From Gekko japonicus (Eukaryota), in assembly GCF_001447785.1 (NCBI RefSeq), contig NW_015173687.1, positions 724,694 to 788,693 of the forward strand: a stretch of DNA of 64,000 nt, written 5' to 3'. Position numbers and translations under genes: made by a program. This document shows, one piece after another, positions 1 through 64,000 of the stretch. Numbering within the stretch: the stretch's first letter is position 1; each line of letters begins with the position of its first letter. The notes under the pieces were generated by a model, which had not been told where the DNA came from, ran no database searches, and worked only from the letters and a program-made list of their open reading frames with translations.

Positions 1-359
1 CCATGTGCTACTGTAATAATTAAAGTAGATGGAGAAGTACTCCCCTTGGTCACTGACCTTCAGATTTGTAATTCTCTTTTTATGGACACCTTCCAAAGCT
101 CATATTGCCTTCTGCATGTGGCATGTTTTTATTCAGACCAGATTTTCTGTGGTCAGGGATAGGAGTGAATCATTTAATATACTATATGTTCTTGCCCAAA
201 GCTTGGGGGTGGGGAGCAGACCAGGCTGTAAGTCTGAGTGTTACAATTTTCTAAAGACAGAAAATGTATCATAGAGTTGTAGGAATGGAATGGTGTTCAT
301 TTGTCTTCCAGGGCACGTATTGGCAGCTTTGTTTTAAACCAGATGTTCCAGTTGTGTTT

Positions 360-570
360 TGCCATCAAGTTGCAGTAGACTTATTGCAACCCCGTAGAGT
401 TTTCAAGGCAAGAGACATTCAGATGTGTTTTGTCATCGCCTGGCTCTGTGTAATGGCCCTGGTATTCCTTGGTGGTTTCCCACCCAAGTACTAACCAGGG
501 CTGACCCTGTTTAGCTTCTGAGATCTGACGGGATCGGGCTAGCCTGGCCCATCCAGGTCAGGTCAGGGCA
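360..570 (-). mobile_element. 5S rRNA-derived SINE (SINE3-type) with RTE-like 3' tail
   Basis: Reverse strand reads CCCGATCCCGTCAGATCTCAGAAGCTAAACAGGGTCAGCCCTGGTTAGTACTTGGGTGGGAAACCACCAAGGAATACCAGG, matching the 5S rRNA internal region, then a ...TGCCTTGAAAAC... tail; same family at 21243 and 46790. Confidence 0.75.
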
Positions 571-2149
571 GCTGAAGTTGTGTGTAGCCCCAGTCTTTTT
601 CTTGTATCTGAATTCAAATGGCCTGGGTTTATGAAATGTTAGGATACTGTACTTGCCAGGGTAGTAGTAGTTAATACAAATGCATGCTTTAAGCCTTGCC
701 CCAAGTCCAACTAGTTTCTCGAGTGCCTTGGGCTATAGCTCACAGCTGAAATAGGGGATGCGTCCAATGCCAGATATTTCTACACAGGAAATGCATAAAA
801 GTGCATGTATGTGCTGACTACAGTGTGGATCAAAGGCAGATAAGGCCAGGTGAATCCATTTCTGGGGCCAAAGCTCTTTTGCAGCAGGTGGGTAAAATCT
901 GGCCCAAGGAGTACCACTTGGTGTCCTAGTTGCCAGCTTTTATGCAAGAGACCCATGAGAAAGGACTGATAAACAGAAGTGTTGGCAACCCCCATTCTGG
1001 GAAGTGGGGCTCTGGCTGGCCCCACTCCATCACCTTCTCAAAGTGGTGCTTGAAGAAGAGTTGCTTACCAATGCCTCCGTGTCACTATTGCATAGTATTT
1101 GAGGTACTCATGACTTGGAATGGGCTATGGTTGTATATTGTACTTTTAATTGGAGGCTTTTTTAAAAAAATCCCTCCCCCCAAAAAAACCCTTAGCCTAA
1201 TCTTGCAAAACTTTTGGGGTTTCCCCAGTGCACTTAAATCTGCCTAAAATCTTGTGGAATTACAATGGCTGGCCACTATCCAAAGCATTATATGGGTGTG
1301 TGTGTTCAGCTGCTTTAGATATTCCAATGCATTGAATAGAATAGCTGTTGAAAAACAAGTCACAGAATAAGAGAGACTTGAGACTTCAGACATCATTTTG
1401 TTATGAAGCATCCACCCATGCTTTTGGGTTCATGGCAAAACACCTGTTGCTGTTTAACCCTATCATTTGAAATGTGCAGGCTTGAGGCATATTATCCTGT
1501 CTGTATACATAGAAGTGCACACTGTGGGTTCGGTTTCTAGAAACATAAGCGCTGGATGGGACTTTATGGGTTATCTAGTCCAGCTCCCTGCCCAAAGCAG
1601 GATATTCACAACTACCTCCCCCCATAAATGGAAGTATGCTAAACCACCAAAAGTGGCCTTTGAAAAATAGAAGCAAATGTATCCCAATCAACGTTTGGCC
1701 AGTAGTAAAATAGTTATTTTCTGTAGTTGTTTGTAGTGCCAACTTAACGTTTATTGAAGTAACTCTGCTTGACAAACTACTGTTATTTAAGAGCATGAAT
1801 ACACCTACATAGTGGCCTATAATTTTTCTGGGTATGACTACTAGTATGTAATTTCACCATTCTTTTAAATTTAATATTTCCCCCCCATGTGAGGACTTGG
1901 TGTTCAAATTTATACCTCCGTGTGAATAGGACAGCAGGTGTTACACCTTTAGGTATCGGCCGAGGCTCCTTTTTCAGATATGCAGGTGCAAGCAATTTTT
2001 TTTAAACTAGTGCAGCTTTGGGCACCTGCTCAAAATAATTTGCCCACTGCCTTGCGATTAATGCGTTTGGCTATCTTGGAACGTTGTATACCATGTGAAT
2101 AACCCATAATATAATTGTGCTAAAAACGGACTATATTTGCACCCGTCTA

Positions 2150-3085
2150 GGAATGACCGACATACTTACGGCCCTTGTCCCTGATTTTTAAAGTCGGCAC
2201 ACCTATGATACAGCGCGAAGACGGCTGGCTGGATTTTGACGGGGCAACGTTCCAAACCCTCACCCATTACTCTCGCCGGGTGATGTGCAGCTTAACCCAC
2301 CTCGGGGGTTGTTACGAAAACACAGTGGAAGAGGCGGAAAAAGGGAACCCCACCAGCCCGTATCTGATTTATTCAAGATGGCTTACTCCCAGGCACGCGC
2401 GCGTGAGACGGCAGCCGTGCTTCTCGGAGGAAGGCCGGGATAAAAAAATGTCACGGCGACGGGAGCTAGAACTACCGCAAAGGGCTTCTTTCCCCGGTCT
2501 AGGCTGGCGCGTGGGATGAAGGAGGACCGTAAGGGAGCTCCGCAATGGCTGCCTTCCCGGCGGCAGGAAGGAAGGAAGGAGCGAAAGGGGAAGGCGGTCG
2601 CCTTAGGCCGGGCCGACGAGGCGGGGGCGCGTCATCATGGCCCAGCCTCTCTCCCCCGCTGTTTATTCACGCCGTTCGGTAGTGAGGAGACGAACGGAGC
2701 TGGCGCGTTCCGCGGGGCCGTGGTAGGTCACGCCCCCCGCCAGCTTGGCGGTGAAAGCGGCTGCAACGCCTCATGGGGGCAGAGGGAGAGAGACACGAGG
2801 AGGCCGGCCGAACATTGACCCCGTTCCCTAGGTGGGGTGCGGTAGGCGGGGGCTTCCTTGTGTTATTGCAGCCCCGCGCAATTCGGTTAAGCAGCAGGGA
2901 GAGGGTGGGGGTGTTGCGGGGTGGGCGCGATTTCAAACCTCCACGTTCGGTGTGCCTTTATTTATTTCGATTTATAGCCCGCCCTCCCCACAAAAGCGGG
3001 CTCAGGGCGGGTCACAGACAGGTAGGGGGCGTGTGGGGGTCCCGCTGTCAGGGCGGACGGGAATCCTTTCGTCTCTTCCCGAGCC
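2150..3085 (+). promoter_or_regulatory. CpG island / DPH7 promoter, probably containing a non-coding first exon
   Basis: Dense CpG and GC content about 1-1.8 kb upstream of the first coding exon; YY1-like CAAGATGGC near 2373; candidate donor G|GTAGGT at 2722/2723; the first coding exon is preceded by an acceptor, implying an upstream exon. Confidence 0.7.
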
Positions 3086-3102
3086 CTCTTTGGGGGATGG
3101 AC

Positions 3103-3222
3103 TGTGTGTGTGTGTGTGNNNNNNNNNNNNNNNNNNNNNNNNNNNNNNNNNNNNNNNNNNNNNNNNNNNNNNNNNNNNNNNNNNNNNNNNNNNNNNNNNN
3201 NNNNNNNNNNNNNNNNNNNNNN
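3103..3222. other. (TG)n microsatellite running into an assembly gap (N at 3119-3222)
   Basis: Directly visible TG repeat followed by 104 N. Confidence 0.95.
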
Positions 3223-3989
3223 TTATTTTGGATGGTTTTTTTCTGTGGGTGTTGGTAGGTTCAGGGGGAGCGGAGGCTTTAAAATTCCCAGAGGAAAGGA
3301 GAGAAAAGGCTGTTTATTTATAATACATGTGGTGTGACTTTGGTCTACTGGTGGAATGTTAAAGAAGAGAACCTTTACAGCTCCTATAATAGGCCACTGA
3401 AGAAGTGTGGGGATATATATGAGGGTAAGGGGAATGTGGATTTCAAACATAGACTACTTTGCTAGTGTGTGGCTCATCTGTCAGAGTGGTAGAGGGCTTA
3501 AGAGGGGAATTTTTGCTTAAACTCCACTCCACTCTGGGGATAGATTGTAGGCAGTATGACAGGGCTATGAGGTGAACCATTCACAGATGTATCTACAGTG
3601 AGGGCAGAGGTGCGCTTGGGAGGGGGCCTTAAGCTTTGTGTGTGTGTGTGGTAGCTGTTTTTTGGGGGGTCTGAAAGGAGGAACTCTGATCTGCATGTTC
3701 CCTGCTAAAGGGCATCTTGTGAGTTCAGAATTGGACTGTAAACATGTGACAAGATTATGTGTTAAGAAAGGATTTCAATCCACATTGGTGACTGTGAAGT
3801 CGAAGCTACAAATTTGTAACTGTGCCAGATCAGTTAATACAACATAGAAGGAGGTACTTAATGATCCTTGGGGATTGGACTTGGCTGCTTGGCCTTGAAT
3901 GCTGTGTGTGACTGTAGAATTTCAAAATCACTGATTTGTTTTCTGGGTCTCCCTCCTTTCCTTCCAGACAAGGATGAGTGTTCTCTGAC

Positions 3990-4130
3990 ATGGCTTCGCA
4001 GTGCAAGATACAAACATTGCAAGTGGTGGATACCGAATATAGTGCTGATGCTGTAGAGTGGTGCCCTGTGGAAGGCTGGCATAACATCTTGGCATGTGGC
4101 ACCTACCAGCTGAAGAAACCTGATGGCAAG
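3990..4130 (+). CDS. DPH7: DPH7 (diphthine methylesterase, WDR85) coding exon 1
   Basis: ATG 3990 in gacATGg context; MASQCKIQTLQVVDTEYSADAVEWCP...LACGTYQL typical of the DPH7 N-terminus; acceptor ends 3967, donor GTGAGT 4131. Confidence 0.93.
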
Positions 4131-4958
4131 GTGAGTGGAACAGCCTGTGGCAGAGAGCCATCTGGGATGGTTTCCAGACAGCACTGGATGCAAGTTAAGA
4201 GACTGGTTGTTAGGATTAGTGCTGTAACTTATTGAATATTGAGATGGATTTATTCTGCATTTTGTTCTTTTCCCCTTTATCTCTCTCCCCCCCCCCCCCC
4301 CAATTCTGGGACATTAGGTTCAGAGTGAGATGCCAAATGAAGTCAAGTGCAGGGCTCATAGTACAAAGTCTGTGAGTCACGATTTTGCCTGGACAAAAAA
4401 ATTCACTAGTCGCCCTAAGACAAAACACTTTTCTCTCTGCTTCTGCACTTCCACCTCCATCTTTGTAATTTGTAGGGTATAATGGGTAGGTAGAAGAACT
4501 GGCCTACTTTGCACAGCTATTGTAAGAATTACTGAGTTAATGCATGAGAAGTATATTGACCACCCATATTGGTACAAAGGTTTTTGTTTTGTTTTGCTGG
4601 ATTGGTGCATTTTTTGATGCTTGGCAGTATTTTACTTGGAAGTGAACTGTACTTTTGCTAAAGAATAAGACAGCTGGATGATACTGAGGGCACATTGTGA
4701 GCCCTGGCTTTCTGACTTTGATCCAATGAAAGGTAGAAGGTTCCTCTTGTGTTTCTAACAAGTCTGAAGAGGGCTGCTGTGACCTGTCACCCACTGGGGA
4801 TGTGACTGTGGCCTTTGTCCTCAATTAAGGTTTGATTTATCTGTGAATCTCTGATCTCCTTTGTGAGGCAGTTTTCTGATTCAGCGATAGCAACTTGATG
4901 AGGTGGATGGGCAAGAGATGCTAAAAGTAGCAAGTTTCTATTCTGCTTCCTTTCACAG

Positions 4959-5089
4959 AACCCTGATGAGAGCAATGAGCCCCATGTCCGGCTGGGCCGA
5001 CTCTACCTGTATCACTTTGAAGAGCAGGTTTTTGCACCACTGACTGAGGTCCAGAGGCTAGAAACAGCTGCTGTGCTGGATATTAAATG
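4959..5089 (+). CDS. DPH7: DPH7 coding exon 2
   Basis: [20 protein letters not shown]...AAVLDIK(W); AG/GT boundaries, phase 0 to 2. Confidence 0.92.
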
Positions 5090-5493
5090 GTACTAGTGTA
5101 GGCCCAGATGAGATATTTTGAGGGGTTCTCTTGCATATCATTGTGATTAGTATATGATGGTTATTTTGTTGGGAGGAGGGTGGTAATATTCCACAGCCGA
5201 CATGTATATGTTTTTACCAACCTGTACCCTAAAGATGTTGCTTTATACATCTCCGATGGAAGCCACTTTTGGATCTGGGTTCACCTCTTCCATAGATGCT
5301 GTGTGGCCATGGGCAAAGAACCCTGCTTCTGCTTCAGTCTGTAAAATTGATACAGTTGCCAACCTCATAGCATTGTTGTGAAGCTAAACAAGATAGACGG
5401 TGTGAATTGAACGGCCTGTTTCTAATTTGAATCTGCACTGCCATTTACTAAATAGTACTGGTGGTGACACGGTTTTCTAGTGTAGATCAGTGA

Positions 5494-7283
5494 TTTTTTT
5501 TTTTAAACCCCCGAAGGGGTATTTTTATTTTTCATTAAACTACAAACTACAAAGAAAATTAGGAAGGGAAACTACAACTAGGGATAAAGGAAAGATAACC
5601 ACACTAAACTAAAAAACCAAGAGAAGGAGATCTTATTTCTGTTCGTGTAAATATTAGTACCACAAGTGTTAATATCACAATATACTTATAGAGTTCCTGC
5701 TCATCTTCCATGTTTATATGTTACTATGTTAGTTGTTATGAGAGAACTTTCTGATCATCTTCGTATTCTTCGCTTCAAAAGGCCAATTTCCGAATCCTTC
5801 TGCCTTTACTTCGGCTTTCTGACTCTAAAATCGTAGACAACTTTGGCAGGTCCTGCACCCATTTCTGTAGCAGAGTCTTCTTCCATTCCAGAGGTAGCAG
5901 AGTCACTGGATTTCGTTTCTTCCTCCTTAGACTCTTCCTCTGTTCCAAGCTGATGCCGCAAAAACTCTTTAGCCTTAAAAACATGAGTCTATCTTCTCTC
6001 TTTTGTTGTTAATCTTAAAGATGACACCTTCCGAGATCGCCCACCTGTACGTTATTCCATTAGTTTAAAGAAAAGCAATCAAATCTTTGTAATTTTTCCT
6101 CTTTTGCTGGATTTCAAATGGAATGTCTTTTAGCGTCTTGATGATTACATTTCCCATTTTCAGTGGAGTTGCTGATGTTGCTTTTAAAATAGCATCTCTA
6201 GTCTGTCTTCTTGAGAATCTGACCACAATTTCTCCAGGTAGGCTATTTTTTTTATATATAGTTGGCCCACCTCCATATCTTTTATCAGTTCATCCGCTGT
6301 AAAGCCTATCACTGGAGCGATGATCTCGCTAAGCAGCCTCCTCAGATCCTCTTTCGCTGCTTCAGGAACTCCCTGGAACCTGATAATCATATTGGCTTTT
6401 CCCATCTGTAATTGCAGTACACGGTTTTCTTGAAGATTCTGCTTTATTTCCACTTCTCTCAGTCTTTTCTTCAACTTCTTATTTGTGGTGTCCATCTCTT
6501 GGATTTTCTCATTAGCCTGCTCCACTTTCTTTTCCGTTTCATTCAGCTGGAGCTGTTGAGATGCAAAGTTCTTGTTCATCACAGTCAGTTGCTGGTTAAT
6601 ACCATCGAGTTGCTCCATCCGGTCAGCTTTAGCATAGCCGCTAGTACTTTAATGACATCTGCCCCCTCTTTCGGTTTGGGACTCTGACTGCCTGGCGGTT
6701 TCGTTTTTAACTTTGGATGCTGGGCTGCCATTTTTCCGATTTGTTTACACTTCCCACCGCTTCCTCCCGACTCGAGAAACTCGCCCCACGATGTCAAAAA
6801 TCAAGTAAGTCTCTCACAGCACACATGCTGCTTTCCTCCACTCTCCCCCTTCGCGTCGTTTATTGGTTACCTCGCATAAGAGGCGTCCCTCTTTGCGTCC
6901 ATTTCCTCCTACACCGGGGGGGGGGGGTCTGCTTTTTTAATAGTCCGCTTTATTCAGAACTCACATTCATTGTCGGTCAGATTCTCTGACCACGCTGCAT
7001 TTTAACGATATTCCGCTTGATCTCCGGCGCTTGTCCCGGTCAAACCAGCTTGTGCCCGAAGGCCACACAGCAACTGGACCGTCAGGGCGGAGGGGAGCCT
7101 CGATTCTCCGGCATTACGCCATCGAAGAGGCTACTCCTCAGAAGCCCTCTGGCCTGGAGCCTATCGCAAAGGCTCCGCGGGGGTGTCACTTGAGGTGGCA
7201 CCCCTCCAGGCCGCTGGTGTGCGATTCGCCCTCCCGCGGTTTGGGGAGAGCGTCTGCCATTGCTGCTTCGTAAACCGGAAGTC
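5494..7283 (-). mobile_element. Full-length ORF1-only L1 derivative (HAL1-like), ORF1 decayed
   Basis: 9-bp TSD GATCAGTGA (5485-5493 and 7284-7292), poly(A) at 5494-5504, CpG-rich 5' UTR starting GACTTCCGG, ORF1 ATG at 6731 with coiled coil, IRFQGVPE and GITYRWAISEGVIF motifs; no ORF2. Confidence 0.85.
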
Positions 7284-7466
7284 GATCAGTGAAATATTTA
7301 CTGACTTTAGGACTTGGCATGGTTACATACACTGGAAGCAACAATTAAAACGGTTCAAGTGAATTAAAAGGATCCCCTTTTGCATTTTCTTCCTAAAGAA
7401 AGGCTTGATGTAGTGACCATTCTGTTGGACATCAGGTAAAGCTCTTCTTGTGGATTCCTTTTCAAG

Positions 7467-7554
7467 GTCCCATGTTCCTGTTGCAGAGCATCCCTTGCTG
7501 GCCGTTGCAAATGCCAAAGGAGCAGTGGAGCTTTGCTGCCTGACAGGAGATGAG
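7467..7554 (+). CDS. DPH7: DPH7 coding exon 3
   Basis: (W)SHVPVAEHPLLAVANAKGAVELCCLTGDE; phase 2 to 0. Confidence 0.92.
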
Positions 7555-7679
7555 GTAGGTGAGATTGAGACAGTCAAAGTAGCTCCCTTCACAAATTGTA
7601 CTTAGTGTTTGAGAACAATGTCCTTGAGGAAAAGAGAACAGTCAAAAGTTGATAGGTGGGAGAAACAATAAGGGAAATG

Positions 7680-8073
7680 GGCTGCATTCAGGCATCACAA
7701 TAAACCATAAACCACAGTTTTATCAAACAGCCACAATCCTATTAACTGGGATTTCAATCTAGTGTTTGTAAACTGTCCCCCCCCCCCCAAATCACACTAG
7801 TACTGATTGTGGTTTGTTTTAATGGCTGAATTCACAAACATTTTGAGTAGGGAGGATGTCCTCTTTTCTTATTTTTTAAGACTATTTTTAAAGAAGTACA
7901 GTTTTACAAATGCACTTATTGTTCATAGTTAATGTCCTCTCTACCTGGAAGTGGAGATGAGGCAAGAAGCAGATAAACTGAGGTTTATTCACAAACGGAA
8001 GTTTATTATTCCTGGTAGACTAGCTAGAGTTGGTTGCCCAAAGCATCATTTATTTTGATGTCTGAATGCAGCC
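7680..8073. mobile_element. Non-autonomous DNA transposon (MITE), Harbinger-like
   Basis: 18-bp terminal inverted repeat GGCTGCATTCAG(G/A)CATCA with one mismatch; related sequence near 27455-27775. Confidence 0.6.
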
Positions 8074-8375
8074 ATAGAAATATGAACACAGTTGGAGAAA
8101 AGATTGCCAGAAAATTCTTGTGTAATAACTGTAGAATCCTTCACGAACTTATGGTGGGGTATGTGAATTCCTAACCCAAAGTCTGGGGAGAACACCCTCT
8201 CTCTCTTACAGGAACTAAAAATCACTCTCCATTTCTTGCTTGTTTGTAATGTGCTTCTTTACCTAAAGAAATGGCATTTGCAGAGGTGTCCAGCTGGGTT
8301 CTGGAACTGGTGTTGGATTACATGCTCTTTCTTAGGTCTGTTTGACCTTGATCAGCTTCCTTTTCTCTCCAGTAG

Positions 8376-8470
8376 AAGAAGAGCTGCAGGCTGGAACCGC
8401 TGTGCAGCATTGACCTCGGAGATGAATGCCTTGCTTTGTCTCTGGACTGGTCTATGGGACGAAAGCAGGG
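8376..8470 (+). CDS. DPH7: DPH7 coding exon 4
   Basis: [31 protein letters not shown]; CLALSLDWS motif; acceptor is tandem CAG-TAG-AAG; phase 0 to 2. Confidence 0.9.
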
Positions 8471-9242
8471 GTGAGCAGCGGCCAAAAAATGGAAAACTCG
8501 GTCGGTTGGTGGGGGTAAACTTTCTCTAGCATTGCCCTATTCCAAGAGCTGAGGAAATGCAACTTGTTTCTGTTTGGCCACTGTGGGGAACAGGATGCTG
8601 GTGTAGAAGCACCTTTGTTCTGATCCAACAGGGATTTTCTTACAATTCTTCCACCAAGCTGAAATTTCTGTTGTAGAGTTTTTGCAGTAGACAGGAATGC
8701 TTCCTTTGTATCCACTTTTTCCTTTCATTGCTGACGTGTAGGACTGAGCTATACATGTTTTGGATGACGGCAGAAACAGTTAAAAGGCATGGCTACTTGC
8801 AGCTCGTGGCTTGCAGTGTGGCTTGTTCATAGTCACATTTCTAACTGTTCTTGCTACCGATGGCCACCGATAGCAGCTGTAAATACCACATTTGCAGTCC
8901 ACCCTTACTTGAAAGAGCTCAGAGAGGCATACGTGATTTCTCCCCACCTTTCCCCTCACAAATACCTTATAAAGTGGGTCAGACTGAGAGACTGTGACTG
9001 GCAGAAAGTCATCCATTGAGCTGAGTGGGGATTAGAACAGAAGTCTGCCCAACCTTAGTCTGGCGTACTGTTATCTGATAACTTTTTTTTTTAATTGTTA
9101 CAGCTGTTATGATTGCTGCATTTCCTATGCATGGGTGGCGGGAAAGATTAAAAAATGGGCAGTCACACTCACCTCTATAGTGGAAGCTTCTCCATCTAAG
9201 GACCACCAATGAATCCTTGTGGTTTTGTACTTCTTGTTAAAG

Positions 9243-9409
9243 GGGACCCCCACTGCAGTTGGTCAGCAGTGATTCCAAAGGGAGACTGAGCTTGCTGTCT
9301 GTCGATGAATCGTCACCTTCTGTGTGCATTCAGGAACAGTGGAAGGCACATGATTTTGAGGCCTGGATTGCTGCATTTGACTACTGGAACGCACACGTTG
9401 TCTACTCAG
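9243..9409 (+). CDS. DPH7: DPH7 coding exon 5
   Basis: [10 protein letters not shown]...[23 protein letters not shown](G) WD40 repeat; phase 2 to 1. Confidence 0.93.
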
Positions 9410-10991
9410 GTCAGTGAATGGCAGGACTTTGCTTTTGCAGAAAGTACTGGAGACTTTCCTTTCTCATTTCCAATGACTGTCATGCAGGACTACCACCAGC
9501 ATAGCCTGAACATGTGCCTAACTGCATTTACACCACTGAGCACAGACTACAGCACCTTGGTGAAGTGCTCATGAGGTCTAGGCCATATTGATACAATCTC
9601 TCATTCTTGGTTTGGTAAGCCACCCTGAATTGCAGGAAGGGTGAGATGGTAAGCCTTGGCTCCACCCCACCCCCTGCTATTTTTAAAGGCATTTCCCTAA
9701 TCTTCATGCTGATACAGAAGCACATCTATAATCAAGCAAAGAGTTAAATGTCTTCATAGGAAAATATGTTTTCTTATGCCAGGGAATGTCCTTCCCCCTC
9801 TGAGTGTTTGGGCATCTCTTTGCTGGGGGTTCCTAGCACTGTATGATGTTCCCCTCTGCCATGTTTCTCTTTTACAGCAAGGGAGGAGTCCACTGGTTCC
9901 TACTTCTGGAGTCCAGCAATTAGGGTATACTTTGGCTTTCCATCTAACTGCTGTTCTTTTACGTTAATGCCTTCAGACAGCCACTTTTGGTTGTCATAGG
10001 AGTGTCCGTGGGGGCTCCTAAAATAAATTAATTGAGATTATAATGAGGGGGAGGGGGAGTTTTAGCCTTAATATCAGCTTTAGCTACCATTCCATGTATC
10101 TCTTTCCTTAGACTTGGGGTGGGGAGAGGCAGATTTCATCTCCATAAGACAAGCTCTGGATCAATGACAGTTGTGCTGTTTGCCAAATATTTGTGCTTTA
10201 TATTTTGACTCTAGAAATTGACCTAGTCAGAGTTTCAAATTGCTTGGGGCCTATAGCTGGAGAAATCTGGCATTTAATTCCCCTCTTGAAAGCTTGTTGT
10301 TTTGAATGGGGGTTGATTTTCCTGAGGAGTTTTGCAAGCACTAGCAGCAAGGCTTTGTGTCAGCAATTGCCTACTGCCCTTCAGATTATTCTTTGTGAAG
10401 CTGCCTTTGAAGACTGCTCAGAAATTTGTTGTTGGACCATAATTCAGTAGAGAAGCTACTGATCAGAGGACATTATTGGAAATTCATCTTGCCTGTTCAG
10501 AAAGAACTTCATAGGCTTCCAATTTATTACTGGCCATAATTTAAATTCTTGCTTTTTTAAAGTCTTGAACTGTCTAGGACCAGAATACCCGAGGGGTCAC
10601 CTGTCCAATTGCTAAGATTCTCAGTGAAGGAAGGCCCTGTTCATTATGTCCCCGCTGCCTGGGAGAAAGCGGGGCTTCTAGGACAGGGCTTTTTCTGCAG
10701 TGGTACTCTGTTGGTAGAAGTCTCCCCTGTATCAGGTTGACTGGCATCTGTTGCAATGGAGACACTGGATCATCTTCTGTTATTCTGCCATCAATGGGCA
10801 GCCCCTTAGAATTACTCCCAGTCTGAACAAATATCAACTCCCCCTGGAACTTTGGGTAATAGCCCCACTGCTGGCAGTCTCAGATCTAGAAATAACATGT
10901 GTTGTGGCAAAATATCTAAAAGTAAATCTCCCTTAAAACAACATTGAAATGTGGTTTGTATTAAGCTAAAAAGAAATTATAGGTTTACTTT

Positions 10992-11325
10992 GGCCCGTAA
11001 AACGTGGGGGAGGCGTGGCTCTTTGCACCGTTGCAATCTGATGTGCGATTAGGCAATCAGACTTGATGGCGGCACACCGGGGCTTCCATTGTCGGCAAGA
11101 GCAGCAAAGAGGACACTGGCGTGATCACACCACAGGAGGCAGCCCGTGGCAAACCATTTGCTGGTAGGTCGATCCTGGTAGCTTTTAACTATGTGGCTTC
11201 GGCGGCTTGCCACGGGTTGGCCACGGGAGTGCTACGTCTCCCAGATGTTCCAGTGAGATCGCGCCCGGAAAATCCGCTGGAGTACCGTGCTTTCAGCGGG
11301 GCAAATGCTCCGTGTGACCGGGCCT
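10992..11325. mobile_element. CpG-rich insertion with degenerate terminal inverted repeats (possible Harbinger-type MITE)
   Basis: GGCCCG...TTTGCACCGTTGCAA at left versus TTTCAGCGGGGCAAA...CGGGCC at right; sharp CpG enrichment in an AT-rich intron. Confidence 0.4.
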
Positions 11326-11790
11326 TACAAGATCTACTTATAGGGCTTTTAGATTCGTATATAAATTTAAATTTAAACTGATGTTTTCGCATTGTAGAAG
11401 TCTGTATTTTATAATTCCCTGTCTTCTTGTATATATTTTATATTCTATCAGGTTTAATATTTTATATATATCTTATGCTTATAGAGAATATTGTATTCTT
11501 TTAATTATATTATTCATGGTCTTACACTTCGCGAAGGTGATGATTTTGTGATGATTATGTAACATTGTTTTGAACCTTGTTTTACCTGCTGCTATGTATT
11601 GCTGTATGCTATTTTAAATTGTTGACGTGTTGTGCTTATAAGCCTATAAGCTTAAGACCTATAGTCAAATAAGTTAATAAATCAAGAAATACATGTTGTA
11701 TTGTTTGTAAATTGTTGCTGTGTGGTGTGTTAGTGATTTCTGTATAGTGGGTGCTCTCTGTTCCATGTGTACTGCAAAGGAAGGACATCT

Positions 11791-11879
11791 TAAAGGTAAA
11801 GGTTTCCCTTGCTCAAAAGCGAGTCAAATCCGACTCTAGGGGGCAGTGCAGTCATTTATAGCCGAAAGCTGGAGCGTTA
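11791..11879 (-). mobile_element. Sauria SINE 3' fragment
   Basis: AAAGGTAAAGGTTTCCCTTGCTC...GACTCTAGGG is the reverse complement of the 3' end of the full copy at 46948-47297. Confidence 0.8.
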
Positions 11880-11907
11880 CTAGTCTTGTTGTTGTTGTTT
11901 TTTCCAG

Positions 11908-11980
11908 GTGGAGATGATTCCAAACTAAGGGGCTGGGATGTCCGGGGCAATCCAAAGGCTCCTGTTTTCACAAGCGAGAG
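11908..11980 (+). CDS. DPH7: DPH7 coding exon 6
   Basis: (G)[23 protein letters not shown](R); phase 1 to 2. Confidence 0.93.
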
Positions 11981-12097
11981 GTAAGCAGTAGCTGTCTGCA
12001 TGAAGGTCCATTGTAAAGGTTGCCTCCTCAGTGGCAGAGAATGGTTGGGCACTAATGAATACCTGTCAGTGGGACGCAATGATATTCACACTCATAA

Positions 12098-12205
<108 letters not shown>

Positions 12206-12269
12206 TGAGTTTCTTTGTCATACCGTCTCTTATACTTTTTCTGACCCAGTCATGGTGATGTGGGTAGGG

Positions 12270-12829
12270 CAGAGGTGTGGAGCTCATTTGTTACAAGGGC
12301 TGGATCTGAAATAAATGTAATTTTGTCAGGCTGGGGCATGTGTGCAATAAAATGTAATGCCAGGTACCAGAGATATAAACTTTATAAAGGAAAGCAGCTG
12401 GTAAGCTCCGAGTTGGTGTGTCCTTACCGTGGGGGGATGTGCAGAGCAAAACCCACATGGGCAGACTGGAGGTGCTGCCCATGGGGGAGGCAAGCCCCTT
12501 CCCCAGCCTGCTCCCGCTGTGAGTGCTATGAGCCTGGGAACCAGTGGAAAAGTGCGAAGCAGCTGGGTGCTGTGAGCTCCTCCTGCCCGTCAGCCACTGT
12601 GCAGTGGCCTCCAATTTGCCACTGAGGCTTATGTTGAAGCGAAGGGCTTCTGCTTGACTGCTGCAGAGGTGGTTCTGCGACGCTGAAGCCACAATTGGAG
12701 TGGCTCTGCCCTCTCCCCCGCTCCCCCCAGCAGCCTCCTGTTTCCTCCCTCACAGCAGTTGCTCATGGGCTGGAGAAGAGCCCTGGCTGGGCCAGTTCCA
12801 GCCCATGGACCTTATGTTTGACACCCTTG
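12270..12829 (+). mobile_element. hAT-like MITE
   Basis: Termini CAGAGGTG... and ...TTTGACACCCTTG; core (TGTAATGCCAGGTACCAGAGATATAAACTTTATAAAGG) recurs inverted at about 50720-51087. Confidence 0.65.
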
Positions 12830-13012
12830 GATAGGGCATTGGTTGCTTGTGCACATTTGGGATAGAACACTGGACATGGCACAAGAAAACCAAGGAAAAA
12901 GTTCTAGCTAAGCTATACCTTATTGGGTGGCCTTAAATATTGAAAGATTGAAATAAGAATTGCATACTTTCTGGAAAACCACATATCTGAAACCTGTTGG
13001 ATGTTCCTCCAG

Positions 13013-13185
13013 CTACGATGAACATGTTCTCCTGTGGGACACCCGAAACATGAAGGAATCATTGGCAGACACCCATGTGCAGGGTGGAGTGTGGCGGCTG
13101 AAATGGCATCCAACAAGGGAACACCTACTGCTGGCAGCCTGTATGCACAATGGCTTCAAAATCCTCAATTGCCAAAGCACCATGG
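13013..13185 (+). CDS. DPH7: DPH7 coding exon 8
   Basis: (S)[14 protein letters not shown]...[10 protein letters not shown]...[10 protein letters not shown]; phase 2 to 1. Confidence 0.95.
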
Positions 13186-13462
13186 GTGAGTGGGGTTTTC
13201 TTTGAGTGAGTGTGGAGGGCTCAAGAGTAGCTTTGAGGAGTTGGTCCCTGGGGCCACTTGCCTGTTTTACAGCCCTCCTCAACTGGTATAACAGTGCACA
13301 CAAAACTTGTGTATGTTTTTGACTACCAACACTCTTAGATGCTTGACTAATGCTTCAAAGAGAGAACTTATCAATTGGGGCTATACATTTGAGGCTTAAG
13401 CACAGAATCTGTAGTACCAGGTATATTGAAATCTTAGCCTTTTAATCACATATGATTTTAAC

Positions 13463-13866
13463 CAGGGGTCATTTTGTAGAAAAAGAGGTGCAAGGAACTC
13501 ATTAGCATAACTTATTTGCATATGCCACACCCCCTGACATCACTGGAAGTGTGTCAGAAGGCAACACCCACTGCTCAGGCTCCATTGGACTGTTTTGGAT
13601 TGCTAGCTATTGGGGGCGGGGGGGAGAACGTGCAGATCTGTCCTCGCAGAGGAGGGAGAGCTTGTACCTGCATAAAACTTGGTCTTAAATAAAGGTGCCA
13701 CTGGACTGTTTTGGGCCAGGGGGAGCTCTGCAACTTACCTGGCTGCTTCTTGCTCTGACTAAGGGCTGCTGGGAGCAGGGGGTGGGGCTTGTTGCATGTG
13801 CCTGCCCCCTGGGCTCTTTACTGCTGGAGCTCTGCTCCTGTGCGCTCCTGCAGGAAATGACCCCCG
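13463..13866. mobile_element. hAT MITE
   Basis: TIR CAGGGGTCATTT / AAATGACCCCCG; 8-bp TSD ATTTTAAC / CTTTTAAC (7 of 8); subterminal sequence related to the element at 32170-32505. Confidence 0.7.
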
Positions 13867-15347
13867 CTTTTAACTCTTGTGACTGGGGGGGAGGAGGCAT
13901 GAACATGGCAGCCTGTTAGTATCTAAGGAGTAACTAAGGAGCAAAAACAGAAATTTTGAGGGAAAATTAAAATATATGCAATACTTACCATCATATCAAA
14001 CCTAAATTAATTTTACTGCTTTAACTTAGCATATAAAATTGCAATATTTGATATATTTATGGAATTCAAAAGTTACAAATGCCTTACTTTTGTACAAGCA
14101 AAACTGCAAATATACTCAATACCTGAGAGGAAACTGCAAGCTGATACACCCAATGCTATCTTAGCACATGTACCTTAATTTTGCTTTCTGGTTAGAAAGA
14201 GTTAAACTGGTTAGAACATTTCTCAATAAAACTGTCAGTTGTTGTGAGGCATTGGTACAGTTTCTGCCCCCACCTCCTCCTGATCTTTTTTCTCCCTCCT
14301 GCAAGGTAGGGCAATAAGCTACTTTTTACCCAGCCTGTGGTTATTACCAAATGTGTCACAGTGGTTTGAAGGAGAGGTCAAAAGGACAACAGAAGATGTG
14401 CAGTTGTTGAGAAGCAATGAAAGCCCTGCATGCTTCCCTTGTGAAGATGAGGTATCCTTCTAGGTGCTGAAATACATCTCTGATTTCAGAGCCGTATGTC
14501 TGCAGCTTGCTTACCTTGTCTTCAAAAGTATTTCACTCATTCTAAAAGATAAAGTACTTCATATGATTTTTTTTTTAGTGCTCCCTCAAATTTCCATTTT
14601 TTTTCCTTGGAAAAAATCGTTTTGTCCCCAAATTTTGATGGGTTTCTTTTCCCCCTAGGCCTCCATACCTTTAGTTTTAACTGGACATACATGCACACAT
14701 AATCCAGTGTGTCTGCCTGGGAAACAGATTGATAGGCTGGTAAAAAGTGTGGACTGGATTGTCATAGGTGGCCCATTTGCAACATGACTTAGGCAGCTGG
14801 GGTTTGTGACTCATCTGGACATGAGTTGGAAGGTCAGCTGGCCAGCTTGTACTGCTGCCTGCAAAACCCTATCAAGACAGTCCAGGGGCCTGCTTCTGGA
14901 ATATCAGTAACATATCAGTGGCCAAAAAAGCCTCAACAAAAAAGCCTGACAGGGACCTAGCTTTTATTACTGTAGTACTCACATTTGGCCTGTTAAATTA
15001 CTTTTCCCTGAGGTGGCTTGAAAAAGATTGACTTGTGCATACAGCTGTACAGAAATAATTGGATACAACATCATTTGTGTTCGTTCTTGGAGAGATTATA
15101 GCTGTTACATCTGCTCTCATCTCTTCCCAGCTAAAAGGACCAGTAGTTTAAATCCTGTTAAAGTGGCTGCGTGGAAAAAAGACATTGTTATTGTATTTAG
15201 GATAGGCTGTAAGCTGCTTTCAGTGCTATAGAAAACTGTGATGCGTTAGTTTTAAAGTGACTGTTGTTCTTTAAAGCAGTAGATGTGAATGCCCCACTGA
15301 GTCTTAATTTGTTTTACAAACTACTGTTCTTTTCAATTCATTAGCAG

Positions 15348-15784
15348 AAAACAAAGAGAGATGCCCTGTTCTTTCATCCTATGTCTTGCATAATTCCTTG
15401 GCTTATGGAGCTGATTGGTCAAGGCTCACCCTGAACGATCCCTTGGTATGGTCGACAGAGATGCCAGTGGTTCATGTAGATGAAGGAGCGACAAGAGTGG
15501 ACCTTGAAGTCCAGAATCTGAAGATAGTTTATGAATCTCCCACTGCCACCTTCGATGTGTTGTTAGATGAAGATCAAACCCCTGCCTTGCCAGTCCAAGT
15601 AGAAGGAAGCTTTGACTTTCAAGGACCAGGTCCTGGTGGGAATGGGTCAAATACCAAAGTGTACAACAAAACTGAACTGTCCAAAGCCCAAAGAGAAACC
15701 AGCCTCTTGGCAACATGCTCCTTCTATGACAACGTTCTACATGTTTGGAAATGGGAAACTAGCCAGACTATCTCTTCAGCCTAG
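15348..15784 (+). CDS. DPH7: DPH7 last coding exon (alternative start 15345 via TAG-CAG acceptor)
   Basis: HNSLAYGADWS...LLATCSFYDNVLHVWKW, stop TAG 15782-15784; total spliced CDS 1371 nt (456 aa). Confidence 0.93.
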
Positions 15785-16367
15785 ACATAGTTATCAATAC
15801 TCATTCTGGAGTAAAGTTCTGGCCCATTTTCCTGTCTTCTTTTAGTACCAGGAGAGGTTAGAGGAAGCTGTTGAAGCAGAACTTCTGTGCTGTCCCCATG
15901 CTATATCTATATATTTTCTTACATCAGGTTTCTAGCTTTACTCTTGGGGTCTTGTGGCTCTGAGAGCTTTGAAAACTCCTTGGACACTTCATTGTTGATC
16001 TTTTGGCTTAGTTACATTGCATTAATTGCAGTTGGAAGTGTGTCCTGCTGAGACTTAAGGACCTCAATCATAGCACAAATTCAGTTTATCTGAAGGTTCT
16101 TAAAATTCTGCTAGAAGTATGTTTTAGCCATAACAGTTCCTCCATGAGATAGTATAGGGTTCTACTGCTATCTATACCCTGCAATTTAGTCTTTTTATTT
16201 CCATTGTAAAAAAAAACAAAAAAAAACAGGTCCTTCCTTGGTATGTTGGAAGACTGGGTATGCAGTTGGAAGACTTTGGTATGCAGGAAGAGATAGCCTC
16301 ATTAGCCCCTTATTTTTTGTTGGAGAGTTACGTTTTTCTGGTTATCTTTTTCCAAATACCAACTTAA

Positions 16368-16373
16368 AATAAA
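16368..16373 (+). terminator. Candidate DPH7 polyadenylation signal (second candidate 16883-16888)
   Basis: AATAAA about 580 nt after the stop codon. Confidence 0.45.
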
Positions 16374-18562
16374 CAAATAGAAAGTCTTTCTGCCAACTGC
16401 ATCATTTGATGGTCGCTTAGTGGTTCAAAATCTTTTCGTTCCAGCCAGACACCTGAAGGAGGGGAAATAGACTGACAGTATTATGTTCATATTTCTGTAG
16501 TCCAAATCCTGTCCCTAGGAAAGCAAGAGACTGCTCTGAATATGCTACTGGGGGTAAATTAGTAGTGGGGAATAGAGAAGCAGTTTGGCCCATCTCTTCT
16601 GTAGACTGGCTTAGGGTTAAGATAGCTACCACCTACTACTATGGAGGTTAAGTATTGCTTCCATTACAGAACAAAAGAACACCAGCAACAGACAGCATTA
16701 ATAGCAAGGATACTTTCTTGAAACCTGGAAGGCCACGCAGGTTCCTTAATGCTGCAAGAATCCTTGCTGAAGGGCAAATATTTCTCTTGAAACACTATTC
16801 CTACCACCTAGGACACTTACATACAAATATGCACATTGTGAACAAATCACTTGTTTAAAGTATATATTTTGGATCTTTCTAAAATAAAGAGAGATATGTC
16901 TTCTATCTTTGTTTACTGTTTTTTGTTTTTGGGTATGGAATTTCAGGGAGTGCTTGCAGTGTTATTTGCTAATTAAAATATATCTACTCCCACCTTTATC
17001 ATGGTTCAGTGTGGCTTACAAGTCACAATTGAAATATAACAAATCCCAAATATACCCCTTCCACCTGTGGAATGGTCCCTGTATTAGGTGTGAGCCTACA
17101 ACAAATTATTTTCCTTTTCTAGAAGCAGCAGAGAGGTTAACTTTCACTTAGCAAAGCATGAAAGTTCTTTGTGCTGAGTGAGGCTACTGGATAAGAACTG
17201 TCTTGCTGTGTAACCCAGTAGGATAGTTGGCAGGACTGCAACCACTATGGGTATAACTTCTGAGTCCACATGTAATCCTGCATAGTCTTTTCCACTTCCT
17301 CATGGTTTTGCCACACATCCAATAGGTTGCTGTAAATTAGCTATAGTAGCAGGACAGATTTGCTCTGGAATTTGGGAGTAGTACTGGCCTCAAATTTCTA
17401 GCATATAATTTTGGATCAATCTTAACCAGAGCAGGACCACCCCAGAATTAAATGTGTAGTGTGCAACCTCCAATTCAAAAGTACTACTGGAAGACTACTA
17501 GCTAGATTACACAGCTAAAAACCAGAATTCAGAAAGCATTCTGCCCATTAGACAGCCTCCTAGTATCTTCCTTTTTTATTTTAAATGTGATCATAAATTG
17601 CAGGATATTCTAGCAAGGAAGCAAAGCCTACCTTAAATGCTGATGGGCTGACAGTAACAGACCAGGAAAAAGACTGGTGTTGAAGTGGACAGCTAGCTGA
17701 CAGTGAGTGACTTGGTGTGCAGCAGTGATAAGACAAATTCCATGGATTACCAGAACCACCCCTGTTATGGCTATATATTTAGTTTTGGTTATTGCATCCC
17801 AGAAGGGGAGAAAAGAAGGCAACCAAAATAAACAAGAGGTTGAAGTGTCAGCCCTATGAGACAAAGCCAAAAGCATTTGGGGCCGCTTAGTTAGAATGAG
17901 GCAAGCTAATAAATCATACATGGTTTGTTGTTTTTATGCTCTGACCTTTTAATGCTAGGTTTTATAATGAACTGTTATGGCATTTCTTATTGTTTATTTT
18001 TAAGCTCCTCAAGCAGATTCTCTTGTATGTCCTTTACATCAACTATCCTACAGGAGCATCCTTCCCTCCCCCCCCCCACTCTAGACTGCTGCAGGGTTGC
18101 TCCAAAACCTTTGAAACATCAGCCTTCCTGCATTTACTTATTTAGAACATTCTTATACTGCCTCTCCTGCCTGAGTTAGCTTACAAAATAAAATTTATTT
18201 ATTTATTGTCAGATTTAAATTAATTCCAGCATTAAAAAGCTCCAGCTCAGCATATAAATAAGACTATAGACAGCTTAAAGTAACAGTTTCCAGGCTAAAC
18301 ATGTTCGTGTTGGTTTTCTTCTCCCCCACACACTCATCAAAACTGCCCGTGTAGCAAATTGCTCCCCAAAAAGTCACCCCACACAGAGGCATGGTTAAGT
18401 GGGCTTTTTAATTTTTGCACCACAGAACGTTCAAGGTTTGCTTGCTTTGAGTCAAACATCCAGCGAAGGCCCTCCTTCGCCGTCATACAGCAACTGAAGC
18501 CGACTCCTCCTCGTTCGTTCTTCCAAGCTCGCCGGTCTCTGCCTGTGGCTTCCCCCCTCCTC

Positions 18563-18970
18563 CTACCGCACGAAGTTCTTGGGGAAGAGCTTGAAGAGCT
18601 TCCCCTCCTGGCTGGGTTCAAAGCCGTATTTCTCCAGCTTCTCCGCATCGAAGGTGCCTTCCTCGACGTCCTTCTTGATGCTGGGGGCGACGATCTCTTG
18701 GAAGAGGTCGCGGGCGGTGAGGGGCGGCTCGCTGCCTGCGGGGGCGCGGTAGGAGACGTACGGCCGGAGCTTGAAGCCGGTCAGGTCGGGCACCACTAGC
18801 TTGGGCACCATCTCCTGCACCAGCTGGAACTTCCTGTTTTTAGTGAGGAAGCCGGCGTTTTTAGCGCCTCGGCCCTTGTTGAAGGATCGCGGGCCCCGTT
18901 TGCTAGTCCAGGGCGCCATACGGTCGGCGCCACGCACCAGGCCCCGGGTTAGTTCGCCCAGAAGCCCCAT
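18563..18970 (-). CDS. MRPL41: Mitochondrial ribosomal protein mL41, single coding exon, 135 aa
   Basis: [37 protein letters not shown]...[16 protein letters not shown]...[22 protein letters not shown]; position between DPH7 and PNPLA7 matches known vertebrate synteny; splice acceptor 11 nt upstream of the ATG. Confidence 0.96.
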
Positions 18971-18999
18971 CGAAAGAAAGGCTATGAAGACAGAAAAGG

Positions 19000-19747
19000 C
19001 CTCGTGGTGACTCTCTCTGACCAATTTTACCTCAACTTAAAAGCCGCTTTCCTTTTCCTCAGGCACCCAGCAATATCGCTTGTCCTCATTGGCTAAGTCG
19101 CGCACAGCTAATCGCCAGTTCCCATACATGGTTTCCCTCCCCTAGGGCGGGAGCTGTTTTTCTGCCAATCAGAATTAAGGTAATCAGAGATGCCATTTTC
19201 CTCTGAAGTGGGACTTATCTCAGACGTTAGTTGTTATTCACGCACGTGACCGTGTAGTACCGCCCACTCTTGGAATCTTCATATTCTGATTGGGTACGTT
19301 ACTCCCCATCCATTCCCCGCTCCCAATTAAAAGCTCCAACTCGGTTGGCAGTTATTACACACGCGCCTACTCATTGGTGAAAAGATCCCGGGAACTAAAT
19401 AAAGTTTCTGACGTGCTGCCTCTAGCGGTAGAAAACGCCTTGCGCGCAATTTAATGTTCCGGGTTAAAATCGACAGTTGCTCTATTCCGCCGCTCCTTTG
19501 CGATAAAAATACTAGATTTGCCACGATGAAAGGATTCTATTTGACCCCGAAGGTCCCAACGACACCCCTCCGCGGAAGTGACGATTGCGGAAACTACTGA
19601 TCGGAGGCTTCCTGACCTTTTCCCAGTGAACTTTCACACATGATCTTTAGGTCTCGAGTCTCAAAGGAGAGAAAACAACCGTTAGTGGGTCGCGCTGCCC
19701 CCTCCTCTTCCTTTCTCCAGTCTCGGACCCCTTGAGTTGACAGCACC
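19000..19747. promoter_or_regulatory. Bidirectional CpG-island promoter for MRPL41 and PNPLA7
   Basis: Head-to-head ATGs at 18970 and 19748; CCAAT/ATTGG at 19088, 19165, 19289, 19323, 19373; GC box 19145; E-box CACGTG 19243; ETS site CGGAAGTG at 19573 overlapping TGACG. Confidence 0.85.
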
Positions 19748-19774
19748 ATGGGGGATGGACTTTCGCCGCTTCAG
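19748..19774 (+). CDS. PNPLA7: PNPLA7 (NTE-related esterase) coding exon 1
   Basis: accATGg Kozak; MGDGLSPLQ then GTAGGT donor; short first exon as in mammalian PNPLA7. Confidence 0.8.
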
Positions 19775-20297
19775 GTAGGTGGTCTCCTTCCTATCCTGGG
19801 CGTCTTGGACTTTCTGCTTTTTCCTCTTCGCTCTCATTATCACAGTAGGCTTCTATACAACATTTCCAGGGTTGAAAGTACTTTGCAGACTTTATCTGGC
19901 ATTCCTTGCAACTTCCCTGTGAGTGCGGGGTATAGCAAATGGGCGGCCGCGTTACTGTATTGTAGAAAAATAAAACAAGTCCGGGGGGGGGGGCTGGAGT
20001 GGGCGGTGACTCCTGAAAGATCATATTGAATTAAATGTTGCTGACCTTTAAGGTGCTGTTGGGCTTGTGTTATATAATATTAGGTATTTCACCAGTTCCT
20101 TGATTCAAGGAATTGCCCTAGGAATCATGGAAAAGATGACATGCATGGTCATACTGCATGGATCAACCTTAATACATTACCGAGGTGCTTTATGCTAATA
20201 AAGGCCTCTTAATGCTCTGACATGTGGAAGAGATTTTCTTTAGTTCTCACTAGGTCTTTCGTACTTTAGAGCTGTTCAGGCAGCAACCCTAACCAGT

Positions 20298-20480
20298 AAG
20301 AACATAAGAGATGCCAATGTTGGATCAGGCCAGAGGGCCATCCAGTCCAACACTCTGTATCACACAGTGGCCAGAAACACCAGGTGCCATCAGGAGGTCC
20401 ACCAGTGGGGCCAGGACATTAGAAGCCCTCCCACTGTTGACCCCCCCCCCTCAAGCACCAAGATGACAGAGCATCACCCT
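20298..20480 (-). mobile_element. CR1 LINE 3' UTR fragment
   Basis: TAAGAACATAAGA tail and body match the reverse complement of 58380-58561. Confidence 0.8.
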
Positions 20481-20624
20481 TCACCAGAGTATTACCCTTC
20501 TGATAAAAGGGGGGGAGGGGAGACTTTGATGAGGTCCTTTGATGAGATTGTGGCTGAGATGTCATTTGAACCTATATATTTCTGGATCACAGTTCATTCT
20601 CATAAGCAGTGTGCTGCAGCAATC

Positions 20625-20755
20625 TTGCCAGTGACATATCCCTACACTTAAGAATCTTTTCTAGCACCTTTATGGCTGCCTTTCCCAGTCTCAATTGCCT
20701 TCTAATTTCTTGGGTGCAGTCTCTCTTTTGGTTGACGATGGAGCCTCTACCAATA
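20625..20755 (-). mobile_element. RTE/BovB-type LINE reverse transcriptase fragment
   Basis: GSIVNQKRDCTQEIRRQLRLGKAAIKVLEKILKCRDMSL, an RTE-clade motif. Confidence 0.75.
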
Positions 20756-21006
20756 AGCATGTGAAATGCCTCTGAGTCTGTGTGCAGAGTATTTGTCTCT
20801 GTCAGCCTGGCCCCTGGACCACTGGTCTGATCCAACAGGTCTCTTATGTTGTTAACTACTGAGCCTTGTTTGTTCACTGCTTTATTTATATAGGCTTTTT
20901 GTATTCAAAGTGGTTCACATGTTGTTTTAAATTTATAAATTATATGTCCTATTATAGAGCTAGATTTGAGTCCTGTAGCACCTTAGAGACCAACAAGATT
21001 TTCAGG

Positions 21007-21046
21007 GTATGAGCTTTCAAGAGACAAAGCTCCCTTCATCAGACAT
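21007..21046 (-). ncRNA. Minimal hammerhead ribozyme motif (Penelope type)
   Basis: atgt-CTGATGA-a-GGGAG ctttgt CTCTT-GAAA-GC-TC-atac: both core boxes intact, helix II, palindromic AGCT helix III. Confidence 0.55.
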
Positions 21047-21242
21047 GAGGAGGAATGGAGAACCCTGAGCCCTTCTATCCCAGTCAGAAGGTGGTGGTGG
21101 GGAGTGTTGCAAGAAGGCAATCAGTTTACTAAAGTACAATGCAAAATGTAAGCAGCTTGATTACTGCAAGAGATCAGTGCTTGGGTTCAGAAAATTAGCA
21201 TTTGTAGTGGGATAAAAATCATGTGTCTTTTTTCAGGCCTGA

Positions 21243-21425
21243 GCCCAGGCTAGCACAGTCTCGTCAGATCTCGGAAGCTAAGCAGGGTCCGTATTTGGAT
21301 GGGAGACTAACAAGGAATACCTGGGTTGTGACATGAAAACAGGCAGTGGCAAACTACCTCTGAATGTCTCTTGCCTTCAAAACATCACAGGGTTGCCATA
21401 AGTCACCTGTGACTTAAGGACAAAA
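21243..21425 (+). mobile_element. 5S rRNA-derived SINE
   Basis: TCTCGTCAGATCTCGGAAGCTAAGCAGGGTC...TTGGATGGGAGAC...GGAATAC (5S internal promoter region) plus RTE-like tail and A-run. Confidence 0.8.
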
Positions 21426-23666
21426 AATATATATTCAGCCCTGGGGAGGTCTATTGTGAATTTGTGAATGAACTCAAATTCAGCAATCTCGCATTGTAGT
21501 CTCCCTTTGAAGCTTCTCTGTTTGAGGAATTTCATTTGTACCCCGCCTCTCTCCCCAATGGCGACTTAAAGTACTCCCCAGTCCATTTTATTCTCATAAC
21601 AACTCTGTGAGGTAGGTTAGGCTGAGACTGTGATTCAAAAGCCCTTGGGACTGCTTGCAATCAAATTAATATTTTCAGAACAATGAAAAGTGTAAAAACA
21701 ATGGGTTGGTTCCAAACAATTTTTCTGCTGGTGGAAAAGGGAGGAGAGTGTGCCTTTGGCTACCAAAACTGCTGTGCTGCAGATCATGATACCTAAATGA
21801 ACAGAAGCTATCTAGGGTGGGGGCTGTAGTAAGGAGGGGAATTGGGTGAAATACTGAAAAAGCTGGCTGGATACAGCTCAATAGTACTACCAGTATTGAA
21901 AGCTAAATCAATCACAGCATTGATAAACCTGCCCAGTGTATGAAGACAACCCCCATTGGCATGTTGTAATTTTTATAATAGCCCCATAATAACCAGAAAG
22001 TCCCTCTCCTTATTTCTGCTGTCTTGAAGCAACCACCCCAAGGCTAGTTCAAGTGTGACTAGGTCTCAGACCATCATGAGCTTTAGGTGCTGAGTTGCTG
22101 GTTTTGATGAGCCAGTTAAACAGGCTTTTAGCTGAACTGGAGGTCCTTGAAGTAATTATTTATTGGATGCCACTATTGTGAACTTTTATTTAAAACAACA
22201 GTTTAGACAAAATCAGTTTTATGAATATTGCATCCAATAAATAGCAAGGTTGTGGCAAGTTAGTTGCAACTAAGGCATGTTGGAACTAGTTTGGAGTTAC
22301 TGAAATCTCATTCTGGTCAGTGGAATTCAGCTGTGACTAACTTGACTGGGTGGGGAGGGAGGAGTATGATAAGTACTGGACTCAACTCTCCTAAAGTAGG
22401 ATGCAGCCTTCAATTATTATGAACACTGCTGCAACTTCTGAGGGTTTCATGGGGATTTAGAACAAAATGTAAGCTTGGCTTCAGCATTGCAATATGCTAC
22501 CATATGCCCCTTGCCTTGGTTTTGCTAATAGTACAGAATGCCATGACCCAAATTTCCCTCCCTCTTGTCCTTCCCTTTTGAAGTTTAGCCAAATTTAACT
22601 GTAAACTTTTCTGGTAAGGGATGCTGACCAACTAAACCAGCATCTTATGGGCCTGGTTTAATTTCATTTGGTTGGCCAGCTGCCAGAACAGAAAGGGGAG
22701 TGTAGGTCTGATTCCCCCCCCCCCTTTCAGGTTCAAGAGAAGGAAAAGCACTCTGCATATGTTCAGATCATTCAGTCACAGGAACTCTAGAAAACTAAAG
22801 TTGGTAACTTTGCCTATAAGTGTTGGTTATTGGTGTACCAAGTAAGCAAGAAGTTCTATCCCAAGATGTCTCAGTTATAATGATTGAGTCACACACAGTT
22901 TTTCAGCATTTATTTTCATTTCAGTACTTGTGTTCCACTTTACGTAAGTCAAAAACTACACTTTGAATTGCATCCAGAAACCACCATACAAACAACGTAG
23001 CTGTTTTAATATGTAATATCCCTATATGATATCCCTATATAATATTATCCCTGTGTGAGACTCCAGTGTGTTTTCTCCACACTGTGTACTTTTATGTGTG
23101 TATATTCTGTGCCGATACTGAAATTTTTATTTCTTACTGTACCTGCTTGACAACCACAATAGTGTCGTTTTGTCATACATGAAAATAAATGGATTCCTTT
23201 TTCTACCATGTACCAAATCGTTGATTTCTGAAAGTGCTTAACTGTAAGATAATAAATGTCCAGATGAATGAACCTAAATGTGAGAGTGCATTTTTTGGGT
23301 TGTATGTTTGTAACTACTGGCTATTTCATAACACGTTGGCCTGGAAATTAAAAACAAAAACAGAACTGACTTCCTGCCCATAGTTTAATTCCTCTGGCAT
23401 AAGTAGAAGCTCCAGGACTATCATATTATCCACCTGTGTGCATTTACCTTCACTTTGGCTCTTCATCATGTACACGCTGTGGTTTAAGGTATGAATTTGT
23501 ATTAACCCCTAAGTTAGGTATACCTAAAACCACCTCTTGAAGGTGCGGGAGAGGCCCCCTGGCTGGCTTGTTTAGTCCAGAAATGAATCCCGTCTCCACC
23601 CCGGCATGCCATAAAGCACAGCATGCAAGCAACTGCAAGCTAAGCATCTGAAACTTTTGTCTTTAG

Positions 23667-23741
23667 GCCGGCTTCTTGACAAGCGCAGACCTAAGAATGC
23701 GAGTTCTTCAGTTTGTAGAAGACAGATTGCAGACAACCATG
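23667..23741 (+). CDS. PNPLA7: PNPLA7 coding exon 2 (75 nt, phase 0-0)
   Basis: AGFLTSADLRMRVLQFVEDRLQTTM; same length and C-terminal ...TM as the 25-aa N-terminal segment recalled from mammalian PNPLA7; clean AG/GT. Confidence 0.82.
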
Positions 23742-24151
23742 GTAATGTAGCATGTGTGTACAATTAATATTAGTTCAGGCACTTCCAAAGGGAACAGAGC
23801 ACTGAACTGATCTTGCCCCGAACTTTGTTCCAAAAATCAAGGCTTCAGGTTTCTCCTGTATGGCTTCCAGGTCATTGCTGGTGTTGTGTTACGGTGGTGA
23901 CTGACGCTTGTCTCTGGTACTGCTTGTGGAGGGGTCTTTTGGGGAGTGGGTTTGTGTATCAGGCTTATAGCTGAGGGATTCATATACTTTAGACTTTAGC
24001 AATCAAATGGGGTAGAGTTCTTTCAAACCCAAGTGTGGTTGTGGTGGGGGAAAGTGCAAGTGTTGAGCATTTCCATCAGGCTTGACATAAGCAATTGGGG
24101 GGGAAAGGCAGTTTTTAAGACTCACACCTCTTGTTTAACTACTTCCTACAG

Positions 24152-24239
24152 TTAACTGGAATAATCATTGGAGCAGCAGTAGCCTTGAGCATTATTGGAA
24201 TTGTCGTGTGTCTTGTTTACAGGAAGGTCAAACAGTCGA
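24152..24239 (+). CDS. PNPLA7: PNPLA7 coding exon 3 (transmembrane helix)
   Basis: LTGIIIGAAVALSIIGIVVCLVYRKVKQS. Confidence 0.92.
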
Positions 24240-25188
24240 GTAAGTGTGACCCTTATGCTTAATTGTTCCTGGGCAGTAGAGTTTGGGGGGGGGGGGCTGT
24301 GAAATCAACTTGGAGTATAATGTGGGTGGTGGCATGTGGATTTCAAGTGCTTACTTGTTAAGTTGATGTGGGGTAAAGGCCAGTTTCTCCTCCTCTGATG
24401 GAGAGTTTAATGCCCCCTGAAGCCATTTAACCATTTATTTTCTTTTCAGGATGTGTAGAAATAAGAGGAATGGGGGGAAATTTAGCTTCAGTGTAACTGA
24501 CCTTTCACAAACATCAGACTAGTTCTTTTTATCTTCCCAACTCTTTCCTTGCTAGGTTAACTGTACTGTCTTTGTCTGTCCTGAAAAAGTAGGATGTATA
24601 CCAAAGGAAAGGGAAAGCTGGGTTGGGGAGGTAAAGAGAAGGAACATTTGGATTCTGGAGGCTCTTGCTTTGTGACATTCCAATGTCTTTTGTCTGGAAA
24701 CACTCCAGAAAGGAGGGCCACACTGGAGGTTCAGCACCCCCGAGATAAAAGCTGGATGATGCTCACACGGCACCACCCTCTGCAGGAGCCAATCATGTTG
24801 CTATCTGTCATTGTCATTTTTCTCCTGCTTTTCCTCCAAGGAGCTCTGATTGAAGTATACAGTTCTCCCCTTCTTCCATTTTACCCTGTAAAACTAGGGG
24901 GTAAGAGAGTGACTTGCCCAAATGCACATGTGGCTGTACAGGGATTTGAACCCAGGTCTTTCTGGTACACATTGACCTTGAACCAGAAGCAGGCTTATAC
25001 CAAATCAAACATTTGATCCATCTGGATCAGTATTGTCTACTCTGACTGGCAGCTGCTCTCCATGGTCTCAGGTGGAGGTCCAGTTTTCTTTCTTTGCACC
25101 CATCTTATCAGCGAGGAGTGCCCATGTAGCAGGCAAGTGTAGAAGATTGTTTCTGCTTGTCCTTAAAAAACAGGCCTATCTCTTTCAG

Positions 25189-25271
25189 AGCAACCTCAGC
25201 CACAAGTGCCTCAGTATCGGTTTCGCAAGAGAGACAAAGTGATGTTCTACGGCCGCAAGATCATGCGGAAG
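25189..25271 (+). CDS. PNPLA7: PNPLA7 coding exon 4
   Basis: [24 protein letters not shown]-family signature. Confidence 0.95.
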
Positions 25272-25274
25272 GTA

Positions 25275-25669
25275 TGACGGCATGCGCAGAACGTCTGAAT
25301 AATAATGATATCAGGATGCTGTATCTGAGCTATATACAGTGGCTTTTATTTACAGTTATTTACACAGTCCATTCCACCATGCGGTATCCCAGGTTCATAG
25401 AACTGACCGACAAGGTGCTTCGCAATACACTCTTCCACTGGTGTGGAACACTTGCCTCTGGACTACATTACATATATACAGTACTTGCACCAATCAGAGT
25501 CATTTTGCCAACTCATGGTGACATAGTTAATTAGCTGATGCAACCTAGTGCAACTTGCATCTGGTGACCCTGTCACATGACAGTCTTACCTGTCACCTAG
25601 ATCAGTTTAATCTGACATGTGTGCATCATTGGCTGTCATCTTGCATACATATAATACAATATGCCAACA
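25275..25669 (-). mobile_element. Solo LTR (395 bp) inserted in the exon-4 donor site
   Basis: TG...CA ends with inverted termini TGACGGCAT / ATGCCAACA; 5-bp TSD AGGTA (25270-25274 and 25670-25674); CCAAT, TATATA (25473-25478) and AATAAA (25345-25350) in LTR order on the minus strand. Confidence 0.8.
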
Positions 25670-26893
25670 AGGTAAGCCTCTGTAATAAGGTGGAGGAGGT
25701 TGGTAGCAAATTCAGCCTGATAACAGTAATGCCAAGCAATCTCGTCGCATGCCAGAACCCTCCTCTTAGTATTTATGTACACAAGTTGACCTTGGTTTGA
25801 TCTGAGGGTTGCTTTGGGAACTGTACCTACCCCCTCCCCTTATCTCTCATAGAGATAAAATGCTGCAGGGTTAGCTTGTTTTCTGTTGGAAGTGATTGTG
25901 CTCAGTTCTCTACTTGCCTCTGCTGATGGCTTTGCAAACTGTCCGTGCCACATATTTGTATCAACACTTCTTCACAAGGCTCCTGAAGAAACGGATGCTC
26001 TACGTGATTGGTGTTTGGTGCTTGCAACTGAGCTGCAGATAACAGTGCAGGATTGCTCCACAGGGGGAGAGCGGGGCTTAGTTGCTAAACAACTGGCCAA
26101 ATTATCTGATTTATGCTCACACACTAGGAGAGAAGATGAGGAGATTGTGTGTGCGTGTCTTCATGCGCACACGCATGCACACATATATTCCCTTAGAATT
26201 TCACTGCCCATGAAGTGCAGACCGATGTAGAACAAACTGGGGCTTGGGCAGGACTGTGGCCTCCGTAGCCACCAGTGTTCCCTCTTCTTGAGCATGATGC
26301 TAGCCCTCCAGTGGTGAGGTGCTTCTGAACTCTACACCAGTGTTCCCTGAGTGATATTTTCTGAGCTAGGCAAACCATTGGATGCATTGCAAGCCTTGCT
26401 CCTGTAGGTGGCACTCCAGACACAGCTGTCACTAGCTGGACCCTGTGCCCTTGGTCTCCTAGAGCCACCTTCAGGCACCAGTTGCCTGACACACCAGTTA
26501 AATAGCATCTCTCATAGCACACAGGGCTAAAAGAAATGTACTTCAACAGTGGAAATTATTTTATGCTTTCTAAATAGATATAGGTGGAAAACTTGTTGGC
26601 TCTCGCTGTAATTGGAACACTAATCTGTTACAGACTAAAACATCTTGGTTGTTTATGACTCTGGAAACCAGTTCCTGAGTTAAATCAGTAGCACAATTTT
26701 AACCTCAATGTTCAAAGCACTTGGGCATGCCCCTTGTCTGGTCTTCACTGGTACAAACACAAACTGGAGTTAACCCCTTCTTTTGGAGCTGCTTGTTTAT
26801 TGGCCCAGCAGATCAAGAGCTGTGGTGCATTTCTCCTGTCCATTCTGCTACTGAGCCAGGTCTTGCACTTCAAGGAATCTTGCTTCCTTTTAG

Positions 26894-26982
26894 GTAACAA
26901 CTTTGCCAAATACCCTGGTTGGAAATGCTGTGCCTCGGCAGCGGATGCGGAAAAGGGCCAAAGTCTTGTCCTTGGCAAAGAG
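26894..26982 (+). CDS. PNPLA7: PNPLA7 coding exon 5
   Basis: [29 protein letters not shown](R). Confidence 0.94.
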
Positions 26983-28009
26983 GTAGGGGGGCACGCAGGG
27001 CAGGGAGTCTGTGCGGTTGTTTGGGTGATGTGAACCAGAAGGGGCTTCCATCCACTGTATGTCAGATGAGTTTCTTTTATGAGCTCAAGGAAATAGACAA
27101 AGGTGTTGCCTGGGTGTGTATACAGATTTGTTTTCATGGGAGTCAATGTGTGCCGGTGGACCAGGCACAATGTCGTGAACTGACCAGACCCAGTTCATAG
27201 GTCAACTAATTGTAAACTGATGAGGAGTGCCTTTGTGGAGTTGGGGAAGACCAGATCAGATCTAGGGTAGCACCGGATCTAGGCAGAATGCAAAGCAGGA
27301 TCAAATCCAGCAAGGCAGGGTCATCAGGAAGAACATAGCAGGATGGAAGGAAGAGATGAGATGGAGTAAGCAGTTTAGTTGGAATAAGCATGTGTGGTTT
27401 TTGTACTGGCTTGACAAGTGATCCGACTGTATTATTGATCTGACTGTATGGTTGCTGGTTGCATTCAGACTCTGCCGTAAACTGTGGTTTAATCAAACCC
27501 CATTTATCTGTGTTGTCTGAGTTCTGATGGGATTTCAGTCTTGGGTTTGTAGTGGGCTTGTGAACCATGGTTTGTGCTAATTATGGGGTAGTTATGACAT
27601 TTTAATTCACAAATCAGTCGCGCTGCCCCTTGTGGCCACAGAGATAGCACAGAAAGGGAGGGGTCTTCCCTGCTGAGGAGAAGAAGCAAGGGGGGGGGAA
27701 AGGTAATTTGGGGCTTGCATATTAAGCAGGCTAATCAATGTTTGTTGTTCAAACCGTGGCTCATCATAACATCTGCCTTCCTGTTGGCTGTACTGCTGTG
27801 CTGGCTTGCCAGGGACCTCTGTTTTCAGCTGCAGGATCTCTTGCTTTCTTAATACTGGTTGTATTTTATCATTGAGTTGTTGTTATTGCTTTCTTTTATC
27901 ATCAATTGCTTTGGGAACCATTGGCCGAGAATTGTGGTTAATCAGTCTTTTAATAAATCTTCTTGTCTGTAATGGGAGGGCAAAATTGTCCTACTTTCAT
28001 CTATTGCAG

Positions 28010-28150
28010 GATCCTGCGCTTCAAGAAAGAGTCCCCGACCCTCCAGCCCAAGGAACCGCCTCCCTCCCTGCTAGAAGCAGACCTAACAGAGTTTGATGTG
28101 AAGAATTCCCACCTGCCCTCCGAAGTCCTTTATATGCTTAAAAATGTCAG
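28010..28150 (+). CDS. PNPLA7: PNPLA7 coding exon 6
   Basis: [46 protein letters not shown](R). Confidence 0.95.
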
Positions 28151-29255
28151 GTAAGGGATAAAGGTAGCAATAGGGCCAGGACTCTGATGGGATTTAAAGG
28201 TGATTACTTTCCCTTTGCTTAAAGGTTTGCATAAAAATTGAGTCTGACATGATTTGTTTTGGAAAGAATAAGGATTGGCATGCCGGGCCCATCTAGCTGG
28301 CTTTTCCTGTTGGTAATCTGGGCAGACCAGGGCCTCTGGGAGGTTCATAGGCAGGCCAGGATGGCAATCTCATTCACCACTAATCCCTGCATCTGGTACT
28401 CAGAAGGATGCTGCCTCTGAGGATGGTTGCCTCTTGACTAATGCTGGCTGGTTGCAGTCCCTGATCTCTCTCCCATGTATGCATCTGGTCCCCTTTTTTA
28501 GAAGTAATTTGAAGGAGTGGCTGTGGCAGCATCCTGTGGCACTAAGGTCAGCAGGCTGATTCTGTGTTGTGTGAAGAATCGCTTCCTTTTGCTTTGAACT
28601 TCTTGCCTGCCTTTTTTCATGGGTGGCTGCAAGTGTTTAGAGATGTGTTCCCCCCCCCCCTGTATTTCTGTGAGTGACAAGGTGGTCAGAGGAGGAGAGC
28701 AGGGCTCCTCTCCCTTTAACAGTAGGAGGCATTGACAGGAACTTCTCCTATCCCCAACCAAGGCAAGCTGTGTCTCTTAGAATTCTGTTTTCTGCACAAG
28801 TATTAAAAGTTCTGATCCTCAGTTGCAACTGGACATCCCGGTTGGGACCACCTGCCAATCCAAAACTTGGCCTAAGGTTGACCGAGCATATTCGCTTCAC
28901 TCAGTAGCTATAAAACACATTTAAAACAAAAGCCACAGTTTAGCACTGCTCTGTTGAATGCTCCAGACTGGAATGTCTGAAGTTGCCTTTGCACCATTTC
29001 AGACCTATGAGCCTCCTGACCTAGTACTGTTTACTTTGACTGGCTGCAGCTATGTACACCCTGAGGCAGAGGTCTACTGTCTGCTCTCTTTACAGCTGGA
29101 GATCGAACCTGCGACTTCCCGCATGCAAAGTTTGTGGTCTTCTAAAGCTTTTCCCTTGGCCTATCTTCACACCAGCTAAGAAGATGCCTTGGTCAGCTGT
29201 AGGGCATTTCAAGCATGGTTCTTTCCCCTTGCCATCACCATGTCTTTTCCCACAG

Positions 29256-29415
29256 GGTCCTTGGGCACTTTGAGAAGCCTCTTTTCCTGGAGCTCTGCAA
29301 GCATATGGTCTTTGTGCAGCTGCACGAAGGGGAGTACATCTTCCGCCCTGGGCAGCTGGACAATAGCATCTACGTAGTACAGGACGGAAAACTGGAAGTC
29401 TGCATCCAGGAGAAT
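29256..29415 (+). CDS. PNPLA7: PNPLA7 coding exon 7 (cNMP-binding domain 1)
   Basis: [20 protein letters not shown]...[16 protein letters not shown]. Confidence 0.95.
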
Positions 29416-29794
29416 GTAAGGCAACAGCTAAGAGGAGTTAAATATCCAAGGCCCGTTTTGTATGTCTGATAGCATCGAGTGATAATACTTTGGTGGACTG
29501 TACTATTTGCGGTTGCGAGGGGTGGAGTATGTTGCATATTTGAATGCTTCCCTATGGAGGAAAAATCTTGCCTCTAGGAAAGCAGCATGTTGGGAAGAAA
29601 GCCAGGCTGAAGCCTTCTCCATGACTTCTTAGTTGTCTGCAGGGAGAAGAGTTCTTTTACCCCCTTCATTGGTGAAGCTTTCAAACATGCGTACCACTCC
29701 ATCCCCCGCCTTGAAATGGCACTGACCCAGGCAAAGCTTTTCTCATTTGGGTCTATTAAAAATATAAACTGGGATTGGGTTGTATAACAGTTTA

Positions 29795-30300
29795 TATTTA
29801 TTTATTTATCATTTAAATTTATAGACCGCCCTACCCTTGACTGCACATGGCTGAAGGTGGTCAACAACATAACAATAAAAACATCAATAGATAATAGAAC
29901 AATTTAAATAATACATAGATAAACAGTCTCAGATGGTGTTAAGACTTCGAATTCCAATTATGTCACTGCCCCATGGGAAGATGGAACGGAGGCAGGAAGA
30001 AGGGGGGGGAGGTGACAGTAAGATGGTACCCATTGCTGTCCTCAACCAAAAGCCTTGGTGGAACATCTCTGTCTTGCAAGCCCTGTGAAACTGCATGAGG
30101 TTATTTATTTATTTATTTATTTATTTGTTAAATTTATATCCCGCCCTCCCCCGTAGGGCTCAGGGCGGCTTACATGGCAAAAACTTGCACATAAAAACAT
30201 CAATACTGTAATACATTTTAAGACCATAATATACAATTTAAAAACCCAATCAGACAATAAAGTGCTCAGACTTCACAGCATCCATACTAAGACGTCAGAG
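29795..30300 (-). mobile_element. Tandem L2-type LINE 3' end fragments
   Basis: (ATTT)n tails followed by TATATCCCGCCCT...CTCAGGGCGGCTTACA, the same tail motif as the L2 at 48773. Confidence 0.6.
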
Positions 30301-31504
30301 AGGGCACCACATACCAAACATCCCTTGGTAGGCATGGTGTGAAAGATGTTGATCAGATATTCAGATGTTCCCCTAGTCTCCTAGGGCCCTCACCCCCCCC
30401 CCACATTGATGGTATACAGCAGGGGGGGGTTCTACAGGGGATGGATGTTGTTGGGCAGAGAGTTCCACCAGGTGGAAGCCAGGGCAGAAAAGGATTAGGG
30501 ATTGAGAAAAGACAGAAAGAAATTCCCCTAGGAGGAACAGAGAGTCCTCGATCAGAGCCAGGGCAGGAAAGGCCCTGGCAGGGGCCATGCTAATCTTGGA
30601 GCCAGTATTGAGAGACCATGGAAACCAATCTGATGAGTGGAAGGTACTCTCTTTACTCTCCAATTGTCGTGTAGTGACTATGGAAATGGTGGCTAAATTT
30701 CTGTACTTCGCTGCCAAGAGGAGAGCTGGTATTAATAAGTGCAAATGATGAATGCAATTTCCATGCCTGTTTATGATACTGTGGTATGCCTTTTATTTAT
30801 TTATTTATTTTATATCCCACCCTCTGCCAGGGCAGGCTCATGGCAGCTTTCATAAAATATATTGAACAACTGAAACAGAAAATTTGAGTAAAGTCACAAC
30901 AGTATAGCTATAAAACATAGCATAAGTGCTAGTGGAATTCATAGAGACGATGGCGGGCATTAGCAGCGTGTAACATAAGCATGCAGTCAGCTAACATTAT
31001 AGTCTGGGTTATGTCAGGCTGTTAATAATGATGTTAACATTGGTGTTAATGTTGTTGTTGAAAGGCCCTGGCTCTGGTCAAGGACAGATGGACTTCTTTG
31101 GAGCAGTCCCTCTGTTCCTCCCAGGGGAATTCCTCTCTGTCTTTTCTCAAATCCTAATCTCAGTTGTTAGGCTTGTTCATATTTGGGGATTGTGGTTCTG
31201 TAGTGGTGTCTGCAGATGATGAAGAGCGGGGCTGCTTAAGGCCTTGAGGGCGCCACTCAGTTGGGAAAGATGCATCTCTCTCTCTTTCTCTCTCCAGTTG
31301 CCTGGAAGTTCAGTGCCTGGGTCAGGAGGGGGATGATTGCAAGGGCAGCAAGGTCTCCTGGCCAGCTAATGACTGTTCCCCATTGTCTCCCTTCCACATC
31401 CTTTGTGTGTTTGAGTCTCATGCACAGATAAACTTCTTTTCTGCCTTCTTCAAGGCTCTCTTTCCTCTCCCTCATCTTCTGTACAATGTTTTTGATTCCC
31501 ATAG

Positions 31505-31585
31505 GATGGCACAGAAGTTGTGGTGAAAGAGGTTCTAGCAGGAGACAGCGTCCACAGCCTCCTCAGCATACTGGATGTCATCACC
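31505..31585 (+). CDS. PNPLA7: PNPLA7 coding exon 8
   Basis: [27 protein letters not shown]. Confidence 0.95.
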
Positions 31586-32169
31586 GTAAGTCCACTGTAG
31601 CCTGGACTTTGGGACTCAGGGTGCCGGATCAGTTGCTCTTTGTGTACAAGACATACAGTTCCAGCAGGGGAGCGTGAGCTGGCTCTATGAAGGAATGTAT
31701 TGACTGCTGTCTGAAAACCCTGTGTTGTGCTGTTTGTGGGGTTGCTTTTAAAAAGTGCCTGGAATGTGGCTGCTGGGGTGCTAATTGGAGCAGGCTGCTT
31801 GGAACGTATTGTACTGATTTCTGCCATCGTTGTGCTGGCTCCCAGATGCCTTTCAGTTCATGCTCAGAATTCTAAAGCCTGAAATGGTCCATGTCCAGGA
31901 CCATCCTCAGGAGCTTGTCGGGACATTCAGATCTTCCTCGAAGCCCTGCTCCACATGCCTTGGTTGTCTCAGCACCACTGGGTGGTGATAGTGACAGGGC
32001 CTTTTCAGCAGTGAGTTCCCTCATTCTTTCAGCGGAAATGATGCCCATGTAGTACAGCATTATGTGTGCTTCCAGGCTCAATACAAAGTGCTGTTTTTGA
32101 CTTTTAAAGTCCAGGGGGAGTCTACTCCCATTTCTTAATACTTGGCCAATAAGGACCCATTCTAAAAAC

Positions 32170-32505
32170 CAGGGCTCTTTTTGGGCAGGAACGCATAATA
32201 GGCCACACCCAACAGCAGAAACGCATTCGGATTGGCTACGTTAGGGGTGTGTGGCCTAACATGCAAAGGAGTTCCTGCTACAAAAAAAGCCCTGGGTTTT
32301 GACAACAAACAGGGTAAATAGAATAAGAAGCAAAAGTTGGGTGTGGCTGGATGACTATACTTCTGGTAACATGGGGGTGTGGCCTAATATGCGAATGAGC
32401 TGCGTTGTCAGGGGTGTGGCCTAATATGCTTATGAGTTTTGCTGTTGGGTGTGGTCTATTATGCTAATGAGTTCCTGCTGGACTTTTTCTACAAAAAGAG
32501 CCCTG
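32170..32505. mobile_element. hAT MITE
   Basis: Perfect 14-bp TIR CAGGGCTCTTTTTG / CAAAAAGAGCCCTG; perfect 8-bp TSD CTAAAAAC; internal GGGGTGTGGCCTAATATGC repeats. Confidence 0.9.
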
Positions 32506-33114
32506 CTAAAAACCATCACAGGTAGAAGACATGTTGGCATTTCCCGGAAGTAGGGCCTTTTGCATGGTGGCCCCAGTGATGTAGAACTCCTTTGCTTTTC
32601 AGACTTCCCTTCCTTTTTTGTTGTTGTTTTTATTTTAGGAGACCTGTGAAGCCCTGTTTGTTCTGCCAGATTTTGGGTGGTGGAATTTAAGCTATGTTGG
32701 AAGTTTCCACATGCTGCCATTTCTCAGTGATTTTAGTTGGTTGTATGTTTGTTTTGAGAGCTCTTTATACAAGCAGCATAAACAGTCAGTAGATGTCTTG
32801 CGTATGTTTGATTTGCATTAAGTATTAGTGAGCTTAGGATTGCCTGGCCAGGAAGGCTGCTTATAAGACAAGGCCAGGCTTGCTCAGTTTTCTTGCTAAA
32901 CTACTTGAGAGGTTTGTTTGTCACTTCTAGCCTTGCGAGCAAGTCTACAGACAAAATACCTAACCTGTGGTTTGTTTGATTTTTCTTTTGCTTGCATTTA
33001 TGTCCTGGAACAATGTGCTTGTGGCATGTCAACAATGTTAAAAAGGGGAAGATGAGAACCTCATATTTTTCAGCTTACAAAAGCTTTTTTGGCCAGAGGC
33101 GAACTGGCAAGTGA

Positions 33115-33340
33115 CTACTTACTTCATTTATACCCCACCTTTCTCCCCAGTGGGGACCCAAAGTGCCTTGTGTCATTCTTCTCTCCTCTGCTTTATCCTC
33201 ACAACAACCCTGTGAGGTGAGTTTGGCTGAGACCATGTGTGACTAGCCCAAGGTCACTCAGCAAACTTCCATGGCACAGTGGGAATCTAAACCTGGGTCT
33301 CCTTAGTCTGAGACTCTAGCTGCTACGCAACACAGTCTCT
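33115..33340 (-). mobile_element. tRNA-derived SINE (older, diverged copy)
   Basis: TTTATACCCCACCTTTCTCC...CTCACAACAACCCTGTGAGGT...CCCAAGGTCAC, a recurrent family in this window. Confidence 0.7.
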
Positions 33341-33346
33341 CACTTA

Positions 33347-33625
33347 CCAGTTTGGTGTCGTGGTTAAGAGTGGCGGACTCTAATCTGGAGAACCGGGTTT
33401 GATTCCTCACTCCTCCACGGGCAGCTGCTGGTGTGACCTTGGGTCAGTCAGCAGTTCTCTCAGAGCTGTTCTCTCAAGAGTAGTTCTCTCAGAGCTCTCT
33501 CAGCCCCACTTACCTCACAGGGTGTCTGTTGTGGGGAGAGGAAGGGAAGGAAATCATAAGCTGCTCTGAGACTCCGAGTGAAGGGCGGCGGTATAAATCC
33601 AATTCTTTGTCTTTGTCTTCTTCTA
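33347..33625 (+). mobile_element. tRNA-derived SINE (Squam3-like)
   Basis: Box A TGGTGTCGTGGTTAAG, box B GGTTTGATTCC, CT-rich middle repeats, (TTC)-type tail. Confidence 0.8.
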
Positions 33626-34291
33626 TTACTTGAATAGTTGGTTGGTCTGGTGTGTTCAGCTCCTGCACCTTATCTTGGCACCAGCCGGTCCCTCCCACTC
33701 TGTCTGTGCATGAATCTAATTGTGATCACCTTTTGTCTGTGGAGCCACTGGGAGAGTTAATGTTAAGCATTCAAGCTTCAGCCTTTGGGCCAGCTTATTG
33801 CCTGGGCAATTACTTTTTCTAATCTCCTGTAATTAAAAACCAGGCAGCCAATTGGGAGCATAGTAATTATCACTGCAAGAAACCAGATGATGGCTTTCTT
33901 TCTTTTTTCTTGTGGCCATAGAAGATTTTGTGTTTTGGAGAAAGCTTGTTCGGGGGTCAAATGCCGGGAGGAAAGGTGGTGATGGGGCAGAGGAGGCACA
34001 ACCCCGATGATGGAGGGGTGGGCTGGAACCACAAATCTGCTTGAATGAAGGTAGTTTGAGAGTATTCAAGAACACACAGGAAACCTGCAAGAGAATTACC
34101 CCCGAGGCTTGCTTCTCGGACAGCCCTGTCCAGTGAAAGCAGAAGTCGGTCCTAATTTGGTGGGTGAACTGTCTCAGAAGTTATAATTAAATCCTTCCTG
34201 CAAGCTTAGCCATTAGCCCAGTCATTTTGGGCAATGTTGTCTGGGGGACCAGGCAGAGTAGTAAATTGACAGGGAGTTGATTCAGGCCATC

Positions 34292-34540
34292 AGAAGAGGA
34301 AGGAGGGTTGGTTTTTATACCCTGCTTTTCTCTACCCTGAGGAGTCTCAAAGCAGCTTACAATCGCCTTCTCTTCCTCTCCCCACAACAGGCACCTTGTG
34401 AGGTAGGTGGGGCTGGGAGAGCTCTGAGAGAACTGTGACTGGCCCAAGGTCACCCCACAGGCTTCATTTTGAGAAGCGGGAAATCAAACCTGGTTCTCTA
34501 GATCAGAGTCCGCCGCTCTTAACTGCTACACCACACGTTG
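34292..34540 (-). mobile_element. tRNA-derived SINE (Squam3-like)
   Basis: Reverse complement of the 33347 family. Confidence 0.8.
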
Positions 34541-35157
34541 CTCTCAGATGTCTCAAATAATTCATCCACACATTCAAAGGGGCACCTGACTGAACATTCA
34601 GAGATATATATTTCTTGATCTGCTGGCGTGTTCCTTGCAGCTGTAGGATAGCTCAGTGAATATCTCCTTCCATGGTCCCGACCCTTTCCTCTGGCCAGTC
34701 AGCCAGGGCTCAGGGATGGGAGGAGGTTTTCTGGCCTGTGGAGATGCTCCTGAGAGCCCCCTGCCCCTGTCGGTTTTACCAAGGACTGCCTGAGAGAATT
34801 CTGGCATGTTCTTTCTTCCTCAGGATGATGTCACTGCTCAGTATTGCCAAAGAGGGGTGGATCAATGGGCCAAAGAGCGGAGGAGGTACCCAACATGGCG
34901 GCTTAATTATTCAAGCCATGTCGCATCCCCTCTTGCATCGTGCGATGGGAGAATCACTACTGTCACGATACTGTGTTCGTTGATGCTACTGTACAGTCTC
35001 ATGGTGCAGCCTCTTGGCCCCTTTCTTCCTTAACTGCCAGAGGTGTCCCTTAGAATGGTGTTGCTTTCCTGGCATGTAAATGCTGCTTTTGGGTAAAGCC
35101 ACATCTCTCTGCTTGGCAGCACCAGGAGGAGAGAATGAGGGAACTGCTAGGGGAAAT

Positions 35158-35521
35158 CAGAATCACAGAGTTGGAAGGGGTCATATAGGCCATCTAGTCC
35201 AACCCCCTGCTCCTTGCAGGATCAGCCTAGAGTGCCCTTGACAAGTGTTTGTCCAGCCGCTGCTTAAAGACTGCCAGCGAGGGGGAGCTCACCGCCTCCC
35301 TAGGCAGCTGGTTCCACTGTTGCACACCTCTGACGGTAAAAACGTTTTTCCTTATATCCAGCCAGTACCTTCCCGTCCTTCATTTAAACCCATCATTTCG
35401 TGTCCTATCCTCTGCTGCCAACAGGAACAGCTCCCTGCCCTCCTCTAAGTGACAGCCCTCCAAATACTTAGAGAGAGCAATCATGCCCCCCCCCTCCTCT
35501 TCTCCAGACTGAACATTCCCA
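35158..35521 (-). mobile_element. CR1 LINE 3' fragment
   Basis: MIALSKYLEGCHLEEGRELFLLAAEDRTRNDGFK; tail AGAATCACAGAGTTGGAAGGG. Confidence 0.85.
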
Positions 35522-35592
35522 AGGAAAAGACGCATGGACCCCTGCAAGTGATGGGGGAGACCTGAGTGTGTTTTCTCTGTTCTCTTTTGCAG

Positions 35593-35721
35593 GGTCACCC
35601 TGCCCCATACAAGACAGTTTCCGCTCGAGCAGCGATGCCTTCCACGATCCTGCGGCTTCCAGCTAATGCATTTCACGACGTCTTCCAGAAATATCCCGAG
35701 ACCCTTGTGAGGGTTGTACAG
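35593..35721 (+). CDS. PNPLA7: PNPLA7 coding exon 9
   Basis: [23 protein letters not shown]...[11 protein letters not shown]. Confidence 0.95.
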
Positions 35722-36486
35722 GTGAGGCTCATGTGGTTCTGTAGTGGAGTGTTTGAGAGAACAGGCTTTTTGGCTTGATTGAGTGGCTATGAAAATGGTT
35801 GTATTACTGATGGTGGGAGCTGAATGTATCCAGCCTATGCAGTGCTGTCCATTAACAGTGCAGCCTATGTAGTGCAGTCTTCTGAACAAGCTCTATGCAC
35901 TCTTGCACAGCTCATCTCCATGTGAATCTATGAAGCTGCCTTGTACTGGGTCAGGTCCTTGCTTCATCTAGCCCAATACATACTCTTGACTAGCTGCTGC
36001 TCTCCAAGGTCCTGGGCGGAGACTGTTTCCCAAGCACTGCTGTTTGAGAGATGCTGGGGATTGAACTGGAGGCCTCCTGCATGCAAAGCACAGCCCTTCC
36101 CCATTAAGTAGGGCTTGTATGAGAAAGTATCCTGCTGAACTGTGTGCTGTATTATCTAGTGGGACTGATGTGCTCCTTGGATTTTCCATCTCTGGTACCA
36201 CATTGTTTTTGGCTGGGCTAGAACTGATGGCCTTTAGGTCACTTTGTTGTGATAATGGGGGTGGGGGAAGGTCTTTGGCACATTAGCTCCAGAATGACCC
36301 CATCCCTTAACTGTGGTTGTGCATCATCTCCCTTTGCTGTGTTGAAGGATGAGGATATCTGTTGTGCTCCATATACTTCATTCTGGTTCCTCCATCCTTG
36401 CGCAAGCTTTAAGCCCCAACAACCAGGCCCCTCTTGAGAGCAGCCATAACCAGTTTTCTTGCCTGCTTTTGATCCTCTGCTCTTAG

Positions 36487-36992
<506 letters not shown>

Positions 36993-38347
36993 AGAGCCAA
37001 TGTTCTTCATTCCTGCTTACAGAAGGAAAGTGGGATGTGGTGGTATTAGCCTTATTATGGGCATTTGAAGCTGCCTTCTGCCTGAGTCAGACCATTGATT
37101 TACCTACCTCAATATTACCTGCTCTGACTTGCAATGGCTCTTTGTGGTCTGTGGCAGAGAAACGTCTTTTCCAATGACTGTGATCCTTTAACTGGAGATG
37201 CCGGAGATCGAATCTGGGACCTTTTGTATGCAAAGAATGTGCTCTACCATCAAAGCCAATCACTATTTTAAAACAGAGATTAAGCACGTTTAGAACCCAT
37301 CCCTCACATTCTACAGAGCAGCCCTTAGGAGCAGACATAGACTGATAGTATCACCCTAGTGCTCAAAGACCTGCACTGGCTGTCCATCTGTTTACAGGCA
37401 CAGTTCAGAGTTCTGTTTCCTCCCTTTAAGGCCCTAAATGGCAGGGGAGAGGGGCAGGGCACTTGAAGGACCCACTTCCTCAGGTACTGTCCAGCCCACC
37501 TCCTCACAAACCTTGTTCTCTAAGCCCCCCACTTGCAGATGTGAGGTTGGTGGTGTCCAGTGACAAGGCTTCTTCAATGGTGCCACCTTGCCTGTGGCAT
37601 GCCTTTCCCCTTGAGGTTTGCTTGGTGCTTTTACTGTCTTCTGGGTGCCAGGCCAAAATTATTCTTTTTACCCAGTCTTAATCAAAAGGGCTGGAATCTT
37701 TTTACATCTGTTTCTAACCTTGAGACGGTTCGAGGCTCCTTTAAAGCTGCTAAATATTTTATGCGGTGTTATGTTCCGGCTGAGTTTTGTTGATGCTGGT
37801 TTTAATTGTTGGTTAACTTTTAATGATCTTATTCTGTTTTATTATTTTATTGTGTTTTAATTTGCGAGCCACTTTGGGCAGGTTCTCTGGAGAGGTGGCA
37901 TACGCATTTTCTGAATTAATAAAACAAGACGGCTTGGGGGAATCTCTGCTTAGCCATGAAGCTCACTTCGTTACTACAGACCAGTCTTTTCTCAGCCTAA
38001 CCTACTTCACAGGGTTGTTGTGAGGATGAACTTATGTGGCCCCTATGTACTGCCCCTGATCTCACTGGAGAAAAAAATGATTCCTTCGCATTTATGACTG
38101 ACAGAGCTCCAATTACTTTCTAGCTTCCTTCCATCCATTGTGGCATTTGGGGATTAATCTGTGCCCAGTTGGGCATTCCTCTCTGTGCCCTTTAAAGTGT
38201 GGTGTTAGGGGAGGCTCGTAGTTCACGTTTTGGAGTTAGAGCCACAGCAGGGGACACAAAGCACCATCCATCCAAATTCGATGTTTCCTGATTTGAATTG
38301 CACTTCCTATGCCTCACTGCTTCTCTTTTCATGTCATGTCCTGCCAG

Positions 38348-38492
38348 GAGAATCAGGCCATCCCACTGGTGTCAGTTGCAAGCTTAACCTTTGGTGGAAA
38401 TACCAACAAAGCGATCAAAAGGCAGCTGTCCAACCTTTCAGAGGAGGAGAAGGCAGAGAGGCTGGAGAAACAGGGGGATTCTTTGGAGACTG
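38348..38492 (+). CDS. PNPLA7: PNPLA7 coding exon 11
   Basis: ENQAIPLVSVAS...; phase 0 to 1. Confidence 0.9.
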
Positions 38493-39286
38493 GTCAGTGT
38501 TCCCTTCTTAGAAGTTGCTCTGAGTGGCGTGGCCCACGCTTTGGGTCTGAAGACTCCTTGCCACTTGCTTACATGTCTTTGACACACCTGTTTCAAGCCC
38601 ACGTGGGGCAGTTCTGTCCAGCAGAATGTTCTGTGGGATACGTGAAAAGCCAAGCATTCCTCTTTGGGATACATGCTAAGCATTCCTTGGTGACTGGGTG
38701 CTCACATCTTACTGGCATGATTAGCAGATCTATGTGGTATTGGGATAACGGCCGTGGGAGTGTATAGCTATCTCTTGCTTCAGAGCTAGGCTCTCTCTCC
38801 CGTGTGCTAAAGACATGAGACCTTAGGCTTAGTAACTGGCTTGTGTTCATGCTGGGAACATTGCACAGAATGGGGATTCTGCTGTCACACCTTCCCTCTC
38901 CCGGGTGCAAAGAGCAGGGTTTGCTTAACCCAAATCACATATATGGAAATGAGTGCCATGGAACCCTTTGTTTACCCCCCCCCCCCACCAGTGTTCCCTC
39001 TTAAGGTGTGCATGTGAGCGGCCACTCATGAACACGGGAAACCCCGCTCAGCAGCAGTTCGGAGCCATGCAAGGTCTTGCACTGTCCACTGCCCATTTTA
39101 AGATTACCGCAGTTATATTCTGCTCAGGATGTGAACTGTTCTGCTCAGTGGGGGGGGGGATAGAGGGAACATGCCCCCCCCAATAACAATGGCGACCTCT
39201 TTTGTCTTGTGCATCCCTTTGTGCTGGGAAAACGCCATGTCTTGGGAGTCTTGGTCTGGTCATTGTGTTTCTGTTCTGGATCTCAG

Positions 39287-39370
39287 ACACAGGAAAGGCT
39301 CTTGGATCAGAGAGCACCCTCAGGAGGAGCTTGTCTCTGACGTCTCCCTCTGGATCTACTGACAGTGCTG
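39287..39370 (+). CDS. PNPLA7: PNPLA7 coding exon 12 (linker)
   Basis: (D)TGKALGSESTLRRSLSLTSPSGSTDSA; phase 1 to 1; LRRSLS resembles the mammalian LKRSHS linker. Confidence 0.8.
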
Positions 39371-40034
39371 GTGAGCAGGAATTTGGAGGGGGAGTCAATG
39401 GGGTTGGGGAAGGACTGTTGTTGTTTAAAAGTGCCTGGTGCCTCTTAACAGGGTTCCAGAAGAAAGACCCCTGCCCTGAGGAGCCTACAATGTAAAATTG
39501 CCCTAAGGAAGGGGATGGACATGGAGAGGATTCCTCCGTTCATTCCAGTTTCAACATATTCAGGCTTAGCTATAGTAGGGCAGAGGGGATTAAGGAATTT
39601 GTGCCAAAGGTTTTATAGAGCAGCTGATGTGATTTTTGAGGAGGGAGCTGAAGGAAGTGAGGGAAGGTGGCACCATGCAGATGTCCTAGGAGGTAGTTTG
39701 AGGTGTAAGGGCAGCATGGCAGGGGAGACTCGTTGACAAGAGCAGGAGACCTTTGAATGGCTGGGGGTGGTGGGGCTGGAGGAATGAAGGTCACAGACGG
39801 GTGCATTGGGGTCGGAGCGTGGAGGGATTGGGGGGATTGGCCAGGTTTGTACTGGGTCCAGAAATAAACGGAGCCAGTGGAAGGATTTAGAGTTGAATGA
39901 TGTGCACGTGGCACTCGGTGTCCCTCCAGATCACTTCTTAATCTCTGCCCTTTGGTGGGCAGGTAGGCATGCGATAGAAGCCTAGGAGGATGGTGTTTGA
40001 GACCACAGTTTACACTCTTTCTCCTGTTTTGTAG

Positions 40035-40135
40035 GAACCTCAATTGGAGCAAAAGCTGACCTGGACATGGCTTACGAGAGAGCCCGAGTGTCCTTCTCCT
40101 CGGAAGAGGGGCTGTCCAGCACCGCCACATGCAAG
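40035..40135 (+). CDS. PNPLA7: PNPLA7 coding exon 13
   Basis: (G)TSIGAKADLDMAYERARVSFSSEEGLSSTATCK; phase 1 to 0. Confidence 0.9.
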
Positions 40136-42326
40136 GTAGATTTCCCTGGGACCTGGTGCCTTTATTTGGTTGGGTGAACTGAACCATGGTCCTGAGTAAG
40201 TGTTAGTGCATAGGTGAGAAATCAGAGCTGAGAAATCTACCAAGTGATGTGTAATTTCTGGGCAGTTACTCTTTGAAGACATCCCCCCTCTGTTTTCTTA
40301 GGCACTTGACAACTTCTGTTTTAGCAAGCCTGATCAGTTCTCACTGTGTGAACTGCTTTCTAAAAAATATTTTAATGCTCCATGATCCCAGCATGTTGTC
40401 CTTGAAGCAGCCTCCATAAAAGGTAAAACAGTAAACATCTGCATAAAATAAGATTAGGTAAAACTAACACTTAAAAACAGAAAAATAAAGCAAACCAGAA
40501 AAAGAATGCAAAATATAATGATGAGGGAAAGCACACACACACACACCCAAGCAGAAGAGGACAGAATGAACAAGCTAATTAAGGATGGGGGTTGGTTATT
40601 GCTTGCTCTTCTGCTGCTGCTAATTACTATGTATTGGTTTTATTTAAAACACTTTTGCCCTGCCCAGTTTTTCTCTACATGCTGATTCAAGCTGGCTTAC
40701 AGGCCAAATTAAACATGCATTATATCATTAAAAAACAGGAGTGGGATTTCCCCAAACTATTGTTAGTACCCACAAAGCATCAGCTTCATCCACACAAAAA
40801 CACTTAACCTTCATTTTAAAACCGTCAATTAAAAATACACCTAAACAATTCTGCCTTGCTTTAACTTCCTGAATTTTCACGGAGTAGGTGCCTTCCTGAT
40901 CTGCTCAGACAAGCTGTTCCACAGTGGTGTCGGGGAGTCCACTTCAGGGGGCAAACAGATGGGCAGAAGCAGTCCATGCCCGTTCACAGGTGGGCACCAA
41001 AAGCAAGCCTTGGTCTGAGGAGCGGGGGTGTCTTGTAGGGAGAGATCAGGAGAGGCAACTTGTGCTTGGGCTGTTGGCTTGATTAGCTGTCCTGGTTTTC
41101 ATCCTATATCTGTGTCTTATTGTTGTGAACTTCTTTGAGAACCTTGGTTATGAGGTGGTCAAAATAGGGTTAAGAAAGCTTCCCCTCAAAGGGTAAGTAC
41201 ACTAGAGTGGCCACCACCAGTGATGTTTTCTCTTGCTGAGCTGTAGAATTTCCACTGCAGTTGCATGTCATCCTCTGCATTTATTGAAATGTTTAATTTC
41301 ACCGAAGCCGGCTGGGTGGATAACTGCAGTAGACAGCAGTTCAATAAAGCAGCTATTAAGATACTGCATGCTTGCTGCCTTGAATTGCAGCAGTTAAAAG
41401 CAAGCCAAAAGAAGGCCTTATATATTAACAAGCATTAATGAAAAATAGCCACCTCTTGGTCTAATTGTGCACCAAATATACAGCTGGAACAGAAGGTTTA
41501 ATTCCATTGCATCCGTTTCTGTTATCGTTGTGCAGCATATCCTGTTCGGCCGGACCAGCTTTTATTTTCCTCTTTTAATGAGGTTTTCAGTTGTTAGAAG
41601 CAATTTTCTGTTTGGAACATTAATTTAGACGCTGCCTTGATTCCGAAAGCATATAGAGCAAGTTGAGTGGTTGGATTTGGCCTCTTCAGTGGTGCCTGCT
41701 ACCGCTCACCCCTTTCTTCTTCCCGTATGGTCTGTGGAAGAGGCAGAAGTGAGGCCTGCAAAGGCTTGTGTTCCAGAGTTCACCACACAGTTGCTCAGGC
41801 CAGAATGATGGTAGCATGTGAGAGTCGGAGAGCCTATGAAGCTGCATTAAGTCATTGGTTGATGTAACTCAGTATTGTTTGCTCTCCAGGGTCCCGGGCA
41901 GAGAGGTCTGGTTCCCAACTGGCAGCAAAAGTCTTTCTTGGTCCGCCAGATCCTCTGACTGGAAGTGCCAGAGACTGTACCTGGGCCCTTCTGCATGCCA
42001 AGCGGGTGCTGAAGCACTGAGTCACTTTTCTTCCCCCACACCCCAGAGACCTCTGGGGCACACTCCCAACGGTTGCCAGCTGCTAACTGGGAAAAGGAAA
42101 AGGCCCTCTGCCTCCTGCCACCTTTTCAGTCAAAATCAGTTGCTGACCCTCGATCTAGGTGTTCACACAGTCCAGGACCTGCAGTGTTCCTGGATCTCAT
42201 CACCCAGCATCTGAAATCCCATTTCCTTTTGGACAAACAAGAGTGTAGAACAGATAATGTATGTTGTCACACACGTGCTCTGTGCAGCATGGAATAAGTA
42301 ACCATTGACGTTTCTGATTCTGAAAG

Positions 42327-42485
42327 TCCATCTTAAAGAAGACGGTGACCGTGACGGAAATGCCCTCGGCTGTCTTCCATTATTCCCAAGGCAACCTCGT
42401 CTCTCAGGAGCCTGGCGCCAGCAAACAAGTGGAGAGCATCTTTGAGGCTGCCAAGAAGGATCTCCTAACTCTGATGAAGCTGGAT
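42327..42485 (+). CDS. PNPLA7: PNPLA7 coding exon 14
   Basis: SILKKTVTVTEMPSAVFH...IFEAAKKDLLTLMKLD; weak AAG acceptor, so the 5' boundary is less certain. Confidence 0.85.
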
Positions 42486-43559
42486 GTGAGTGGTTGGGAA
42501 GGGCCACCATGGGCTTGTGGCCTTAAAAGGGGGGGGGGGGCTGCAGCATACAGGATGCCAGCTCTGGGCATGGGTAACGTCTGGCTTTGGGCACTCTCCG
42601 TATTCTTTAGTGTACGGCATGCCAAACATGGTCCCCTTTTCCTGCCCAAATGCAAACTTTACCAGCCCTCTGACAAGGAGAGTGATTTTCTTGATTATTT
42701 TCATCCCACATTTCTGCCAGAAATTGGTTCTCAAAGCAGCTTGTTGGCATCGAAATCTGATAGAAATGACAACATTCCATGCAAAAATGTTCCTTTTGTG
42801 GGAGGGGAGTTCTCAGCTGGAGGTGGACCCAGGCATGATGGAGGGAGTGCAGGGCAGCTTCCTGCTCTTTCCTCTGATGGTTTCCTCTGTGGCAGTTGGG
42901 AGCTGCAGCTGGGCCCAGGCGGGATGGTTGGGGTCCCTGGCTGCTGTCTCTGTTTTTTTGGGCCCTGCCAGTGGAACATTCGGTCCAAGTTCTTGCCTGT
43001 GGTTTCACTTGTAAAGAAAATAAATCAGCTGTTTCCAGGTGGCAAGAGACATTTACCACACTTCAGCGTTCCAGCTCCCTTTGTGGCTTGTTTGCATTTC
43101 TATGGCTCTGTGTGAGTCCATGTACTCCGTAACCATTACTGGAGGATGCCAGTTTAATTAAGAAGCCCTGCTGCTTATGAGTGACAATGTGGACTCTCCA
43201 ACACATTGTCTGGGGGACTATGAACAGGATGACATATTCGATGAACAGTACAATAGGGTTTGGACTACAGAAATCTGAAAACAGCTGAAATGAAGCATGA
43301 GCTTTGAAACATGACACATTAAATGGTGTGGAAAATCTGTGTAGGGAAGACGTTATCCATAATGAAAGTCATGTCCTGGACTGAACCCTTACACCTCAGC
43401 TTTGTTCCTTCTGCAAAAATTCCCACTGATCAGCTCTGTTTTGCACATTTTGCAAGATTATAGAAACAAGGGATACCTTCCTAATAGCCTCTGGTAGACT
43501 GCTCCACAAAAATAGCCACTGCAGAGTAAGTGTGCAGGATGGAACCTTCAGAAGGTTTT

Positions 43560-44070
43560 GTTCAGATGAGCAGAGCTGTCACAGTGGGATATGGTAAGGG
43601 AATGTGGTCCTGCTGGTATGTGGGTCTGATGCCTTCAAGGGCTTTGTAGGTGATAGCTAGCTCCTTGAACCCAGTAACTGATTGGTAACTGTTGCCTGAT
43701 AGTTGTTGTGCCCAGGCATTCTGTACCAACTTTAGTTTCCAAGAGTTGTCTTTAAGGGCAGATCCATTACAGTGCATTACAGTAGTTCAGCCTCAAGATC
43801 ACCATATCATAGATCCACATGGCCAGATCAGGAGAGTTGAAATAGTGGCCATCTTCTGAGCTAAGTTGAGTTAGTTGAATGCCTTTTTTTTTTTTGCAGC
43901 TGCATCATCTTGCTTCTTGCGCAATAAAGCTGGAGCAAGTGTCATCCCTAGGCTCTCAGCAAGAGTCAGCTGGACCCCATTAAAAGCGGGGAGCCCCATG
44001 TCATTCAGGACCTCAGCCTTCCCACCCAACATTACCTCCACCTTGTCAGGAGTCAGTTTCAGCATGATAT
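43560..44070 (-). mobile_element. Decayed L2 LINE reverse transcriptase fragment
   Basis: LKLTPDKVEVM...SLGMTL and KLKLVQNA...TYKAL, L2-clade motifs. Confidence 0.8.
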
Positions 44071-44214
44071 AATGAAACTAAAAGCAAGAATAAAATAAAT
44101 GCCTCCATAGCCGTGATACTTTCAGTGAAGGTTGCAGGTTTCCCCTTCAAGTGGGCCTTAGAGGGCTATTTCATGATTTTTGATTTTGTGATTTTTGTGT
44201 GTGAATGGATAGCT

Positions 44215-44275
44215 GTAGCCATGTAGTCCATGGGGTCGCGAAGAGTCGGACTCCACTGTGCAACTGAACAACAGA
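44215..44275 (+). mobile_element. BovB/RTE 3' terminus
   Basis: AGTCCATGGGGTCGCGAAGAGTCGGAC...CAACTGAACAACA. Confidence 0.75.
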
Positions 44276-44892
44276 AGCCCAGCAGGGGAAGCTGTAATTC
44301 ACAGCCTTGCCCCTAGGTGGTGCTGTGCCATCGTTTCCCACAAGAAGGAAAACGTGGACGCCTGTCCTCCAGCAGTGCTTTCCCTAATCTTAGTCTGCTC
44401 TATGTGTGTGTAAAGATAAAAAAAGAAACGGTGGAATTCTGGAACCTTGAATGCATTGTTTATATTAAGCAGCTCCTACATAGATCTGCTTATTGCACAA
44501 GATTTTTTTTTTGTTGTTATCTGGTCCATCATAGAGGCTATAGTGCCTTGGTTAGGACTGAGGAGACTCGGGCTCAAATCCCTACTCAGACATGAAGCTC
44601 ACTGGCTGATGTTGGGCAAGATGTGCACACTCAGCTGTGTGGATAAAATGGAGGGAGGACCATGTAACTGCCCTAAATTCCTTGGAGTAAAGATGGTGTT
44701 AAAAATACATGGATGAATACATAGATATGTGGACAGCAGTACAGTCTGACTTACCAGGCTGGACATTGGGTGAGGGTTCAGTGCCCTACAGAATCTGTGT
44801 CTCCCCCCCCCTCCCCCCAGCAAGGTCTCCAAAGCAGAACATATACCATTCAGTTTCAGGTGGGTAGCCGTATTAGTCTGTAGTAGCAGAAC

Positions 44893-45064
44893 AAAATATG
44901 AGTCTAGTAGCATCTTTGAGACCAACAACATTTTCCAGAGTATAAGCTTTCATGAGTCAAAGCTCGCTTAGTCAGACGCTTCCGACGAAGTGAGCTTTGA
45001 CTCATGAGAGCTTATACCCTGGGAAATGTTGCTGGTCCCAAAGGTGCTACTAGACTCTAATTTT
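44893..45064. repeat. Long inverted repeat made of two Penelope terminal repeats
   Basis: 84-bp arms (44893-44976 and 44981-45064), about 11 mismatches, 4-nt spacer; same family as 20955-21046. Confidence 0.85.
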
Positions 45065-45320
45065 ACAGAGCAGTCCACTTTCCTTGATATTTCAGGAACT
45101 TTCTAATGCGAAGTCTGTTAAAAGCCCAGTTCTAAAACTTAAACAGCTTGGGTCGTGCCTGAAAAGTTGTATGTTAGTCGAGAGAACTTTGTCACTTCTA
45201 AATATAAATGAGATGAATGTGGCACATGGATCATTAATCCAGGATCTATGAATGCTGTGATGTTGACACATGGCATTGATTAGCTGCCTTTTGCCTAACG
45301 TGTTTTGCTTTCTTTCTCAG

Positions 45321-45398
45321 GACCCTTCTCTCCTTAATGGAAGAGTGATGCTGCATCAGGTTACTGCTGGGACAGTGGTGTCAAGGCAGGGTGACCAG
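45321..45398 (+). CDS. PNPLA7: PNPLA7 coding exon 15
   Basis: [26 protein letters not shown]. Confidence 0.95.
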
Positions 45399-45773
45399 GT
45401 AAGTGCTTCATCTTCTATGTAAGGCGAGAGAATGCAGAATGATTTGCTCTTCTCTGACCTTGAGTGCCTTTTAGCTGCTTTTAGAAGTTATGTAAGGTTA
45501 TAAGAAAATAACAAGAATCCTACTGACATCCAGGAAGCCTGCCAGCAAAGCATGTTGGGAGATAGCTGTCTCTCTTGTTAACCCTGCTATGTAGTTCTCC
45601 GAGGTATACTGCCTCTAAATATGGAAGTTTTATTGTTCTGTCATGATTGATTGCTGCAGAGGGATCCCTCCTCTGTAAGTGAGTCAGTGCCAAAGTAGGA
45701 GGAGCCCTGCTGGACTCTTCTTGAAGACTTACAGAAGAAGAGGAGATTGGATTTATACCCTGCCCTTCACTAC

Positions 45774-46250
45774 TTTTTTTTTTAAAAAAAATTTATTTAT
45801 AATTTTCCATTATATACACTACATCTTCATGTTACATTTTTTATCCTTGTGAGTCTTTCATAATTACAGTCTCAATCCATACTTAGAAACTTTTCCTATG
45901 GTTTTCAAATATCTCCTTATTTTTACCTTGTAATCTTAAAGTTAATCTGTCCATTTCAGCTACTGCTAACATTTTTTCAATTAGATCTGTTTCTGAAGGC
46001 ACTTTCTCTTCTTTCCATGCTTTAGCTAGCAATATTCTTGCTGCAGTAAAGTAGTATATAATTACATATTTATCTGTGCTATTGTAAATATCTGGGATCA
46101 TATTTAGTAAAGCGATCTCTGGCCTAAATGCTATTTGCGTTCCCATTATTTCCTTTATCATTCGATAAACTTTTTCCGAGTATCTTTGTACCTTTTCACA
46201 TCTCCACCACATATGCATATATGTCCCAACATTTTTTTTTTCATTTCCAA
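45774..46250 (-). mobile_element. 5'-truncated L1 (ORF2 C-terminus), nested in a Squam3-like SINE (about 45735-46470)
   Basis: HMWWRCEKV...TAARILLAKAWK...AEMDRLT; A-rich tail; SINE sequence resumes on both sides. Confidence 0.85.
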
Positions 46251-46789
46251 CCTGAAGGAGTCTTAGAGTGGCTTACAAGCTGAGCGGCTCTCAGCGGCTT
46301 ACAAGCTGAGAGAGCTCTTACGAGGACTGCTCTTGTGAGAGAACAGCTCTGAGAGAACTTTTGACTGACCCAAGGTCACACCAGCAGCTGCATGTGGAGG
46401 CGTGGGGGATCCAACCTGGTTCTCCCAGATTAGACTCCACGCTCCTTAAGCACTATACCAAACTGGCTCTCAGATGAGCTGCGGTGGGCAAACGTACGGT
46501 CAGTGCACAGTGTTGAACTTCCCCGTGCTGTACCCTTCTGTCCATGCCTGCCTTGCATGTCTTTCAATACTAAGAATCTTGTTGGCTCTTATCCTTAAGC
46601 AGCAACAGCTGAAATTTATGTGGAGAAAAGACCTGGGTGGCTTGGGTGCTGGGCTTATCCTTGCAAGAGCAGGATAGAAACCCAAGTCGCCCAGCATCTC
46701 TGTCAGAGCTGCTGCTGTAGCCACACAGTAGAATGACGTCGTGGGGCTCTTGGACTGTGCTGCCTCCAGTTAGAAATGGTGGTGGTGGA

Positions 46790-47361
46790 AAGTGCCGTCA
46801 AGTCACAGCTGTCTTGCGGTGACCCCATGGGGGGTTTTCAAGGCAAGAGACATCCAGAGGTGGTTTGCCGTTGCTTGCCTCTGCAGCACGACCCATGTAT
46901 TCCTTGGAGGCCTCTCATCCAAATATTAGCCAGGCTAATCCTGCTTAAGGAGCTGCGGTGGCTCAAGTGGTTAAGACGCTGAACTGCAGGCTGTGGAAGG
47001 TCAGTAGTTCAGCAGTTCGAGACCCAGAGTGCCACATGACGGAGCGAGCTCCCGTCTCTGGTTCCAGCTCCTGCCAACCTAGCAGTTCGAAAGCAAGAAA
47101 TTGCAAGTAGATAAATAGGTACCGCTTCGGTGGGAAGGTAACAGTATTCCGTGTGCCTTGGTGTTTAGTCATACCGGCCACATGACCACGGAAACGTCTT
47201 TGGACAGCGCTGGCTCTTCGGCTTTGAAACGGAGATGAGCACCGCAACCCTAGAGTCGGATTCGACTGGCTTTCGAGCAAGGGAACCTTTACCTTTTTAA
47301 TCCTGCTTAGCTTCCAAGATCTGACAAGATCAGGTTAGCATGGGCTATCCAGGTCAGGGCC
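46790..47361 (-). mobile_element. 5S rRNA-derived SINE, split by a Sauria SINE
   Basis: Same family as 360-570; the two halves rejoin across the Sauria TSD. Confidence 0.8.
46948..47297 (+). mobile_element. Full-length Sauria SINE
   Basis: tRNA-like head, GCCAACCTAGCAGTTCGAAAGC and GTAGATAAATAGGTACC motifs, ACCTTT tail, 12-bp TSD TAATCCTGCTTA. Confidence 0.92.
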
Positions 47362-48253
47362 ATTAGAAATGGTACGATCCGGGAGATAAGGCAGACACGG
47401 GCGTCTCTCCCAAGGGACACCTGTAGGCTAAATGGGCTGAGAGAGGAGCCTGCTTGGCTGGAGGGTGGTCGTCTTGGTTTCTAAATGGATTCAGGCAGAG
47501 CACCCGACTCTCTTTGTCACTTGGTACAACCGTGGCAGGACCCATAGAATGGCAGTTCAAAGGCAATAGTCCTTGTAATGAAGTGTGCCATCTTCAGATC
47601 CTCAAGGGGGCACTGCGAAAAATAGTTGGGCATCTGTTGCAAGCCTAATCTCCCCATACTCAATGTGTACAGCTGGAAGAAATGCTCCCTCTGGGAGGCG
47701 TTGCACTCCAGAGCAATTGTGCTGGAAATGATTTGCTGTGCTTTGCCAGGTTGTTGTTTTCAGTTACCCAACAAAAAGAAAGCTGTCTGTGAGAATGTGC
47801 AGGAAGCCAAGGGCAGGCAGTAGACAATGCTTCTTCATAAACTAACAGAGTGTGGCGATGATAAGGGCAGGCAGGGTGCTTTCCCCCCCATTCCGCTACC
47901 TTCTCAGTTCCAATATCCAAAAGATTGCAGTGTGACCAGAATGTTTTCTTCAGCCTGCATGAAACACAGGCGGCTGCTGGGTTGCTGCAGGCTGGTAATC
48001 ATCTGGCATGCTGTTGCCACTAAATGTGTATCACCTGGTGGAGTCCCAAACAGATTTTATTACCGTCTTTGTGATACCTTCTCTGTGTCTGTTCTTCCTC
48101 CTTCAGTCTCTCTCACTGACCCATTTGTATGCCTCCCTCCAGTCCTGTCACTTGCATGCATTGTGACTTCCTTGGTGAAATGGCTCAGTGCAAATAAGAC
48201 GATGCTGACGGCCTATAAGGACCCTTTCTTTGCCTCGATGTGGTGCTCAAACA

Positions 48254-48492
48254 CCAGTTTGGTATAGTAGTTAGGAGCGCAGACTCTAATCTGGGAGAAC
48301 CTCCACATGCAGCTGATGGTGTGACCTTGAGTCAGTCACAAGTTCTTTCAGAGCTGTTCTCTCAAGGGCAGTTCTTGGGAGAGCTCTCTCAGCCACACCT
48401 ACCTCACAGGGTGTTTGTTAAGGGGAGGGGAAAGGGAAAGGATATTGTAAGTGAAGGGTGGGGTATAAATCCAATCTCCTCCTCCTCCTCTC
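48254..48492 (+). mobile_element. tRNA-derived SINE (Squam3-like)
   Basis: Same family as 33347-33625. Confidence 0.8.
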
Positions 48493-48772
48493 TCTAACAA
48501 TGTGCTGCACTTGCATCCACAGCCTTGTCTGCTTGTGCTTTTCTCCTCCAGTTTTTTTCTTCTGTCTTTTTCAAGGTTATCTATTTGGGCATAATTGGCA
48601 AAAAAAACCAAACACCACCCTCCATTTCCCTGAAAAAATCTGTGTGCTGAGTTTTAATTTCACATCTAATTTGTTTCTCTTAAGTCCCTCAACACATGAT
48701 CTTAAACACAGCTTGGGCTTTGCAAGTGGAGATCTGAGTGGCGGCAGCAGTCATGGCCATGGAACAGATCTG

Positions 48773-49320
48773 ATTTATTTATTTATTTATTTTTGGGACT
48801 TGTATCCCGCCCTATACATAGTGTCTCAGGGCGGCTAACAAATAGGGTTTAAAGATTTAAAAAAGTAAAACAATGTTACATACATACTAAAATGGTGCTA
48901 CAATAATTTACATAAAATAACCAAGATGCGCAACAGATCACATTGGCGGCAGGTTTTCTTAAAAGTATGAGCGCCAGGAGTACTGTTTCCCAGCTCAATC
49001 GGGCAGCATCTACCGCCCCCCCCCCCAGACAATGTGGCAGATGAAAGATGAAATCTTGGTAATGGAATAGTGGCGGCTCCTACTCGAAAGCCTGGCGGAA
49101 GAGCTCCGTTTTGCAAGCCCTGCGGAACTGTACGAGGTCCCGCAGGGCCCGGATCTCCTCCGGGAGCTCATTCCACCAGGTAGGAGCCGCCACCGAAAAC
49201 GCTCTGGCTCTGGTATGGGACAACTTTACAACTCGGGGGCCTGACACTTCAAGGTGATGGAAATTCCCCAGTCGCAGTGCTCTTGAGGGAACATACGGGA
49301 AGAGGCGGTCCCTTAGGTAT
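48773..49320 (-). mobile_element. L2 LINE 3' fragment, little decayed
   Basis: Open YLRDRLFPY...RAFSVAAPTWWNELP...FRRACKTELFRQAFE*, 3' UTR and (AAAT)n tail. Confidence 0.9.
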
Positions 49321-49340
49321 CTCTCTCTCTGCCTTCGCAG

Positions 49341-49546
49341 GACGTCAACATCCGGTTCGTGATCTCTGGGATGCTCCACGTGTACCAGCGCAAGATTGAC
49401 TCGGAGGAGGAGACCTGCCTGTTCATTACCCACCCAGGGGAGCTGGTGGGGCAGCTGGCTGTCCTGACGGGGGAGCCACTCATCTTCACCCTCAAGGCCA
49501 ATCGGGACTGCACTTTCCTGGCCATCTCGAAGTCCCACTTCTACGA
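49341..49546 (+). CDS. PNPLA7: PNPLA7 coding exon 16 (cNMP-binding domain 2)
   Basis: [20 protein letters not shown]...[28 protein letters not shown]. Confidence 0.95.
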
Positions 49547-50206
49547 GTGAGCCTCCTTTTTCCTCTGTGTGTATATTGTGTAGGGAGCACTAGGGATTCC
49601 TGCGTGAGTCACTCGTCTCGTCCGGCTCCATGCATGTTGGAGGCTTGCCGTGAGTCTCTGGGCTCCCTGGATTCCTCTGAAGCTTGGGCTACTGGGGCAG
49701 CAGGTGGTGGCTGAGTTGTAGAGCATCTGTTTTGTATTGTGGTGGGCCCCAGGTCCAGTCCATGGCTTTTTGCTTTCAGGGAAGGACACTCCAAATTAGG
49801 TAGAGGCCAGTCCACTTGGACCTTTGAAACACAGTGGGCATTTTCAGTGTGCTGTTCACAAAGGTGGGTCTGGATTGGTTGGGTTGTCCCCCAGGTGTCA
49901 AGGGCAGGGCTTGTGTACAAGTTTTACTAAAGAGAGCCAGAATCTTGCATTGAGATCTTAGGCATTCCGTGCCAGGGAACACTGGGCTCTGCTGCCTTGT
50001 ACCTGTTATGCAAATGAAGCAAATTTGTATTTTTGTCACTGGAGGAGGTTATCCCTGTGAGGGTAGCTCCTCTCACATCTGTTCTGGGCTGAAGACTTTA
50101 CAGGGTCCTTCCCTTTCCAGTGGGAGGCAGAACCCTCCAGCTATGCCCACCCTGATCTGCAGAAGCAGCACTTGGGAGCCACTCCTCTACTCTTCTGTTC
50201 AACAGC

Positions 50207-50210
<4 letters not shown>

Positions 50211-50270
<60 letters not shown>
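50211..50270. repeat. (TC)n microsatellite
   Basis: About 30 TC units. Confidence 0.95.
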
Positions 50271-50272
<2 letters not shown>

Positions 50273-50719
50273 CCCGCGCTCTCAAACCGAGCCCTCCCCC
50301 CCTTCCTCCCCCCCCCCCCCGTAGCAGCTGTGTTGTGGCCCATGGGCCCAGATTTTTGGCAGTTCCTTCCGCACATCGGAGGCCTTATCCTCCACCACTT
50401 GGTGGCCTTCAGCTGTAGGCAGCTGCCAGTGATCTTCAGTCATACTGGTCACTGGGTGGCCTGGGGCCTCTTCCACACACACAATCTTGTGTATGTGTTG
50501 CCAGCTCCCCTATCAGGTAATTTGGTGGTCTTCAGCATGGGGCAGGGCCGCCGCATGGGGGTGGCACACCTTGGCAATGATCTCTAGCTTGAACCCCCAG
50601 CGTTACCCCACCATGTAGTAGCCTTGGCCAGAGGCAGCCACTGCCTCATGGGTGTCTCCAGCTTATTGGGCTGTACTTAGTCTGGGTCCTGCCACACACA
50701 TGGCCTTGGACCTGGGGTT

Positions 50720-51087
50720 AGTTCAACTTCTCTTCCCAGTCCTTTTCCAATAGTGGCTCAGGGGCAGGGGGGGAGCTTGCAGTGCCCAGCCACTTCGCAT
50801 TTTTACCCTGGGGCCCAGGCTCACAGCATTGGCAGTGGGAGCGGGGCTGGGGAAGGGGCAGCAGAGGAGCTCTCCGGTCCACCCATGTGGGTTTTCCTCT
50901 ACACCTCCACTAGCCCATGGGGCCTTGCAGAGAGGACACACCAACTTAGAGCTTACCAGCTGCAGTCCTTTATAAAGTTTATATCTCTGGTACCTGGCGT
51001 TACATTTTATGGCACATATGGCCCAGCCCGACAGAGTCACATTTATGTCGCATCCGGCCCTCGTAGCAAATGGGTTTGGCACCTCTG
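50720..51087 (-). mobile_element. hAT-like MITE (same family as 12270-12829)
   Basis: Shared core in inverted orientation; left boundary approximate. Confidence 0.65.
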
Positions 51088-51289
51088 CTCTGGGAGGAAA
51101 TAAAATTGACAACAGGCCAAAGAAAAACCTTTTGAGAGGTCTGCTGCCTACCCCACCTCTTTTGCTTGCCTCAGCTGCAGCCGAAGCCAGATGGTGGCAA
51201 CTCTCTAGGGTGCGGGGAGACCTGCTGTCTGGAGCAGAGGTGGGAGAACTGTGGCGGTATCTTGCCAGTATTGTTCTCCAGTGACCTAG

Positions 51290-53800
51290 CCAGAGCCCGC
51301 AACAAATGGTCAGCAAAGGTGTGCTCCAGCAGGACTCCTCTGCTCGCCACTCTCTTCGAAACAGATGGCTGCTCTTCCACTGCAAGTCTGGGTCCCCCTG
51401 CCAGGGCTTTGTCAAGCTGCACGTGGTTGCAATGATAGCCCCTCCCCCATTGGCTCGGACCCCCAAGACCCAGGCCAGCCCCTCAGAGGGGGGAAGAGAC
51501 CTCGCTACGACACCGCCTTCAGAGCCCAGGCTCCCGCCTGCCATCTTAGATGGGGCCACCCTGATATCTGTGCTTGGATCAAGCAGGCGATAGTAAAAGA
51601 GATTCGGGGTGTGTGTGTGTGCCAAAGACAGCATAATGAATACAAGCAAAAGTGCACACCCTCCTCTTGTTCCTTCCCAGTTAGGAGTAGGAAGAGGGCA
51701 GGTACAAGGGCCAGACAACTCTTCTCAAAACCCCAGGCAGCTCTCTCCAGATCCTCATGACATGGCTAGGAGAAAGGAGCCTATGAGCAGACTCCTGTCC
51801 TCAGGACTCGAGTTCCCTGCGTGTTTTATCAGAATCAACATCCCCCACCCACCCCGGACCCAAGAGCAGGTTCTGGTTTGTTCTTTTCAGACAAAAAGCA
51901 TCTCTCTGTTGCTGTTGAGTATCTGAAAAAGAAGAGGGGGAATTGCCAGGGGATGAACATCAGCACTCAGTCCCCTCTTCCTCCAAACTCTTCTTTGCAG
52001 AGGACGGTCACGTAGCTGAAGCCTCATCAATTTTGCATGTAGCTAGCAAGCAAACTGAACAGCCTCCAGAGCCCTCTGCCAAACTTTGAGGGGTTTCTCA
52101 TGTCATACCCCAAAGTAGAGCTGCCTCACATGTGATTCCTGGAGTCCTTGGAGGAGGCCATCCAAAATGAATGGGGCCTACACCCCCTACAGCCTATAAA
52201 AATATACTGTAGTGCCTCTAAAAATCACTATGTAGAACCAGGACTTCTGAGCAATCTCGAGGCACCTGAGATAACCAGTTCTGGATCTTTTCACTTCTGT
52301 CACTAATCACAAGCTTCCAAGGTATTTGTCAAAGTTCAAGGCAGAAGGAGCGGCCATGCCATCAGTTGTCCCTGGCCCAATGGCCTCCTTTAGGCCTGCC
52401 CTCTAGTTCCCTTGTACAGTACTGGTCTTCAACAGGGCTAGTCAGGAGAGGGGGAGACTTGATTTTCATAGCCCTCTGTTAGGGAAGGAGGTCTTGGAGC
52501 TTGTGGTCATGGCAATTCACCCTTCATGGATCCATCCCACAGCATGTGACTTCTGCACTTAAAATTTGCTACAGCACCCCACCCCTGAATGACTGTAGCC
52601 AGAAGCTGAAACGAGGGCATTAGAAAGCTTTGCATACTCAAAATCATTCGAATCTCTACTGGCTTCCAGGAGAACTTTGACAAACAGGGCCCACTGGTGG
52701 ACCTCCTGATGGCACTGGTATTTCTGGCCACTGTGTGATACAGAGTGTTGGACTGGATGGGCCTTTGGCCTGATCCGACATTGGCGTCTCTTATGTTCTT
52801 ACGTTCTTATGTTCTTATGTGGAGTGACAAAGAAGGTGTTTACCAGATGGTGCCAGTGCAGACTCACAGACTTCTCATCAGCAACAGAAATATTCTTCCA
52901 CAAGGGTCTCCAGCAACAATTTAATTCAAATACTCTGAAAGGCTAGGGAAGGGTCTCCCTGACCTACCTTTTCCACATTTATAAGGCATTACGAATGCGA
53001 CAGCAGTTCCGCCACTGATTCTTCCCCAGCAGCCTCCTCAGGTGTTTCCCATCCAGGGTGGTACAATTTTTCAACATTCCTCCACTTGTGGAAAATGAAG
53101 CATGGGCTTTCTGTGTGGGTTTCTTTTTATTGGTGGATTGGAGGGTGTCCTTACTCATCTAGGCTGTGATCAGGATCTTACTGAAAACTGAGAACTTCCA
53201 CTAGAAAGGGAAGAACTCTACAGAATCCTTCAGTAAAGCCCTACCTCCTGAGTGGACGGGGAGGAGTAACCCTCACAGGGATACCCTCCAATCCATTGAT
53301 GAAAAGAAATCCTCATGGGAAGCTCAAAGGTTCATTTTGTGTAATTCTTCTGCAACCCATAGGGGAGGGTATGCAATTGACCTTCACACTTCCCAAATGA
53401 ATCTTATCAACCCTAAGGACTAGATACTTGATTTTTTAAAACATGAGATTCTTGAGTTGCTGAGTTCTGTACTTAAGCCTGTTTCTGTATAGGAGTAGAC
53501 TGATCTCAGAATACACTCGGTTCCGGTTGCAGCTAGTTTCCACATATTCTACCTTCCCATCTGCTGTGGAAAGCATTATTCCTTTTCTGTCTTTCCCACC
53601 CTGCTGAACTGCTGTTGTAAAGACTCGTTGTTGGGGAAGAAGAAGAACGGTTGAGGAAGGCTGGGGATCGTCTTCAGCCGAGCTGTGGGCCAACAACAGC
53701 ATCAACTTTGCAGTGTCATATCCCTCCCTGGTACTGGCATCCCTCTTGTGGGGATATAAGTACAGGGCAGATGCCAGCTAATTACATGGTTCCCCCGAAC
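51290..53800 (+). mobile_element. Decayed, internally deleted DIRS (tyrosine recombinase) retrotransposon
   Basis: Gag-like FLESLEEAIQNEW (about 52136); LLASRRTLTNRA (about 52650) and KKVFTRWC...KGLQQQFNSNTLK (about 52830-52940) resemble the DIRS recombinase N-terminal region; boundaries approximate. Confidence 0.6.
52686..52820 (+). mobile_element. CR1 3' end nested in the DIRS remnant
   Basis: Matches 58440-58561; (TTCTTATG)n tail. Confidence 0.8.
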
Positions 53801-54323
53801 TCACAGCTGTGAAGTGCTAAGTGCAGGGTGCCTCTGCTCTGGGCTGGGGTGGGGAAGGGGGCGGAGTTGCCTTTTGAATCCAGCGTCCAATTAAGCCATC
53901 ACTGGGACATGGGGAAGATGGTGCAAAGGCTTTGTGGTGCGTGACTTGTCGAAGGCGTAGAAAATGTCTGGCTACAAATAACGTATACAAAAAAAGCCCA
54001 TTAATTGGGGGGGGGACTCCCAAGCTTTGTAGTATGGTTATTTATATAATTGATTTGGGTGGAGGGGGAAATTTGGATATGCTTTTCAGGACAGTTGGTC
54101 CTCTTGATTTCTTTTGGTTCCTGCTTGTGAGCTCTCCCCCATCTACCTTTTTGTGTCCAAATGCTAGCAGCTCCTGCTTGGACGGTGCCTTTCCCAGACT
54201 TGCCCTGCAAGGAACCATTCGACACCTTGCTGGCCTTTCTGGAGCACTCTCCCTGAGCCAGTAGCCTAACAACTCATGCTTGGGATGGCTTGGCTGTGCC
54301 TTCCCTTCTTCTCATTCATGCAC

Positions 54324-54529
54324 CAGTGTTCCCTCTAAGCTGAGTTAGTGTGAGCTAGCTCACAGTTTTTTAGCCTCCGGCTCACACATTTTAGTCTCCG
54401 CTCAGGAAGGATGGCTCCAGAGCAAACTGATTTATGCAGTAGCCGAATTGCTCGCTCACAACTTTAATGCCAGTAGCTCACCAAGTAGAATTTTTGCTCA
54501 CAAGACTCCACAGCTAAGAGGGAACATTG
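54324..54529. mobile_element. hAT MITE
   Basis: TIR CAGTGTTCCCTCT / AGAGGGAACATTG; perfect 8-bp TSD TCATGCAC; related ends at about 38989-39173. Confidence 0.88.
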
Positions 54530-57500
54530 TCATGCACCTGCCTGCTTTTTTCTCTTTTCTTGTTGCCTTGGCTTTCTGCTTTCCTTCAAAATACCTTCAG
54601 TTCTGTTCTGCCTGCCTTTTTTCTCTGTTTGCATGCCCCAAGTCTTCCTGGGCCACATCATTGGCTCAAAGTTTAAATTCCAGGGGGGAGGTTCAAGTGC
54701 TGCACAGCCAGATCTTCTGCTTCCTGATGCCAACTGCAGAGCAAGCCAGAGCTCAGTGGAGGAGGATGTTGTGCATGCCTATGTGGTGTCCCATCCTGAC
54801 ATTGGCCTGGCCCAGGCTTGCTTAGCTTTGGAGATGGAGCAACAATCCAGGCTGCTCTGCGGAACTGGGAGTAGGGGATAGACTTGGTATTCCTGTGAGC
54901 TGCTTCACATCTTACAGAATTCCTGCAAGGGAAGGCTGTGTGGCATGGAATTTAGTTTGGATGGTATCTGTTAAAAAGCTTACCATCTTGCATCTCAAGA
55001 TGCAGAGTAGACTTCGCCCGACGTCTAAAAGACAGCAGAGAAGGTAATAATAATAATAATATCCATTTATTAATTGCTTTCCCCAGTGGGCTCAAAGCGA
55101 TGTACAGTTACTCCATATAGACAAGGGACTAACAATGTTTGTAGGGGATAGGGAAGACAACATATATTCATTTTAATTGCACGCGCCATCACTGCCCGGT
55201 GTAGACGTCTTCTGGCTGGCTCCGTCATTTTCCCGCACGGCTGCTTGCTGGCCAGGATTCAGGACCCGTATGTCAATCGCCACACTGCCACAGCCTGGCT
55301 GGAACATCCATTGCAGGCATTCTTTTCGTAGCTGGGAAGCTGTTTCGCCTTTACAAGCCTTGACCAGGACGTCCAACCATCAGCTAATGCCCTCCCACAA
55401 GGGAGGTTGGCGTGTCCACCCTCTCTAAGGAGTGGTTCCCATTTTATCTACTCGCCGAAGCTTCCGAGACAGATCAGTCTCAGAAGGGAGTCCCATTAAT
55501 GGTGCAGCCCCAATAAAGGCTCATCGTTCTAATCACAGAAATTAGAGGCTTCTGGGAAGGGCCTTTGAAGTTGACATTGGTAGTTGGTCAAGTTGATAGG
55601 GATGGAGGTGGTAGGCCTTCCGGTGCAGTGATGGTACACACGTCTCTGTGAATGACCCCAAGTGGCAGTTCTGGTCTTCCCAGCAATTCCTCCTTCAGAT
55701 GTATTGCACCTGCCACTACACTGTCTTTGGCTTCAATGCAGTGGTTCCAGTTCTGTGGGTTGGTCTTCCTGAAAAGGTCAAGAGGACACCTTCCCTTCTG
55801 ACCTCCAGGAAACTTTAAGGCTGAACTGATCTGGAGCGGCTTCATGGGCAGCTTAGAATGATAGATGTTCTGGTCTGCACTGTTTCATGGTGCTGGACTG
55901 GGCTTTTCTGAATTCTCTTGGAAGGTGTTTTGAGCCCCTTTGGGGGGCTAAAAAGTGGAGTAAAACATTTCAATGTGTGGGTAAAGGTGAGTGGGTGTGC
56001 ATGTGGTATATAGGTGGGTAGGCTCATGCACATGTGAAATGTTAATTCTGTACAGAATCTCTTTCCACATAAAGCTTCAGTAATGTGCAACGTAACCCTG
56101 AGTTCTACAGTTGCTAGCTGCAGTCCAGCACAGAGTTCAGTGGCTTTATGCTGATTAATTTTAGGGGCTTATGTGTCCTTAAATGGCCGGCTGTTATCTT
56201 GTTGTCTTTGCAACCTTCTGGGCTGTATACATCTTTTACTTTTTCAGTTTTCTTGAATCTGTAGGGCAATGGAAATGGAAGCACATGTAAGGAATCAAAG
56301 AAATACAATAGGTAGCATTACAAAGCAACCTTCAGGAGAGTAAATCTTAGCATTCCTGTTTACCATTTCCCCCCCAAACAAAAATTGTCTAATCAGTTGT
56401 TCTTGAAAATATCCTTTGCTTATCTCTTAGATGGGGTCCTTTAAATTAAGTTAGTTTTCTTTGTAAGAATCCTATCCTGGTTGACAGGAGAATGAATTGG
56501 AAACCCCAGTTTGGACTGGTTTTGCACGACCAGCTCTTTCTGTAGCTCATGTATCTGCTTGCTAAAGAAGTTCTGATAACAAGAACCCCACGTCCCTTGC
56601 TCGATATGCAGCAAAGCCCCTTTTGAACGCTACAATCCCCATTAATACTCGCAGAGGAATGAGACGGCAGAGACTCGGGGTGTTAAAATGGACGTGCACA
56701 ATTCCAGACTGCAGGCGGGGAAATCACATTTTGCAACACTCCCCCGTTCTAAAAGTACCCTACAGATAGAAAGCCAGCACAGCAAGCAGAGAGAAGGGTT
56801 CGCTGTTTTGTGGGGGGGGAGGTTTTTTGAAAGAACATCCTAAGTTGGAAGCCACCACCTGCACTCTGAAGCCCATTCTACCATCTCTTACTGTTTGTGT
56901 TTGTGAACCAGGCCTGAATGCTGGGTTTTGGCAAGACCATGCCTTCTGGAATGCTGTCTGGTTGTTAAATATGGTGTGCATCTGAGAAAAAGACAAACTC
57001 TCTGGAATTTTTTAAAAAAATTGTAATTAGGAGCTACAAATAGATGAAAATATGCAGATACAGCTGCAGGTGTTCATAAGCTGTTGTTGACTGTTGAATG
57101 ATGCTTATTTCCCGAACAGCACTAATTCACCCGAGGTGCCATTTATTTTGCATTGCACTGCCTAGTTCCTAAATCTCTTCTACTATAACTTTAGGCCCCA
57201 GGGTTTACAGAAGGCTTGTCAATCGCGGCTCATCTGGTCAGTGACTGTAAGATTCTCTCCCTCCCACTTCTCCCAAATGACCAGCAAGGACACTTTTTGC
57301 CAGCTAGAGAGCTTGGTCATTTTTCCCCTTTCTCGTAGGCTATCCATGGACCACAAATTCATTTAGTAGAGATGGGGACCATCTGGCAGACTAATAAGAT
57401 TTTGTTGTTGTTGGCTAGTAAACCTTGTGGATTTCGTTGCAAGTTGGAGGGTCCTGTCTACTCTCCTTTTCCTTGCAGCCCAGTCGCTGTTTTCCTGGGA

Positions 57501-57799
57501 CAGGCCTGCCTGAGGGGATCTTGAGGATATGGGTGGTCATATGAATCTTCCCATATCCTGAGGTGTATATGAGGTTCTTTTAAGTGTTTCTGTGCTAGCT
57601 TGAAGTATGGCAGGGCAGGATATGTAGAATTTTTACAAACCTGCAGAAGAGGTACTGGAGCAGGTTATTACATGCAGGAGGTCCTGGAACCTGTCCCCAG
57701 CATCTCCATTTAAAGCATCTCAGGTAACCGGTACTGGACCCCGGAGAGCCATCACTGGTCAGAATAGACACTGCTGGTGAGCTAGATGACAATGTGACA

Positions 57800-58561
57800 G
57801 TGTGCGACTGCAATAAAAAAGGCCAACGCTGTGCTGGGGGTTATTAGGAAGAAAACAAATCAGCCAGTATCATAATGCCCCTGTATAAATCGATGGTGTG
57901 ACCTCATTTGGAGTACTGTGTACAGTTCTGGTCACCACACCTCAAAAAGGATAGAGCATTGAAAAAAGTGCAGAAAAGGGCAACTAGAATGATAAAAGGG
58001 TTGGAACACTTTCCCTAGAAGAAATGTTAAAGAGTTTGGGGCTCTTTAGCTTGGAGAAATGACGGCTGAGGGGTGACATGATTGAGGTTTACAAGATTAT
58101 GCATGGGATAGAGCAGGTAGAGAAAGAAGTACTTTTCTCCCTTTCTCGCAATACAAGAACTCATGGGCACTCAATGAAATTGCTGAGCAGTCGAGTTAGA
58201 ACAGATAAAAGAAAGTACTTCTTCACCCAAAGAGTGATTAACACATGGAATTCACTGCTACAGGAGGTGGTGGCGGCTACAAGCATGGGCAGCTTCAAGA
58301 GGGAATTAGATAAACATATGGAGCAGAGGTCCATCAGTGGCTATTAGTCACAAGGTATAGATAGGAACTCTCAGTCTGGGGCAAGTGATGCTCTGTATTC
58401 TTGGGGGGGGGGGGACCAACAGTGGGAGATCTAGTGTCCTGGCCCCACTGGTGGACCTCCTGATGGCACCTGGTATTTTTGGCCACTGTGTGACAGAGTA
58501 TTGGACTGGATGGGCCATTGGCCTGATCCAACATTGGCTTTTCTTATGTTCTTATGTTCTT
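57800..58561 (+). mobile_element. CR1 LINE 3' portion (ORF2 C-terminus, 3' UTR, tail)
   Basis: [11 protein letters not shown]-like region, MIEVYKIMHG...FFTQRVINTWNSL, (TTCTTATG)n tail. Confidence 0.92.
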
Positions 58562-58843
58562 GGTGGGAGGCAGCTTCTTCAGGGGGAGGATGGGGCATGG
58601 CTCACTGGTACACTACATTATTTGCATGCAGAAGGTCAGTCTTGTGTAAAAGGATTCCTGTTACTGGTTAGGAAAGACCCTTTCTTTTCACGAGACTCTG
58701 GAGAGCAGCTGCCCGTTGGAGGAACCCGTCCTGAGCTATAGAGACTAATGACCTGACTTGGCGGTCCACCAGCCAAGTTGTGCAGCTACCCTTCCATGCA
58801 TGTGCAAAAAATCTCTTCTTAACGGCTTGGCCTTGCTCTGCAG

Positions 58844-58975
58844 CATAATGCGGGAGCAGCCAACAGTCGTCCTGGGTGTGGCTCACACTGTTGTGAAGAG
58901 GATGTCGTCCTTTGTGAGGCAGATTGACTTTGCTCTGGACTGGATGGAAGTGGAAGCCGGACGTGCTGTTTACAG
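58844..58975 (+). CDS. PNPLA7: PNPLA7 coding exon 17
   Basis: [43 protein letters not shown](R). Confidence 0.95.
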
Positions 58976-59580
58976 GTAGGGTGTGCAAAAACCCTGAGCA
59001 CCATCTGGAGGGAGGGGGTGGGAAACCACTATCAGCAGTTCTGTTCCTGAGAGCCAGTGCAGTGTGTAGCGGTTAGAGTGTTAAGGAGCAGGGAGACCTG
59101 GATTCAAATCCCCATTCAGCTTTGAAGCTCCTGGACTTGAGCCGGTCACTTTTTCTCAGACCAACCTACCGCACAGGGTTGTCATGAGGATAAAATGGAG
59201 GAAGGGAGATCTATGTACATTGCTCTGAGCTCATTCTGGCGGAAGGGCAGGATAAGAGTATGCGGAGTATGTAGTGTTGCTATTGTTTTGTGAGGTTCAG
59301 GTTAGCCAAACTGAAATGCTCATGCGGCCCGCTGCACAAAAGAGAGTATGTGGCCTATGTACATGTACAAAGAAATCGAGTGATGTAGCCTTGCTTAGAC
59401 TGTACCACTCTGAACTATGAGCAGGGGGAGGGTGCCTTGGAGGCCTTCATAGGTCTGCACTTCTTTGGATCTTCCAAAAACAAGGGAGAGATGATCCAGG
59501 GTCTTCTCCAATCCCTGTTGTGATTTTGTGTGCGCATGTGCATGGGGACCTAACAGTGTGTGTGGATTCCTCCATCGTAG

Positions 59581-59704
59581 GCAAGGCGACAACTCAGATT
59601 GCACCTACATTGTGCTGAATGGGCGACTCCGCTCCGTCATCAGGATGGATGATGGGAAAAAGCATTTGACCGGTGAATATGGCCGCGGGGACCTGATTGG
59701 TGTG
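59581..59704 (+). CDS. PNPLA7: PNPLA7 coding exon 18 (cNMP-binding domain 3); gene continues past the window
   Basis: [41 protein letters not shown]; patatin domain exons not seen in the window. Confidence 0.95.
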
Positions 59705-61959
59705 GTAAGAGACTGGCAGCTGTGTGGGCTGCTCTTTCTGGCTTGCTTGCTGTACTGGGGGTCGTCTCTGCTTGGTAAAGCAATTTCATACAGATGTGAA
59801 ATAGGAGAGGGAGCCACTTACCTTTCAAGGTGCCGTCAGCACTGGAGGCTAGTCAACCGGGGAAGGGGCATTCTCTGAGCCACTTAGTGACCAGCTGTCT
59901 CCAGCTGCAGTCAGACCACATGTTAGCAGGAACCAGATGGGAACTCTAGCTGGCTTCTGTACCGTTGGATCCTTTCTGGGCTGGGAGCCGCAGTACCCTC
60001 CATTCATCTACAAAACTGATGCTTTCTCTTTTCACAGAAACGGGCCGCCTCAAAGCAGCTAACAAAAATAATTTATAATAATATTAAATGGCACATGACA
60101 TGGCACGGTGTCTCACAGAGGGGAGGCAGTTTGGCAAGGGAAGTGGGGCTGAGCAGCTGGTGCTGACTGAGTTTGTGGTGGCAGCTGGTCTTCTCTTCTA
60201 CAGTGGTGGCACAGCAGTGCAGCTGAAATTAGGGCAGCCGCTCCCTTCTCTTGCCAGAGACAGAGAATAAAGGCTCCTGGGCCCTACTGCCAGAGTCCCT
60301 GGTGGCCTTACAGTCGCAGCTGGACGCTTGATCTGAAGGGAAGATCCCTTAAATCCCTGGTGTCTGATTAAAAGAATTAACAGAAGTTCAGTGCTGCTGG
60401 TATATCCGAGGCTTATAAGACTTCTGCCCTTTAGTGTGAGCCTGGCAGGGACACACATGATTTCCTGAGAACTGGGTAAAGAATTCAGCATTCTGAGAGC
60501 CTCAACCTTCTTCATCTCCTCCCATGTTTCCTGTAGTCATCCATGAGCATTTCAGTGCCCTGCTTGGCTCTTGGACTTCATGTTAAGTCCCGAGCTGCCT
60601 GCCACAAGAAAACCACTAGTAAAGTGAAATAATTAAAGGCTCTCTCCCGGGAGTGCAAAGCTCCTGCCACAGAGGTGTCTGCCTGTTGGGTTTCTCTGAG
60701 TTGCAGTTCTAAACCACCCTGCTTTACGTTAGGAGGTGTGTCCAGAATAGCAGCTCTTACAAAGGGGGGTCCCTTCTGTTGGAGGGAGTCATCTCTCCTT
60801 TGCTCTACCATTAAATTTCTTGGTCAAAGAATGGAGGATGTCTCAAATTTTCATTCATGCCCCCCCCATCCCAAAAGGAACAGAGTAAATTATGCAAAAT
60901 AAGCACAGTACAAATCTTATTTTAACTTCTACCATTAAAAAGGGTTGCAGAATTCAGTGTTCCTTTACTGCAGAATGTTGGTATATTCTTTCAAAGCACC
61001 TGGCAGTTAAAAGATCTCTCTTTTAAGTAAACTCCACAGCAGTGAAACAAAAGGCTTTTAAAGACATTTCCACAACACCGTTCTGCCCAGCAGCCAGTGA
61101 TACATTGCTGCGAAGATGAAATTAAATTAGCAAATGCCGCAGTGAGCCAAGTTCACTAGGCAGTGAATTCCATTTTACGCTCCAAGAGATAGGGATATTA
61201 TAGCTTGCTCTAAACATTCCAGTTAATTCAACTAATAAATATTAGCCGAGTGGTGGCAGTGAACGGGAGTAGTCCAAAACCAGTAGTGGGGTGGAGAAGA
61301 ATAGTCCAAGATCAGCAGCATAAGGACCATTCAGACTTGTTTGGCTGGAGACCAAAGAACTGCACAGTTAGTTTTGCATCATCCACTGGCTCTTTGAGCT
61401 TCTGTTTCTTGCCCCATGCCATGGATTGACCTGTTTTTTAAAACTCTAAGGAGGGTTTCAAAATCAAATGATGATTTATCTTAGACTATTTATACCTTTT
61501 AGTATATTTCTCTCAAAGGGACATCCAGCAATGGATGTTAAACAATCAGGAAAGGCAATGAAACTGTATCGGTATGCAAGCTGTATCGGTATGCAATCAA
61601 CAACAAGACCCACAATAATCCAATAATAAAACCAACAGTAAAATCATAATGCCCCTAATAAAAAAGCAGTAATAAAACAAGTAGAACAGGTCTAAAATCT
61701 CTTCAGGGGAAGAATAATTTCTTTTAAAAATAATAAAAAAGAGCAGCACAAGACTAGTCTAGGGTTGACTGGCTGCCTCTCGGCACCCCAAAGTACTCTG
61801 GGAACAGGGCAAAGGGCAAATGTGAAGTCATTTGACATCAGAACATCTGCCGACACTCTGGACTTCTCCCTGAACTCTGTAGTATGATAGAATTTTGGGG
61901 AAAGTTTTAGAGGCAGCTTCTCATTTTGAAGCAGACAGACAAGCCTTTATTGGCGCACG

Positions 61960-61996
61960 CGCACACACACACAAACACACACACACACACACACAC
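61960..61996. repeat. (CA)n microsatellite
   Basis: Directly visible. Confidence 0.9.
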
Positions 61997-61999
61997 AAT

Positions 62000-62720
62000 T
62001 GGAAGCCAGGTAATTACATATCAGAAAGTACAAAATCCATATAAGGTAAAATTGGAATTGCAACATAAGAAAACAAAGTAAAAGCATAAAAACCCCTAAT
62101 AGTATTACTTATCAAGACGTGTAATCATAGCACTGAGAAGAAATTTTGCTGCTGTTTCAGTTATTTCTGTATCTGGATTATCAAGCAAGAAAAGAACCTT
62201 AAAATCATCAGAGGTCTCTTAAAAATTGAGCTACTATGGGATACAGAAGATCCTGATGGGACACCAGATAGAGAGGACACTGAAGGAGAACATGGGCGAT
62301 TTTAAAGCAATAAATATTATTTTTTATTTCCTTCTTGTGGCATTCAGTACAGTATTTGTGAGACCCAAAATAGCCTCATTGAAACATACAACGATATCAG
62401 AAACTGACTTTCACCAACTGAAATTTGCCCTCACTGGTTAATTGACCAGCATTTCAGTTTTCTGACTGACCAAATTGTAAAGCCTTCAAGCCCTGGAAAA
62501 AAGCCGTAATGTTTATTCAGTCCCTAAATAAATTAATACCGCAATTAATTCCTATTTTGTGTAGAACTGAGTAGCGATTTCCTGTGTGACACTTGATCAG
62601 ATGCAAACATGACCTGTAGTTCAAAACAGAGGGCCAGTTACGGTGTCTATAAAAGGCTTTAAGGTTAGCTTGATGCAATCCATCTTCTGTGAACCCCCAC
62701 TGTGTGCACTTTCCCCCTGT
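62000..62720 (-). mobile_element. Decayed LINE 3' fragment, clade uncertain
   Basis: IAHVLLQCPLY...DNPDTEITETAAKFLLSAMITR resembles a LINE ORF2 C-terminal zinc-knuckle region. Confidence 0.5.
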
Positions 62721-64000
62721 ATCCTTCTGGTTTAACATACAGTTTGGTATTTTGCTCAACGTCCTCGCTAGCAGGCATCTTACTAGTGAGCAGAATGATG
62801 TTTGGGGTTTTGTTTTTGTTCAGAAATGAAAAGCCTGCAGGAGCTGTTCTTCCCCAGAGAGTACTGGTCTTTCTTTTTTACAGAGGCAGCCCATCTGCCC
62901 CTTGCCTCTCCAATTGTTCAGCAGAAGACTGGTTTGAGATCCAGTCCGGTACAGTGAGTTGAGTGCTCTACCTGGTCCAGAGAGACCTGGATTCAGATCC
63001 CAAAGCGTGGCTGGGGGGCATTCTTCCGATGTGAAACAGATCTGGTTCTTCCCCTTTTCCTTTTTTCTGCTTTCTCCCACAGTCTGCTTTTCTTCCTTAT
63101 CTCTTCATATACATGGCTGGCTGATCTAAAAACCTATTTGCCTCTCTTCCTCCTCCCCCTCAAAGAGGGAGGAGGGTTATGTGGGCCATTTCTATTGCTG
63201 GTTTTTTTCCCCCTTTGACTAAAATGAATTTTAAAAAAATCCTTAAATTAAAGCTGAAATTCACACACTGGCTGGGGGAAACCAACCCAAGCCAGATCTT
63301 TGGCTGCAGGCCTCTAGTCCATTACGAAACCTCCTTTCGTTTTTTTTTTCATTAGTTTCTAGCTGCTGGTAAATAGCATGATCCTGATCATTCCTTGTGC
63401 TGCTTCCCTGACTGGACAGAGCCACGATGAAGCTTCATACAGTCTTCTCTTCGAAGTTGTCTCTTTTACCGATGTTAGGCCAGTGACAGCATTTTTCTTT
63501 ACCCCACCCTTTCTCCAAGGAGTGCAGGGTGCTGTACATGATTTCCCCTCCTCACAACAGCCCGGTTATACAGGCTAGGATGTGAGAACTGGCTGGCCCG
63601 AGGCCCCCGATGAGTTCTTCATGGCCAGTGGAGGCTTAGGTTGCTCCCATCCTGTGTACTGAGATAGTCACTCCCCGGAAGTCACTGGGTTTTTTTCCCC
63701 CCTCAGGACTGGGAGAGGGCGCGGAGGTAGGGAAACAAGGCAGATGCCCTCCGTCATTTAGGATGACTCTGGATTCTTGTGTGAAGCACAATGCAATAAA
63801 TAAACCCTAGAAGCTGGGAGAAGGCTCCAGCGAAAAACCATCTCGACAGCCGCTCTGACAAGCCTGGTTCCTCTAATGTGAAGAGGCTTGGCTGCCTCAG
63901 AGTTTGCAGCACAGAAGCTGGCCTTCTGTTGGGTACCTTGGCAAGGGAGGCCAGACGCTCCAAAGCCTTCCAAGAAGACACGCTGTACTCTGTGCAACCT

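Follow-up and report, generated by a model that had tools for sequence, protein, structure and literature searches.

The closest described counterparts of the insertion analyzed here are the copia elements of the corn snake, in which, according to the available portions of PMC4657000 and PMC11948899, insertions of 5,832 bp lengthen the mRNA of OCA2 (amelanistic) and of CLCN2 (stripe) by 397 nt, with stops, and the element is reported in 85 near-identical copies. The locus of Gekko japonicus resembles these cases as a young, multi-copy squamate Ty1/copia in a host gene, with changed splicing and premature stops as the risk, and the domain order of the OCA2 element suggests that it may likewise be antisense. 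However, the snake elements lie inside introns and their exonisation and phenotypes are proven, whereas the gecko insertion is a 395-bp LTR placed on a splice donor, derives from a 4,959-bp parent and is known from sequence; the two are likened by description rather than by sequence.

Introners, as presented in the accessible part of PMC11282704, offer a second comparison, as their target duplication supplies a splice site. In both systems the duplication copies a splice signal, so that an insertion can be tolerated. As DNA transposons, introners create new introns where they land in exons, whereas the gecko LTR sits on an existing donor and ends inside an existing intron, and its second duplication copy is a poor acceptor.

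Within the Pseudoviridae, the available text of PMC1181622 describes the Hemivirus group (Drosophila copia, 1731, Ty5 and Osser) as primed by a half-tRNA, from tRNA nucleotide 40. The gecko family shares with it a single gag-PR-IN-RT-RH frame, a 5-bp target duplication, TG..CA ends and a primer site that matches priming from nucleotide 40, but it inhabits a vertebrate host and has no close protein among the best 120 matches (at most 43% identity).

Poison-exon and alternative-donor splicing coupled to nonsense-mediated decay (NMD), as in SR-protein genes, is conserved, fixed and regulated. The gecko locus has the same layout, an alternative donor that adds an early stop far 5' of later junctions, but it is young and likely polymorphic rather than fixed or conserved, and its donor use is predicted. 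Maize Stonor is reportedly a further precedent. Among papers judged by title or the start of the abstract, with subscription journals outside coverage, we found none on an insertion at the PNPLA7 locus or on a gecko copia family.

The PNPLA7 gene and its surroundings

The window is the whole stretch of G. japonicus DNA that was analyzed, 64,000 nucleotides long. A search with one later exon returned PNPLA7 of reptiles, birds and frogs, with 100% identity in several geckos; the names among the best 120 matches were PNPLA7 or "lysophospholipase," with no PNPLA6 among those shown. Across the window and 150 kb of neighboring sequence, a chain of 35 exons with GT/GC-AG introns yields exactly protein P0036, 1,330 aa in length and labelled Gekko japonicus PNPLA7, with three cNMP domains, an NTE P-loop and a patatin domain. 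With 25271 as the end of exon 4 the frame remains intact, and the same exon 4-5 junction is read across in 11 of 11 homologs among those printed. All 33 internal exons measure 61-206 nt. A search of the assembly (G000) for a further copy or another haplotype of exon 4 gave one candidate, the exon itself, and the protein clusters, being singletons, contained no additional PNPLA7 isoforms.

Several neighboring features were recorded. An intronless gene with a Pfam MRP-L27 domain (18563-18970, minus strand), which we take to be MRPL41-like, lies head-to-head with PNPLA7 across about 780 bp (19000-19750). Coding-looking exons at 13000-13190 and 15346-15785 belong to an upstream plus-strand gene, presumably DPH7-like on grounds of synteny. 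In intron 3, positions 25015-25075 are a short piece of a very high-copy repeat, with a depth above 400,000 in DNA run X2 and many unrelated RNA reads; an X2 contig carries 116 other letters in place of 24967-25084. A bacterial promoter scan, which has no relevance to this DNA, gave chance-level results.

An antisense copia LTR on the exon-4 donor

The features of the insertion site are as follows (the slash within a donor marks the junction).

25189..25271, plus strand: PNPLA7 coding exon 4, 83 nt, ending in AAG, with RNA joints 24239>25189 and 25271>26894
25269..25277, plus strand: upstream hybrid donor AAG/GTATGA, junction 25271/25272, with +4 to +6 formed by the LTR end
25270..25274, plus strand: left copy of the target duplication AGGTA, carrying AG/GTA of the hybrid donor
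25275..25669, minus strand: Ty1/copia LTR, 395 bp, solo as assembled, starting with TG and ending with CA, antisense to PNPLA7
25345..25350, minus strand: AATAAA of the LTR, on the strand opposite PNPLA7
25472..25478, minus strand: TATA-like box of the LTR, a motif match only
25669..25677, plus strand: downstream donor AAG/GTAAGC, junction 25671/25672, the start of the intron before the insertion; its -3 A is the last LTR base
25670..25674, plus strand: right copy of the target duplication AGGTA
26894..26982, plus strand: PNPLA7 exon 5, 89 nt, starting with GTA

A preliminary description of this DNA had proposed that an LTR inserted with a 5-bp duplication that is itself the splice junction, leaving two donors 400 nt apart, and both the coordinates and the sequences agree with that account. 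It had also predicted that use of the downstream donor would read GTA TGA and stop after 92 aa. The TGA at 25275-25277 is indeed in frame on read-through past the hybrid donor, and translation of the joined exons 1-4 extended to the downstream donor gives the 92-aa product.

The LTR is antisense to PNPLA7, since the parent frame, the TATA-like box and the AATAAA all lie on the strand opposite the gene; the TG at donor positions +4/+5 is therefore the complement of the LTR's terminal CA. A sense orientation was rejected on the evidence of these minus-strand signals. Premature polyadenylation of PNPLA7 by the LTR was likewise discarded, AATAAA and ATTAAA being absent from the gene strand, as was a host, repeat-free origin of the 395-bp segment, which belongs to a multi-copy family with 99-100% identity. 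RNA reads of this family pile up at 25341, near the LTR's AATAAA.

Two further observations concern the LTR's own strand. A strong donor-like CAG/GTAAG (25585-25592, minus strand) lies upstream of the TATA-like box and could matter where copies sit sense to genes. The putative antisense LTR promoter would aim at the MRP-L27-domain gene from 6.3 kb, on that gene's sense strand.

A very young half-tRNA-primed copia family

The existence of paired-LTR parent elements, raised in the preliminary description, is borne out by the assembly. A search with the LTR, in which 40 of 404 candidates were scored, gave 99-100% identity for all 40, many of them paired 4,564 bp apart. We fetched nine paired elements, each with two direct 395-bp LTRs bearing TG..CA ends around an internal region; the span is 4,959 bp in eight. 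A perfect 5-bp target duplication flanks six of the nine, as it does the PNPLA7 insertion, and the three without a matching duplication comprise one tandem, one shorter variant and one unexplained case. A preference of the family for splice sites as targets was rejected, since its other copies show diverse duplications.

In one copy, a single stop-to-stop frame of 1,352 residues contains Retrotran_gag_2, a protease-region barrel, gag_pre-integrs, rve (549-639) and RVT_2 (876-1116). The element is assigned to Ty1/copia because integrase precedes reverse transcriptase (RT), together with a copia-type gag and RVT_2. Its primer site can pair over 15 nt with letters 26-40 of tRNA-Met, as encoded by genes of the same genome (L046-L048), consistent with a half-tRNA-iMet primer, and judged by the primer-site definition in the available text of PMC1181622 the parent is a half-tRNA-primed, Hemivirus-type copia. 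Its nearest protein relative among the best 120 matches (8,000 candidates scored) reaches at most 43% identity, over RT-RH of a Podarcis-labelled protein; most of these matches carry no element name.

By the measure of sequence identity, the family is very young. The two LTRs of each of the nine elements differ by 0-2 bases, 29 other LTRs show a mean difference of 0.78 base, and the RT stretches of 34 of the 40 scored are identical over 401 bp. Because short-read assembly can homogenise repeats, the family may look somewhat younger than it is. It is also transcribed: RNA reads leave the LTR end and continue into internal copia sequence (in loose-end rows of 35 reads for run X21 and 7 for X23, and in one X3 contig).

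Irregular copies were also seen. The second LTR of L039 and L023 have a common different sequence beside the LTR at the normal primer-site position; L039 spans 4,645 bp rather than 4,959 bp, has no matching duplication and is perhaps a deleted or variant subfamily, or a mis-assembly. At L034 (1-900), primer-site sequence rather than host flank precedes the left LTR, which would fit either a tandem three-LTR arrangement or an assembly join.

Solo state and a probable empty allele

As assembled, the locus contains one LTR with one intact target duplication. It is improbable, though worth weighing, that a full 4,959-bp antisense copia lies at the donor and that its near-identical LTRs were merged during assembly. 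The small differences within LTR pairs invite such a collapse, the assembly is in 191,500 contigs, and no listed read or contig spans both junctions of the filled site. On the other hand, at least 34 elements of the family are assembled here together with their internal sequence, and 5 of 30 loci have a solo appearance and agreeing 5-bp flanks (one ambiguous at a G run). The LTR in the window also has a variant base of its own at 25598, different from all 29 other copies compared, so the segment is no generic fill. In the reads, this base is no locus marker, as the common base is missing from further members of the family too. If the element were complete, some 5 kb would separate the donors, and harm would more probably come from internal copia pieces being exonised.

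The reads examined comprised 4 of the 24 listed runs, namely a second DNA run of the same species (X2) and three RNA runs (X21, X23 and X3). X2 looks like a proximity-ligation library: its long contigs end at GATC sites (25259, 25799 and 26811) with 4-5 extra letters, and one loose end is a doubled GATC. Its record 5, with 153 letters and a depth of 85, places letter 16 at 25669 and letter 149 at 25802. With a pad of 5 letters allowed for, an LTR-free fragment that starts at the GATC of position 25259 is predicted to place exactly these letters there. The filled allele would instead place 25669 at letter 74-75, with the alignment extending further left, which is not seen in record 5; the alignment ends at 25669 because the A there equals 25269 and the next base differs. 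The empty allele is thus likely present in X2, on the evidence of contig coordinates rather than letters, and the insertion is therefore likely polymorphic. The polymorphism that the preliminary description had suggested looking for is supported to this extent.

RNA junctions

A joint was listed when it was seen in 3 reads from 2 starts, or in a contig. The normal junction 25271>26894 appears in X23 in 3 reads with 3 starts, with 4 more reads carrying exon-5 letters as loose ends, and in X3 in one contig with a depth of 86. X21, of which about 3 in 100 of the run was read, has almost no PNPLA7 depth and leaves exon 5 uncovered. None of the joints listed for the three RNA runs, at low depth, starts at 25671 or enters the LTR. 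The normal junction is identical from empty and filled alleles and gives no information on which donor the filled allele uses; intron depth outside repeats is zero in the RNA, so the carrier genotype is unreadable there. All four database isoforms, which are predictions, read through the upstream junction.

Competition between the two donors

Donors were scored with a leave-one-out matrix built on the 33 other donors of PNPLA7, and by pairing with the genome's own U1. The old, downstream donor scores 10.8, with 3 of the 33 higher, and the hybrid donor 6.2, with 22 higher and 11 lower, in a matrix drawn from one gene only; the preliminary description was right that the old donor is the stronger. 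U1 pairing points in the same direction (8 pairs for the old donor vs 6 for the hybrid, which 27 of the 33 other donors exceed), as do duplex energies of -9.5 vs -5.7, which carry little weight because U-pseudouridine pairs were ignored. This clear difference counts against the reading that we prefer, in which carriers splice mostly at the hybrid donor. That donor is nevertheless plausible, because its score falls inside PNPLA7's own donor range. Donor strength is also context-dependent, as stated in the accessible part of PMC9311317.

The G that the LTR's TG supplies at +5 is worth about 3-4 bits, as the hybrid donor with other +5 bases would score 1.9-3.0. That contribution had been put forward as the reason why the gene survived, which overstates it: the +5 G is absent from 5 of the 33 other donors, two of which are AAG/GTA donors (exon 13 AAG/GTAGAT and exon 30 AAG/GTATTC), and any TG..CA element gives the same +4/+5. 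As a general rule, when the 5-bp duplication of a TG..CA element extends to +3 of an AG/GTA donor, a +5-G donor is rebuilt in either orientation. Moreover, the allele is likely not fixed, and survival therefore need not have been tested. The number of insertions at a donor expected per genome in this way is about 0.03-0.6 (copy number 400-2,000, donors assumed to number 200,000); an LTR landing on a donor by chance is uncommon but not remarkable, and the tolerated ones are those observed.

Two very weak donors elsewhere in the gene were noted in this scoring. The exon-31 donor TGT/GTCAGT, about 61 kb past the window end, and the exon-30 donor score 0.8 and 1.0 bits, respectively, and both are required for the predicted PNPLA7 frame.

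Use of the downstream donor would lengthen exon 4 from 83 to 483 nt. Exon definition disfavors a 483-nt exon; the internal exons of PNPLA7 all measure 61-206 nt. In the resulting mRNA the stop lies 394 nt 5' of the junction, beyond the 50-55 nt limit for NMD, with 30 more introns behind it. The LTR also contains candidate acceptors on the gene strand, which together with the downstream donor would form cassettes.

25355, 25392 and 25400, plus strand: candidate acceptors, with predicted cassettes of 316, 279 and 271 nt, respectively
25581..25601 (AG 25599-25600), plus strand: candidate cryptic acceptor, with a predicted frameshifting cassette of 71 nt
25605, plus strand: weak candidate acceptor, with a predicted in-frame cassette of 66 nt that would add 22 residues

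The predicted 71-, 271-, 279- and 316-nt cassettes all carry stops. Altogether, 4 of the 19 AGs in the LTR score in the low range of the 34 true acceptors (2.6-6.0, with 4 to 12 true acceptors lower).

These features make it possible, though we consider it rather unlikely, that the allele is leaky and hypomorphic, the stronger old donor taking a sizeable share and yielding either the 483-nt exon 4 or an LTR cassette, with NMD lowering the PNPLA7 dose. The downstream donor, near the top of PNPLA7 donors, and the four low-range AGs speak for a leak, and in reporter assays duplicated donors often favor the downstream site. Similarly, the exonisation of copia pieces described for OCA2 and CLCN2 in the available portions of PMC4657000 and PMC11948899 lends it weight. 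Against this, equally high scores are frequent among decoy AGs (elsewhere in intron 4, 8 of 74 reach 4.1 or more), and none of the listed RNA joints involves 25671 or the LTR, an observation tempered by RNA data that are blind to carrier genotype and by NMD, which would hide such RNA. According to the accessible text of PMC10046082, Pnpla7-null mice are normal at birth and die within months; a leak would therefore matter in homozygotes, and a strong one would be selected against. Should the allele be leaky, it would be a partial loss-of-function allele of a choline-supplying enzyme, open to an easy splicing-competition experiment. The corresponding view of the locus as a segregating natural PNPLA7 dosage allele generated by an active half-tRNA-primed copia, with a strong donor stranded behind an LTR and a 483-nt exon or 66-316-nt cassette directed to NMD, is equally tentative; if true, it would allow donor competition over 400 nt to be tested cleanly between two alleles of a vertebrate.

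The NMD-coupled switch and the short ER-anchored isoform envisaged in the preliminary description fare less well. The NMD layout is textbook, but regulation is another matter: we regard it as very improbable that a regulated donor choice couples the PNPLA7 level to NMD or that the 92-aa peptide has an ER-anchored function. The layout permits both, and the product retains a strong hydrophobic segment, with a mean hydropathy of 3.0 over the 19 aa that start at residue 38, and its residues 57-92 include 13 K/R. Nonetheless, the insertion hardly differs from the copies of an active family and is likely polymorphic, hence too young and likely too unevenly spread for an evolved control; no downstream junction is listed, the four predicted isoforms all use the upstream one, and the very stop that makes the isoform would expose its mRNA to NMD.

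Even more doubtful is a two-step removal resembling recursive splicing, in which a 400-nt intron would be excised that starts with the upstream GT, takes in the LTR and ends with the second duplication's AG, rebuilding the old donor and giving normal mRNA. The second duplication does read AG/GT, the introner-type geometry of the available text of PMC11282704, but its AG has no pyrimidine tract; with a score of -6.0 it ranks 17th among the 19 LTR AGs and lower than every one of the 34 true acceptors.

A probably tolerated, probably segregating insertion

The explanation that we favor, with a probability of roughly 60%, is an antisense copia insertion, present as a solo LTR and segregating, whose carriers splice mostly at the hybrid donor and make normal protein. 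A very young Ty1/copia inserted antisense, its 5-bp staggered cut spanning the exon-4 donor of PNPLA7; LTR-LTR recombination would then have reduced the full element to a solo LTR. The insertion allele probably still segregates, as the contig coordinates suggest. We infer that carriers splice mainly at the upstream hybrid donor, which would keep exon 4 at 83 nt, while any leak to the downstream donor would produce mostly stop-bearing mRNA removed by NMD, and would be a cost rather than a control. The insertion is likely a neat accident and not an evolved switch.

In terms of biology, the PNPLA7 insertion would open no new kind of system. Its likely significance is that of an insertion allele that is tolerated and that marks a copia family now expanding in the gecko. 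That family, possibly without an earlier description and possibly expanding at present, is of wider interest than the single insertion, and its expansion parallels that in corn snakes, where such insertions cause color mutants.
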